A DNA stretch of 63,846 bases, counting the filler. It is 11 parts of 11 records of this genome, joined end to end, with 100 filler letters (N's around TTAATTAATTAA, not from the genome) between each part and the next. Parts side by side here need not be neighbours in the genome. Positions count along the whole stretch, not along the records: positions 5,564 to 14,542 come from SRR15195285_2717; 10 more parts are not named here. One strand, written 5' to 3'. Below are positions 1-63,846 of this stretch, piece after piece. The notes beneath the pieces were generated by a model. It saw only the letters and a program-made list of their open reading frames with translations. It was not told the DNA's origin and did no database searches. The position numbers and the translations under genes are program-made. Positions within the stretch are counted from its first letter, which is position 1; the number at the start of each line of letters is the position of its first letter.

Positions 1-22
1 CCCCCCCCCCCCCCCCCCCCCC
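1..22. repeat. poly-C homopolymer at window/contig start
   Basis: Run of 22 C; may be a sequencing or assembly artefact. Confidence 0.9.
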
Positions 23-194
23 GCTCGCCCTTCCTTGGGAGACGTCTGAAGCAGGCTGTATTCTGCGTGTCAACCCCGCGGACGGCTCACTGCGGGCAGT
101 CCATCGACGTACGCTATCGCTGCGTGGAGCCCTTGTGTGGCTGGTGCGTTGGGGGCTTCGCTGTCGATTGGCTGCACGCTGGGTCTCCGTCAGG

Positions 195-2032
195 ATGTGG
201 CCCGCGCTGGGTGAGGCGCTGCTGCTCCTGGCCGCTGCGGCTATGGTAGCTGCAGGCCCCTCGCCCTGCACCGATGACGAGTTCGTGCTGCATGAGTTTC
301 CGGGAGGGGCGGTGGATGTCCCTGCTCCACAGGCCACAGCGTTGCTGGACTTGCTGAGGAGTAGTGGCGACCCAAAGCTGCACGACCTCGGCCGAGGGCG
401 GCTGTGCTGCGGAGTACCGCACCCCGACCAAGGTACAACACGTGAGGACGATACCCACCGGTGGAAGGGCGAGGTCTTTGTGCTCGGGAAAAACGGCGGG
501 TCTCTGCGCCGGCCTTTCCACCACCGCGGGGACCATCGCAACCCGACGCATAACTTCATGTTCTGCAAGGCAGCGACCGGCGATGTGGAAGAAGTGCAGC
601 TTGAGTACATGCGACTAGGAGAGCGGACTCACGGGGTCATGCCGGCCAGTATCGGAAACCTGGTCGAGGCCCACGTGCTGGAGCTGCGGCAGAACGCGTT
701 CACCAGCGTGGCGATGAGCCTACACAAACTGGAGAAGCTCGAACTGCTGGATCTTTCCAACAACGACCTCAGCGAGCCAGCGGAAGCAGTGTTTAGGATC
801 TTCGAGCAAATTGGGTCTGTAGGGAATGGCGGCCAGTCGACTCTTGAGAAACTATACTTGCACAAAAACAGGCTGCACGGCACACTCCCTGCCTTCGGCG
901 AGCGGATGACCGGCCTCGAGGAGCTGCGGCTAGAAAACAACAAGGTGAGTCTTGCCTTCTAGACACAACGTGAATAATGACTCAGGCTCTAACGAAGGCA
1001 GCTGTGCTCGCATGTGCGCTCAGCTGAGTGGACCTATCCCATCCAGCATGGATCGCTTGACAAGGCTGGAGATGCTCCATATGCAACACAACAAGCTAGA
1101 CGGAAATCTGCCCGCTGAGCTTGCCTTCATGGACACTATGAAACACCTAAAGCTCGGCGCAAACGACTTGCGCGGCGAGATGTTCGAACTCGACAGAATG
1201 ACTAACCTTCGGTGCGTTCGTTCGTTTGACGGCTTCACATTTGTGCCCTTCTCTGCACAATCATGGTCAAGTACTGACAGCAGTGGCCAATGGGCTGGCT
1301 CGTGCATAGGACTTTCTCACTGGAACACAACCGCTTGACAGGAACCATCCCTGGTAAGGAACGCAAGCATGCGCACAACGCACCATCGTTTCACCGTGTG
1401 TGCTGATAGCTACAATCATCCATCGTCCAGTACTACAGTGGCTTGTTCTCAACTGTAGACATTGATGTTCGAGTCGTCTACATTGCATGGCGCAGTCAGC
1501 ATCGAGAACCTACCGCAGCTGCACGACCTCGACCTCTCACACAACCGCCTGTCTGGGAATCTTCGTATCCCAACCTCTCCAGAGCTGCACTCGATCGATC
1601 TCAGCACGAACCGCCTGGAAGGCCCAGTACCAGAACGCTCGTTGAGCTATGCCTCCCATCTCGCCCGGGTGAACCTCTCACAAAATCGGTTGACAGGCCC
1701 AATCGACTCTTTTGTGTTCGGCCTTGCAGATCCCGCACACTGTGCAGACCTCAACCTTGCTTCGAACCAATTCGACGGCGAGATTCCATCACGGCTGTCG
1801 ATGTTCCCACGTGCGAAGATTACGTTGTGAGCATTCCGAATGTCCGAGGTGCTACCGTCATCCGTCACAATTATCACTGATCTAACAACACTGAACGTGG
1901 TATCCAATGGATGGGTGCAGGAGCAACAACTACTTCCGAGGGCGATTACCAGTCGAGCTACAGAAAATGGTGGAAGAAAAGCGGCTTGTGGTGAAGAATA
2001 CTCGAGTCAAGATGCCATCTGGTGAGCTGTGA
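195..2032 (+). CDS. Secreted plant-type LRR protein (5 exons) ending SGEL; carries a possible in-frame TAG
   Basis: Signal peptide MWPALGEALLLLAAAAMVAAG and repeated LxxLxLxxNxLxGxxP motifs. GT-AG introns at ~945-1023, 1212-1309, 1354-1438 and 1827-1920. The last exon reads SNNYFRGRLPVELQK...MPSGEL*. Confidence 0.8.
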
Positions 2033-2106
2033 ATCAAATTTAGACGTACTAGTAGGCGCCGCTCCGAAGAGGTCGCATAAAGCACGTAGCTGACTATGGA
2101 TCTCTC

Positions 2107-4430
2107 CTACTCATCCTCGTACTCGTCCTCATCATTGCGATCCTCCTCGCCCTCTTCTTGTGCAGGCGGGACTAGCCCAGCTTCTTCCATCTGGCGACGT
2201 TTCTCAGCTTCTTCCTTCTCTTTTCTTTTGCGAGCAAGCTCTTTCCTCATTTCTCGCTCAACTGCTTTTTCGCCGTCGCGGATGATGGTGACGTAGTTCT
2301 GAGCAAATAGAGGCATCAGGCGCATCCGTGGCATGCGCGGCTCCCGACCAAGCTCCTTGGGTGGTGCTGCACCCATCGCTCGTCTTGCCTGAATCACTGA
2401 TGCGAGTCGCTCAACCTGCGCGTCATACCTTCGCTTCGCGGCGTAGTACACGTTCATTTTTTCGCGGTGTTTGGACTTTTCAGAGGAGAGCCACCGTCCT
2501 AGCACCTGACGCTTGATGGCGAGTGGAACGGCTTGCTTCAGCTGAAACTTTGGCATTGAGTCCACCTGCAGCAGGCCGCAAGCAAGTGTAGCGCTCCGTC
2601 AAGAATCCCCATCGACACAGCAGCAGTCCATACAATGGTCGGCCTCGCTTTGGAACTGTACCTTGTCCTTTTGCTTCTGCGCAAGCTTCTTGTAGTCGGC
2701 GCCATTGCTTTTGCCTGACACAGATTTGATGGCACAAGCGAGTGATAAATGCACTGTGCGTTTTCCAAACAGTAATCTTTGCCATCCGCACCAGATTTGG
2801 CCATGGCCTTCGTTGACAACTCCTTTGCTCTGGCGGCCTCGTGGTCCAATTTCTGCGTGTGCCGGTTCTTTTGGTGGTCCCAATACTTGCACAGCAGCGC
2901 CATCTCGGCAGTCTTCTTGAAGTACTTCGATTTCCAATACCTGCGCACAGTGGAGTGCTCAGTGATGGCGCCGTTTCAAAAGCAAAGTGGATTTGGCTGT
3001 GGAGACCTATTGTTATGTGTGCATGCGCATCCACACCGCTGGATGAGCACGCAGGCCATTCGGAACTTCTTCAGCGCGACCTTGATCATGCCTGTCCGGC
3101 GTGCGGCTCGCATGAACTCCGCCACGCGCCCAGCTGCAACCTTTCTTTTTAAAAGCCTTATTTGACCATAGTGAATGCGGTAATTGCGTTGTAGCACACG
3201 TGCTGCTGCCGCTAGTTTCTCGCGTTCGTTCTTCATCATCCTCTTAAAGCGGAAGGCAAGATAGTAGCTCTCGATCGTACACACTGCCTCACGTTGCTCC
3301 CTCTGCGTGTCGTTTGCTACCTGCTCGCGCCGCTCCTCCACTAAAACCGCCCACAGCTTAACTCTGGATGCTAGGACCGTCGCTAGCATCAGGCCACGCA
3401 ATCGCTCAGCGTGAAACGCTCGCCGGCGAGCCGCTTCTTCCTCCGCCTTCTTCCGTTTCCTCCTGTCGCGCAGCGACAGTGCCCGGTCGTCCTTCTGTGC
3501 GGCTGCACGCTCTCTCCGTTCTCTAACCATCTCTGCTTTTGCTTGTTGCACTGCCATGTGTATTTCATTAGCCACAGGCCCCTGCGGTCGCTTTCGTGCA
3601 TTCCGTTGGGCTTCTTCCTCCTTTTTCTGTGCCAACTTTGCTCGCTCTTCCTCGCGGTACTTCAGCACGTTCTTCTCCAAATGTTCCATCATCATCGGAT
3701 GCTCGCGGAACTGCGCCACCTTCTCCTCAACGCGATGGCTGGCGGGACGGGGCCGACGCTTGGCAAGCCGACTGTCGAATGATTCGTCCGACTGCCCGCT
3801 GGTCGCGCCGGCTTTGGCCTTGGCACTGTCGGCGTGCGCGGCCGCACCAGGCTTCTTCGCGTCCTCTGCTGCACGCGCAGCCTCGGCCGCCTCAGCCGCC
3901 GCAGCCGCCTCGGCCGGGGTCACCCCTGTCTTCAGCGCGACCAGTAGATCCTCGAACTGTGACGAATCCAGCTTGCGTATCGCGGCACGCTGCTTGGGCG
4001 ACAGTACGATCGCGGCTGCCGCACCGAAGGGCGACGTCCCGTTCTCGTGTGTCGCCCCAACCCCGAGCTCGCGCAGCAGGTTCAGCTTGCTGGTCGCCTC
4101 GTCGTTCTCGCTGCGCATCAGGCCGCTGAGAATATAGCCGTCCTTCTGCAGCTGGTTCATCGGAAACCCGAAGTCCACCTCCTCCAGCAGATGCCCCCCG
4201 CGCGCCGTCTGACTGAAATGTGCGATGATATCCGCGCGGCTGCCGCTCTCCATCACCGATCCTCCGCGTGGCGGCAGCTCCATTCCATTCCGCGCCTCCC
4301 AGCGCCCCAGCTCTAAGCTCCGCGCGCCCGAGCGCCGCCCTTTCGATTTGGACCGCCCACCCGAACGCCGCGTCTCCCCCGCAGGCTGTTGCGCGGGCGC
4401 AACGGGCAGCGCTGGCAGGCTGCTCATCAT
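2107..4430 (-). CDS. IQ-motif, coiled-coil protein (calmodulin-binding, possibly ciliary), 4 exons
   Basis: ORFs 2976-4430, 2538-2948, 2599-2937 and 2107-2565 join through GT-AG introns. IQ-like motifs (AARVLQRNYR, ACVLIQR|YWK), charged helices and an acidic tail. Confidence 0.7.
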
Positions 4431-5397
4431 AGACCGCCCACAGCGAGATAGAGCTCACAGCCACACAGCGCCACTTCGACTCTTTCGCTGCCCACACTCC
4501 TCTTGATCACTGCAGACCTGAGCGGCCCTGCGCCTCCTCTCGATCAGCACTGCCAAGCCATTGCCTGTGCTCTCGCCACCTCTGTCGGCAGCCTGTGGCT
4601 GTGCGGCGCATTCTCCAGGAGAATTGCCAACGGCTCCACCGCTCCAGAGTGGTCACCCGACACCCCCGGTCGATGATAATGGATATTGATATTGATATTG
4701 ATAAAAGTGTGGCAAGTGGATGCCGGAATCGGAATGATGAATGAATCACAGTTCACACTGGGAAAAAAACTCTTACGCTCACGAGTCCTCCGGCGCTTGA
4801 GCTGGACCCGGGTCTGAGAGCCGGAGCTGCACAGCCGCAAGTCAAGTGAGGCTGAGCAGTGCTCAAGACAAGGAAGCGCGATATGGCAAAGTTCGAAAAA
4901 TACGCACGGCCAAGCTACCCATCTACATGTACGAAATCGCAAACTGCGCCCACGCACGGATACCCAACCGAGATTAAGATCTGCTAGGGCGAAGAGTCGT
5001 CGCCAGAGGAGGGCATCGAGAGCCCTACCAGCTTGGAGCCACCTGAGTTGCGGAGTAGTCATATTAGCTGAATCGTATGCTGCTTTTAAAATGGGCTCCG
5101 CGTGGGAACCCTAGGTGCATGAATGTAGCTGCGTGTTGAATGCTAGCTGCAGTCGGGAATTCATTGGCTGTGGCTGGGTATGATCTTCGCCGAGTTGCGC
5201 AAGTGAATTGTCGGCCTCTGTGCATCTACACGTAGTGTGTCAGCGATTGCTGAATGGTCAAGGAATACAGGTCAGCAATCTGAGCCACAATGAATGCACC
5301 GTGTCGTCCGACCGTGGCCCTCCATGCCACATTGCACGCTACTTAGACGTGTGAGCCTCGCAAACATGGCGCATCCTGGAACAAAGGAATTCATTTT

Positions 5398-5429
5398 GGC
5401 ACCGGGCATAAAGCTTATGCCCGGTGTCA
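5398..5429. repeat. Hairpin/palindromic interspersed repeat, copy 1
   Basis: caccgggcataa-agc-ttatgcccggtg has perfect 12-bp arms. The right arm plus tcac recurs at 60695-60722. Confidence 0.75.
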
Positions 5430-5463
5430 CTGGTTATCTAGAAACAGGAGTCGCGAGGAAATT

Positions 5464-5563
5464 NNNNNNNNNNNNNNNNNNNNNNNNNNNNNNNNNNNNN
5501 NNNNNNNTTAATTAATTAANNNNNNNNNNNNNNNNNNNNNNNNNNNNNNNNNNNNNNNNNNNN
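5464..5563. other. Artificial contig linker
   Basis: N44-TTAATTAATTAA-N44, stops in all six frames. Confidence 0.98.
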
Positions 5564-5666
5564 ATTTGATTAATGATTCGTCTTAATCATAAGCGGGTAA
5601 GAGTAGATGGGCCCATCTATCGGATCTATGATAATTTGGGGTCCGGCTATACCGGGGTTATAGTAT

Positions 5667-5750
5667 GCCCGGGAATTCAAGGCAATCTGGCCGGGGGAAC
5701 TTCATGGCCATATTGAGTTGCAGATACATGTATTTACCAGTGAAAATGAG
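5667..5750 (+). repeat. Interspersed repeat family B, copy 1
   Basis: gcccgggaattcaa...caatctg..cg.gggaacttc.tggccatattgagt...tatttaccagtgaaaatgag, near-identical to 42496-42589. Confidence 0.85.
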
Positions 5751-6259
5751 ACGCCCTCAAACACTCGTCAGCAACGAGGATGGGCCGTATGGTAGTCAAG
5801 TATACCCCAATTTCATGAATGGATCGCGAAGAAAAGCAGCGAGTCGCAGCTGGGCCTTGGGCCCGATTCCTCAGTGAGTTCTCCGCAAGACTGTTCGCCG
5901 ATGACGACCCCAATGCCTTCATGAGACTCCAACAGAATGGTACAATTTTCCCATACAGACGACATGGAAATGCAAAAGAAAACTACCCCGGCGCTTGATT
6001 ATGCAGTGCCTGGAATTGACTGCCGCGCCGTTGGGAGACACGGTCCTTTTGCACAAATGGTCAGGCTGGGTTGGATTCTTGCGGAGTACATAGAACTCAC
6101 TGATAAATGCACGCTCCGCGGACCGCTCTGAGACACTGGGTTTTTGTCGCAGACCAGTACTGATATTAGGGAGGTTCTCGCCCCCGCCGTTGGCGTTGAA
6201 TCCTGACCCGCCTGTGGTATATGGCTACTGCATGGCCAAGGCCGTGGAGGACGAGGACG

Positions 6260-6492
6260 AGGAGACACACAGAGACACATAGAGACACACAGAGACACAC
6301 AGACACAGAGAGACATAGAGACACATAGAGACACACAGACATAGAGAGACACAGAGAGACACAGAGACACAGAGAGACACAGATAGACACAGAGACACAC
6401 AGAGACAGAGAGACACAGACATAGAGAGACAGTGACAGAGAGGCAGTGACAGACATAGAAGAGAGACAGTGAGAGAGGCAGGCGGAGAGAGA
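6260..6492. repeat. Degenerate (GA/CA)n microsatellite
   Basis: Long agagacacacagagac-type low-complexity tract. Confidence 0.95.
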
Positions 6493-6643
6493 CTCCCTTT
6501 TCACATGGCCGAGGCCGCATAATATAGGAGGACGAGGAGAGACGCAGAGGGAAAGTGAGAGACGCCACAGAGACAGACGGGCAGAGGCAGGCCTTGATAT
6601 TTACGCCCGAACGCTGCGGATTGCACAGGCGTCGGGCCTCGAC

Positions 6644-9600
6644 ATGGAGGGCTTCCGGCAGTCGCTGCGCCAGAGCCTCTACCTCGACACCCCGCAGGGC
6701 AGCTGCTGTCGAAAGGTACGTACGCCCAGGTGGCCTCGCAGGACGGCAGATACGGCAGCGCTGTCCAGGTTGATGATGGACCACCAGCCGTCCGTCCGTC
6801 TGTCTGTCTGTCCTATATTGCTCCTATGTACAGCTGTATCTGTCTCCGAAGCTTGACAGTGGTGTGGTGGGTTGTCGTTTGCAGGTGTCGTGCGGGTTGC
6901 TGGTGCTGCTCGGGACCCGGTGGTTCGTGGTCGTGTGGGAGCTGCGCGCGATCGTGCCTCTGCCGCTGTTCTATGGGATCGGCGTGCTACCGACGCTTAC
7001 GCTGGGTGGGGCGGTGCTGCCGATGATCTGCGATGCCGGTGGCGGGCGATGTGTGTGTGGCGCGCGCGGACGCCAGGTCTTCTCCGTTCTCTGCGCGACG
7101 CTGGACGCCGCCTTGTCGCTTGGCCTGGCGGGCGGCCTGGTCTATGTGGCAGACAAGTTGGCAACCGAGCCGGATCAGGGACTCAATATCTACTGGTCTG
7201 GCACGCTGCATTTGTTCATTTACGTGCTGATGGCCAGCATCCTGGGTGCGTTCTGCGCGTCTCATACCCATCTTGCCCGAGCCGCAGCGTCGTAAGACTC
7301 ACTCCCATGCGCGTTCGGGCAGCGCTTCTGCTGTACACAACCCTCGCGGTGCAAGGGCACTGTTGCGCGCAGCACGGTACCTCCACGTGCACCACACACT
7401 CCATCGAGCTCGATGCTGTGGCTACTGCGGACGGAAGCAACGCGCTGCAGGAAGGTCTGATCGATGACGACGACGATGGATTTGAGCGAATGGATTCAGC
7501 TCAGACCGCTCGCCGTCCCAGGGGTGGCAAGCGCAGCCGATGCGACCCGATGGCCGGCATCAGCCGGCTGAATGACGAGGAGAAACTGAGCGCCACATTG
7601 CTGCTGATCTACTCAACAGTTGCGGCGTTTCAGCTCATTGTGTTTTTTGTAGCACTCTGGCAGTGGCAGATGAACGACGGCCTCCGGCATGCTGTCGGTG
7701 GCATTGACAGCCCACCATGTGGCGACCCACTTGTCGGCAACTACGCGCCATGTGCGCTGCCTTTCCCTTCGGACTACCTGCTGGAGGTAGACCTGCCCTC
7801 AGCAACAGGGTATCGGGTAGCGATGACCTCAGAGTCGCTCCCTCTTTCCCGATGGGACGGAAAGCTGTCACCAGTGGCCTGGAATGCCCAAGACGGTTTT
7901 TCGACAGTATCGCCTGTCCTCTTTGCCTTCGCTGCCAAGGACAAGGCGCCGATCGATGTAGATACTCTGATTCCGCACACACACATCGAGATCTCGATGC
8001 AGCCGACCAATCCTAAGATGACGACGATCCTGCTCGATGCGGACAGCGGGGAGCTAGTACCACACTGGGTTGACGTTGATCAGTACCACCTCGACTACGG
8101 AGAAGACATTGTGGCAGATGGTCGCCCTCCCTTGCTCATCCTGCAACCTGCGAAGCCGTTGAGGCACAACACTACGTATATCGTTGGGGTGCGTGGCCTG
8201 AAAGCGAAGGGAGTGGCTGTGCCTGTTGAGTCATCCTTCGCAGCAGTTCGTGACTGTGTACCTCAACACGGTTGCGACCCCAGTGCACAGTTGGCACAGG
8301 CCAAGCCTGCGATTGAATGGCCGAGGAAGAGAACGTACGCGCACAATTAGCCCCCATCTACGTAGAGTCTCTGTGCTCATGATCGTGCACGGTGTGTTCA
8401 CTGCAGAGATGCGTACAATTCGCTGGTGTTTCCAAAACTCGAGGCACACGGCTTCCACCGCTCCAATCTGCAGCTGGCTTGGTGGTACAAGACTGTCTCC
8501 TCAGAATCTTCCCTTGGCGTTGCAAAGCACATTCGTGAAGAGTCGCTGGCATCAGTGCCTTTGCATGGCCAGCCGCTGTCGTCAGGGCAGAGCCCGATCG
8601 AGCCAGTGGTTGACAAGGTAACGGATTACACTTGTGGCACGGCCGGCGATGATGGAAGCTGGGGCGGGAAACACGGTGTGCATATTGGGCGCACCGTCTG
8701 GGGCCACTTCATGGCGCCAACGTACCTGCGCCGTGCTGGCCCTGGCTACCACACTTTTTACAACTTCCCGTCAACACAAGGAGGCCACCGAATGGACAGT
8801 CGGCTCGATCCTGCCGGTCATAGCGTTGGAGGTCCATGGTGGAGCCATGAGGTGACCGATCTCGGTGCGGGTGCTGGTCAGCGCAGCTCTGGCGATGGAG
8901 CACGCGCGATGCCAACACGCCTCGAGGGCAAAGAGCGCGTCGGCTGGGTGGCGCGTATCCCATGCTCCGTGCTGTCTAGGGCAGGCCAATCCGCTTTTGT
9001 GCTGCAGTACGGTCACGGTCTGTTTGGGAGCCGCGATGAGATTAACGCAGGTTATTTGAGCAATCTGGCGAATCAGAATGGTTGGATTCTCGTAGCCTTG
9101 GACTGGGCAGGAATGGCACAGTTTGACGTCCCGCAGGCGATACGTATCATGACCTCACGATTTGACGAGTTCGCGTCTATGCCTCAGCGAACAGTACAAG
9201 GCTGGGCGTACGATGCAATGTTCATGCGCCTATTAGGGACTGAGGACATGGCAAAATTGCCGGCGTTCCAGTCACCAGCGACCAAGATCTCGCTGCTTTC
9301 GCCTCGTCGTTACGCAGAGGGTGCAAGAACAGCGAGACAGGCTCTTGATGCAGGCAACATTCATCTAACAGAGGGTCCACTTACTGCGGGGTACTATGGC
9401 AACTCGCAAGGGGCAGTCGTTGGCTGCGGTTACTGCGCTTACCAGCGTGACATTCGACGATGCACGTGTGGGGTGCCTGGTTGTCCCTTTGCGTTAATAC
9501 TCTCACGCTCCAAAGACTTCGCGCCCTACTACACGGCCCTTAAGCTGCAGTTTACACACGCCCAGGACATCCGTCTGGCGATCACCTTAATGCAGGTGCT

Positions 9601-10066
9601 TTGGGATCAGGGCGAGTCTGGTGGGTGGCTGGGAGAGATGGCACCTAAACAAGTGTTGCTACAGGCAGGGATTGGCGATGCCCAGGTGAACAACCTAGGG
9701 GCTGAGCTGATGGCGCGAGCCTACAGCGCATCGACGGTGAAGCCACAGACACGACCGGTTTACGGCGTACCCGAGCGAGACGGTTCTTTCGATGGTTCGG
9801 CACTCGTGGAGTGGCTCTACGATGACGTTCCTGATTCACCACAGGGTGATGTCCCTCGGTCCGACGAGAAAGACGTGCACGAGTGCCCTCGCAAAGAGCC
9901 ATCTGCGCAACGTCAGATGAAGCTCTTTCTTTTGGGGCAAAATGTAACGCAGCAGTGTTACGATGCGCATGGTGCCCAAGTCAAATGTGAGAGTAAGACC
10001 TGCCCGTCTGATTTTGGCCCGTGGCCTGACTCACCCACACCAGGTGACGGAGTCGGCGCAGGATGA
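6644..10066 (+). CDS. Membrane-anchored alpha/beta-hydrolase (bacterial lipase-like family), 4 exons
   Basis: N-terminal hydrophobic TM segments, then CALPFPSD, WNAQDGFS, YGHGLFG, DWAGM, nucleophile elbow GNSQG, GDAQV and VHECPR. Introns at ~6717-6885, 7246-7322 and 8335-8406 restore one frame. Confidence 0.8.
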
Positions 10067-10246
10067 TGATTGTGAAAAAAGCCATTTCTCTCGTTGTTTC
10101 TCGATAGCATTCCATAATCCACCATTCCGCCTTGTGCATTTACGCAATCTGAATAATCAACATCACCAGCACCGTCACCAGCACCGTCACTACATGTAGC
10201 AACTACTCAGCACTCCAGCCGGCGCCGGTACGGTTCTAACAATTAT

Positions 10247-10330
10247 CGGGTTTGGGGAGGGTTCTGGAACCGGGTTTTGGAGGGTGTTCTGGAACCGGTT
10301 TTTGGGGGGATTCTGAGACCGGGTTGACGG
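10247..10330. repeat. Imperfect ~22-bp tandem repeat (ggagggttctggaaccgggtttt) in a non-coding, repeat-like segment
   Basis: Three degenerate units are visible directly. Confidence 0.6.
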
Positions 10331-10423
10331 GAACGGGCCGGAAAACGGGTTTTCATATACCCCTCTGGGGCAGCGATTCCAAAACAGCTGCAGACCCCGA
10401 CCCCTACATATGGGCAGCAAAAT

Positions 10424-10732
10424 ACTGAAGGCGATGTGTGTTTCTGGCACGGGCAGGTCGTCCACGGCAGCTCGGAGAACCATAAGTGACCCCGCCTCGC
10501 GCTGTTTGCACGTTGGGCCCACTCACAGATGCGTGTTGACAGAGAGTGGGTCAGTTTCGCAGAAGGTCCTGATCGTATCAGCAACACCTTCCTGCCGCCC
10601 GACAGTCCCGAGAGGGCCCACATTCGCTATGACGTGCCACAGGATCCCTGGCAGTACTGGGGAGAAGTCGTGCGAACGGTGGGCGCGTCAGAACTCGAGC
10701 CTCAGGTCTCAGCCGCTAGTGCTAAACTGTGA
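10424..10732 (+). pseudogene. 5'-truncated PhyH-like 2OG-Fe(II) dioxygenase fragment with PTS1 (AKL)
   Basis: EGDVCFWHGQVVHGSSENH resembles the PhyH GDxxxxHxxxxH motif. Intron 10486-10542 joins it in frame to ...YDVPQDPWQYW...SAKL*. There is no room for the N-terminal half upstream. Confidence 0.6.
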
Positions 10733-10782
10733 TCTCCAGTCGTGCGTCTACTAGATAAACATTAAGTCAAAATTAAAGCAGT

Positions 10783-13700
10783 TCAACACGAGGACGCTGG
10801 GACCACCGGCAAGCGGTTGACATGGTAGTGCCAGTTCACTGGCGCTGTGCCAGAACAGCGTTCACCCTTTTCGCAGACAACTTTGCACGAGCTTCCCCCA
10901 GAGGCGAAGAACTCACCGACTCTCTGCACCGCTGTCAACCCTTCTGTCTGCAACCACACACGCAGAAAGCAACTGAGGCATGCCCTTGTCTCTCATGCAG
11001 CTTGTTTCAAGGGAGCCGTAGGCGAGCATGATTATCCCAGCACGCACCAGGTGTCCACGAGCTCCACACCCCTCTGACTCTTCCTCGAAGTCGTGCCACA
11101 TCCCTTCAAAGACCTCCACCTGCACTGCCGCACCAGCGGCCTGTGCCGCTTGTGCGAACATCAGGTTATCCCCGAGCAGAATGTCACGCGAGCCGATGAC
11201 GAGCATCATCGGGGGCAGTTCGGCAAGTAGATACGGCGGTGACGACATCGGATTGACTATCGGCATATTGTATGGCATGTCGGGCCCAGTATAATGCCGC
11301 GCATCACAAAATGCTGACATCCGGGCCCACCCTGGCGGCTCAACCTCAACAGGATCACCAGTACCATAGCAGCTGCCATCGCACCAGCGTAGAGACTCAT
11401 ATGTCGGGGAGGAAGCGGTGAAGTCTAACCAGGCAGAGAATGTCGCTGCGCCCGAGATGCTGACGTTCAACGATTTGTTGGCCAACCGGTGATGCGCAAT
11501 CCAGAGCAGTGTCTCTGCAACGATTGTGCCACCTGATGAGTCACCATAAAGAAAGATATCCGAAGCTCCTTTCGCCGTCAGCCACTGACATGCTTGCACT
11601 ATGTCGCGGATGCCGTCTGGGTACTGCGCAGCAGACCGATAGTCGACAGCAAGAACACCCATGCCGGCGGCTTTGGCCACGTGGGACGAAAGAAAGCCGT
11701 AGCCGCCATTGATGTTATTGTAATAGCGAAAGTCTCCACCGTGTACGTACACCACCCAAGGCTTGTCCAAGATGATCTGCCGCTCCCACTCGTCTGTAAG
11801 GGCCCCGCCAGAACACACCATTTTGTTGCATCCAGTGTCAGAGCGTGGGTGGCAGGAGCACCCACACCGACCAACTCGTCGCCAGGTTGATCCATCATGC
11901 CAGGTCACCTTGAAGAACGTCGGGTTGAACGTCCCGTTCGATATCACTGTGTTGTCGTACTCGATTGAAACGAAGCCATCCTGTCGCACCACCAAAGTTG
12001 CGGCATGCCACGCCCCTCCCTTTTTGCCCACATTCGTTGGGTCACAATCACCATTGGCTCCACCTGTGATGCAAAGAAGCTCGAAGCGTCCAGGAGGCCC
12101 TTGCGCAGTAATCATGAAGCGATCTTCTGCTGCGTTTCCAGATGTCCATTCGCCGCTGATGTCACCTTTCTGGCGTTTGGTGTGATTGTAAGGAAAGAAA
12201 AACCAAGCATCCCCTCGGTGCGACTGCTTGCCGCCACCCGATCCGTCGTGCCAAGCACGAGGAAACTCTCCAGGCCTCTTGCCTTGGGCATTTGCTGGCA
12301 ATCTTCCAGTCATTAACAGTCACACGAGCAGCAGTGAAAAAGGCCAACCGTGCACAAAATATATCCACGTAGATGCATGGTGTGGCTCTCACAGCTAGAG
12401 AATGTATGGGTAGACTTGGTGTATACACTGGAGCTGACTTACGAGGCGCAGTCAACTGCTTGGCTCATATCTTCATCCATCCACACCTGGTCATGACCAC
12501 TGGTCCACAACTGTTCGCAATAGGACGCCGAATCATCTCTGATCGGGTATCCACTGATTGCTGATTCGTCCGGGTAAGCTGTTGCTGTAGTCGAGGCCAG
12601 ATTGCACGTAGTTGCTCCGTTCGTCTTGTCGTAGGTGATCGTCCAGGCCCTGCAGTTCGTATTACGTGTAGAAGAGCTCGAGCTGTTTAAGCACGCTGCA
12701 CAGCATAGATCGAACTCGCGTTCGTTCTTGCGATACCACACCGAGCGATCCGTCCAGTGAATCATCGAGAAGTTGCTGTTGAAGCTACCACTAGCTCTTT
12801 GGCCGTTGTCGTAAATCGCCATCATATGGCCAGATGAAACGTTTAGAGTGCCGTTGGCGGTGTGCCAGCGGCCACCCTCCGTGCCGAATGCATTGCATGT
12901 GCTCCATCCAGGATTGTCGGATGCGCCACCCGGTCCACCATCGATACACGTGAGCGTCCAGTTGAACATAGTGCTCTGATGCGACTCAGAAAGCCTGAGA
13001 ACGTACTTGTCATCCTGAACAGAGCCGTCAGTGCCGAAGCACGACCAGAGACCACTCACGTTCGCGTTATTGTGCGCACACGGCAGTGACAAGTTTTCAT
13101 TCTGCCAGGTCGGCAGGACGAATGAGTGTATTGGGTCGTGTTCGGTCTTGTATTGAGGTGTTATGAAGCTATAATGATGAAAGTACCGACAGGTGGTGTC
13201 AGGGTTGCCCAGACCGCCGCCAGTGAGGTTGCCTACACGAGGTGGCGGAGTTTCCTTCCATGCACAGCTGAGATGGCCGTTCTGGTTGCGGACCATCGAC
13301 CCTGGCTGGCATGCATCCAGTGAAATTGAAGTGCGCTGCCCAGTGATTGGAACCCGCGACCAGCTGATAACCCCCTGGCCGGTCGACCAGTTGGCAACAG
13401 TGTAATTGGCATCAAAGTTGCCGTGTATAACCTGCTGATTGTCGAGATATAGCGTCGCCTGTCCGGTTGGCACGTGAGCCGTCCCTCGCCCGGAGCGCCA
13501 CACCGTTCCGTTTTTGCCAGGCACATTTGGGTTGCAGCACATGTCGTACCCGCCATCTAGGCACAGTATCGTAAACCCCGTCACATTGGGGCTCAACGCC
13601 TGTACTCTCAGCTGAATACGCCCGCCACCTGGTATCCCATTGTTGAGCGCATTCGTCCACAGTCCTGTGACGTTCCCGCGTGGCGCAAGAGGTCGGGCGG

Positions 13701-14298
13701 ACGGATCCACCACATCGGTGGGGTAGCAGAGGCATGTCAGCGAGTTCGCCAGTCGGACGCAATCGGTACACGTCTCAGCGTAAGAACCGTTCGGCAGGCC
13801 TGTCCATACCGGCCGCTCGGCCTTCGGGCATTCTCGAGTCGCTGCAGGCGGAGTGGGCGCTGCCGCATTTCTTGCCAAGTCACCCCGTGGCCAGGAGAGC
13901 TGTGGTGGGTCGGCAGCTGCGGGTTTCGCCTGGCGCTCTCGTGGTGGCATTGTGACGCCTGTAGCGCCCGTAGCCTCTGCGAGCTGCGCCTCAAGCTCCC
14001 GCGTGCGCGCTTGCTCTGCAAGCAGCGCCACGCGCAGCCGATCGACCTCTGCTTGCAGCGCGCTGGCCGACCCCCCGCCAGCATCAGCCGCCGCCGGCCC
14101 GGGCGCAGGCGACAGCCCCGCCTGCGATGCACACACAGCAAGAAGTGCACGGTTAGTGCAAGCGAGTGCGAACCGTCCTAGCACGGCTTGCTCCTCACCT
14201 GCACGGTGAGCGCCGCGGCATACAGCGCCACCGCCGCCCACATCCAGTGTCGACCCACGCGGCGGCAGGACGGCATCCGTTAGGCGCCAGTCCGGCAC
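10783..14298 (-). CDS. Multidomain HSL-family (Abhydrolase_3) esterase with CVNH-like, PAN/apple-like and three copies of an unnamed module; start uncertain
   Basis: VYVHGG, AVDYR, GDSSGG and GMWHDF motifs. ORFs 12439-14298 and 10913-12313 are joined by an intron (~12304-12442). A terminal exon TEGLTAVQRVGEFF...SSC* follows an intron at ~10948-11047. Confidence 0.8.
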
Positions 14299-14542
14299 CG
14301 GCGCGGCGCTTCGGCCTTCGGGCCCGCGCCCCGGGCACGAGCAGGCACCACGGCGCCGGGGCGCCGCCGCGCGGCGGGCGCGCGCACGCGTCAGCGATCA
14401 GCGCGCGATCATCAGGCACTGAGGCAGGTGGCGGCCGGCGGCGTCGCGGGCACCAGCGCGATACTGGCCAGCCGAAACGTGATTTGGCGGTCTTTGCAAG
14501 CAGCACCTTCCCCTGGTGGCTAATTCGATCGATGAGCCGGAC

Positions 14543-14642
14543 NNNNNNNNNNNNNNNNNNNNNNNNNNNNNNNNNNNNNNNNNNNNTTAATTAATTAANN
14601 NNNNNNNNNNNNNNNNNNNNNNNNNNNNNNNNNNNNNNNNNN
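14543..14642. other. Artificial contig linker
   Basis: N44-TTAATTAATTAA-N44. Confidence 0.98.
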
Positions 14643-14643
14643 G

Positions 14644-17106
14644 GAGCCGGAGCCGGAGCCGGAACCAGAGCCGGCAACGCGCGGACGTTCCGTTTCAGAG
14701 TCGTCGCCTCGAGCGATGCGACGTGCGGGTGCAATGGGCAAGTCCATGCGAGAGCGCAGGCGCTCTTCCATCCAGATGCAGCAGAGTTTGGCTAACCTGG
14801 AGAGCATGTTCACTGACCTGAAGGGCGACGTCGTCAGCACTAGCCAGGAGTCGAAGACGAACATCCACCTTGTTGAGCAGGCTCGACGGATGTCGATGGC
14901 GAAAGCTCAGCAGACTGCCCTTTTAGGGCAGGACCAGGAGCTTGATGCAATGCTCCAGGAGTTGGACGAGGCCGAGGATGAAGACGTGGCTACGCCGTTG
15001 AAACTCGAAGTTGCTGTGGCTGAAGAGGATGCAGAGCCAGAGCCGATGAGCTTCTTCACTGGAGCATTGGTCGCCACAGCAGCCACGAAGTGGGCGCACC
15101 TGTCACCGTCCAGACTGGACATCTCAGCGTCGCCACGCGAGGAGGAGGACGACGAACGGGAGTCACCAAGCCCAAGCCCTCCGATGTCTCCAGAAGCTGG
15201 AGATGGCCTCAGCGCCTGGGAGCAGGAGGCTGAGCTCGCGGCTGAGCTGGCAGCCGAGGAGGATGAACTACGTCGACTGGAGCACGCAGAGGAAGTGGCA
15301 CGGGAGCAGGCAGCACGGCAAGCCAAAAAGAAAAAGCAGGAGCAGAAGAGGCGCAAGCAAGCGCACGCAGCTGCTGCGCGCGCCGAGGCAGAGAAAGCTG
15401 CTGCTCGCAACGCAGAGGCGGCCGCCGCGCGCGAGATCGAAGAAGCCGCCGAGGCCAAGCGGAAGGACGCAGAGCGAAGACGAAATCTGCAGAAAGATAA
15501 ACAGAGGCGCCAACGGCGCGAAAAGGAACAGCGTGCAGCGGCTGCCGCGGCTGCTGCGCTCCGGGAGCAGGAAGAGCAGAACGCTCTGGCAGAACTCGAG
15601 GTTGCTGAAGCCAAGCGCAGAGAAGAGCAGAAGCGCAGAGAGAGTGCTCGTAAGGCGGAGCTGAAACAACGACAACGCGCCAAAGCACAGCGCGAAGCTG
15701 CTAAGGTGGCCGCTGCGGAGGCTGATGCAAAACGTCGGGAAGAACAGGAGAGGTATGCCGCCGTCGCGGCTGCGACAGATGGACCAGGGCGAACAGGCAG
15801 TGGTGGCCTCACGCGAGCCGCGGAGGCGGCCCTCGCAGCAAGGCTGTCGGCGCAGAAGCCAGTGCCGTCAGAAGACACTTCGCCAAAATCCTGCAGCGGC
15901 TCTCCTTCACAGCGGCGAGCACAACGTGAACACGCCGCTAGACTGGCAACCAGGAGCTGCCCCGAAGTAGTCGAGGAGGCGGAGCCGCCACGGGGTGCCG
16001 CGACTGCTGGGTTTTGGGATGCCTTTGTTGCCCGCAACGACAAGCTGATTGAGGACAGGGACGAGAAACACCGCGAGCGTATGCTGTCGGTCTGCTTGGC
16101 ACGCCAATCGCACGTCAGCGAGGAGGAGATTGCAGAATTCAAAAAGCTGATCGAGCTCAACCCAAAAGAGTTTGCTGAGTTTCTGGCGACCAACGCGAAA
16201 TTCGAACGCGAGTGGAAGAAGTCTTTGGGCACTGGCAATCATCACGACACTGCTGACACAGCATCATCGCATGGTTGGAATTCGGACGGGATTTCACCCG
16301 TAGCAGCAAGGAATGTTTATCGTCACGCACCTGTGGGCTTGAGCCACCATGGCACACGGACTTTGAGCCAGGTCGGCATGCGCGTCTTCAAGGTGGTTGC
16401 TCCGAAGATCGCTGTGCGCTCGCATTACACACTAGACTCCCCCAAGGTCGGTTCCCTTGCCCAGGGCGATACTATCATTGTAACTGATCGTAGACGAATT
16501 CGAGTGACCGTAGATGGAGCTGTCTCGAGTGACGACGACGAGGCGCTGAGCGTCACGGGCACATCACTGATTGAGCGCTTGCACTGCCTGAGTGGATGGG
16601 TGTCGGCGACTTCGACTGAAACAGGCGTCGCGCTTGTAGAGGAGGATCGGGATGCAACAGCTCGAACACAACTCGTCTCTGGGGTACAGCAGCTGGAGAG
16701 CCGAATGCGTCCAATCAAGAAACGCAAGGCATCCATCAACCACTTTGTGGCGCGGCAGGAGAGGGCGGCCGAAATTGCCGCAGCCCAAATCGCAGCGAAG
16801 CGAGCCGCAGCCGAGTCCGAGGAGCTAGCCGAAGTGAAAGCACCAAATGGTCGGGTATACAGGAAGGCAGCTGATGTGAGCGAGTCGGTGCTAAAGCCTA
16901 CGAAGTCATTCGAAGCCATGATGCAGGAGAGGGAAGCACGACAGCAACAGCAGGCGATCGAGGCTGCTCGTGAACAGGCGCTACTTAGCCCAAGTTCGAG
17001 CCCGAGTAAAAGCCCAGGACGCTCAGCACCTGTCAATTCTCCAATGCCTTCTACTATTGCTGTCGCTACTTCGGCGCGCCACGAACTGGAAGATTCAGCT
17101 GCATAG
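14644..17106 (+). CDS. Coiled-coil protein with EPEP repeat and an SH3b-like domain (probably 5'-partial)
   Basis: Open frame from the contig edge (EPEPEPEPE), long E/A/R/K helices, and FKVV...VR...LDSPKVGSL..GD.I.V...RL....GWVS SH3-like segment. Confidence 0.7.
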   Translation, partial: EPEPEPEPEPATRGRSVSESSPRAMRRAGAMGKSMRERRRSSIQMQQSLANLESMFTDLKGDVVSTSQESKTNIHLVEQARRMSMAKAQQTALLGQDQELDAMLQELDEAEDEDVATPLKLEVAVAEEDAEPEPMSFFTGALVATAATKWAHLSPSRLDISASPREEEDDERESPSPSPPMSPEAGDGLSAWEQEAELAAELAAEEDELRRLEHAEEVAREQAARQAKKKKQEQKRRKQAHAAAARAEAEKAAARNAEAAAAREIEEAAEAKRKDAERRRNLQKDKQRRQRREKEQRAAAAAAAALREQEEQNALAELEVAEAKRREEQKRRESARKAELKQRQRAKAQREAAKVAAAEADAKRREEQERYAAVAAATDGPGRTGSGGLTRAAEAALAARLSAQKPVPSEDTSPKSCSGSPSQRRAQREHAARLATRSCPEVVEEAEPPRGAATAGFWDAFVARNDKLIEDRDEKHRERMLSVCLARQSHVSEEEIAEFKKLIELNPKEFAEFLATNAKFEREWKKSLGTGNHHDTADTASSHGWNSDGISPVAARNVYRHAPVGLSHHGTRTLSQVGMRVFKVVAPKIAVRSHYTLDSPKVGSLAQGDTIIVTDRRRIRVTVDGAVSSDDDEALSVTGTSLIERLHCLSGWVSATSTETGVALVEEDRDATARTQLVSGVQQLESRMRPIKKRKASINHFVARQERAAEIAAAQIAAKRAAAESEELAEVKAPNGRVYRKAADVSESVLKPTKSFEAMMQEREARQQQQAIEAAREQALLSPSSSPSKSPGRSAPVNSPMPSTIAVATSARHELEDSAA

Positions 17107-17349
17107 TGCCGTTTGGAGATTTCTGTAAGGGCAGCGGCATGGTCAGGCGGGCATCTGGGTTGGCATAGAATGTTGGAACTGGACCACCGGACCTATCGGT
17201 GCTAGTATTTGGTTTGGTAATTTAGCCAACTTTATTGATCGAACAGCCGTTTAAGCGTGAAAAGGACTCAGCAGAAAGGACTGCTTTTAAGTCCCACACA
17301 TTTAGCTATTGCCTAGTGCGAATGACCGCGAGCCGAAGTCACAGCCACG

Positions 17350-20300
17350 TTAATGGCCTCCTCCCGGCGGTGGCGGGGTAGGCGCGTACCCGGGGATGGT
17401 GTCAGAGCCGAGGTGCACACGCTCACCACGGCCAGAAGCAGAACAGATGAAGGCCATCGGCGCCTCACCGTTGGCCCAGTCGTGGATGCCGTGGTTGAAG
17501 TGTCCAGCATCCTGCGAGTCTCCGTCGCAAGTACGGCTGTCAACGGCCGTGTTGAAGTCGGCCTGACAGATCGGCGGATAGAACACGCCAACGGTCTCGT
17601 CGGTTCCTTGCAGGCCGTCAAAGGAGTGCGCCAACAAAAAGTCCGTGTCCACACGCGAGCCATCAGCCCATTCCCAGTTTCCTGCACCGTCGGATCTCAG
17701 GCCGAGCATGAGAGGCTGAGTGTAGTGCTGGCTGATGTCTGCGATGCGGTCATAGTCTGCCTGCGTGTGTATCGAGGCCAGATCACCACCGTAGTAGTCG
17801 TGGCAGAATGTTCTGGCTTCGTCGTAGGTCCGGCCGAGGCCAATGGCATACTGACCTTGCGCAGCGTACAGCTCGCACACGAAGCCGGACATCACCCAGC
17901 TGTTGCAGCAGTCGTTAAAGCCACCAGAACCGGCGGTGGAGTCACCTGCGTTGAAAACTAGGTGGATCTCGTCAGTGCCGGCCAGCTGATCGTTTGAGTG
18001 GCTGCGCATAAACTGCATGTCGTGTGCGTTGAGTCTGGTGCCGTCGGTCCACTCCCAGTTGCCCTGTCCATCTGAGTGCATGCCGAGCATGTAGTGCTCG
18101 GTAACGACTCCAGTGATTAGGTGGTTCAAAGCATCATATTCATCCTGATTGGTAACAGACGCCAGCTGCCCGCCGTACTTGTCTTGACAGATACGGTCCG
18201 CGTCAGCGAAGCCGCAAGTCGTCGGGTTGGTGTTCTCGCCACCAACATCAGCCTGGTAGCCTTCGCACCACCCGACAGAGAATACTCGCTCGACTGAGCC
18301 GCACGAGTTCGCAAGCAAGTAAGCAATGCTTTGGCCGCCACTAGTCAGGAAGTTCTGCACGCGCTGGCACTGTGGAGACACATGCATGTGGACATTACCC
18401 CCGCCGTGTGCTGCAGAGTTTACCCCACTGAGGATTGCATGCTGGTCATCTTCATCGTGACAATCTGCGATCGTCAAGGCTTCGTTACCAGCGCCGTTTT
18501 CAATGCCTATAATTGGAATGGCATACTCATTGGCGTTGTAGGCCATGCTTTCGTACTGGAAGCGCATGGCACCGTTTTCGTACAGCACCACCTCGAATGT
18601 GCTTGTGCCAGGTGGGGCGCTTGCACCGCAGCAGTGTGGCACGTCCTTCCATTCGATGACAAAGAAGTCCTCATCGATCTTGCACGGGCCGCGGCCGCCG
18701 TTGTCTCGGCAGAGCGGCACAGGCGTTCCAGCAGCAGTCACCGCATCGGATGCAGCGATCGCGTGGTAGCAGCACGAAAACTCTCCACCTGGCCGCGACT
18801 CGCATCCTTCGCCGCCGCAGGTACCGCAGGTGAGCGCGCAGCAGGCGGCACCGTCAGCGATGCCAAACTTGCATGACCCAGTGTTGGCACCATTTAGTGA
18901 CGAGCCATCCACGTATTTGGTGTAGATGTGGCCACCGTTCGTCATGTCGAGGTCGGACCAGAACGGGTAAATTGCGTCGTTGGGAACGCGCGCGTCAGGG
19001 ATCGAGTGAGTGTTGCCGTATGCGGTGTGCTCACCACTGAATGTCAAGTAACCGTTGGTCGAGATGAGAGCACGGCGCTTCTGCTGGCCAAAGAACGGGA
19101 ACGGGAAAGGTAGCTCAACCTCAAAGAACGCATCGTCCAAGCCAGCATCCTGGCCAGCAATCTGCCCAGTGGTGGCGCCGCGGCGCATCTGTTCCAGGGT
19201 CGGCTCAATGCCATCGATGGATGCATCAATCCAATCATATGCAACGTGCTCGACCTCGCACTGCGACCAGCACAGCTCAGAATGCCAAACGCGGCCGAAG
19301 CCTTTCCCCCAAGTGTTGAAGTGGTACCAAGCCGAGTGCTGGTCATCTGACACAAACGGGTAGTCGTGAAGGTACCGGTCAGCTGCCTGCTTGCAGTTCT
19401 TGAACGTGTGCATCGACTCATAGCGGCAGTACACATCGTCGTGGTCGGTCGCCTCGCTGGTCCAGATCCAATTTGCGTTCGGGGAAACTGCGTCGTGCGG
19501 AACATGCGGCACACCGTGCGTTGTTGTGTATTCCCCCCACGGGTTATCGTCGCTATTTGCCCGGCCGTAGTTCTTGGCTTTCTCCCAGTTCGAATCGTCG
19601 TAGCCGACCTGGTTCCAGTTCGCTGGCACAGCGTAGCCGTTGGCCACGTCGTTGGCGACGCACTTCCAAGCCTGGTTGGTAATGATCACTTCGTTGCAGT
19701 GCTGGATCGAGCCGACGATTCCACCAACACCGTCGTTGCCCTGCTCACTGACCTCGTAGTCCTCGGCATGAATGGCGTACACAGTCGGACGATCGCACGG
19801 CTCAGTGAATGTGAAGGTGTTGGTCACATCCCAGCCAGTCACGGACGGGTCGTTGATCTGCTGGCCGTTGACAAAGAAAGTGCCCGTGTTGTCGAAGTTG
19901 CCGCGCCAGTGACCAAGCTCGGACGCGCCGTTCGGGAAAACTTCCAGCGTGTCAAGGTTGGGACCCGAGTTGCTCATGGCCGTCAGAGTGATGACGTTTG
20001 TGCCAGAGACAAGGTCGGCGCGGTGGGTGACCGTTCCCCAGCGCTCCCAGCTACCAGTAGCAGGGAAGTGGATCTCAAACTCAGTCCGGCCTCCCTGACC
20101 AGCGGCTCCACCGTTCACAGTCACCATCAGCGGGCGGCTGGGTTGGTCTGATGCCAGAGAATAGGTGAACTCCAGGATGTGGCGACCGGCCTGGCACTGC
20201 TTTAGAGTGAAGGTCACAGAGTCACCTGTCGGGTTAATGAAGTCCACGAAGCCTTGTCCATAATGGTCACCGTGGTTGATCGCGACCTGCGCGCCAACGA

Positions 20301-23300
20301 GCTCAGCCATGGAGGCATCGTGCTTCCCGACGCACTTATTGGAGCACAGATTGTCCTGGCACATTGCACCGCGGAACGGGTCCTGAATATTGCTGGCAGT
20401 GCCCTCACGGTTGCCACCGTGCCCGGCGAGGCCAGTCTGGGTAACAACGCCGCTTGTGTAGTCACAGTGAGATTCCATCTCGATGGGAGAGCACACGTTG
20501 CAGAGCTCCTCGTGCCATACCATCCCCTGACGCTTACCAACGTCCAGGTAGTGCTGCCAGGCGGGGAAGCCTTGGCTCTTCACCCACGGGTGCTCGTGCA
20601 GGTACTCAGCTTGGGCGGCAGGGCAGTTCATCTCTGCATTCGGCTGCGTGAAGCGGCAGAATATGTGGTCGTGCGCGTTCGGATCGCTTGACCAGATCCA
20701 ATGCGCTTTCTCCGATATGCCCGGGCGCGCCCTCCAGGGAGCTACGCCGTTCGGCCCGAGATCAGAAGCCGATGCCCAGGTCGAATCATCGAAGCCCGGC
20801 ATCTCCCAGAAGTTAGTCGAGATGCGGTAGATGCTATTGCGCCATGTGCCACCGCACATTACACTCGCATCCCCAGTGCAAGGGGCGTCGCAGTCTGCCT
20901 CCGTCAGCTGGCCTTGCGTCATCGCGTTTGCATTGTCGCAGAAGCACTGATTGCCATACTGGAGGCCGAAGTACGCGAAGCCAGCACAGAGGGTAGCGCA
21001 CGTGTCCGGGGTTCCGTTCTCACCCATGTCGAAAAACTCCATGTCGCCGCCAACGGAGGCCTGAATTCCTTGCATGTCACGATCAGGGCTGTCAGTGAAG
21101 CACCCAACATACTCTGTCTGAAGCGGGTTGGTGAAAGTCGCGGACTGGCAGAGCGGAAATTCCGGATTATTGCCGCCGTCACCACCAACTTGGTTATCGT
21201 TCCACTCTCCGTTGCGGAACTCGGAGGTCTCACAGCCATTGTTCTGGTTCGCAGCATATGCGCTGCCCGTACAGCGACCGATGAGGCGGAAGTCCATCTC
21301 AACGAAATCTTCGTCAGCACCATGGATGTCGTTCGGTTCGCCAGGAGCCCAGGATTGATAATTCACGACACTTCCATCCGACCAGCTGAGACGCGCCTGC
21401 GTGGCCTCGTCGTTCAACCCGATCCAGCAGCCGTGTGGAGTGACACCGTCTTCAAAAAACTGAATCTCCTTCGCTCCGACGTTGCCGGTGTTCGCGTCGT
21501 AGCCCTCTGGTGGTGTGGAGCCCTGCGGGTACTTCACAGTATCAAAGGTGATTTTGACGAAGCTTGTGATCTTCGGTGGGGAGATCTGGTAGGTAACGAT
21601 GTCCGGTACCTGATTGAGCTGCACTTGCTGCGTGGAGCCATCGGAGAACTGTAGTGTGGCAGCGGTGGCCCAGTCGACCTCCGCCCAGCGCTGCTGGAAG
21701 GCCATCGATCCGATGTTGATTTGCCCATCAAAGTTGAGCTGGATCCATCCCCCAAACTCTGACGCAGTTGCCCACTCACCCTCGTCCCGAGCGCCGTTGT
21801 TGTCGTATGCCCTGTCGCAGCTGTACTGATCACTGAATTCGCTCGAAGCGGTGCAGCTCGTGATCGGAACCTCATCAGTGGTGACAAGCGCACCGCACGC
21901 CTGCCTAGCCAGGTCTTGCTCTTCCGCCGAGTGAATCGAAGCCAGTCCACCGAAGTTCTGAGTGCAGTACTGATTGGCTTGATCCCAGTTCATCGGAGTG
22001 TCGACAGCGTGGAATGTGCGCTCCGCTCCGAGAGCAAACGGAGTGACTGGAGAGCATTTCCACTGTGTTGAAGAAACTATGGAGCTGCCGCAGTGATCGA
22101 TCTCGGCCAGCAGCGCCGCGACGCCCTCTGAGTCGACAGCCTCGATGGCAAAGGCTGTCGGCGTATGGCAGGTGCGGTAGAAGCCCCAGCTGTCAGTACG
22201 GACCCACCCGTCCGCTTCGTACTGTGGGTCATCAACGGCGAGCGCGGCTCCTCCAGCACCAACGCGATCGCCATTGATGTACAGAATGTAGCCATTGTCA
22301 GCTGTGATGTGAACGTGCCCGTACGACTTCGCGACCTCACCGGTTGGCGTTCCAGCCTGAACCTCAATGCGGTCCAGGTTAAGGCCGGAGCTTGGGCCAG
22401 ACGGATCGCTTGGGTCTTTGGCAGTCTCAAATGTGATGGTGTTGTGACCCACGTTCAGGTTTACCTGCGTATCTCGCGCGCGCCAGTTGCAGGCAGGTCC
22501 CTGGCAGCCAGCTGACCCCCAGCCACCAGTGCTCGGCAAGTTCAAGATGCCCGGGTGAGCCATTCCTTGTGCCACGGTTCCCTGTGTCTCGGCCGGGGCA
22601 CCGTTGACGTACACCCGCACTGGCGAGTTGTTGCCGTTCTGGTAACGGAGGTTGACTGAAGCGGCACCCGCAGCACAGCCGCTCAGGTGAAATGTAGCCC
22701 TATCACCCATGCCGTTCTGGAAGTCGACGTAGCCGTTGCCGTACGCGCCTTCGCGCCCGTCGCAGCCACCGGCATCAACAGTGCCGAAGTTGTTGTGATC
22801 GTTCGTGCAGACGACCGGCCCCTGGAGCACTGCCTCCGTGGCATCGAAGAAGCCAGAGCACTGTTCCGGCAAGCAAACTACCCAGTCGCCTTCGTTGCCC
22901 CAGCCAGTGGCAACCGCTGCGAGCTGAATGTCAAGAATCTCATTGGGGTCTTGCCACTGCATGAACACGTTGAACCCGGGGATGTTTCCAGCACCAAGCC
23001 GAATCAAGCCATTGGCAGCGCTGGCCCAGAACTGGCGGAAGTCGTTCTCATTCAGGTAGCCAGTGGTGTCGGTCACCGCATGATTCTCGCCTTGGGCTGC
23101 TTCCCGGATGACAGACTGAGTGCCGCCCCAACCAGACAGTACGACTTCGTACTGCGGACCATGGCCGGACGCGCTACCGCCTTGGGAGGTGTCTTCGAAG
23201 AATCCGATATGAGCGTCATTGTGTGCACGGACGGAGAACGTGATAGCCTTGTCTGGGTCAAGAGGCTGGCTGAAGAAGTCGTATTCGTACGCATCGCTGG

Positions 23301-25972
23301 TGTGCTTGATTTCACATTCGCTGTACTTGTTGGTGCCGTCCTCTTCGCACAGCTCGTTATGCCAGATGCGGCCCTCCTGCCTACCATAGTTGGAGTAGTG
23401 GTCGAAAGCCGAGGTGCCCAGCGCAGTGGAGTGGTCAGAGCCACCCGCAGAGTGGCGTGGATCGTGATCGGCCGACACGTCACGGTAGTCCTGCCAGTAC
23501 CGCGCCTGTGCGGCAGGGCAGTTGAGCGGCTGGTGATGGCTGAGGTACCGACAGTACACGTGATCGTGGCCGTTCGGGTCGGCAGACCAGATCCATTGTG
23601 CTTCCATTGAGACCTGATGAATCCAAGATTAGACAGTCAGGTACGAGTCAGATACAAGGTCTCAATAGAATAATCACTTGAAAGGTCTCAATGGAAAGTC
23701 TGAGTGCGTACATCTGCCCGGAATCCCCATGGGTTTGCACCATTCCCTCCAGCAATCCCAGCGTTGTTCCAGGTGGAATCGTCGAAGGTGGCTGATTTCC
23801 AGCCAGCTGGGGGACCATCCTCTCCAAACTGCTCGCATTTCCAGTTGTTGTGCGTAAGAATGAGCTCGCCACAATGATCAATCGAAGCGATGAGCGAAGC
23901 GATGCCTCCTGTGTCGTACGCATCGATGGCATAAATGGTTGGCGTGTCGCAGGTAGCGGTGAAGGACAGGCCCTGGACCGCCCTGTAGTCCTCAGCGTGT
24001 CCGATTTCCTGTTCGTTGACGTACAGGTGGTAGCCGTCGTCGACGCAGATGTGAGCCTGTCCAACCGTGTCGTCGAAATCGTGGTCCACGTCCGTGCGGT
24101 CATCGTTGCAGAGCTCAGAGTGCCAGATGTATCCTGCAGCCCGGCCGGTCTGCACGTACTGCGAGTACGCGTACTCGTCGCCAGATGTGACAGCACCGTT
24201 GGTGTTTGCATCTGAGGCGGCAGCGTACATGTAGTCGGCCATGTAGCGTGTGCGCGCAGCATTGCAGTTGATCGCGTTGTGGTTGTTCACGTAGCGGCAG
24301 CATGCGCGGTCGCTTTGCTCTGTCCATCCGCCTTTGGGTCCCTGCTCGGTAGCGTCAGTCCAGATCCAATGAGCGTCCGGTGAGACGTCAGTGGCACCCC
24401 AGGGATCAACGCCATTGACTCCGGCGTCGACAGCGATCGGCCACGCTGAGTCGTCGAAGCCCAGCGCCTCCCACCCGGACGGGCAGTCAATCGAGCACTT
24501 CCACCGGTTCGGGAGCGTCTGGATCGCGGATCCGCAGTGGTTGATGTCCGCGATGAAGGCAGAAACGCCAGCTGCATCACTGCCATCGACGGCGTACAAT
24601 GTGGGGGAGTCACACGGAGCGTTGAATTCGAAGGTTTCGGTCTCGGTCCACATAGACGGCGTTGTTTCGCCGACATTCTGGCCGTTCACGTACAGAGTTG
24701 AGGTATCATCGACACGTATGTGGAACTGGCCGTCACCATCGTAGGTCAGGCCGTTGTCGTTGTGCCCCTCAACGCAGCGGCAGTAGGCCTCATCTGTGTC
24801 ACGCAGGTTGGACGCCCATATCCAACGGGCGCTCATCTCGACCTCGTGCACCTCGCCCCAGGGATCGGCGCCGTTAATCCCCCCATCTGCGGCGGCAGGC
24901 CAGGCGCTGTCGTCGTACGTCGGGCTGGTCCAGTCCTCGCCAGACACGTCGCGTGATGTGCACTTGCATCCCATGTCCGTCTTGGTGGTGACGCCACAGT
25001 GCGTCCATGAGGCGAGGATCGCGGAGACTCCGAAGGCATCCTGCCCATGCACGGCAAGGACGTTCGGGCCGCCAGTGCAACCAGCCGTGATGGGGAACTG
25101 CTGGACGAGGGTCCAGTCGTTCTCGACAGTGCCCAGCAGCTGCCCGTTGAAGTAGATCCCGTCGGAGTTGTCGTCAATGCGAATCGAGAGGGTGCCAGGC
25201 CCGCCAGTGCCGCCGCTGCCGCCGCCACCCATCGACATCACCTGCATGCTGGGGCTCTGGCTCGGAGTCAGCGCGGAGGAGACCGAGCCCTGGAGCAGCG
25301 AGCTGTTCGGGTCAGCCAGCTGAGATGTCAAGGTCGACACAGCAGCCTGAACATCCGCCTGCGAACCGAAAATCTCGAGCGTGACGCTGTTGGGGGACAG
25401 CGCAGAGATGAGGATGGACTCTTGCTGCAGGCCGGTCGCCTCGGCAATGTCGGAGCGAAGGTTCTGCTTGAAGCGGTTCTGGCGCTTGGCGGAGCTTCCC
25501 ACGTTGGCGTTGTTCATGGTGAGCGTGCCCTCGGCGTAGTACGTGCCAGCGCCGCTGGCCGGTGGCGGGGACGGACCCACAGGCTGGCCGGCTCCAGCGG
25601 CCGTGCAGCGACCGCCGAAGGCCACGAGGTTGGGAAACTGGCTCGCTATGAAGTCGCCACACGGCGTGGCAAACGGCAGCCAAATCGCTGCGCAAGCCGC
25701 GTCGCAGCTGCGAGGAAAGCCGTCCCGGCAGTTGGACGCATCGGCGCAGCAGACGGAGTTGAGCTGGTCTGTGATGCCCCTGCACACACATCGCCACGCG
25801 GCAGCGGATCAGCGCGGTGCACGCAGGCAAAGCGCGGCTGGGCGCGAGGGCCAGCGCAGTGCCCCCAATGACTCGCGCCTCACATCAGAGACGCCTGGCA
25901 CTGCTGCGTGTTCGCATCAAGCTGCGCCTTCGCCACGCCTAGCAGCGCCCCCAGCGCCAGCACCTTCCACAT
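17350..25972 (-). CDS. Giant (~2800 aa) secreted multi-lectin/adhesin: beta-sandwich repeats, FAMeT-like, CBM6/35-like x2, C-type lectin x3, F5/8, WSC, NIDO-like
   Basis: Signal exon MWKVLALGALLGVAKAQ at 25972. Introns ~25780-25886 and ~23614-23711 join ORFs 23688-25787 and 17350-23607. Motifs include WIGLND/EPND (CTLD), YVGCF..C...C.GFAYFGLQYGNQCFC (WSC), LPFPFPFFG..ISTNG/PFWSDL (NIDO) and FPATGSW/GPNLD (CBM). Confidence 0.88.
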
Positions 25973-26870
25973 CCTTGCCCTCGCCACTCAATCCTCAAAG
26001 CACAGCCAGCCGCACACCACCACCCGATAGCCTTGGCGCCCCAGCGCCGGCTGTTGCCGTAGTGCACTGCCAGCAGCTTGTTGCCGTGACGCGCTCTTGG
26101 CTTACGAGAGCCGAACGACATTTCATACATACATACATACTGAAATGTGCGTCCGACCCGCCGGCGAAAGGCAGTCCGACCCAAATCCACGGTAATGAAA
26201 AATCACTCAATACACAGACATAAATCTGTCGTGGAGTTGGGAATTTCGAAATTTATGGATGATTGCCGAATATGGTGTGAAGTGAACCGAGAAATGTCCG
26301 ATGCGTGCGTCGCGCCTCGTTTTTGTAGTTTGTCAAAATTGAATGGGCCGAGGCGCGACCAAAGGCGACAGAATTTTGCGTCTGCCCACACATCCTGCCT
26401 TCGGACTGAGTCCTTTTCGGTTTTCCGTCCTTTTCAGGTACTTACCATGAGTTGAAAGTACGAGATTGTATCGGATTTCTCCAGGGTCCGGGGACAGACA
26501 GGTGTTCCCGATGACAGGTGTTCCGGATGGACACTGGTGTTCGAGAGTCTGGGAGAGAAAAGAGAAATGAATGAGAAATTGATCAACAGGGATACTGATT
26601 ACTGTTTTGTAATCTGGATATGTCCGTCCGTCCGGAAATGTACAGCTGTTCTGCACGAGATGTGCCCCGGCAGGTCCCCCAGGTCCATTTGGCCAGGATT
26701 GAATGGCCAGCCGCCCCGGGGATGACTCGAATGAGTTGCTTGCGAGCGAGGCGTCAACCCAGCGAGCGAGGCATGCAGGGCCACCGAGAAAAACAATCCG
26801 GCCGCCGCCAGTCAAGAGTCATTTTTCATTGACGATTCAGATTCACCGGCGAGGGCAGACGCACCGACAG

Positions 26871-26926
26871 GAGGAGGCTGAGGCTGAGGAGGCTGAGGAG
26901 GCTGCTGCTGCTGCTGCTGCTGCTGC
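26871..26926. repeat. (GAG/GCT)n trinucleotide repeat at contig end
   Basis: Seen directly. Confidence 0.9.
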
Positions 26927-27026
26927 NNNNNNNNNNNNNNNNNNNNNNNNNNNNNNNNNNNNNNNNNNNNTTAATTAATTAANNNNNNNNNNNNNNNNNN
27001 NNNNNNNNNNNNNNNNNNNNNNNNNN
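26927..27026. other. Artificial contig linker
   Basis: N44-TTAATTAATTAA-N44. Confidence 0.98.
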
Positions 27027-27052
27027 CTGCTGCTGCTGCTGCTGCTGCTGCT
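27027..27052. repeat. (CTG)n repeat at contig start
   Basis: Seen directly. Confidence 0.9.
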
Positions 27053-27368
27053 CCTAGTGCTAGTGCTGGCGCACTGCTGGTGGTTGACTGCTACTGGACG
27101 GCAGCGAGGCGGGCGGGATGGGCTGGGGTTGAGGGCTTGGGAGGCAGTGCACAGCGGGAGCAGAGGTTGCGGCTGGCAACATCCAGCGCTCCTTGCGGCT
27201 GTGTTGTGCAAGGCAGCGTACAGTGCTGAGTATGGGACGACACTAAGGGCGAACGTCGCGTTGGGTATCTGGGACGAGAGAAAGGGGGGGAAGAGATATA
27301 GAGCAACGATGTCAGGCTGCAAGTGTTGGCACAGCCGGTGATCAGGACTGAATTTTAAAGCGTGAGAT

Positions 27369-30300
27369 ATGCCCGTGGAGCCGCCACCTGGTTCTCCCGA
27401 GGCGCCCTCGGCAATCGTTCACGACGTTGCTGGTTCTACAACAGATCAACCTGCCTGGGCAGCACGGTTGCAGCACCATCGCGAAGCTGTGAATGCTGCC
27501 CTGCCGGGCAGCGTGGAGGAGCCGGAGGATGGTGACGAGGCCACCGACTCCGTGGGATCGCTGCCGCGCCGGAACAAGACCGACCTCGCGGCCGCGGTCA
27601 AAGCTGCCGCCGCTCCACCGGGCGGTGGGAGGGGTCGCGGGTCGATCCTTTCTTCTGCGTCGCAGTCGCTGGACCAGCACTTCAACCAGAAGCGGCGACG
27701 CGAGAGCCTGAAGCGGCGTGCGCGCCGAATGAGCCTACAGCAGCAGTTCGTGGGAGACAGCACATCGGGCCAATCAGTAGAGTCAATCAAAGACCTACTC
27801 CTTCCAGGCTCCAGGACGCGCACTTACTGGGAAATGCTTATCGCAGCGTTGCTCCTGGTACAGTTCGTGCTGTCGCCCTACGTCGCGGCTTTCCTCATGT
27901 TCCCTCGCCGGCCGTTTCTGCACGCCTGGACCTCGCCGTTGGTTTTTCGTTTTGTCGTTGATTCCGCTGCAGACTTCCTCTATATTGTAGACATCTGCAT
28001 CCGCTTCCGAACGTATCATTTCAGCTCTAAGGGTGATTTGGTGCTGGACCACAAGGCCATTGTGAAACGCTACTTTCGCAGCTTAAACCCATCCTTCAGT
28101 TTTGTTGTGGACATAGCAGCCACTGTACCACCGATGGTGGGTGAAATTTGCATTCTCTTCATCGACGGAGACGCTTGGCTGGCATGGGGTACTATCAGAT
28201 GGTTAATTGTGCTGCGGATGCCCCGCCTAGTGAAAACTGTTGGACAGATCCTACGCGCATGCATGACGATGGTACGCTGTTGCTTCGGCAGCCTTTTCTT
28301 CACGTCTGCTATTCTGATGGCAAAGAACTAATTCTCTGGTTCCGTTTCCGCAGTTCAACTTCACTCCAAGCTTTGTCGCGATGCTGCGGCTCTTCTCTCT
28401 CTTTGGACTGCTGCTTCTGATCAGTCACTGGTCGGCATGCATTTACTTCGTTCTAAACCTTCGAGTCTCGCCGACTTGGGCAGTCGACCTGCTTGCGATG
28501 GACAACTCGGTGGACAACTCGGGCGGAGATTCGTCCATTTACGTTTTGTCGCTGTACTACTCTTTCTTGGTACGACTGCTGCTGCGATTATCACTGCGCA
28601 TCATATTCACCGATGCAGTTTCCGTGGCGTTGTAGCAATCATGCTCATGGTTTCACTGCGTATGTGTTGTGGATAGGCCATCCTTGGCAATGATGTGCCG
28701 TCGAACTCGCGCCTCTTTTCAATTAGCACACTGATGGTTGGCGCAGTCCTGGTCGCCACGATTTTCGGTAATATGACCGTCTTGCTAGCCAACGCCGACG
28801 CTCAGACGCGTGCGCACTACGAGAAGCTCGAGCGCGTGAAGCAGTCCCTCGTGAGGATGGAGTTATCGCCAAAACTACAGAGTCGTGTGATCAAGTATTA
28901 CGAATACATGTGGCGTCGCCAAAAGTCTGGCACCGATGGTCAGCAAGGAAACTTCGTGACAGAGCTTCCGATGGCGCTCAAGGCCGAGGTACAGCTTCAT
29001 CTACACGAGCAGCTGGTGCTGAAAGTGCCTTTCTTCAAGGGCTGCGATCGGTAAGGGAGAAATCGAGTTGCTTGTTTCCGCATGTAGAGTGCGGAGAAGT
29101 CAATTTTCAGTACTTGCGGGTTGGTTCGGTCCTGACTACAGTCTCATCTTGCTGTGCTGTCGTCGCAGACTCTTCCTGCAGGACATTGTTGCTGCCCTGG
29201 TCGGCCGTATCTACGGTCCCGGTGATAACATCATTGTTGAAGGAGATACGGGAAAGGAGATGTTCTTTTTGGAGGCTGGGCTGGTTCAGGTGATCAAAAC
29301 TCAACCTGATGGTTCAAACAAAGTCATTGTGGAGCTTGGCAAAGGGAACTTCTTTGGCGAGATGTCATTGCTGGAGGCGCGGGGGAAGACGTCTGCAGGG
29401 ATCCTGGCGACGACATTTTGTGACGTGCAGGTGCTGCCAAAAACATCATTTGAGCAGATCATGGACGACTGGCCGGTGAGATGTCCTTCTGCATCGTGGA
29501 TGCACCAATTGTGCATAAGCAATTCATACATTGTCTGTGTTGAAGAATCAAATCTGAGGATTTCTTGGTTGTGAGCAGGAATATCTGCCTAGATTCATGG
29601 CCGTGGCTCTGAAGCGCAAGGAGGATACGATAAAACGAGAGCAGGCCCCAACCGACGAGGGTGATGACGGGGCAACGATGGAAGTTGGATTCGATGTGCG
29701 CCGACGCAAGGCAACGCAGGGTGCCTGGAAAAACGCTGGAAAGGCGATCGTGGCATCGAACAATCTGCAGAAGCTCAAAGCATTGAGCAAGAACGCAGCT
29801 GAAGGAGGAGCTGCGGCCGCAGGAGCAACTCCAGCAGCAGCTTCAGAAGCAGCAAAACTCGGAGCCGGACTGTCACGGGGACGGACACTCTCCGGGAATC
29901 CTGTACGCAACGATGCTACTACGCTGGCGCAAGTAGCTGCGCTTTCCATATCGGCGGCCCCAATTGCTGAGCCAGTGGAAGGTCAGGATTCATTAGGCCT
30001 CATGCGACCTCGATCGGCTGCCGCAATGAAGAGAGCAATGGGCTTGGACCGCACGTCAAGCGCTCGATCGCTGGATGGTAGTTCACCTTCTGTGGCTTTA
30101 CGTCGTGCTATGAGCAATCAGGCTGATGGTTTGGACAACCACGGTGCTGGTGGAGCTCCAGTGGAGCTGGTTGAAGATTTGAAGGACCGGTTGGGGTCAG
30201 TAGAGACCGCTGTAGACAACATGGGGTCGCAGCTCGCGCTCATCCAGAACGCTTTGGAAGCACAAACTAGTATGCTGAAACAAGTGCTGCAACAGCAAAA

Positions 30301-30694
30301 GCAACATGCAGAGCTGCTAGACTCTCCCAGAAGAAACGGTGGTCGCGACGCGCTGCTTGGCTCAGACTCAGAATCTGCGACAATAGTCGCTGCGGAGAGG
30401 GAGATTGCGAAGTCGATCACAGCGCGATCTCCTGAGCAATCGAGCAGTCATGTGCAGGGAGTACACAGGCGCAGACAAGTTTCATCGCGCGCCGAGACGT
30501 CGGCAGGTGCTGGGGAGAGTATTGCCGGGGACGGAAGCTTGAGGGCGCCGCCACTGCCATCGACGGCTCCACCATCAGGACAGCGACGAAAGAACATGCT
30601 TGAGGAGGAAGGTGATCTGAATCTCGACGACGAAGACATATCAGCCATGGATGTCGAGGCGTTGCTTGCCGTCCGCGCAGATGGTAACATATAG
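27369..30694 (+). CDS. Cyclic-nucleotide-binding-domain cation channel (CNG/HCN/EAG superfamily), 5 exons
   Basis: D..Y.VDI..RFRT, IVKRY, LRMPRL (S4), HWSAC, C-linker (L..RV.KYYEY.W, LP..LK.EV) and cNMP domain (YGPGDNI..EGD.G.EMFF, G.FFGE.SLL). Introns at ~28272-28353, 28570-28676, 29051-29168 and 29476-29578. Confidence 0.92.
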
Positions 30695-30995
30695 GCATGA
30701 GGAGATGCTACATGAGGGAGTTGAGACGTGTGCAGCAGCTTCGTGACGAGTTTAGTTCTGACCAACACACTCTATGGTCGCGGCTGGGGCTGCTTCTCAA
30801 GCCTGCCTTCTGAACCCGACCTGCAGCCTGGGTTTTTCAGTTCGTTGTACTGCAGGGAGCAACTCTTCAGTTCGAAGTGGCGTGCATTGCCGCCCGATCA
30901 CGTGACATGCAGGTACGCGTAGATGTATAATATCAATCGTCATTTTTAAAAATGTTAGCTTGCGGCATAGGCACATCATCTCTCGTGCTTGCACG

Positions 30996-31514
30996 CTACG
31001 AGATCACGCAGGTGCTGGATTTTGGTGGAATCCTTGAAAGGGCGAGCGACAGGTCAAGCGAGGCATGCAGCAATTGCTCGTTCAGCCCTACGAGCTGCGT
31101 GTGCTGCGCTTGGGGGTCACCATTGATTAGGTCACTTCCGAGCTCTACAGCCTCGACCACCTTCTTCTTGGCCGCGCTGGCGATCGCGGCCGCGCGATCC
31201 CCAAGCCCCCGAGCCCCTGGCTCTGGAGTTTCCGCGTTTGCTTCTGCCTCTGCCTGCTGTTCCTGCTGGAGCAACCCCTGCACGATCGTGTCCGCCTCAG
31301 CAAGCGCATGCTGCAACACTTCGATGTTTGACGTCAGCAACGCTTGCTGCTCGGGCTGCAGATTCGTAAGGAGCTCTCGAACCTTGGCTACCGTTGGGAG
31401 CAGCAGCTTGATGTCGTCGTGCAGTGCCCCCCGTGCGTTTTTCTTCGCGACCAGGGCCGGAATCAGTTCGCTGCCGAGCTTCTCTGCCACAGCAATGCCG
31501 ACAGCCGCGGCCAT
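30996..31514 (-). CDS. Small all-helical protein, RPW8/MLKL-like four-helix bundle, with C-terminal CaaX (CVIS)
   Basis: Intronless ORF with hydrophobic N-helix MAAAVGIAVAEKLGSELI, heptad helices (L..L..AL.EA..IV; L..LN..L.....DL) and terminal KSSTCVIS*. Confidence 0.65.
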   Translation of the reverse strand: MAAAVGIAVAEKLGSELIPALVAKKNARGALHDDIKLLLPTVAKVRELLTNLQPEQQALLTSNIEVLQHALAEADTIVQGLLQQEQQAEAEANAETPEPGARGLGDRAAAIASAAKKKVVEAVELGSDLINGDPQAQHTQLVGLNEQLLHASLDLSLALSRIPPKSSTCVIS

Positions 31515-31984
31515 ATATATAAGTTTATCCGCCACACACGTTCCGTCAAGATTCCCAGCGAGTTTGTGAGTAAACTCGTTCTCCTGCTGGCCACAGAGGC
31601 CGAGGACGCAGCAGTGCTACGGTACCTCGCGTAGCTACGTTCCTAGATCTATCGCTAGCTACTGGTACCAGTATATGAATAGACGCGCGATCGGTGGACC
31701 GTTCGCGAAACGCCTGCAGCTGGCTGGCCGTCGTTGCAGCAGAGGCAGGTTAAGGTGCGCACCGACGCACGCGCCCGCACGCCGCCTGAAAAAAAATCGC
31801 GTTGAGCCACGCCGCGGGCCGCCGGGCGGCCGCGGCCTTGCGCTGTTCATCAAGTTGTGTGCCGCCCGCCGCTCGCCGCGCGGTGCGTCGACCAGACCCA
31901 ACGAGCGACTGTGTTCAAGACCATTGAGTCAGTACCCAGGTTGCAGAGTGCCGATTGGCAAAATCGAGCAAACTCCCAGGACCG

Positions 31985-32084
31985 NNNNNNNNNNNNNNNN
32001 NNNNNNNNNNNNNNNNNNNNNNNNNNNNTTAATTAATTAANNNNNNNNNNNNNNNNNNNNNNNNNNNNNNNNNNNNNNNNNNNN
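31985..32084. other. Artificial contig linker
   Basis: N44-TTAATTAATTAA-N44. Confidence 0.98.
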
Positions 32085-32085
32085 G

Positions 32086-34635
32086 GACTTCTTCGTGACC
32101 ACTCTCAAGAAGTTTCTTGCGCGTAGAGAGCTGTGCCCCCACGATCCAGAACCAACGCTTGTTGCACTTATGGAGGAAGCTGAGGAGCTCAACGCCGAGC
32201 TGCAGCGCGCACCAGCTCCGGAGCTGGAGCCGGAACCGGAGCCAGAGCCGGAACCAGAACCAGGGACAGATGTCGACACAGTGGCTCTCCGACAAACCTA
32301 CCTTTCTGAAATCTCTCGGCTGAGGGATCAAGCGAAAGCTTCCAAGATGGCCGGAGACAAGAGGGCGGCGATAGCAGCGCTGAAACAAGCCAGGTCTATG
32401 GAGGTGAAATGGGCAGCGCTGGAGTTCCAACTAGAAGAGGCCTGGTTACTAGACTCAATTAGCCTAGAGCTGCCATGTCACGTCGAAGGTGACGGCAAGA
32501 CGATCAACGATAGGCTTTCGGAACTGACGGGCTGTATTGGACGGGACACGGTACTTGAGCAGGCGTTGCGGCAAATTAAGCGGACCAAGGATGCTGATGG
32601 GGTGGCTGCAAGGCTTGCCTTAGCCAATCAGGCAGCCGGTGCCCTGCGAGACCAAGGGGCACACGATCCTGGATCCCAACCAGAACTGGTGCCCAAATCT
32701 GCAGTGTTAATCGCGGCTGCTGCAGCTGCAGAAGCCGCAGAGAAGGAGAGGATTGCAGCTGCGGAAGCGCTGGCGATAAGAAATGAGTGGGCGGAGAAAG
32801 TGAAGGTTCTTGAGGATGGACTAGCGATGGCACGAAGTCTGCCGGATGCAGCACGCGTGGCCAAGATTTCCCGGCAGCTTGAGCAGCATTCAAGGCGCCT
32901 GATGTGTCCAGACAGCTTAGAAGACTCGGTAAAGACGGCTTGGCGTGAGCTGCAAATTGAAATCAGTGCGCAGGCAGACGCAGCTATTGCGGCTCAGGAT
33001 GATGCCACGCGGGCCAGCGAATCGGAACAAGCTCTGCGAATCGCAGAGCAGCAAGAAGCACTAGCGCAACAGAAGGCGGCCATGGAACGAGACAAGGAGG
33101 AACAGCTGGCACAGATTGCCATGGAGAAGGCAGCTCTGGAGGAGCGTGCCATGAAGAATGATCTTGAAGCTAAAGCCAAACGGAAAGACCTCGCTGAGAA
33201 AGAGAGAGAGGTAGATGATGAGAAGCGCCGCGTGCTGAAGGTGAAACAGGCTCAGGAACAGAAAGATCTGCAACGTCAGCGGCAAATGGAGGAGCATCGG
33301 CAGGCGATGGCGCGGAAAGAAGAAGAGCTTAACGAGGCGATGGCTCGGCGGGAAGAGGAGCGACGGCGGACCCTTGTGGAAGCAATTGCTGCACAAGAGG
33401 CCCTCTCGGCGTCCTCGCAGGCAGCTATAGTCGAGGCTCAGGCGCAGCGAGAAGCTGCGCACGCGCGGGCTCAAGCGGAAACGGCAGCATTGGCTGCCAA
33501 ACAGCAGGAGCTGGATAGGGAATCCGCTGTGAGGCGCATGCAGCTGGAGGAAGAAGAACGCAAGTACCGAACGTTGCAAGCCGAGGCACAGGCAGAGCAA
33601 GAGCGTTGGCTTCAGATGAGCGTAGCTGGGCACGCGGAGGTAGAACACGCAAGGCGTGCGGCAGCGGAGGAGGCAACCAGAAGGCGCGCGGATCTTGATG
33701 CTGCGGCAGCGCGATACGATGCGGAGCATGTGCAGCTGCAGAAGAGGGAGCGGGAGAACAAAGAAGCGCTTGAGCGGCACAAGGCAGCGGATGCAGCAAG
33801 GCGACAGCAGGAGGCAGCGACGCTACGCGCGGCACTAGAGGCTGCAGAGCGGCAAAAGGCCGAAGCCGAACGAGCGGAGCGGAGAACCCAAGAACTCATA
33901 GCTGCTGACAGGGAGCGTCAGCAGCAGCAGGAAGCTATCGACGAGTGGGGGAGGGCCGACATGCGAGGCTTCGACCCAGGGGGTGCAGCTGCTATGAGTT
34001 GTAGGGACTGGATTATGGGAGTCATCAACGCCCCCGGTGGTGCTGACAAACTTGATGTGCCGCGACTTCCTACGATAAAAAATGTCAGCGAGATAGACGC
34101 GCGGATGCGGTTGTTGCCGGCCGGCATGGATGCTCCGGAGCGAAACCGCCGATTCGCGCTATTTCTGTACACTGCACACGGGGTATTTTATGAGCGCTTC
34201 AACAAAGCACTACGCAGCAAGGATGCCGAGCGCTTCATGGAATGGCGGCCGTTCTACTTCCACTTAATGAACAGCCTGCGAGAGCTTCCAGACAAAGCTC
34301 AGGTTGTGTATAGAGGCATTTTGGACCCGCCCAATCTGGACCGGTATACAGCGGGGAGTAAGGTGTGTTGGCAAGGGTTCTCAAGCACCTCGGTCGATCC
34401 CGCGAAGGCAAAAGAGTTCGCGACAGCGCTGGGGTATGTCTTCATTCTGAATACCCACAACGCGAAAGACATTCGCGAGTTCTCGTGGTTTGGGAACACA
34501 GAAGGAGAGCTACTCGTTTCGCCCAACATGGAGTTTCTTGTGACGACGGGTTTGCACGTTCCGTCGTCAGGCCCGCTTGTCGGCTGCAATGTCATCGAAA
34601 TGGCGCAAATACCAAAGCAGGGACTATGGTCGTAA
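32086..34635 (+). CDS. Long coiled-coil protein with C-terminal R-S-E mono-ADP-ribosyltransferase domain (5'-partial)
   Basis: LFLYT...FYERFNKALR, VYRG, WQGFSSTS and TEGELL match ARTC-type catalytic motifs. Intronless over the visible part. Confidence 0.88.
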   Translation, partial: DFFVTTLKKFLARRELCPHDPEPTLVALMEEAEELNAELQRAPAPELEPEPEPEPEPEPGTDVDTVALRQTYLSEISRLRDQAKASKMAGDKRAAIAALKQARSMEVKWAALEFQLEEAWLLDSISLELPCHVEGDGKTINDRLSELTGCIGRDTVLEQALRQIKRTKDADGVAARLALANQAAGALRDQGAHDPGSQPELVPKSAVLIAAAAAAEAAEKERIAAAEALAIRNEWAEKVKVLEDGLAMARSLPDAARVAKISRQLEQHSRRLMCPDSLEDSVKTAWRELQIEISAQADAAIAAQDDATRASESEQALRIAEQQEALAQQKAAMERDKEEQLAQIAMEKAALEERAMKNDLEAKAKRKDLAEKEREVDDEKRRVLKVKQAQEQKDLQRQRQMEEHRQAMARKEEELNEAMARREEERRRTLVEAIAAQEALSASSQAAIVEAQAQREAAHARAQAETAALAAKQQELDRESAVRRMQLEEEERKYRTLQAEAQAEQERWLQMSVAGHAEVEHARRAAAEEATRRRADLDAAAARYDAEHVQLQKRERENKEALERHKAADAARRQQEAATLRAALEAAERQKAEAERAERRTQELIAADRERQQQQEAIDEWGRADMRGFDPGGAAAMSCRDWIMGVINAPGGADKLDVPRLPTIKNVSEIDARMRLLPAGMDAPERNRRFALFLYTAHGVFYERFNKALRSKDAERFMEWRPFYFHLMNSLRELPDKAQVVYRGILDPPNLDRYTAGSKVCWQGFSSTSVDPAKAKEFATALGYVFILNTHNAKDIREFSWFGNTEGELLVSPNMEFLVTTGLHVPSSGPLVGCNVIEMAQIPKQGLWS

Positions 34636-35017
34636 TGAACTGGCAATCGCTGTGGCCTTGTTGTTCTCTCCTATACCTACAGCAACAGCCTCCGAATGAC
34701 CCTGCAGATCACGATTGACCAGCGCGACATGTATAGTTCTGGCAGTGTGCAGTACTGCATCTAGCCACTGGTGGAGGCCACGCAAAGCTGATACAGGTGG
34801 AGCCTCGCATCCAGCTGAGAATCATCAGAGGCGGAGGTATCTAATGATCACGTGAGAGAGGCGCGGTACGGTGTAGTCCAAAGCATGTCGTTCCGTGCCC
34901 ATTCATTCACACACGAAAACACACGCGCCAAGCTGCTCATACTTATCGGCTGGCTAGCACTGCCCGCCCCGACTCCACTTGCGATCGACTCCCAAGGCAG
35001 CGAACACCGCGGACACT

Positions 35018-35548
35018 TCACGCGTCGGGCGGCGGGGCTGCCACGGGGACTACTTTCTTGGCCGATTTCTTCTGCCCTTCGGCAAGCCGCGGGCGGCCTG
35101 ACCGAGGCGCTGTGACCACGGTGGCGCGCTGGCGCCACCGCTTCAACATCTCCCGCCCGGTATTGCGGTGGACGCCATAGTGCCCACAGACACGGACCTC
35201 CTCTTCGCGGTCGCCCTTGGCAAATGCCAGCTCGATCAGCAGGTTCGACCGTGCGACCTCCGTCAGCTCTCCGCGTTTTCCGTCCTCATTCTTCAGCCGC
35301 AGCTGGAACTGGGCCGCATCCGGGTTGGCGGAATCCTGATGCAGGCGGATATGATTCTGCTTCAGCCCAGTGGCATCGAGAATCGGCGGCGCGGCGACCG
35401 CCTCCGGCACCGCGTTCTTCGCCGGCGACTTCCGCTTCTGCCCACGTCCGCTCGGGCTGCCCGGCGGTGGCCGCGTGCGGGCGGTCGCAGTCACCAACCC
35501 CCGCCCTCGTCCGGCAGCCCGCACCGCTGCTCCCCCGAGGTTGTCCAT
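35018..35548 (-). mobile_element. Tc1/mariner/IS630-like transposase N-terminal HTH remnant (no DDE domain)
   Basis: VCGHYGVHRNTGREMLKRWRQRATVVTAPRSGRPR fits the HTH plus GRPR AT-hook linker of Tc1-like transposases. The ORF stops shortly afterwards. Confidence 0.55.
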
Positions 35549-35694
35549 CCACTCGCCCGCGCCCGCAACCGCAGCCCTCTCCTGACCACCAGGAGCTCCG
35601 GAACGTGGCCACCTCGGTGAGTCACCGGCTTGGGGGCGGTGAGCCGTTCGGCCTACTACGGCTCTAGTACAATCAAGCGCCGGGATGTATTGAA

Positions 35695-35794
35695 NNNNNN
35701 NNNNNNNNNNNNNNNNNNNNNNNNNNNNNNNNNNNNNNTTAATTAATTAANNNNNNNNNNNNNNNNNNNNNNNNNNNNNNNNNNNNNNNNNNNN
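35695..35794. other. Artificial contig linker
   Basis: N44-TTAATTAATTAA-N44. Confidence 0.98.
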
Positions 35795-37390
35795 ATTCCA
35801 GCGACCACGCCTGGAAGCGAAGTGCCACCTACCCCCGGTTCCGGAGCCATGAGTATTGAGCCGAGACCTGACGTTCCAGCGAGTCAGTATCATCCCCGCG
35901 CGCTGGTAATCTCACCAGACAACGTGCAGTTGGCAAACATCGTGTTTGATTTGCTAGACACAAACAGCGACGGTCGGCTAGACGGTACCGACCTCATCGT
36001 CTCGACAAGCTACAACATGACTGACATGGAAAAAGAGTTCCACGGTATTTGATGCCACGCCTACTAGTAGAGCTTTGTGTGTTGGATCGCCATGCTGCTT
36101 CTGCTACTTTATCTCCTGGCGGTTTTTGCGCTGCTTTTGAACGACTCTGTCGTTTATAGAACCGACACACACGTTTGCATGCGCAGTTGCGATTCGGCCA
36201 TTACCACTCAGAAATGGCATGAACAAGGCAGAGTTCCGTAATCGATGCGCACGATACGTCACGGATTCAGCGCGATACCCTTCGGCTGATCTAGGTGCTC
36301 CAAAGTTTCCCGCATCGATTGGGCCGCAGACTATCAATCTGCAGTGTTCCACAATCGTTGACATCATCAGGATTTTGGAGGAACGAATGAATGCTGAGCT
36401 GGAAGTCTTCCTGCGCTGTTGGCAATCGAGCCTCGAAGCTTCATCTGGCAAATCTGTTGTCCAACTACACCTAGATACCATGACAACGATGCCCATGCTA
36501 CTGAGGGTTTACAACGCTCTCGATGTTATGGGTGATGGCGACGGGATCCTTTCTCGGAGCGACGGGGACGAAGTGTGGAATTTCCTACAAACCCAGAACA
36601 TTGTGGCGGATAGCGAGTATGTCCTAAGCCTCACGATTGAGCAGTTTCGGTTGGCGCTAGTGAACCGTGTGATCGGATCTACTGTCATCACTCCGACCGA
36701 AGTTGTTCTTTTGGCGACAGGTCAGGACGTCGCGAACTTCATCCAGAAACGCATTGATGCAGAGGTCATGCTGACGCTTGAGAAACTTGCGGCTGCCATT
36801 TCGGTGCATGGGGGTGACTGCCCCCCGCTTGCGAGTGTCGCGCCGTTCCAGCATCCCCATGATCGATCAAAGCAGAACCCGATGACGCTTTCGCACAGCG
36901 TTGTGTTGACAGATGAAGGGTTTGCAGCTGCAAAGCAGGTGTTTGATGCCCTTGACACGGACCAGGATGGTAATCTTGACAGGTCCGATTTTGGTCATGT
37001 GAATGATGGAGAAGAAGGCACCAACCCGAGCCTGGCGAAACTTGGGGACCAGATTATGGCATTGGACACGGATGCAGACGGAGTTGTGCGTTCTTTCAAT
37101 CCCGGCTGTCACATGCAGCACCCGTCCAAGTCCAGTAGCGTCACGAGCGATGCGTTGACTGTCTGCCTGTTGAATTTCAGGTGAGTTTTGCAGAGTTTTG
37201 TCAGGGCATCGGCCGTCAAACGCTGGTCTCGGCCACGTGGTCGTCCCCACAAAGCGTGGGCGATGACCTGACGCTAGGGTCTTTCGCATACGCCTTCGAA
37301 GCCTACATCTCGCACGAGGCGTTTGAGATTCTGAAGGTGATCTATAACGCAGGCGCTGCAGCGCACGCCGCGGTTGCCGCGCCGACTTGA
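35795..37390 (+). CDS. EF-hand calcium-binding protein with three internal repeats (probably 5'-partial)
   Basis: Loops DTNSDGRLDGTD, DVMGDGDGILSRSD, DTDQDGNLDRSD and DTDADGV|VSFAEF. Introns at ~36044-36158 and ~37087-37180. Confidence 0.8.
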
Positions 37391-37861
37391 TCTACTGCGG
37401 CGCTGTGGCATGCGGCTGAGAAATGGACATGACTGACCATATCAGGAACAAGTCATGGAATCGTGCGGCTGCGCGTGTGGTGGGTTGACGGGTTGATAAT
37501 GATTGACGAAGCTGACGCAGTGGTTGTGGCAGTGGTCAGCTAAACAGATGGCGAAATGTAGATGATTTTTGTACACCACAGCTTTTGTTCTCTCCCCATT
37601 CTTAGGCAGCGTATGGGACTGCGAATTTCTATGCATCGGGCCAAGTTGACAAGACGCCAGGACTCCGATCGGACCATTCAGTTTCCAGCCAGCTCCCTAG
37701 CTAGGTTGCCTTCTATTTTTGGCTCCTGTCAGAATACCTGACAAAACTGGTGCTAGCGTGCTGCACGTGGCCATGCTGGCTGTTCACCGTTAGCGCACCC
37801 TGCAGCAAACACTCGCAGCGTTCGAGATCTGAAGCATAATGCATTGAGAAGTGCGTGTTTG

Positions 37862-39159
37862 TTATGGTCGCGAACGCGGGGACGGCGACAGCAGCGACTG
37901 CCTGCCGAGCCCTTGTCTCACGACTTCGGAGAGGAATGCCGGAAGTTCGTGTTCCAGCGAGCGCGTTGGAATGAAATTGATGTCCATCAACAGCTGTGCG
38001 AATTCTTCCGGGGCTTGTGCGTGTTCCAAAGAGATATTCACGGGGGAGTATCGAGGGTCGGACTCTCCCACGCCTACAATGGCGATCTCTTCGAACAGAG
38101 CGCGTTCCATGAGGCGAAGGCATGCCATACTGCCGAATACACTGCCACCTTCGCCCCCAAGAAAGATCAGCAGACACATCGATTTTTGAACCGCGGCGTG
38201 AAGGTCATCCTCACTGCCAGGGCACAGCACCTCGCAGCCAAGCGAAATTAGTTGCCGGCCGAGTAGTGCCGCCCGGTTGGCAGGCGACGACGGCGCCTGG
38301 TGGTTGCAGATGCAGAAGTGGTAGCTCTTGCATTGTGGCATCACAAAGCGGGGAAGAATCTCCAAGAGTGACGAGGCCGCTGGCAATGGTGATGGGCGGG
38401 GCGAAGGGGTCCCCCTGCTCCTGTCAACGACTGAGCGAGTGCGCTCCACAGACAAGCTTGTCTGGGAGGGGGTCCTCCTGCTGCGTTCAACGACTGAGCG
38501 TGTGCGTTCGTGAACAGATTGCTCTGCAGTTCGCGCTGTCAACGAGAAGTTCTCCCATTGGTCGCCAAGCTGCGAATCGTCTCTGCCTTGAAATGTTGCC
38601 CAGTTGAACGATCGCTTTTCCCTCCAATCTTCGAGCCCCAGTTTGATGACTTCTCGTAGGTAGGCCTCCGTCTCGTGCGCCTGCACGCGTTTTGGCACAA
38701 AATTGACCTTGTCGAGCAGCTTGAGATTCTCCTGGGCGTGGTCATGCACGGGGCCGCCCTGAGGCCCGCCGGTCATCGCGCGTGCCTTCTCCAAGTCCCA
38801 GTCAGGCGCATTGTGCCGAGCGTCAGTCTCCCTAACCCCGATGATGTGGCAGTCGTTCATCCGGGCTGTGAACATTTCTTCATGGCAGTACCGGCGTGTG
38901 AAGGTCCCTTCGTATTCGCCGTTCCGGTCTGCTACGTAACAGTTCGTTTCCGTATCCTATGAGTTGACAACAGATGCGGTCGTGGCAGTGTCAAACACAA
39001 AATGCAATGAGTGGTGAGATTCAAGGTCTAGCTTCAAACAGGACTATTTCGTGCTGGTCCCGGGGGCTGGGTCCGTACGGAAACTACCGAGAAACTCACG
39101 AAGCTCTCTCTACGGCCACTCAGAAAGATCAACAGCGTCATCGAATTCTTGACACCTCG
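37862..39159 (-). CDS. Tandem TIR-like domain protein (C-terminal part, 5'-partial)
   Basis: Two repeats: GVKNSMTLLIFLSG...FTRRYCHEEM...IIGVRETD...FVP and AVQKSMCLLIFLGG...FGSMACLRLM...IVGVGESD...FIP. Intron at ~38965-39100. Confidence 0.72.
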
Positions 39160-39259
39160 NNNNNNNNNNNNNNNNNNNNNNNNNNNNNNNNNNNNNNNNN
39201 NNNTTAATTAATTAANNNNNNNNNNNNNNNNNNNNNNNNNNNNNNNNNNNNNNNNNNNN
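39160..39259. other. Artificial contig linker
   Basis: N44-TTAATTAATTAA-N44. Confidence 0.98.
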
Positions 39260-42200
39260 CGACTCTCAGGTGAGTGGACAGTATTGATTTGTGTTGCAGA
39301 GGAACTCTCTCTGTTTGAAATGGCAGTAGCTCTCGATTTACCCAGACACGCTCAAGAGAGCAACATCAACAAGACAGCTACCCAACAAAATGTTCACAAT
39401 GATGCCACGTGGCAGGCGTTCGGCGAGCTGTCCAAGGAGATGAGGTACGCTAAACTAGCAGCAGATTATCATCACACAGACGTATGCTGCTGCCTGCAGA
39501 CTCAAGAGAAAGAAGAAGCCTTCTTGATGCAACACTTGTGCGCACGAAATCGCTCAATCGTGCACTTTGTTTTTGTCGCGCGATCGTTGCCACGTGGCAG
39601 GCTGGAGCTGGAGGCGGTGGTGGCTGAGCGGGACGAATTTCTCGACCAGGAGCTGCTGGATCGCTACGCTGCCATCGCAGCGGAAGCGACCGAGCCGGAC
39701 GGCCCCGCCGCGCATGTGCGAAAGAAAAGGAAAACACGCTCTCCTTTCATTAGGTCGCCATGCGGTTTCCAACCAGATGATGGAAAACGATCGTTTGCCA
39801 AGACAGGCTCGGGACAAGCATCAGGGAAACTGAAGTACTAAGCTGGCGTTTGCTGTCGTTGTTATCAGGCGTTGCGGTGGCTAATCGCGTCCGCGGAGCA
39901 GGCCGAGCAGGCGCTGACCAAGCACAAGGCCATGAAGCTGATCACAGCGATGCTCGCCTCGGAGAGCTTGGTAAGCCAGTCGTGACTACACAGCGCACGC
40001 GCGCACACAATATCTCGCCACGTGTCCTCCATGCGAATGATGCCGACGATCTTACCAAGGCAAGCTCAGGCCAGCAACATACAGAGAAAATGCTACAACG
40101 ATATCTCACGCAATCTCATGCAATCTCATGCAATGCCGCGTGGGCGGACAGGTCCTCATCGACCTCACCTCGGATTCGCGCCATGTTTTCGACACCCTCG
40201 TCGAGTACGAAGGGGCGGAGGATCCGCGCGTTCCATCCTGTCGGCGTGAGGATGACCCGGCCGAGCTTGCGGTGCGTCTGGCAGATTATGTCAGAGAGAT
40301 AGAGAAGAGGGATAGAGGGATAGAGGGATTATGTTGGATATGGGGATAGAGAGATTATGATATAGAGATAGAGAAATTTATGTTAGAGGTAAGGAATACG
40401 GTTTAAAGAAGAGACAGAGATAGAGGAATCGAGATTGCGACGGGGAGATAAAGATGCAGATGCATCTAGGAGAGGGTGCGGTTACAGAGACAGAGATGGA
40501 GGAATAGAGGCAGCTAGAGCTGGTGTACCAGAGACACAGACACGGACAGAGCTAGGTTTCTTTCCGTCAGGGTCGCTTGTCTCTTCTGACTCTCGGGCTC
40601 TGATCGGCACGCAGGTCGGCGAGGTGACGGAGCTGGCTGGTGGTGTGGTCCAAGTGCTGAAGCAGGCGCAGGAGCGTGTCCTCGAGGAGCGGCGGTGCGA
40701 TGCCGAAAAACGAACGCCCAACTGCTTTGGTTGCGACGCCAGTTGGCAACTTCTGATGAAGAAAAATCCCACGATCATTTGTCACAAGAAATCTGGGTGG
40801 AAAGAGAGGAAAGGAGGAAAGTTGAAAGAACGCTGTCTGTCTGTGTGCGTGTGTGTATTTTTTCGACTTCAGGAAGCGACGTGAGGAGGCGGCGAATGCG
40901 CGCGAAGAGCTGAAGAAATCGGCGGCAGTGGAGGCGCCAAAGGTTGGGATCGAGGAAGGGGCAATGCTGCTGCTGCTCGAGTGCACGCTCGACGATGAGC
41001 GTCCTGCGCCACTCGAGGCAGTGATGGGCCTCACCTCCGCCCTCCAGGTGCGATATATGCGATAAGATATGCGATATGCGATCTGGCCGCCTCTCTTTTT
41101 TAAGGCGATGCCATCATTTGATCAGAACGAGAATGAGAGTGAGAAATCACACGATCTATTTGCCAAAGACGACAGGCTGCTCGGACAAACGCAAAGAGAC
41201 CTGAATGGACAGATGGGGCGTGTGCGTGTGTGCTCGCCTGTAGAATGCTGCGGTGCACGCGGAGATCAAGAAGGACATGATCAGCTTCCGGGCGGATAGC
41301 GGGGCGGAGAGCTACGGCAGCGGCTCGCTGTCGGACTGGGCCAAGAGCAGCGCTTGGTCCTCGGACACAGGCGGCGAGAAGGACGAGAACGGCGCCCCGA
41401 TCCGCGCCCAGCAAGGGATCTGGCTGGAGATGTGGGAGTCGGCCGTTAAGACGGAGGGTCCAGCGGAGGCGGGGGAGGCAAAGGCAGCGGCGGAGACGGT
41501 GCTGCTGCTGCGTACGCCCGAGAGCTTGGTGCACTTCCTGAATGATCTGATGAAGGCCGGCGGGGTCAATCTGAAGGTCAAGGCGCTGCACCTGATGAAA
41601 GATCTCTACGACGGTCAGGACGCAGCCTTCGTCGGCGCGGTGCGCGCGCACTCGACGCCGTTCGTGTCGGAGCTGCTGGAGTACCGCTGCGCGCCGCACC
41701 CGCGTTACGGCGACAAGCCGATGATGCGCGTACGGAAGCTCGCTAGGTGCGCGACCTCCCCCCCTTCCTGGCAACACTGCTCGCAATACCTGCTGGTAAT
41801 GCCGCCGCTGTCGAGGCTCTTGTGTGTGTATGGTGTCGCGTCTATCGGGGTTGACACGAACGTGTCGTGCTATGTGTGCGGGTACTCGCGGCGTTTCTTT
41901 TTGTTTGCCAAGGCTGCTGCTAGAAGAGATACATCCGAAGCTGCGCGAGCAGAGATTAGAGGAGATCGCGCGGTGAGGATCGAACCAAGAAACGTTTGCA
42001 GAAGAAGAAGCGTTTCCATTCGTCGTCGGCGGGAAAACACGGCTGCTTTTGCCGAGACAGACTAAGCACAAAGCACGTGCAGAAAACGGCTCTGAATCAT
42101 TTTGTTGCTGTGTGAGCAGGCGGCGCGCGCAGATTGAGTCGGCAGCTGCGGCGGCAGCAAGTGGCTCGCCCCGTGTGCTTGGTAAGCTAGGGCTCAAGAA

Positions 42201-42300
42201 GAAAGGCAGCGGAGGCCCGCCCCCCACTGCGGAGGTGGCGGCACGAGGGAGTTTCGATGACGAGGCCGCGAGGAGAGCGAGGGCAACAGAGCTCGCGCGG
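39260..42300 (+). CDS. Intron-dense gene fragment encoding tepsin-like ENTH/VHS domain(s); partial at both ends
   Basis: Nine GT-AG introns (39270-39415, 39445-39600, 39716-39868, 39971-40151, 40272-40614, 40695-40872, 41048-41243, 41747-41912, 41973-42119) give one open frame. It includes KVKALHLMK...F...VR......ELLEYRCAPHPRYGDKPMMRVRKLA and an earlier degenerate copy (KHKAMKLI...LVEYEGAEDP). Confidence 0.72.
39716..39868 (+). mobile_element. Introner-like intron, best-preserved copy of the motif
   Basis: GTGCG...AG intron containing cgatcgtttgccaagacaggctcgggacaa (39788-39817). Related motifs occur in neighbouring introns. Confidence 0.7.
41048..41243 (+). mobile_element. Introner-like intron, degenerate copy
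   Basis: Contains cgatctatttgccaaagacgacaggctgctcggacaaac. Confidence 0.6.
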
Positions 42301-42356
42301 TCCGTTTATGCTATTCTCACAGACAGACAGGCACACAGGCACACAGGCACACAGGC

Positions 42357-42456
42357 NNNNNNNNNNNNNNNNNNNNNNNNNNNNNNNNNNNNNNNNNNNN
42401 TTAATTAATTAANNNNNNNNNNNNNNNNNNNNNNNNNNNNNNNNNNNNNNNNNNNN
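42357..42456. other. Artificial contig linker
   Basis: N44-TTAATTAATTAA-N44. Confidence 0.98.
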
Positions 42457-42495
42457 CACCCGACGCATGCGCATTGCGCATGTTTGCCGGAGTAA

Positions 42496-42589
42496 GCCCG
42501 GGAATTCAATACTTGCGCCCAATCTGCCCGCGGGAACTTCCTGGCCATATTGAGTATTTGAGTTGCAGATATTTACCAGTGAAAATGAG
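42496..42589 (+). repeat. Interspersed repeat family B, copy 2
   Basis: Aligns by eye with 5667-5750, with small indels. Confidence 0.85.
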
Positions 42590-42595
42590 TTCTGC

Positions 42596-44195
42596 ATGCG
42601 AACAGGAGTGGCACGTCGGATACCCCTTCGGCTTCGTCTGCTCGAAGTTGCCACAGCGTGCTCAATGGCGCGGCAGTGGGCGGATGGCCCGGTGGCCTTG
42701 GGCGAGGAAGCCACCACGTACGATCTCGACAGTACGCACAGGACCAGCTGCGTCTGCTCGCGCTGTAGGAGACAGCATCAGAGCACAGTGTGGCTGCTCG
42801 CTCGTCCGGCGACGATCGATCGGCCCGCTGCAGGAATTGTGGATCACGACTATGTGGGCACAGCAGACCACGTGGAAGACGGCGCTGGGGGAGCGTGCGC
42901 AATTTCGTACCACGAAGTGGGAACTGCCTACCGCGAAGCTTTGGTGGCCGATATGTGTAGACGAGAGGCAGCGTATTCTGCCTCGACGACCACGCCCTCC
43001 ACCACCACGGTCGTGTCTCCCACCACATCGCCACCCAGCTCTCCGCTGCGCGGATTCAGCACCGACAGGCCACTACACGCCGAGCTGCAGAAGCCAGATT
43101 GCAATCCCGAGCTGGTGGCAGAGCTGCTCGCAGATGGTGGGCTTCCGCCACATGTTGGCAAACGAGACGAGCGTGCGCGCCTCCCTGTACACGTGGTGGC
43201 GATGGCAGGTGCACGGTCTGAGATCCTCACGCTGCTCATTGAACATGGTGGCGCCACTCAGACATTGGCGCAGGATGTGGAGGGTCGGGTGCCACTCCAC
43301 TACGCCACGCAGCACGACACTGGCCTCGACGGGTGTCTGTACCTGCTCAGTGTGGGTGGCCAGCGGCAGCTTTTCGTGCAGGACGCTGGTGGCAGACTGC
43401 CGATCCACCTGGCCGCAGCGAGCAACAATAATGACAGCGTCCTCATGCACATGTTCGCAGTTGGTGGGGCACGTCAGCTCAGCGCCACTGATTGCGCAGG
43501 CCGAACACCACTGCATTACGCTGCGATGCTCAACGACAGCGTTGCACCAGTACGGTACCTAGTCGAGGTGGCTGAAGGTAGACCTCAACTGTTCGGTAAG
43601 CAAGAGATCCCACGCTAAACGCAGGTTTCACTGCCCCACGTACTGTGTGGCGGACTGACAGATTTGTGCCGTCCTGCGCTATGGTGTGCTGGTACGAACA
43701 GTCAAAGACAAACATGGCCAACTTCCAATCCATGCCGCTGCGCAGCACAATCCAAGCGCAGCTGTTGTGGAGTACCTGATCCACGCCGGAGGACCTTCGT
43801 CCACGCAGGTAGCCGTGCCTACATCTCTTGGTGCGATGCAACCGATACATCTCGCGGCCGCATGCAACGGCAGTCTCGAGGTGGTCCGGGCGATTGCTGC
43901 GGCGACGGGAGACGCAACGAGATCGCCTGGTGAGGAACGACTGGCGCTAGCAGCGGCGCCGATCACTACTGCGGAAGCCATAGCTCAGATAGCAGCGCGT
44001 ACAAACCCAAACGAGGCCGTCGTCGAATTTCTGGTGCGTCATTTTGGCTGGAGGCTGTTCGGTGGTCAAGAACACAGTAGTGAGCACGGAGGAGAACTTG
44101 ACTGGGCTGCGGCCAACGCAGGGACGCCCCTCTACCGGAAAGGAGCGAAGGGAGTCTGGCGATGGATGCAGCGACATGACGCTGCAGTAGCATAG
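42596..44195 (+). CDS. Ankyrin-repeat protein (2 exons; start uncertain)
   Basis: Repeated D..GR(L/T)P(L/I)H.AA motifs across ORFs 42563-43618 and 43686-44195. Confidence 0.85.
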
Positions 44196-44342
44196 ATGCG
44201 CCGTGCGCCACTCCATGTCACATATTGCGGTCGAGCGTGTGCGCCACCTGCAGAAGTGCGTCTTACCTACGCGTTACAGCAGAATTTATCAATGCACATG
44301 CACCCACTGTGTAGATACAGGTAGCTACTGCTGCCGGCTTGG

Positions 44343-45513
44343 TCAGAGCTCCGAGCTTTCGAGTAAACGTCGTCCCGACCCGCGCAAGACAGAGCCGCTC
44401 CCGCCTGCGCGAGGGAACGTTGGTCGTGCCATGAGGTCGCTTAACTCACGCGCGACCGACGCGTGTGACACGTCCACAAGAGTACGCTGGCAAGCCAATC
44501 ATTTCAAAGCGTTAGATATCAATGACGGCGCACACTCAGAGGGAGCCTTATGCATCCCGGCGCAGAACAGCAGAGAGATGCGCTAAAGAACTCACGCCAG
44601 TGTGTGTGACCGCGTTAAGGTCTGCGCCGCGCTGAACAAGCAGAGCAATCACGTCCATGTAGCCTTCCATCGCAGCGTAGTGCAATGGTGTCCAGCCTTG
44701 CGTCGTTGTTGTGTCGACGAACGCCCCAGCGTCCAGGAGGGCCCGCGCCACAGTAGTCTTTCCATTCTTGGCGGCGTAGTGTAGAGCGGTCTCAGCCATT
44801 CCGACACCCTTGTTGATATTAGACACGCTGGGCTGATCTACATCTGCAACCTGGCCGCTGACGTTGCTGAGCAGCAGATTCACCACCTCTATGCGCCCCC
44901 ACCTCGATGCGAGGTGCAGGGCTGTCTCTCCAGCGAGGGAGTTGAACTTAGCACGTGTCTCGTCACCGTAAACATTCGAGACGTTGGTCGTGCCAGCATT
45001 GAGCTCTGCCCGTGGGCCACGCCACCGGTCGACCTCCTCGGCCTCTGCGATCCCCTGATACACGTCTTCCCGCGCCATTCTTGAGCGCACTAGGTGCCCG
45101 TCCTCAGTCCATGTGTACCGAATGGAATCCGCCGCGAGCGGGTTGTGGTGCAGCGACAGCGGAAGGTGGCCGTTCACACCACCGCCGTCCCGGCCGCCCT
45201 CTGCGGCCCTCAGTGCTTCGCTCTTGGCGCGCTCTTCCATGACGCGATTCAACACTGGAAAATCGTCTGTCAGATCCCAGGGTGTCGCGAGCAGCAGCCA
45301 GCACGTCGTCACGTGACCGGCTGCTGCTGCGATGTGCAGTGGAAGCATGCCATCACCATTCGCCACGTTGGCGTCGACGCCGCTCTGCATCAGCTCGCGC
45401 ACCACTTCATGCGACCCCGCCGCGGCCGCTTGGTAGATATCCGGCGGCGCCTCATAGAGCTTCCCGCACGAGGCCGTGCCGAGCAGCAGCGAGAGCAAGC
45501 CCAGCCTGCTCAT
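44343..45513 (-). CDS. Signal-peptide ankyrin-repeat protein ending SSEL (2 exons)
   Basis: MSRLGLLSLLLGTASCG signal peptide with G.TALH.A and GWTPLHYAA repeats. An intron after HTG leads to RTLVDVSH...LLESSEL*. Confidence 0.82.
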
Positions 45514-45916
45514 CTTCGCCTCCCTGTGGCCCAGCAAACCAGGTGTACAGGAGTTCGCCCACCCCATGCTGGGTGTCGGGGACTCGCGGGGTGTCCGTCC
45601 TGTACTGCCTACAGCTGTACCGTGCACCCGGTTGCGACTGAATTCAGGGCTTTATCCTGATAGGGATGATGGATGGAATTTCACTTTCGACTTTTACGTT
45701 TTAGGTTGTAGCAGCTACTATTGATAGTAGCTAGCACTGGAATTCATCGAGTTCAACCGAACACGGGAGACTGTGACACAGTACCAGTATTATACTACTG
45801 TATAGTAGTAGGAATCCTTCCAGAGCTTGCTTCTGCCGTAATTCGACGATCGAGATTCCAGGCATGGGGATCAAGAATAGAAATTGCGGCAGCTGGCGTG
45901 ATCAACAGGGGCGGCG

Positions 45917-48900
45917 ATGGCGATGGCGATGGGCGGCCGCTCTTGCCCTTGCCCTTGCTCTGCGAGGTCTGCAGCGCCGCCGCCCAGCGCAAGAGCCCCC
46001 TCCCTCTCGCTCCTGCTGTGCTGGCTGCTCGCCCTCGCGCTGGGCTGCGTCAAGTCCATCGCGCCGATGGAGGGCGGGCCGCCAGCACAGCGCGAGGCGG
46101 CGCTTGCGAGCGGAGCGGAAACAGCTGCTGGAGCGTCTGGGGAATGGAGGGAGGGATGGGCGCGGCAGCTCTCGGAAGGGGTGGCAGCGCGGCACCGGGA
46201 GGCTGTGAGGTGCGATGCGCTGCGGGACCAGGCGTGCTGCGAGGCACAGGCGGACAAAATCGACGCTGCGGGAGTGACCACGCCGTTCGCTCGCCGGGGC
46301 CGCGTCGATGGCCTGGCGGGTACAGAGTGCGCCGTGCAGCTGCAGGTGCTGCTGCATGCGCTGCACTGCACGCTGCCGGGGGCCGTGTGGTTCGAGGACT
46401 GGGTGGCGGTCTGCGAGGCGCTCGCGCCCGCTGGCTCATTCGAGGCCTGCGGCGGGTTGTGCGTGCCGCGCGGTGGCGACTGCCACTTGGACGATAGCGA
46501 GTCGGGACGCCTGACTGTCTGCCTCGACGTGTGCGGCAGCATCATGGACGCCTGCGGCAGTACTGCCGGCCTCACAGCTAGCGAGATCGGTTCGCAGTAC
46601 GGCGTATACTGTCTCGACCTGGCTACGCATGTGGGCGGCAGCTGGGGAGACGGCGAGATCGAGCTTGAAGTCTGTGAGCAACTGGCGCCCCCGGGCTCAT
46701 TCGTAGTGTGCGGAGGTGTCTGTGTGCCGCGGAGCGACTGCGACCGTGTACCATGTGTCGATGGGACCGTGTCACAGATCACGGCACGCGAAGCGGTCGT
46801 CGGCCTGCCAGGGTGGGAGCCGGGAGACGCGGCAGGGTGTGCTGCATGGATGACTGAGAACCTCCTGGATCCGCGCAACTGCGACGAGTTTGACATATAC
46901 GCTTGGCAGACACACTACACAAAAGCAGGCCTTGCGTGGTTCGACTCGGTGGATACGTGCCTCCTGTATTCTGAAAACCAGTGGTGTGACACATGTATGG
47001 TCGTGGGTGATGCGGGGCGCTGGTCATCTTGTGTGACTGACTTCCAGCCGACGGAGCGTCAGTCCTGCTCGCCGTGGGCAAATTGCCCTGGAACTCCCGC
47101 TCTACCCACGAGTGCAGCAACGCCGCGTGGATGCAACGTGAGCGATGCGTTTAACTTTGATCCGACTGCGACGACTGATCGGGACTGTGTCCAGGTGATG
47201 GAAGGGTGCACTGACCCCACTGCGGGCAACTACAACAGCACCGCTAACACCGACGATGGGAGCTGTTACGCAGGAACGCCAGGCTGCACCAATCCTGCTG
47301 CGCTAAACTATAACGCGTCATTCGGTGCTGACGTGGATGATGGGTCATGTGACGTGAACTTCTGCGCAGTTGGTGGCCACACTTGCGACTCAAATGCTAC
47401 TTGTACGTACACTGGCCGGAGTGAGTACTCGTGCGAGTGCAACACAGGATTCACGGGAAATGGCACAGCATGTACAATGGTAGCTGTGCGCGGCTGTACG
47501 AACGGCATGCTGCAGTTCGATGAAGTTTACGCCGCGACTGTTGGTGTTAGCTGCGATCCAGAAAATCCCGACCCACTTTGTATGATCCAGGTCTACGCGA
47601 ACTACGATCCTTTCGCGAACACAGAGGATGGGAGCTGTCAGGAGGCCATCGTCGGTTGCACAAATGCTGTGGCCACGAACTACAACGAGTCCTTCACCCT
47701 CGACCCTCCTGATGGACGTGACCCAGTTGATCCGCGTGCGTGCATCGTTGATGAATGCTCTTCTGAACAGAACGCCGCATGCCACACGAACGCCTCGTGT
47801 GGAATAGTCAACTCAGAGACCACGTGTGCGTGTGGCCCTGGATATGTCGGGAACGGGACACGCTGCGACACCGCCGTACACGGCTGCCTGGTTCCAGGGG
47901 CGTTAAACTATGATGCTGCGTCCAACGTCGACGACGGTAGCTGTGTGTTCAAAGTAGATGGTTGTACAGTGCAGAGATCGTTGAATTTCAATCCAGCCGC
48001 TACACATGATGATGGGTCCTGCATTCCTGAGGTTCTCGGGTGCAAAGATACGACTGCCGTTACATACAGGGCAGACGCCAATACGGACGATGGGAGCTGC
48101 ATATATCCGAAGCACTTTTGCTCCTGTGAATGCGAGTGCAAACAGACTGTCAGTGTGGCTCCGCTCTGGGAACAACCGCCCGTGATTGCTCCCACTCCTG
48201 CGGTAACTTCAACGGACTATATCCACGTGTCGGGACAGGTGCGAATCAGTACGGGCGTAACAGAGGGCGAGATGCAACAGGCTGCAATAAACATTTTGGA
48301 AGGGCAGGAATCCAACCCTGTACACTTGCAGCCAGACGATGACATGGCATCAAATTACACGCAAACGGTAGAGGTCACCATAAGTCTTGCGTTCAATGAT
48401 GCGGTTGTTTGGAATCCCTCCAGGAGCATAGCCAGCGAGGTGACTTTAGCTTTGCGAAATGTATTTAACTCCATTTCGTTCGACAACGGTATGGATGTGC
48501 AATCGAGTGTCGTTGACGAATCAGAAGGTGAAGCCATCATTTTCGCCGCCGCCACATCCTCAAACTTCATGTGGGCAGCCGTGTCTGCTGCGGACTTTAG
48601 CGTCACGTTGGCGAATGAGGTCAGCGCGGTCGCGATGGAAACTACGTGCTCGGCCACACTAGGAGAACAATGGGCAGCATGCAATGGAGCGTGCGTACCA
48701 CGTAGTAGCTGCTCGTACCGCTCATCATTTGATGCAAACGCACGCCGCGCACTTGACGAGCTTGAAGTTTCGGTCCAATCGTCCAGTGCGACGACAACTC
48801 TGAACTATACCATCGAAAGAGTGGCCAGGCCACTGGTCGACAACGCCACAGCCATTGCGCACAACTACTCTAGTGGTCTGGGTGACGATGCAGCAGCCGT

Positions 48901-49108
48901 GTCTGCATTCAACGCTGCAGGGATCAGCGTGCCTACCGTTTTCATTTATGAGTCTGTGCGACCTTTCGCCTTGCAGACCTGTATCGGCACCAACCCATGC
49001 AGTTACTCACCAATCGGGAGCTGCGTGGCCACGAGCCAAGACGCTTGTGCCGCAGCTGACATCAGCTCCAGCGATGCTGCAGCAGACCGAACAGTGTGCG
49101 AGTCCGCG
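45917..49108 (+). CDS. Secreted/surface Cys-rich protein with GCTD..A.NY...A..DDGSC repeats and EGF domains (3'-partial)
   Basis: Hydrophobic signal region, about eight GC-x-NY/F-x-DDGSC repeats and two EGF modules (CDSNATC...CECNTGFTGNG; CHTNASC...CACGPGYVGNG). Runs off the contig. Confidence 0.85.
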
Positions 49109-49208
49109 NNNNNNNNNNNNNNNNNNNNNNNNNNNNNNNNNNNNNNNNNNNNTTAATTAATTAANNNNNNNNNNNNNNNNNNNNNNNNNNNNNNNNNNNN
49201 NNNNNNNN
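49109..49208. other. Artificial contig linker
   Basis: N44-TTAATTAATTAA-N44. Confidence 0.98.
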
Positions 49209-50108
49209 GTTATCAGTTAGTTACCATTTGAATGGCATGGCATGAGCTCTGTGTGCGCTCACGCATGCTAAGCCAAAGTCTGATGGAGTGCTCACCGCGA
49301 CCGTCAGCTCACCCAGATCTGCGGGCGCGTTGTAGGTGCAATGCCACCAACCTGGTGGCAGGTACAGAATCTCCCCGGGTTGCTGGTCGACGACGATCGT
49401 CCCCGGGTGCGGAGGCTGCTCTCCCTCTGCTACGCGGCGGTGCGCGGTCGCAGGGGAGGCGGCCGTAGGAGGCGCCAGCAGCCAGCGCTTGCGACCAGTG
49501 ACGAGGGCCAGCCAGTTCTCTTCGTGCTGATGGAAGGCAAGCCCACCCCCTGCTCCACCGATGCTCACGATGGGCTGAGCCACGGCATCTGCGAGGGCAC
49601 TAGGTATCTCATAGTCAGCCGATAGCCGCTGCCAGCACTCGTCGCGCGCGGTGCTGAACAGCATCGTGTGCCAGCCGCCGCCGCCGCCGCCGCTGCCGCT
49701 GCCACCGCCGTTGGCATCATGCGCCGCTAGGCTGCTAGTGAAGTCACGGAGGCTGAGCCGGTGCGAGGAGTGGAATGCCCCGCCGCTCCGCGCTACCGCG
49801 CTGTTGTCGCGCAGGGAGATCTCCACATCACCGTGCCGCAGCACCAGCCTCTCTCTGGTCGCCCAGCGCTCATGGGCCGCCCACTGCTCAGTCAGCCCTT
49901 CGATGAGCACAGGAACGCGCGGCTGGCGCACGATCCGGTCGAACTCAGCCGTCGAACCGGCCAGCGTGGAACCAGCAATACGCGTGACGCTAGGCTCAGA
50001 CGCGCTCTTGTCAGCCGGGACAGTCGTCCAGCTGGTCTGCCGGCGCACTGCCAACGATCCGCTTGGAAGCAGCGCTCTCGACGCCACCATTCCCGCTGCA
50101 GGAGCCAT
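49209..50108 (-). CDS. JmjC/cupin-8 (JMJD8-like) oxygenase, 3'-partial
   Basis: PVLIEG...W.A..RW, GLAFHQH...W...V.GRKRW and QQPGEILYLPPGWWH.T.N; H-x-H...H metal triad. Confidence 0.85.
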
Positions 50109-50914
50109 CGTACAGGAACGGATTGCAGCGCCGTAGCGCCAGCAGCTTCGGTCCCGGCAGCGCATCGTGCCAGCGTGCGTCCGTCCCGCGGGCGTCCGTC
50201 GCGCCAGCATGCGCAGATGCGCACCGCGCGGCGGCGCCCGCGCCGATCTCGCGCGACGAACCCAACCGCCAAGTGCTGCACCAAGAGTCGAAAGGAGAGG
50301 AGGAGGAGCCACCTTCCTTGCAACTCGATTTTCCGGGCACTTTGTTGGAAATCCAATCAGTCAATTCAGAAACTGCAGGCTTGGGTTGGGTCATAACCAG
50401 GTGGGGGCGTGTTTCCCGACGTATTCTATAGGTGCGGCTCGGTTAGGGGCGAGACTGAAGTAGTACTGGGGTGCGGAGCGGCCAGGCGCGTCGGGCTGAG
50501 GCGGTTCACCCGAGAAAACGGTCACAGTCCCGTGCCATTTTTAGGTGGGCGTTACGCCCCCGCGGACCTCGACGGAAAGCTGCGCGAGTATTCTAGTAGG
50601 GCTCTACCAACATGATTATACGTTGCGTGTTTCAGGGCACCGTGCACATGGGAACCTGCTTTGGGGAGTGGGCCAAATGCGAGGCAGTCTGCGGGATGTG
50701 CCATGCAAAAGAGGAGACGAAGAACTAGGTAGATTAGCGCACCGAGTGACACCTAACTCCTACGCGCCCGAGAGCGTGGCGCACCACGGAGCGCCAGTAG
50801 TTGAGTCCGGAGCGCACTCGTTGTACTCCGTTCCGTCGTACATGAAGGGGAATGCTCACGGCTCATTGTTCGAAGCGCCTGTGTCCAAGTTACGCCCCAC
50901 GTAGGGCTTGGTTG

Positions 50915-53212
50915 TCAGCGCGCGACTCCCCAGACTTCCATTACTTTTTGTCTCCAATTCTCGTTGCCACCGCAGATTTCGTTCTGCACACCGCTGAATG
51001 TTTGGGGGTCACAGTGCCCACCATCTCCATTTCCTAACGTGAGGTCGTACCCATACCCAAACGCCGGCCACCATGCTGGCCCAAGAGTCCGATAATGGTT
51101 GTATCCTTCGCACGTCGGGTCGCTCGACACGGTGTCGTACCGCTGTGGCCGTCCAGGTTCAAGCCGAAATAGGAACGTCTCAGAGTGAGTGTAGTCGACA
51201 CAGAAGGGCGGGTCATGACGATCGATTGTCACACACATGTTCAACGTTTCTGCGCAGCAGGCGTCCATGCCCCACGACTGGAAAGACACGCCACCAAATA
51301 TCCACCTTGCGCCTTCTTCCCAAGCTGGTCCAGCCGACAAGCGTTCGACGTCCCCCCCGGGCTCTTGGCGCGTATCTGTCTCGGGTGTTGGTGCATGTTG
51401 TATGAGGAGAATGGTTGTTTCATACGCATCGCACATGCGGTGAAATTCTGCCGGCGTTGGATCGTGAAGCAGGGTGCTGTAGCAGCGCTCCCACCTGTTG
51501 CCAGTGAGACTCCGTGGCATAAGAGAGACGAGGGATCGCTCAGAACTCACTGTCAAGATATCGCTCCCTGTGAATTGGCGACAGTCATCACACGCTGAAT
51601 TTTCACATATCGGGCCAGACCAACCATCGGCACACTGGCAGGAATATTCACCGATTCCATCGATGCAGACTCCGCCGTTCAAACAAGGGTTGTTCTCACA
51701 TTCATCTGTGCATCGGTCACCCTTATCGTCTGAGGCCAAATGGTCCGGGCAAGTGCAGATTGCGAAGCCCTGAGCGTCAGTGCACTCTCCACCGTTTGCG
51801 CATGGATTGTCGATGCAATTGTCATATGCACTGGCACAGCCAGTTTCGCACGCATTCGGGCATGCCTCTGCCGGAGTAGTCCCGGAGCTATCCTGCCCAA
51901 CATGGCAGAGGCCATTGAACCGCCCACCCTGCTCATCGGGGCGAAACATGTCACATGGCTGACCACCAGTGTAGGCCATTTCTCTATAAGTCGGCGAGTC
52001 GGCACACGGACATTGACCAGTCGAGTCGAATGGAATCGTAGACGCAAGCGAACAGTCGCTGGTACCACAATATCCTGCTGGGCATTGGCACCCGAAGGAA
52101 CCTACGCCGTCAAAGCAGATTCCACCATTCTGGCACGGATTTAGAGTGGGTTCATGGGATTGGCAGTCGTCATGCGTCAAGATGCATCCAGTCCGGCAAG
52201 ATACAGGGCACGCCTCCGCGGCACTTACTCCACGTACATCCACGAAAGATGCACACAGGTCTCGGTGAAGAGCAAACGGCATACAGTCATTGCCGTACAT
52301 CGCATCTCTAAAGCCAGGGCTGTCTTCACAGGTCAACGGTTCCTCTCGCACAGGTGGGGGTGGTGGGGCCACAATATCACAGACCGAGCCGTCTCCCTGC
52401 AGGTACGCCTCCAGCAAATTTTGGTTGTCTTCATACTGCTGCTCCAATGACTGCAGCCGGCGCTCTCGTCGATGGCCCTGCAAAGGGCAAGAGCACTCAC
52501 ACCAGCCAAGCTGGTGGACTACCGCACACTGTCCAGTTGCTGCAAGTGTAGCGCACGTGTAGCCTTCTTGACCAGGGCCTTGCCCTGGCGTTGCTGCGAG
52601 CACTCGGGCGTCGTCGTCCTTGCACGAGTTGGGGTCGGGAGGTGGGCACGAGCAGTCGCACCATCCGTACTCGATGACCACGGAGCAGGCACCCTGGTCG
52701 CGAATACCAGCGCACGTCCAGCCCTCTCCATTCGGACCCTGGCCGTCTGTCGCGTCCATCACCGCGTGGTCATCATCCTGGCAGTTTGGAGGAGGTGATG
52801 GGTTACCTCTCGGTGGTGGCGGCGGGCGTGGTGGCCGGTCTTCGCAGGGAGGATCCTGCGTGGCACGGAGTGCGGCCCGTAGCTCTACCGTGTCGAGCTG
52901 CAAGCAGGCCACCCACAGACTATCGACCTTGGGGCCCAGTGTGTGAGTGGGGTCAGCCGGGTCGGCCCAGCGATGGATGTGGTTGTGGCAACTGCCGATC
53001 ATGAGCGGTGCCAGCGCCATGGCACACTCAACCGGGCACTCATGATGAGCCCAGCCTGGGCACGCTGCAATTGCTGCCTGGTAGATTGCCGGGACCGTAG
53101 CAACGTCGCAGTGAAGGTCGCTCACATCGCCCTGAGCGTCTGCCACGGGGACGAGCTGTGCCGAGCAAGCGATTGCGATCGCCAGCTGTCTTAGGGTGAG
53201 CCTCCACTGCAT
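50915..53212 (-). CDS. Secreted Cys-rich/ShK-like plus EGF repeat protein with C-terminal TLDc domain
   Basis: Signal peptide, two near-identical Cys repeats, three Notch-type EGFs (NPCxNGGxCxDG...CxC) and TLDc motifs (W..CYS...H......FH..CD....TI.LI, IFGG, FLF.L.P, P.FG.G.DL). Intronless. Confidence 0.85.
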   Translation of the reverse strand: MQWRLTLRQLAIAIACSAQLVPVADAQGDVSDLHCDVATVPAIYQAAIAACPGWAHHECPVECAMALAPLMIGSCHNHIHRWADPADPTHTLGPKVDSLWVACLQLDTVELRAALRATQDPPCEDRPPRPPPPPRGNPSPPPNCQDDDHAVMDATDGQGPNGEGWTCAGIRDQGACSVVIEYGWCDCSCPPPDPNSCKDDDARVLAATPGQGPGQEGYTCATLAATGQCAVVHQLGWCECSCPLQGHRRERRLQSLEQQYEDNQNLLEAYLQGDGSVCDIVAPPPPPVREEPLTCEDSPGFRDAMYGNDCMPFALHRDLCASFVDVRGVSAAEACPVSCRTGCILTHDDCQSHEPTLNPCQNGGICFDGVGSFGCQCPAGYCGTSDCSLASTIPFDSTGQCPCADSPTYREMAYTGGQPCDMFRPDEQGGRFNGLCHVGQDSSGTTPAEACPNACETGCASAYDNCIDNPCANGGECTDAQGFAICTCPDHLASDDKGDRCTDECENNPCLNGGVCIDGIGEYSCQCADGWSGPICENSACDDCRQFTGSDILTVSSERSLVSLMPRSLTGNRWERCYSTLLHDPTPAEFHRMCDAYETTILLIQHAPTPETDTRQEPGGDVERLSAGPAWEEGARWIFGGVSFQSWGMDACCAETLNMCVTIDRHDPPFCVDYTHSETFLFRLEPGRPQRYDTVSSDPTCEGYNHYRTLGPAWWPAFGYGYDLTLGNGDGGHCDPQTFSGVQNEICGGNENWRQKVMEVWGVAR

Positions 53213-53674
53213 CTACTGCTTCCTCTGGATGCTCTCTTTTATTCGCCTCCAATTGCCCTCGCTGTGCTCGTTCGTCCTCTGATGTTTAGTTCCTGTGGAG
53301 ATCCAGTTCGTTGCCTCCGATGCCCGGCTCTTGTCACGCCCTGGTCGGCGTCTGCGTCGGTGCTTCTTCACGGCGGCGTCCCGATGCTTCGTTCTTCCCG
53401 ACTCCGCGCCGGCGCGCGCGCGGGCGCCGCCGCGACGTTGAGCGGAATTGTTCCAGAGTCTGGTGATGATCGATGAATGAAGGATGATCTCATCCTTCCC
53501 CAGTGATTTCTCGACCCGAGCGGAAGGTTTGCTTCTGGACGGGCCACCGGTATACTACTAGTAGTAGGCCAGACGCGGGTTGTCAGATTGAGATAAGTCT
53601 CCACCCGATTCCGTTCGGTACTTCATTCTAGCAGTGCCCAGGTTGGGTGTGCGGCCATGATATGACCGCACATG

Positions 53675-53774
53675 NNNNNNNNNNNNNNNNNNNNNNNNNN
53701 NNNNNNNNNNNNNNNNNNTTAATTAATTAANNNNNNNNNNNNNNNNNNNNNNNNNNNNNNNNNNNNNNNNNNNN
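53675..53774. other. Artificial contig linker
   Basis: N44-TTAATTAATTAA-N44. Confidence 0.98.
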
Positions 53775-53805
53775 CTGCTGCTGCTGCTGGTGGTGGTGGT
53801 GGTAG

Positions 53806-56800
53806 TCATCTCCAGCTTTCGCTCATCGATGCCGTGAGGGCTCTGCCAAGCTCGTCTTCCATCTCGTTCTCGGGCTCGGGTTCCACGGGTACGGAGAGAA
53901 AGGCCGATGCAGATCCGCGCGCTGGCGATGCTGGGCGTGACAAGCCAACCACAGTTGGGCCTGTGGACTCGTTGCTGCTGGTTCCTTCGCTATCGCGCAG
54001 CTGTTGCGTGAAAGCCTGCCTGAAATCCCTGGAGTCCGTCCGAGAGCTGGCGCTGGGACTTCTTGAGATCCGAGGTGTCATACGAGCACCTGGCGAAGCA
54101 TCCACTATTGGCTCACCGGGTTCTGCGCCCAACTCCTCCAAAATCATCTGCAGCGAAACTTGGCGGAAAGCCTTATCTAAATAATATGGAATCACGGCGT
54201 CGAACATTCCTTGGTTGAGCCCGTCCTGCTGCTCAAAGTACTCCACTGGCGTTCTATCGTTCTGCAGGTAATTCACTGCTTCGCTCCAGCTCACGTTTGG
54301 CTCCGGTGGCTCCGGCAGTCCTCTCGCCGCGGCATCTATTTTCTGGGCCTCATACAGGACCCACTGCGCATCGCAATACGATTTCCAGCCGTGTGCCATG
54401 TCTGTATCCGCCACAAGCACAACAGTCGCACTGACCCGCGTCGCAGCGACTAGCGCGTCAAGAATGCTTGTGTCGTCGTGAGTCCATATATTCTCCGTCA
54501 AATAGACGATAATGCAGCTGTCGCTGCCTGCGTTGGTACTCTCTACGTCCAGCAGGCCAAACTCACCATCCAGCGCGGGACACATTTGCCCAAGCCTTCT
54601 CTCAATGGCCTGCATTTGCTGCTGACCATCAACTTGGCTGAACGCTAGCAACACTCGTGGTGTGCGCCGGACGAAGTCATACATGTGCTGACAGTCTGTC
54701 TCCATGGGAGATCCGAGCTTGCCCGCCAACTCGGACATTGACGCAGAGTGAAAGTCCCCTCGAGGGTAATAGTTAATCGCCGCATCGCCAAACATAGACA
54801 ACATGTCCAAGGCTCCGTTGTCATTGTCCACGGATACCTTGCATGCGTCGAAGAAATCCTGGAAACGACCCACAGCCCCGTTACCCTCACGCTTCCACAG
54901 CAGAATGATCGTCTTATTATATGCAAGGGCCCAACGGATTTCTTTGCGACAAAACGGCCGGATTAAATAGTCCTTGGTCAAGTACGCTATGAAGTATCGA
55001 TTCCTCTTCACACCAGTGCGCATGCCCTTGACTGAAGGGTTGTTGTCTTTATCATACCTGCTCCGTACCATGTTAGTGTATAACAGAGAGACAGAGAGAG
55101 AGAGACAGACAGAGTTGTAAACTGATTTTGTACGGAGTCTAGGCACCAAATCTCCTTCAACTCTGGGTGGGTCCGGTTCAGCTGACCTTTCAGCTCCATC
55201 ACATCTGGTCCCGCATTGGCTTGATAGTGACTCAGGAAAACACCATGCTGCTCGTCACGCTTCGTGCGGCCACGGATCGCGTTGGTGATTGCTTGCACAG
55301 TTTTGCGCGGGGGGTCATCTGCTTCATATTCGAAATTGAGCTCGCGAGCAGCTTGGACCATGATTTCTGTGTCTGACTCAGCAAATAGGTCTAGATCCTC
55401 TTTGGCCCACTGCAACGCTCTCTTGTCATTGTCAGACAAGAGTTCCTCGACCTTATGATCCTGGTATCGTACCCGCAGCCTTTCGACTTGACGTTTCAAG
55501 ACCCCGTTCTTATCACCGAATCCTAGGTTGTACATTTTGAGGGCGTTGCTTAATACTTCAGCACGTCGCTGGTCCGTTGTGTCTTTATCTTCATCAGTAT
55601 TCTGTGGCGTCAGCAGCGAAGACGCGTCTCGACATTTGACATACACGCAGAAAATTGCGTACAGGCCCAACATCACCAGTGTACTAACAAGCACTGCTCC
55701 ATAATCATCGGCCTGAAACTTCTCTGTAACCAATGATGTCTTCAAAGCCACGGCAACCAAACACGTCAAGAAGATGTGTGCTTCACATGCTGCCCGTAGC
55801 TGGTTGTCGGCATCAAGTTTGCACGGCCAGAAACCGACCTGCGCGGCAAAGAACATGAACGAAAGCAGAACAGCAAGGCAGCATTGTGCTGTGCTGCCTT
55901 GACCTGCGAAGATGATCATGCCGACTAGCGCGAGCTTCCTCCCCATATCAGCAGATTCCCAGTAGTAAAATCTGCTTTTGAAACCCAGTGCAAAGGCTGC
56001 GCTCTGGCCTGCTTCCGTTGTCGCCACAATATCCTTGGCGGTCTCCTCTGAAAACTGACCTAGAAGCGTCGCACCTTCACGAGCCAGATTCGAAACGATC
56101 CAGTCTATCTCTGCGTTCTCCTCCTTGGTTCTTAGCGTGCGATAGAGCTGCACAAACAGTGCTAAAGGCACCCCGACGATAAACACGAGAATGACTAGGC
56201 CAGCGCCCAATTGGAATCGACTGTGCTGCGAACTCTCACAGGAGATGTCGAAATCGGCGATCAACACACTGAAGTTTTCACCTAGTCTACGGCAATTGAA
56301 GAGACTGAACGACCGCCTGCAGACCGATGGATACACCAAGAACAGGACAAAGTAGCCCCGAACCGTAAACTTCTCTCTGACCTCTATCTCTCTCTCCCTG
56401 ATCTCTTCCTCGGATCTTTCAGCAGAGCCCATGCTCCGCCAACGGTCTGTCATCCGCAACATAGCTACAAGAGCCGTCATGACTGCGGGCACTATGACGA
56501 CATATATCATCCACTGCTGATACACCGATAGGCATGGCATCAAGCATCGTGACAAGAATGCAGCAAAATCGACTGTCAAAAGGCGCAGTGCATGCAACCA
56601 TTCGACAAAAAGCTGTGGAAGCTGAACGTGAAGAACATCACCCAGCTGACTGATCACTTGCACGTACGAGATCAAAATTCGAACAGATTGCATCGCCAAT
56701 TGGGCACGGATCGTATGTAGGGCTGCACGCTTGTCTTTTTCAATGCCGTGCATCGCTTCAAAGATTTCAATTGTTCCAACTGTTGGTTCTAGACTTGACA

Positions 56801-59800
56801 TATTAGTTAGCGATCCGCTGCCATGTTTTGCAAGACCTTCCGGGGTAGATCGCGGCCTATCAATCAAGTGTTGATCCAGGTCCAAGGAACTAGTGTCAAT
56901 TGTTGCACTACTCTGGTTGCTCAAAGTTCTGCTAAGAGTCTGTCTGAGCGTCTGTACGCCCTCCTCTGCCGACTTCGTGTCCTCAGGCGTCCAGGAGACA
57001 AGGATCAGCAGACCGATGAGGCAGACAACAGCCCCACCTGCAACCAATGAACAGCCAATGATGCTGTTGAGATCAGCCTCGGGGCAGTCGCTGCACTGTT
57101 TGGTTTTCTTGTCCACCAGTCGACCTCGCCCACAGCTCTGGCAAAGAGGCCCTTGTCGGCCGTCTATGCACGAAAAGCTGTAGTTGTGTTCAGTTTTATC
57201 ATCGAGTGGAAACGCTGGGCAAAGAACATGCTCTCTATCGCTCTCAGCTGGACACAGGTACAACGTTTGTTGCCGGCGCTGCTGTGGCAAGCTTATATGA
57301 GACAAGGTCCGGCTCCCCACACTGCCGTTGAGCCTCCAACCTGCCTTTGCCCAAATAGCTCCATCCTCGCAGTCAGCACAGTCAGGGCACGGCAAGCAAC
57401 TCCTGGTTGCAATCGACTTAGGATCGCCGTAAAGTGGCGCTGGGGGCCAGTCTGCTAATACGCAATCAACGACCCCTGCAATCGTTGGATTGTAGAACCT
57501 ATCCGAGCATTCGCACGAGCTACCATCATGGCTTGCTCGAGTACCTAGCTCTTTACAATCACGCGTGCAGCTCAGACGTGACGAGTACGACTGGACCACC
57601 GCAGAAAAATTAGATTTGCAGACACACTCATTGCCGGCTTCATTTGGGATGGTGTGCGTGGCTTCTGAGCATTCGAGTGGACCATATTCGACCGTACGCA
57701 ATGTGTCGTACTGTACCTCCTTGTTGTCTGCCGACGTACTTGGATGGAACTCTCGCCCCTCGTGGAAGAAGCGGAACGCATGTGGTCCCTTGATCTGTAT
57801 CCAGCGTGGCGGCACCGTGGCCGTGAACGTGCCGTTGCGATTGTCAATCATAGGTGTGCTATAATTGCAGCTCACAGCAGCAACATCACCACAATAGGCC
57901 ATGCTGAGATTCCTCAGCAAGCCTCCCTCGCGTGCTGCCTGGTCGTCAGCATCGCGCAACTGAAGTCGCCAGCTGCATGACTGTCCAACCCTGCATGTGG
58001 AAGGCGGTCGTACCCAAGTGCCACGGCATCCCGCACCCGGACGTCCACTTTCGCTTTCAACGTTGCAGCGTGAATCGGGGTATTGTGCCGAGCTCTCTAA
58101 AATGATCGGCACGTTAACAATACCAACAGATAGCGTGTGAAGCTTTCCCAGACCGTGTGTCAGGTCACTCAGGTCGACAGCGGAGGCGTTCAGTGGATTT
58201 TTGTCCAGATAAAGGTGAGTTACGTTGCCTGGAGCAGCCGCAGGGAGCGAACTGAACGAGTTGTTGGTCAGCCGCAGGACTTTGAGAGACCGGCAGCCTG
58301 ATAAGTCTGGAATAGTCCCAGCTAGAGCGTTAGAATCGAGGTAAAGGTTGTTCAGCTTGTCCAAATGTCTGATCTGCGGCGGTAGGGTGCCACTCAGACG
58401 ACAATTGTACAGCGAGAGCTCCTCCAAAACAGTCAGGGTGCCCATCTCAGGTGGAATGGTACCTGAAATGTACGTGTCCGGCAGGTCTAAAATCTGCATT
58501 GCAGTCAGGGCACGCACCGCGCTTGGAATGGTTCCACTCAGACGTGACGCATAAATCTGGAGCCGCTGGAGCTGCTTCAAGCCGTCCAAGTCCTTCGACA
58601 GAGTGCCACTTACTCGCGTCCCTGCCGCAGAGAATCTCTGCAGCGCTGCCATGCCTCCAATGGCAGCACCAAGGGTGCCACTCACGTGTGTGCTGCCCAG
58701 ACCCAAGGTACCAAGGGCCTTCATTTCACTCATGGCGGTGATGAGTGTCCCAGAGATACCCGTGCCTCCTCCCAGATCCAGGTTGGGCGTGGTTTCAGAT
58801 TGACAGCAAGGACAACTTCTACAGCACGTGAACGCAGGCGCAGTAGACCGGAAGTTTGGTATTTTCGTCAACGACTTGACGAGCGTCCCTGAAATATGAC
58901 TTCCATCAATCGCCAGGCTCCACAGTGATGCCATGTGTTGAATCGTCGACGGAAGGTACCCACTAAGACCCGTGTCGGAAATAGACAAACACTGCAGCGT
59001 GCTTATCTGTCCGAGAGCGAGAGGTAGCGAACCCGTGATCGCAGACTTATGCAGGTGAAGCAGTGCAAGTGATGACATGCTTCCGATATTCTCCGACAGC
59101 GTGCCTGAGATGCGCGTGTCGGACAGCGACAACGTCACCAAGTTCGTCGCCTCGCTGACACCGGACATTATAGTCCCAGACAGTCGGGTCTTGTACAAGA
59201 TCAGCTGCACTAAACTTTCCTGGATGGTTGGGATGGTTCCTGACAGCGCCGTCTCGTCCAAATCCAGAATCTGAAGGCTAGCTATGCCACCTAAAGCCTG
59301 TGGCATCGTGCCGTGAAGCCCGGATCCCCACAGCGACAGGGACAGCAGGGAGGTCAGCTGCTCCAGCTCCTCTCCCAGTGTGAATACTACGTCAGGTGCT
59401 ATCACCTCAATCATGGTGATGTGCTTGTCTGAAGAGCATGTCACTCCCTCCCATAGCGCCGAGCCGCACGTGCATGGGTCTGCGGTCGCGCTCCAACCAC
59501 TAAGCGCTCGGCTGCCCACGTCAAGAACGAACGAATCTAGCAGCGCGTGTCTCTCATGGTCGTAGCACCTGCCGTCGTCGGCATTGGCCGCGGAATCGAA
59601 GCTCGAGGATGACGGATCTGTGCAGCCACGCACGATTTCGCTCGCAGCAGCACACCAGTACTCAAGCGCAAAGCTTGGAGTAGTGCTGGTGTACTGGTAT
59701 GCCCAGTCCAGTATCATCGAGCCGCTCTCTGCCACAAAGGCCGCTGGTGCGGCAATGCCGCAGAGCATATCGAGCAGCGGCGGCGAGCTGCCGTCTTCTC

Positions 59801-60440
59801 CATCGTACAACGACAGCGCGTCCGAAAACCCGGCATTTGATCCTATCCCATACTCTGAAGAGAACGAAATGAACCGCACAAACACTGCCTGGGACTTCGA
59901 GCACGTGATGATCCACGTGCACGTCGGCGAGTTGCTGTACTGGGCGGTAAAGTTCAGGAGCTGCCTGTCCGTCGTTTCGCCTCTCAGGCGAGCCGGCTCG
60001 GGTGCCGGACACTCCGCAGACGAGCCCTGTAGTCTGCGAGGCATCAGCGAGTCCGTGGCGCGCAGGCGTTGAGCGGCGCCGTCCTGTACCGCTCTCGGGT
60101 TCGGAGCGTGTAGTCCAGCGCTCAACGCGGCAGCGAGGGGAGCGGTTCCTGTGGGTGTCTGCGCGCCACTACCGTCCCTCGTGTGCCCTCCCTCCGCGAA
60201 GGGTGCGTCAGGCGTTGGCATGTGCACAGGCGACGCGCGTTCAACCTGCGTGGCGGGCACAGCGCGCGCAACCGCTGGGTCCGCAAGCACCCGCTCCAGC
60301 ACGCCGTCATCCCGCATCGCCGCCGCGAGCTGCCGCACATCCAGCGAATGATCTGCGGTGGAGTGCGCGCTGCTGGCAACGGGGACGAGGAGGCACAGCA
60401 GCAGCCCCCAAGCAGCGACCCATTGGAAGGACTGGGCCAT
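53806..60440 (-). CDS. Giant receptor: signal peptide-CUB-LRR array-Ig/filamin-like-Cys-rich-multi-TM-TIR-TIR-like (2 exons, ~2180 aa)
   Basis: MAQSFQWVAAWGLLLCLLVPVASS signal peptide, CUB (YSNSPTCTWII.C...F.SE...D.L.LYDG), more than 15 LxLxxTxxSGTxP LRRs and ~8-9 TM segments with YYWE....RK. The 89-nt intron 55058-55146 completes the TIR (VFLSHYQ...IW|YDKD...GVK....IAYLTKDYL.RPFCRKEIRWA). Confidence 0.9.
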
Positions 60441-60594
60441 ACTGCAGATGCCTGCCTGAGAGCCTGCTGACCCGTCACGGTCAGCAGCCCGCGGCCGCAC
60501 TACGTAGACTGGGGCCCGCGCGATCATTCGAATCATGGACTGCATGCACGTGGGAACCGCATACATACGCACGCACGCCTCATGATCATGCATC

Positions 60595-60694
60595 NNNNNN
60601 NNNNNNNNNNNNNNNNNNNNNNNNNNNNNNNNNNNNNNTTAATTAATTAANNNNNNNNNNNNNNNNNNNNNNNNNNNNNNNNNNNNNNNNNNNN
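60595..60694. other. Artificial contig linker
   Basis: N44-TTAATTAATTAA-N44. Confidence 0.98.
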
Positions 60695-60722
60695 GCATAA
60701 GGCGCCTTATGCCCGGTGTCAC
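60695..60722. repeat. Hairpin/palindromic interspersed repeat, copy 2 (truncated by contig edge)
   Basis: gcataaggcgccttatgc is a perfect 18-bp palindrome followed by ccggtgtcac, matching 5398-5429. Confidence 0.75.
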
Positions 60723-61014
60723 CATACACATCAGATGGGAACACATGAGCCTACTCGACCGCTTGCTCGTGATGTGGCGGACGAAACTGCCGCAAGTGTG
60801 ATCTGGCGTGAGGAACTTGTATCTACATCGTATTGCACACGCCTGACTTCGCTGCTACAGGGATTGTGTTGCCCTGGGTGTCACATACGCACACCCCAAC
60901 GTTTCTGAGATGGCTGTGTATAGCCTCCGTGGCAAGATCAAAGCGCGATCTTGTATTGGAACCACTGACGAATAGTAGGCACGAGTCACGACGCACGCCG
61001 GTACACAATATCAA

Positions 61015-63649
61015 TCAAAGCTTGGGTACATCCCGTGGAGGGATACTACGCATGAAGTGCCGTCGCATGCTTTCGTACAGGTGCTTGCGTGTGTTTGGAC
61101 CCAGCTCGTCCTCGATCGCATGGGTGCGGTTCGGGTAGGGAAGCACCTCGAAGTACTTGTCCTGCTTCACTAGCTCGTCTATCAACAACTCAGCATGCTG
61201 ATAGTGAACATTGTCATCGCCGGTGCCGTGGACCAGCAGAAGGCTCTGGTTGTCCGTCAAGCCTGATACAAATGCTATCGGCGAGCAATCGATATAATTT
61301 TGCCGAATGCTTGGGTCAGCTTCACTTGGTACTCCCATGAATCGCTCCTGCCAGATCGAGTCGTACCTGCTCCGCCGGGTGAATAATCATCCATCAAAAT
61401 GATGCTTCGAGGATCTAAGTGAAAACTGCTTGGATTTATACTAACAGGCACCTACATTAGGTAGTTGTAATTGCCGGCCACCGCGCAGCCTGCCTTGTAT
61501 AGCGTGGGATGCCGACACATCGCATACACAGTGGACGAGCCGCCGCCGGACCAGCCCCAAGTGCCGACCTTCGCCGGGTCAATGCAACTCCACTCGCTAC
61601 AAAGCTGGCGTACTGCTGCTGCGTGATCATCCGCTGACGCAAGACCCACCTGCTTGTACTGAGCTTTCCGCCATAGGCGACCGTAGGGCTGTGGCGTACC
61701 GCGGCCGTCAACTGAGATCACAACGTACCCCTGTTGCGCCATCAGTACGTGCCACAAGAAGTGACGATCGCCCCATGAGTTGTTCACTGTGGTTGATCCC
61801 GGGCCGCCGTACACATACACTAGCATGGGATAGTACATTGTCTTCGTCCGATCGAAATGTGGAGGATAGATCACCCATGCCGGCAATGTGTATGTGTCCC
61901 CATCCCGCTCTGAGATTTCGACTGAGAAGAACTCAATTGGACCATGTGCAAGACGGCGGAGTCGCGTGTTCAGGCGCTCGTTACTGAGCAACATCACTGA
62001 CGACTGCACGGCATCAAAGAAATAAAGTGTAAGCAGCAGTCAGTCATTGCAGCAAGACAGAAGTTGATGAGCTACGGGTACGTATGTCGAACCTCATGAG
62101 ATGGTAGTGAGACCACCTCCACCGTTGGAGCCCTGCCAAATGAACTGTGCGTGTGAACAGCCCAGTGGCCACCTGGAGAAACAACATAGATGTGTGTACC
62201 AGGGCACCCAGGAGGGGTCAAGCGCTCAGGTGTACGAGGGCGCAGCTGTGTTGGATCATGTCCACTCAAGTTGCTTTCACGCGGCGGGAGAGCAACCTTG
62301 TACAGATATCGATCAGATTGCTCTTCTTGCGTTGTGCTCATGAAATATACAGCCCCAGCGGTGGTGTCAACGGAGACAATTGTAATCACGTCCTGCTCTT
62401 CACAGCCTGCGACAATTGGATGGACTTTCCCGGTGCTCGCGGAGACCACATAGAGCTGGGCAAACCCACTGCGGTCTGATAACCAGACGAATCTGTTTGC
62501 GTCTATCCAATGCATTGGTGCGACGTCTATCCACGTGTCCTCTGTCTCGGTGAAAACGACGTGGCTAGCACCAGTCGTCGTGTCAGCCACCAAGACATCA
62601 ATCTTCTGTTGCTCTCGCGGAAGGCGCTGCACTGCAACGTGCGTTTCGCTGATAAAATCGAGGCTTGCGAGGTAGTGCTCCGATCTGTCGGACGGCACGA
62701 GGTCCAACCAAAGTGTTTTTTCTGGTTGGTGCGTTGCAGGTGAGCTGCCAACGTGCAGCACGCCTATTCTAGAGGTTGAATTTTTCGTGCCCACCTTCGG
62801 ATAGGGAAAGGAGGTGAGCTTCGTGTAGGGCGCTTCAGAGGTGTTGTCAACAATGTCAAACCATTGCACCATGTCTGTCTGCAGCTGCCAGTATGCTATC
62901 ATGCTGCCGTCTGGTGACCAGCGCCAGCCATCTTTCAGGCTAAGCTCCTCCTCGTGCGCCCAGTCGAAGTTGCCGTTGATCACAGGCGCCATACCTCCGT
63001 GGCCAGGCAAACCATCGAAAGTCAGCTGAGTCACAGCGCCGCTTACAAGATCCTGAACCCAGATGTTATTGTGCTCTACCCAACCAACGTGTGCACCTGT
63101 AGGCGAAAACTTCGCGTACATCTGCACCGCTTCTTCATGCTCCAGTGCGCCCACCGGCGTGACGACGCCGGGGCAACCGATGTCCAGCCAGTAGTAGTCG
63201 CCACGTGTGTTCGTGCGCCAAACCTTGCGGGTGTTGGTAAAGATCAGCAGCTTGGTACCGTCCGCAGACCAGCTATAGTTTGCCACTGTGAGAGCCCGCT
63301 GATGACCTGCTGGTGTCAGCTGCGCTGCTGTTGCTAGCACGGTGCGAGCGAGGGTTCGTACATCATAAGCAACCAGCTCCATCTCGGGTGCAGGCAAACT
63401 GCCAGGAGCGTTCGCACGCTCCTCCGCCAGACCTCCCGCTCCGATCTCGCCCGTTTCGCGAGGTGCACCCACGTGCGCGTCGACCGCAGCGGCGGCTGGC
63501 TCCAGACATGTGTAGGCGTTGCCACCTGCCATCCACCGCACCGATGGTGGCGCATCGCCTCTCAGCTTGGCAGTGTTGTGGATCAGCTCGTTCGTCAGCA
63601 GCTCACCGTCGTCCACACCCGCGGCTACCTCCACGACGCCCACGACCAT
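61015..63649 (-). CDS. Dipeptidyl peptidase IV (S9B) family serine peptidase, 3 exons, ending PKL
   Basis: DPPIV_N propeller motifs (DW.HEEE, WSPDG..IAY, YPKVG..N), YVYGGP, GWSGGG nucleophile, LLVHGTGDDNVH and YPNRTH. Introns at ~62006-62084 and ~61367-61455. Confidence 0.93.
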
Positions 63650-63846
63650 CGTCCGACGCGTCGCTCCTCCCGGCGGATGATCTCACCTGCAGAACAATTT
63701 TTGTGAATTCTGAATTGACTGACCAACACTTGATCATGCTCGACATACACGGCGGTGTAGCGGCAGGATACAGAATCACCGGAATCGGCCGGGCAGCCTC
63801 GGAGAATCCCGAAGGCAACGGTTCGAGTTCTGCTCAGACTGCGTTG

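Follow-up and report, generated by a model that had tools for sequence, protein, structure and literature searches.

The window, i.e. the whole stretch of DNA that was analysed (63,846 nucleotides, filler included), carries on the minus strand at 10783–14298 one gene of three exons, the spliced product of which (1091 aa) contains three copies of a module of about 100 aa. Exon 1 (12443–14298) encodes signal-peptide-like and coiled-coil-like stretches, a cyanovirin-N-like (CVNH-like) repeat with module 1 and a PAN/apple domain with module 2; exon 2 (11048–12302), the N-terminal esterase strands, module 3, a Cys-rich hairpin and the esterase core; exon 3 (10783–10947; tblastn), a Cys-rich C-terminal tail (TEGLTAVQRVGEFF...NWHYHVN...) and the stop codon. 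ORF 12439–14298 was joined to ORF 10913–12313 over intron 1 (12303–12442, 140 nt, GTAAGT...AG), giving the junction ...VDCAS/LPANAQGK, where the contiguous orthologue P0095 reads ...VDCASLPALEQGK. Intron 2 (10948–11047) is of 100 nt (GTGCGT...CAG), and the tail of ORF 10913–12313 past 11048 is intron read-through. Spliced residues 512–1091 are 76% identical to residues 1–572 of P0095, both junctions being spanned; because this orthologue aligns contiguously over both, the two ORFs are assigned to a single predicted gene, and the three-exon model thus mends a split gene call. Exon 3 is supported by P0095 residues 521–572 (68% identity, tblastn). At the 5' end of the gene no in-frame ATG was found; the frame is open as far as 14397, and an N gap lies at 14543–14642.

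The spliced protein contains 41 Cys, and its orthologues have signal-peptide-like N-termini. N-x-S/T sequons number 18, vs 8.2 ± 2.6 in shuffled sequences (0 of 1000 shuffles as high). The protein is probably a secreted or surface glycoprotein. A coiled-coil-like helix (SALQAEVDRLRVALLAEQARTRELEAQLAEATG; 13966–14064, minus strand), recognised by eye from the sequence, is kept in orthologues (also by eye) downstream of the hydrophobic N-terminus.

All three module copies lie on the minus strand and were delimited by HMM envelopes: copy 1, 13351–13674 (108 aa, P0001 residues 209–316); copy 2, 12727–13062 (112 aa, P0001 residues 413–524); copy 3, 11873–12163 (97 aa, P0002 residues 51–147). The coordinates proposed in an earlier sequence-only reading coincide exactly with these envelopes, and all flanks quoted there were found (GSYAETCTDC...LTCLC // RTSISLDAC...NGHLSC; CCAAC...CRAWT...CNL; GDAWFFFP / PWVVYVHGG). 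In the alignment of the three copies (A1), copies 2 and 3 are each 29% identical to copy 1, and 19 columns are invariant, among them an initial G.W and a terminal W.R. Pairwise BLASTP gave E values of 5e-12 (copies 1/2), 4e-09 (1/3) and 6e-13 (2/3) at 27–32% identity, and on these values the copies are taken to be homologous and not alike by chance. A six-frame scan of the whole 64-kb window with the A1 profile revealed no further copies (next-best match, E 0.83).

No credible Pfam match was obtained for the three copies (one sub-threshold match of E 0.025, at chance level), none for the module regions of 17 homologues, and none between the A1 profile and PDB sequences. Among 1.84 billion representatives the module profile gave 52 matches, 5 of which were judged to be bacterial repeat-protein false positives. 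The module is a previously unnamed domain family, absent from Pfam and, by sequence, from the PDB. The ESM Atlas was uninformative: unnamed clusters were on top for copy 2 (0.94), with staphostatin at 0.84, and the top score for residues 40–145 of P0032 was 0.88. A hint of giant viruses in the Atlas found no support in a scan of viral contigs with the A1 profile, where 41 pattern stretches were detected and 0 were confirmed as relatives.

AlphaFold2 models were obtained for all three copies; DSSP assigned 8 strands to each, and for copy 1 the pLDDT was about 75–96 in 10-residue blocks. The module is predicted to be a closed 8-stranded up-and-down meander barrel of the calycin kind, with G.W in strand 1 and W.R in strand 8. 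The lipocalin/calycin signature combines a first-strand G-x-W with a basic residue close to the last strand; the corresponding G4, W6, W105 and R107 are invariant in the three copies. In lipocalins proper a C-terminal helix packs on the barrel; no helix was found by DSSP within or directly after the modules of the models, and a lipocalin-type C-terminal helix is thus absent. Structural matches of module 1 (VIA): 6czj, a designed barrel, Z 9.9 over 101 of 109 residues; Atu4866 (2jmb, 79 aa), Z 8.1. Below the VIA caution line of Z 8, where scores may reflect a mere common arrangement of strands, stood avidin-family structures (6qsy, Z 7.6; 2c1q, 7.5; 4bj8, 7.3; 3szh, 7.1; 8amh, 6.9; 2y32, 6.3) and the lipocalin-like 4gzv, 4inn and 4qrl (Z 6.3–6.7). 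The small avidin-like barrel of the sequence-only reading is accordingly borne out in the models, as regards avidins at the level of fold only, the top match being a designed barrel.

The first host is a CVNH-like repeat, the N-terminal part of which (NGSYAETCTDCVRLANSLTCLC and linker; strands beta1 and beta2) is encoded at 13675–13791 and the C-terminal part (RTSISLDAC...VRNQNGHLSCAW; strand beta3 and a hairpin) at 13258–13350, both on the minus strand. Module 1 is predicted to be nested in the beta2–beta3 turn. The profile of the insert-free domain (A3) was compared with the PDB, and 12 of 12 matches were cyanovirin-N/CVNH; whole-chain E values ranged from 2e-06 (a four-repeat construct) to 0.94 (5k79), single CV-N chains being at 3e-4 to 0.03 and the homologue 2jzj at 0.036, while single repeats score just 7–13 bits. 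The flanks also align jointly, over the insert, to CVNH structures (model range 14–190), all below the VIA caution line of 8: 1n02, Z 6.4, rmsd 2.7, 53 residues, 24% identity; 5c8o, Z 6.2, 55 residues, 22% identity; 2l2f, Z 5.9, rmsd 2.0. These matches, like those of the PAN domain below, depend on AlphaFold2 models (mean pLDDT 77) that were built from alignments of 33 rows. Pfam CVNH (PF08881) gave no match at E up to 10 in the window's protein or its flank pieces, and none in three insert-free homologous domains. The repeat is single, i.e. half of a two-repeat, two-lobed CVNH domain; of its about 61 host residues, 48–55 align to roughly half of CV-N chains. Complex prediction for two insert-free CVNH-like domains gave a score of 0.02 (mark 0.32), which speaks neither for nor against pairing of half-domains.

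The PAN/apple domain is likewise encoded in two parts on the minus strand: an N-terminal part (TTCRYFHHYSFITPQY...) at 13063–13224 and a C-terminal part at 12523–12726, in which the helix CCAACLN is followed by the CRAWT and TTCNL strands. Module 2 is predicted to be nested between the first strands and the helix. In the orthologue P0004, PAN_1 was matched at 30.6 bits (cut-off 21.4; profile positions 14–59 of 76), beginning right after module 2; in P0039, PAN_4 was matched at 25.1 bits, under the cut-off of 27. Pfam PAN (PF00024, PF14295) gave no match in the window's own protein, nor was Pfam PAN found in the module-free P0096 or P0097. Model range 203–436, which spans module 2, was aligned to the PAN domains of plasminogen and HGF at scores below the VIA caution line of 8 (4a5t_S residues 1–82, Z 6.2, rmsd 2.6, 76 residues; 3hms, Z 6.0, 81 residues). 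The interruption of a PAN/apple-like domain by copy 2, proposed from the letters, is upheld by the start of PAN_1 directly after the module and by these flank alignments; the splitting of the cyanovirin-like repeat by copy 1 is upheld by the A3 profile matches and the CVNH alignments given above. A Foldseek search of the PDB with the complete 463-residue model yielded long meaningless alignments (TM 0.05–0.15) and was replaced by VIA-align; its candidates, sliding clamps and laminin LG pairs, were discarded.

The third host is an esterase, all of whose parts are on the minus strand: N-terminal strands before the insert (12164–12302, including GDAWFFFP at 12191–12214), a Cys-rich hairpin and helix after module 3 (GRCGCSCHPRSDTGCNKMVCSG...; 11762–11872), and the family IV/Abhydrolase_3 core (11048–11761), recognised by Pfam, structure and motifs. 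The hairpin and helix are retained in module-free homologues and are therefore scaffold, not module. Abhydrolase_3 (PF07859) was matched at 97.7 bits (cut-off 25; P0002 residues 187–409), and family IV esterases of the PDB match the sequence at E of about 1e-14. The motifs HGGD (11732–11743; P0002 residues 191–194), GDSSGG (11528–11545; 257–262), SRDILL (11174–11191; SRD 375–377) and MWHDF (11087–11101; WH 406–407) align to those of 7b1x and 5gms; the Ser/Asp/His set is complete, and D stands in fourth place of the HGGG motif. The alpha/beta-hydrolase fold was matched by 9izt_B (VIA: Z 27.8, rmsd 2.2, 246 residues, model range 1–441), and 439 chains reach Z ≥ 8 against the esterase model. The C-terminal domain is assigned from sequence and model to the family IV (HSL-type) carboxylesterases, and its activity is predicted. 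Copy 3 had been placed in the esterase between GDAWFFFP and the HGG strand, and the alignment of esterase structures from residue 1 to 441 agrees with this placement. VIA gives only the first and last aligned residue; this range, together with a sequence alignment starting at residue 185, suggests that the N-terminal strands truly belong to the esterase sheet.

Homologues were then compared for the presence of the module at each site. The spacing between flank motifs is bimodal (34–84 aa when empty, 147–194 aa when filled), and occupancy varies at all three sites: P0096, P0097, P0105 and P0110 have the same scaffold with no module (000), P0106 has site 1 filled alone (100) and P0111 site 2 alone (020). 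As the scaffold occurs in homologues without any module and in others filled at site 1 or at site 2 alone, each insert is optional and dispensable for it. Insert-free versions of the stitched flanks thus occur naturally, and they score as CVNH. Nor is the module a known family arranged only in tandem: besides the nested copies it was found alone (P0032) and in tandem (P0048, P0050); a search for relatives of the tandem short-type P0050 recovered P0050 alone.

The module tree requires 5 changes of site label, vs 20.7 when labels are shuffled (0 of 200 shuffles as low). In the AU test one clade per site was not rejected (p 0.32, 0.58 and 0.23), and one clade per protein was rejected (window, p 9e-59; P0004, 4e-54; P0008, 2e-69; P0027, 1e-4). 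As modules of the same site cluster together, and those of the same protein do not, each site appears to have received its module early and to have passed it on by descent, losses or gains following later. The rooting of the scaffold tree is unstable: with one bacterial outgroup the module-free trio falls outside a 95/100 clade; with five bacterial outgroups its basal position is supported at just 61/34. On the esterase tree the state of site 3 changes at least 3 times.

The same data bear on two rival readings. The module-free homologues could be artefacts of misassembly, gene-call errors or splicing out of the module, the insert being really fixed in the family; most homologues do come from metagenome or transcriptome assemblies of uncertain quality, and intron read-through is obvious in several ORFs (P0004, P0012, P0023, P0085). 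Against this, at least six distinct 90% clusters are module-free or part-filled (P0096, P0097, P0105, P0107, P0110, P0111), P0106 is additionally empty at sites 2 and 3, and the JGI and ENA/Logan assemblies and EukProt transcriptomes agree. Moreover, P0096 and P0097 are 36% (A2) and P0105–P0111 38–41% (A5) identical to the window's protein, and every module-free form has its own short linker at the module position; low identity and own linkers mark these forms as different genes and not splice forms, and the artefact explanation is very improbable. It is scarcely conceivable that modules and flanks are instead tandem repeats of one larger Cys-rich unit, with the host domains over-read from linker. 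Cys-rich stretches precede or follow all three copies, and the window's own protein has no Pfam CVNH or PAN; yet the flanks are unlike one another, only the module aligns, and the flank pairs align over the inserts to three different known folds. Homologues with contiguous flanks at the empty spacing lack the module, and the insert-free N-terminal domain matches cyanovirin-N alone in the PDB.

Two further readings concern what the modules do. That the module is still actively mobile, by DNA-level copy-and-paste or exon shuffling, the three copies and the occupancy being recent repeated insertions, is distinctly unlikely. Occupancy differences at all three sites, copies outside the scaffold and the changes of site-3 state on the esterase tree are in its favour; against it stand the low identity of copies within the protein (27–32%), the grouping by site with rejection of one clade per protein, the lack of more copies in the window or of confirmed relatives in viral contigs, and the absence of introns at the module borders in the window. 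When the DNA around the modules was searched for direct and inverted repeats, nothing of note came up: the matches were short and at chance level, or were the homologous ends that code for W.R. The mobile in-frame module suggested by the sequence-only reading therefore stands as regards variable occupancy at the three sites; the grouping of modules by site and the lack of DNA-level insertion scars argue against the mobility. The barrels could also be avidin-like traps of small ligands (biotin, another vitamin or a lipid), which would make the protein a scavenger rather than an esterase guided by a lectin. Streptavidin/avidin structures (Z 6.3–7.6) and lipocalin-like ones (Z 6.3–6.7) are indeed among the matches, and an avidin-like (N/D)(V/I)(T/S)G.W strand opens the module. 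However, all three copies lack a Pfam Avidin or lipocalin match at E up to 10 as well as any PDB sequence match, identity to avidins in the structural alignments is 4–14%, the highest scores go to generic designed barrels and to Atu4866 (79 aa), and a Z under 8 may mean a common arrangement only. The invariant columns are mostly Gly, Trp and Cys and a D–N pair, which are probably structural, and the trap is unlikely.

Several known systems are related to parts of this arrangement. The Magnaporthe oryzae protein MoCVNH-LysM, a type III CVNH lectin, is made of parts that behave as isolated units, as stated in PMC4392113, citing Koharudin et al. 2011. A foreign, independently folding domain is nested in a CVNH domain there as in the window protein, the guest being LysM and the host a full two-repeat CVNH with the insert between the repeats; PDB 5c8o, a MoCVNH-LysM variant, is among the structures matched by the CVNH flanks of the window protein (Z 6.2). 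In the window protein, by contrast, an unnamed barrel sits within a single repeat, in the turn after the second strand, and the same guest recurs along this chain inside two other, unrelated hosts. The module resembles designed barrels (6czj, 6d0t), 2jmb, avidins and lipocalin-like proteins in size (79–125 aa), in eight sequential antiparallel strands and in the G.W of the first strand; it differs from these small barrels in having no detectable sequence relation to them, in a long disulfide-type loop (C..GG...C) between strands 3 and 4, in conserved sequons and in being always within secreted protist proteins, usually nested, and from lipocalins in lacking a flanking helix.

The window esterase shares with family IV/HSL-type enzymes (9izt, 7b1x, 4xvc, 1jkm) the fold, Pfam family, HGG, GDSxG elbow, acid and His. 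These structures align from chain residue about 48, their usual N-terminal helical cap being unmatched; the nested barrel and the Cys-rich hairpin replace this cap in the window esterase, which further differs in the oxyanion motif HGGD (vs HGGG) and in fusion behind lectin-type domains. A serine hydrolase with a small 8-stranded barrel is also found in D-aminopeptidase 1ei5, esterase IS11 (7spn) and the cyclases SurE (6ksu) and Ulm16 (8fek), the barrels of which match module 1 at Z 6.4–7.2; there the barrel is appended to the C-terminus of an enzyme of beta-lactamase fold, whereas here it is an insert in an alpha/beta-hydrolase. A role in active-site gating shared with these barrels may be conjectured by analogy. 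Module 3, at the position usual for the family IV cap, may possibly shape substrate access, but this is doubtful. The open-access literature yielded no paper combining cyanovirin, PAN domain and esterase, and none combining three of nested domain, domain insertion, beta-barrel and lipocalin-like.

Taken together, it is very probable that the locus is a three-exon gene with a conserved CVNH/PAN/esterase scaffold, in which one unnamed barrel domain, dispensable and inherited by site, is nested in three surface loops. The first and last barrel strands would pair, so that both module ends would exit side by side and the fold of the host would be left intact by a module in one of its loops. Within this arrangement the barrels may most likely be accessory binding or spacing units, by which a lectin-guided esterase, with particulate or glycan-bound esters as its substrates, would gain sites or reach, a role to which we give slightly less than an even chance; the glycan binding proposed in the sequence-only reading is likewise putative. 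A more far-reaching proposal, and an unlikely one, is that the barrel family is specialised for life in the loops of other domains, with three independent entries into the scaffold, repeated gain or loss across very distant marine protists (Picozoa, a choanoflagellate transcriptome, a dinoflagellate transcriptome) and in-frame transfer of DNA. If true, the module would be a natural "plug-in" and would show which loops of CVNH, PAN and alpha/beta-hydrolase folds tolerate insertions.

Nested domains and small meander barrels are well known, and the kind of event is not new; the domain family is new, and the unusual feature is the triple nesting of one guest domain inside three unrelated host folds of one chain. 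For protein engineering, three insertion-tolerant loops (lectin repeat, apple domain, esterase) are offered together with a compact guest, the ends of which should exit side by side. Scaffolds with 0 inserts, with 1 insert at either of two sites, or with 3 are natural matched controls. All occurrences of the module family so far are in secreted proteins, from marine protists that are uncultured or little studied, and the arrangement provides evolutionary biology with a clean case for the origin and loss of domain insertions.

The three homologous repeats of ca. 100 residues named by the sequence-only reading were recovered at 13351–13674, 12727–13062 and 11873–12163 (minus strand; copies or modules 1, 2 and 3; 108, 112 and 97 residues on translation); profile envelopes agree with these coordinates to the base, and pairwise BLASTP among the copies gave E = 5e-12, 4e-09 and 6e-13. 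Copies 2 and 3 are 29% identical to copy 1, and the three-copy alignment contains 19 invariant columns, G.W first and W.R last. The three-copy profile matched exactly three places in the six-frame translation of the window, with no further copy below E 0.8. Conservation falls mainly on Gly and Trp, on two Cys that enclose a long loop (C..GG...C), on a D-N pair and on the W.R at the end; going by the alignment, these columns are read as structural.

The copies are distributed over two minus-strand ORFs, ORF A (P0001; 12439–14298, 619 aa) and ORF B (P0002; 10913–12313, 466 aa). At the end of ORF A, ...VDCAS runs into GTAAGT, with an in-frame acceptor (..GGAAG/A) 140 nt downstream; splicing there gives the junction ...VDCAS/LPANAQGKRPGEFPRAW. 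At this point the orthologue P0095, whose sequence from an environmental assembly is one uninterrupted frame, has ...VDCASLPALEQGKAPGAFPRHW. A tblastn search with P0095 located a third exon (10783–10947, minus strand), which lies in a different frame and is preceded by an intron of 100 nt (GTGCGT..CAG); ORF B past 11048 is thus intron read-through. The spliced frame comprises 1091 aa counted from GTG at 14298, with 0 internal stops; residues 512–1091 of the product show 76% identity to residues 1–572 of P0095. No in-frame ATG was found upstream of residue 117 in the spliced frame, which is open to 14397; 5' of the gene, N runs of 44 occupy 14543–14586 and 14599–14642 (gap 14543–14642). By eye, orthologue N-termini show a hydrophobic signal-like segment, seen in part only in the window's copy, and then a coiled-coil-like stretch. 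In the protein collection the locus is split between P0092 (581 aa; ORF A) and P0087 (400 aa; sources NCBI and EukProt; first Met inside module 3); the two are one gene, which the spliced reading unites and extends by the third exon. Introns bound none of the window's modules. Odd Cys/Leu-rich stretches break conserved blocks in P0004 (ca. 620–690), P0012 (ca. 75–100), P0023 (ca. 205–225) and P0085 (C-terminus); in the environmental orthologue ORFs such stretches look like translated introns. By eye, P0012, P0023 and P0085 apparently have introns inside modules, visible as read-through; the introns of those lineages look to fall within modules or the esterase core rather than at the edges of modules.

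Two plus-strand neighbours, ORFs of 546 aa (8426–10066) and of 796 aa (14716–17106; coiled-coil-like in appearance, with many Ala, Glu, Lys and Arg residues), gave no Pfam match at E ≤ 0.01. Runs of exactly 44 N occur in pairs, with 12 called bases between them, at five or more places in the window (5464–5563, 14543–14642, 26927–27026, 31985–32084, 35695–35794); they resemble a regular artefact of scaffolding or masking, not random gaps.

AlphaFold2 models predict each copy as eight consecutive strands. Module 1 (model residues 47–163) was matched with small up-and-down barrels: designed barrels, 6czj (Z 9.9, 101/109 residues), 8ah9 (8.9) and 6d0t (8.8); Atu4866 (2jmb; Z 8.1, 77/79 residues); streptavidin and avidin-family proteins (Z 6.3–7.6); protease inhibitors and barrels attached to some hydrolases (Z 6.4–7.2); lipocalin-like proteins (Z 6.3–6.7). 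The avidin-like pattern proposed from sequence is borne out at fold level only. When an eight-strand meander closes, strand 1 comes to lie next to strand 8 and both chain ends exit on the same side; with its ends so placed, the modelled module could occupy a loop. No credible Pfam match was obtained for copies 1–3; a sub-threshold Amidase_5 match to copy 1 alone (E 0.025, 14.9 bits vs cut-off 21) was read as chance. A profile search found no PDB sequence relative, and no relatives were confirmed in viral contigs. Copies of the module are found beyond the scaffold too: singly in P0032, between a signal-like N-terminus and a Pro-rich tail; as a tandem pair between Pro-rich linkers in P0048; and twice in P0050, a 195-aa protein for which no relatives of its own were found. 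It is therefore regarded as an autonomous domain, and, with nested and single copies at hand, the repeat is not one arranged only in tandem.

The esterase was the one domain detected by Pfam in the window's protein (Abhydrolase_3, 97.7 bits, P0002 residues 187–409). PDB sequence search gave family IV esterases (E ca. 1e-14), with whose nucleophile, acid and His the motifs GDSSGG, SRD and WH align; the oxyanion motif is HGGD. The P0002 model (mean pLDDT 77.7, pTM 0.77) aligned over 1..441 to family IV esterases (Z up to 27.8; chain residues ca. 48 to end), and copy 3 lies, as first proposed, inside the esterase before the HGG strand. Since the structural range is 1..441 and the PDB sequence alignment starts at residue 185, strands 2–5 and 36–39 (AWFF) ahead of module 3 are taken as the first strands of the enzyme. 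In the structural alignment of the P0002 model nothing matched the N-terminal helical cap usual in the family. Two Cys-rich pieces, a C.C.C...C...C hairpin just ahead of the esterase core (11762–11872) and the C-terminal tail (10783–10947; C..VC...C and conserved NWHYH), are kept in module-free homologues and belong to the scaffold.

For the other two host domains the decisive material was the homologues. When three N-terminal domains that lack the insert were made into a profile, it gave 12 PDB matches at E ≤ 10, all of them cyanovirin-N (CV-N) or CVNH proteins; the best E, 2e-06, belongs to a construct with four repeats, single CV-N chains lie at 3e-4 to 0.03, and each repeat by itself scores only 7–13 bits. 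The Pfam CVNH model did not match the insert-free domains. By this alignment the insertion point, site 1, follows the ...C.C strand, opposite the CV-N turn between second and third strands. AlphaFold2 model 1 (P0001 residues 157–619, 33-row alignment, mean pLDDT 76.7) shows two strands, an 8-strand block and three strands; PAN-like strands come next and lead into another block of 8 strands, after which there are a helix and three more strands. Against 48,161 chains, VIA-align (structure comparison) aligned the flanks across both inserts with Z values of ca. 6, below the tool's caution line: for CVNH, 1n02 (Z 6.4, 24% identity, 53 residues, model 14..190), 5c8o (Z 6.2, 55 residues, 14..190) and 2l2f (Z 5.9, rmsd 2.0, 48 residues, 14..191); for PAN, plasminogen PAN 4a5t_S (Z 6.2, 76 residues, 203..436) and the HGF N domain 3hms (Z 6.0, 81 residues, 209..434). 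In orthologue P0004, PAN_1 scored 30.6 bits (cut-off 21.4) from profile position 14, directly after module 2; PAN_4 scored 25.1 bits in P0039. Sequence and structure agree, neither being strong by itself, and on that agreement both assignments were accepted: copy 1 splits a cyanovirin-like repeat and copy 2 interrupts a PAN/apple domain (site 2), as the sequence-only reading had it. As a single repeat is present, the first domain is named CVNH-like and not a family member.

Of 1.84 billion representatives searched with the three-copy profile, 52 matched; 41 were read by eye, and the other 11, short fragments, were classed by script alone. Five (P0024, P0035, P0036, P0046, P0053) are bacterial repeat proteins, each with a number of weakly matching stretches, and were set aside as false positives; most remaining matches are orthologues or fragments with the parts in the same order. 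Module-free scaffold homologues came from searches with P0001 residues 157–619 and P0002, and are natural "stitched" versions of the host domains. In the scaffold alignment, flank-motif distances are bimodal, empty vs filled: 34–47 vs 155–194 aa (site 1), 41–54 vs 164–185 aa (site 2), 42–84 vs 147–168 aa (site 3, in the esterase). Among sequences covering all three sites, all are empty in P0096, P0097, P0105, P0110 and cluster mate P0120; site 1 alone is filled in P0106 and site 2 alone in P0111 and mates P0121 and P0123. All three are filled in the window and P0004. P0072/P0027 carry modules at sites 2 and 3, site 1 being filled by spacing with a weak module match; P0051 has the site 2 module and none at site 1. 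Named relatives are Picozoa single-cell assemblies, a transcriptome of the choanoflagellate Stephanoeca diplocostata (P0106, EukProt) and a dinoflagellate transcriptome (P0107, EukProt; sites 2 and 3 without modules); all others are marine assemblies. This patchy spread could reflect age, transfer or contamination, the last possible for any of these sources.

On a tree built from 42 modules, near full length and non-redundant, labels by site were strongly clustered (5 changes vs 20.7 shuffled; 0/200 shuffles as low). In AU tests one clade per site was not rejected (p 0.32, 0.58, 0.23); one clade per protein was firmly rejected (window p 9e-59, P0004 4e-54, P0008 2e-69, P0027 1e-4). Modules thus cluster by site and not by protein, which argues that the sites were filled before the lineages split and then inherited. 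With one outgroup a basal position of the module-free scaffolds was suggested; with five, that position had 61/34 support. Forcing all site-3 bearers together cost 13 log-likelihood units (p 0.056). The proposal of a mobile in-frame module stands in so far as occupancy varies among homologues; against it are the clustering by site, the rejected per-protein clades, and a search around the window's modules that found no flanking DNA repeats marking the inserts.

The nearest precedent is a fungal CVNH-LysM lectin with LysM inserted as guest in a CVNH host, each part acting independently according to a review (PMC4392113). Each of the ingredients (nested domains, meander barrels, family IV esterases) is already known separately. 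The domain family of the module, one guest domain in three unrelated host folds of a single chain, and a surviving series of occupancy states appear new; a search of open-access literature found no earlier description of module family, triple nesting or occupancy series. The primary paper on the lectin is reportedly that of Koharudin et al. from 2011.

In the protein, a CVNH-like repeat and a PAN domain form a lectin-type front end, joined to an esterase with its catalytic residues in place; three dispensable barrels occupy loops. It contains 41 Cys and 18 sequons (8.2 ± 2.6 in shuffles, 0/1000 as high), which with the signal-like orthologue N-termini point to a probable secreted or surface glycoprotein. 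An N-x-S/T sequon stands at the first module residues in copies 1 and 2 and most orthologues. That the barrels are chiefly glycosylated spacers or shields is considered unlikely. An avidin-like small-ligand trap, possible and unsupported, is thought very improbable. Module 3 may stand in for the missing cap and shape active-site access, a rather doubtful suggestion. Extra binding sites or reach contributed by the barrels are given nearly an even chance. The protein would be exported and glycosylated; its front end would anchor it on glycan-bearing particles or surfaces, from which the esterase may strip ester groups.
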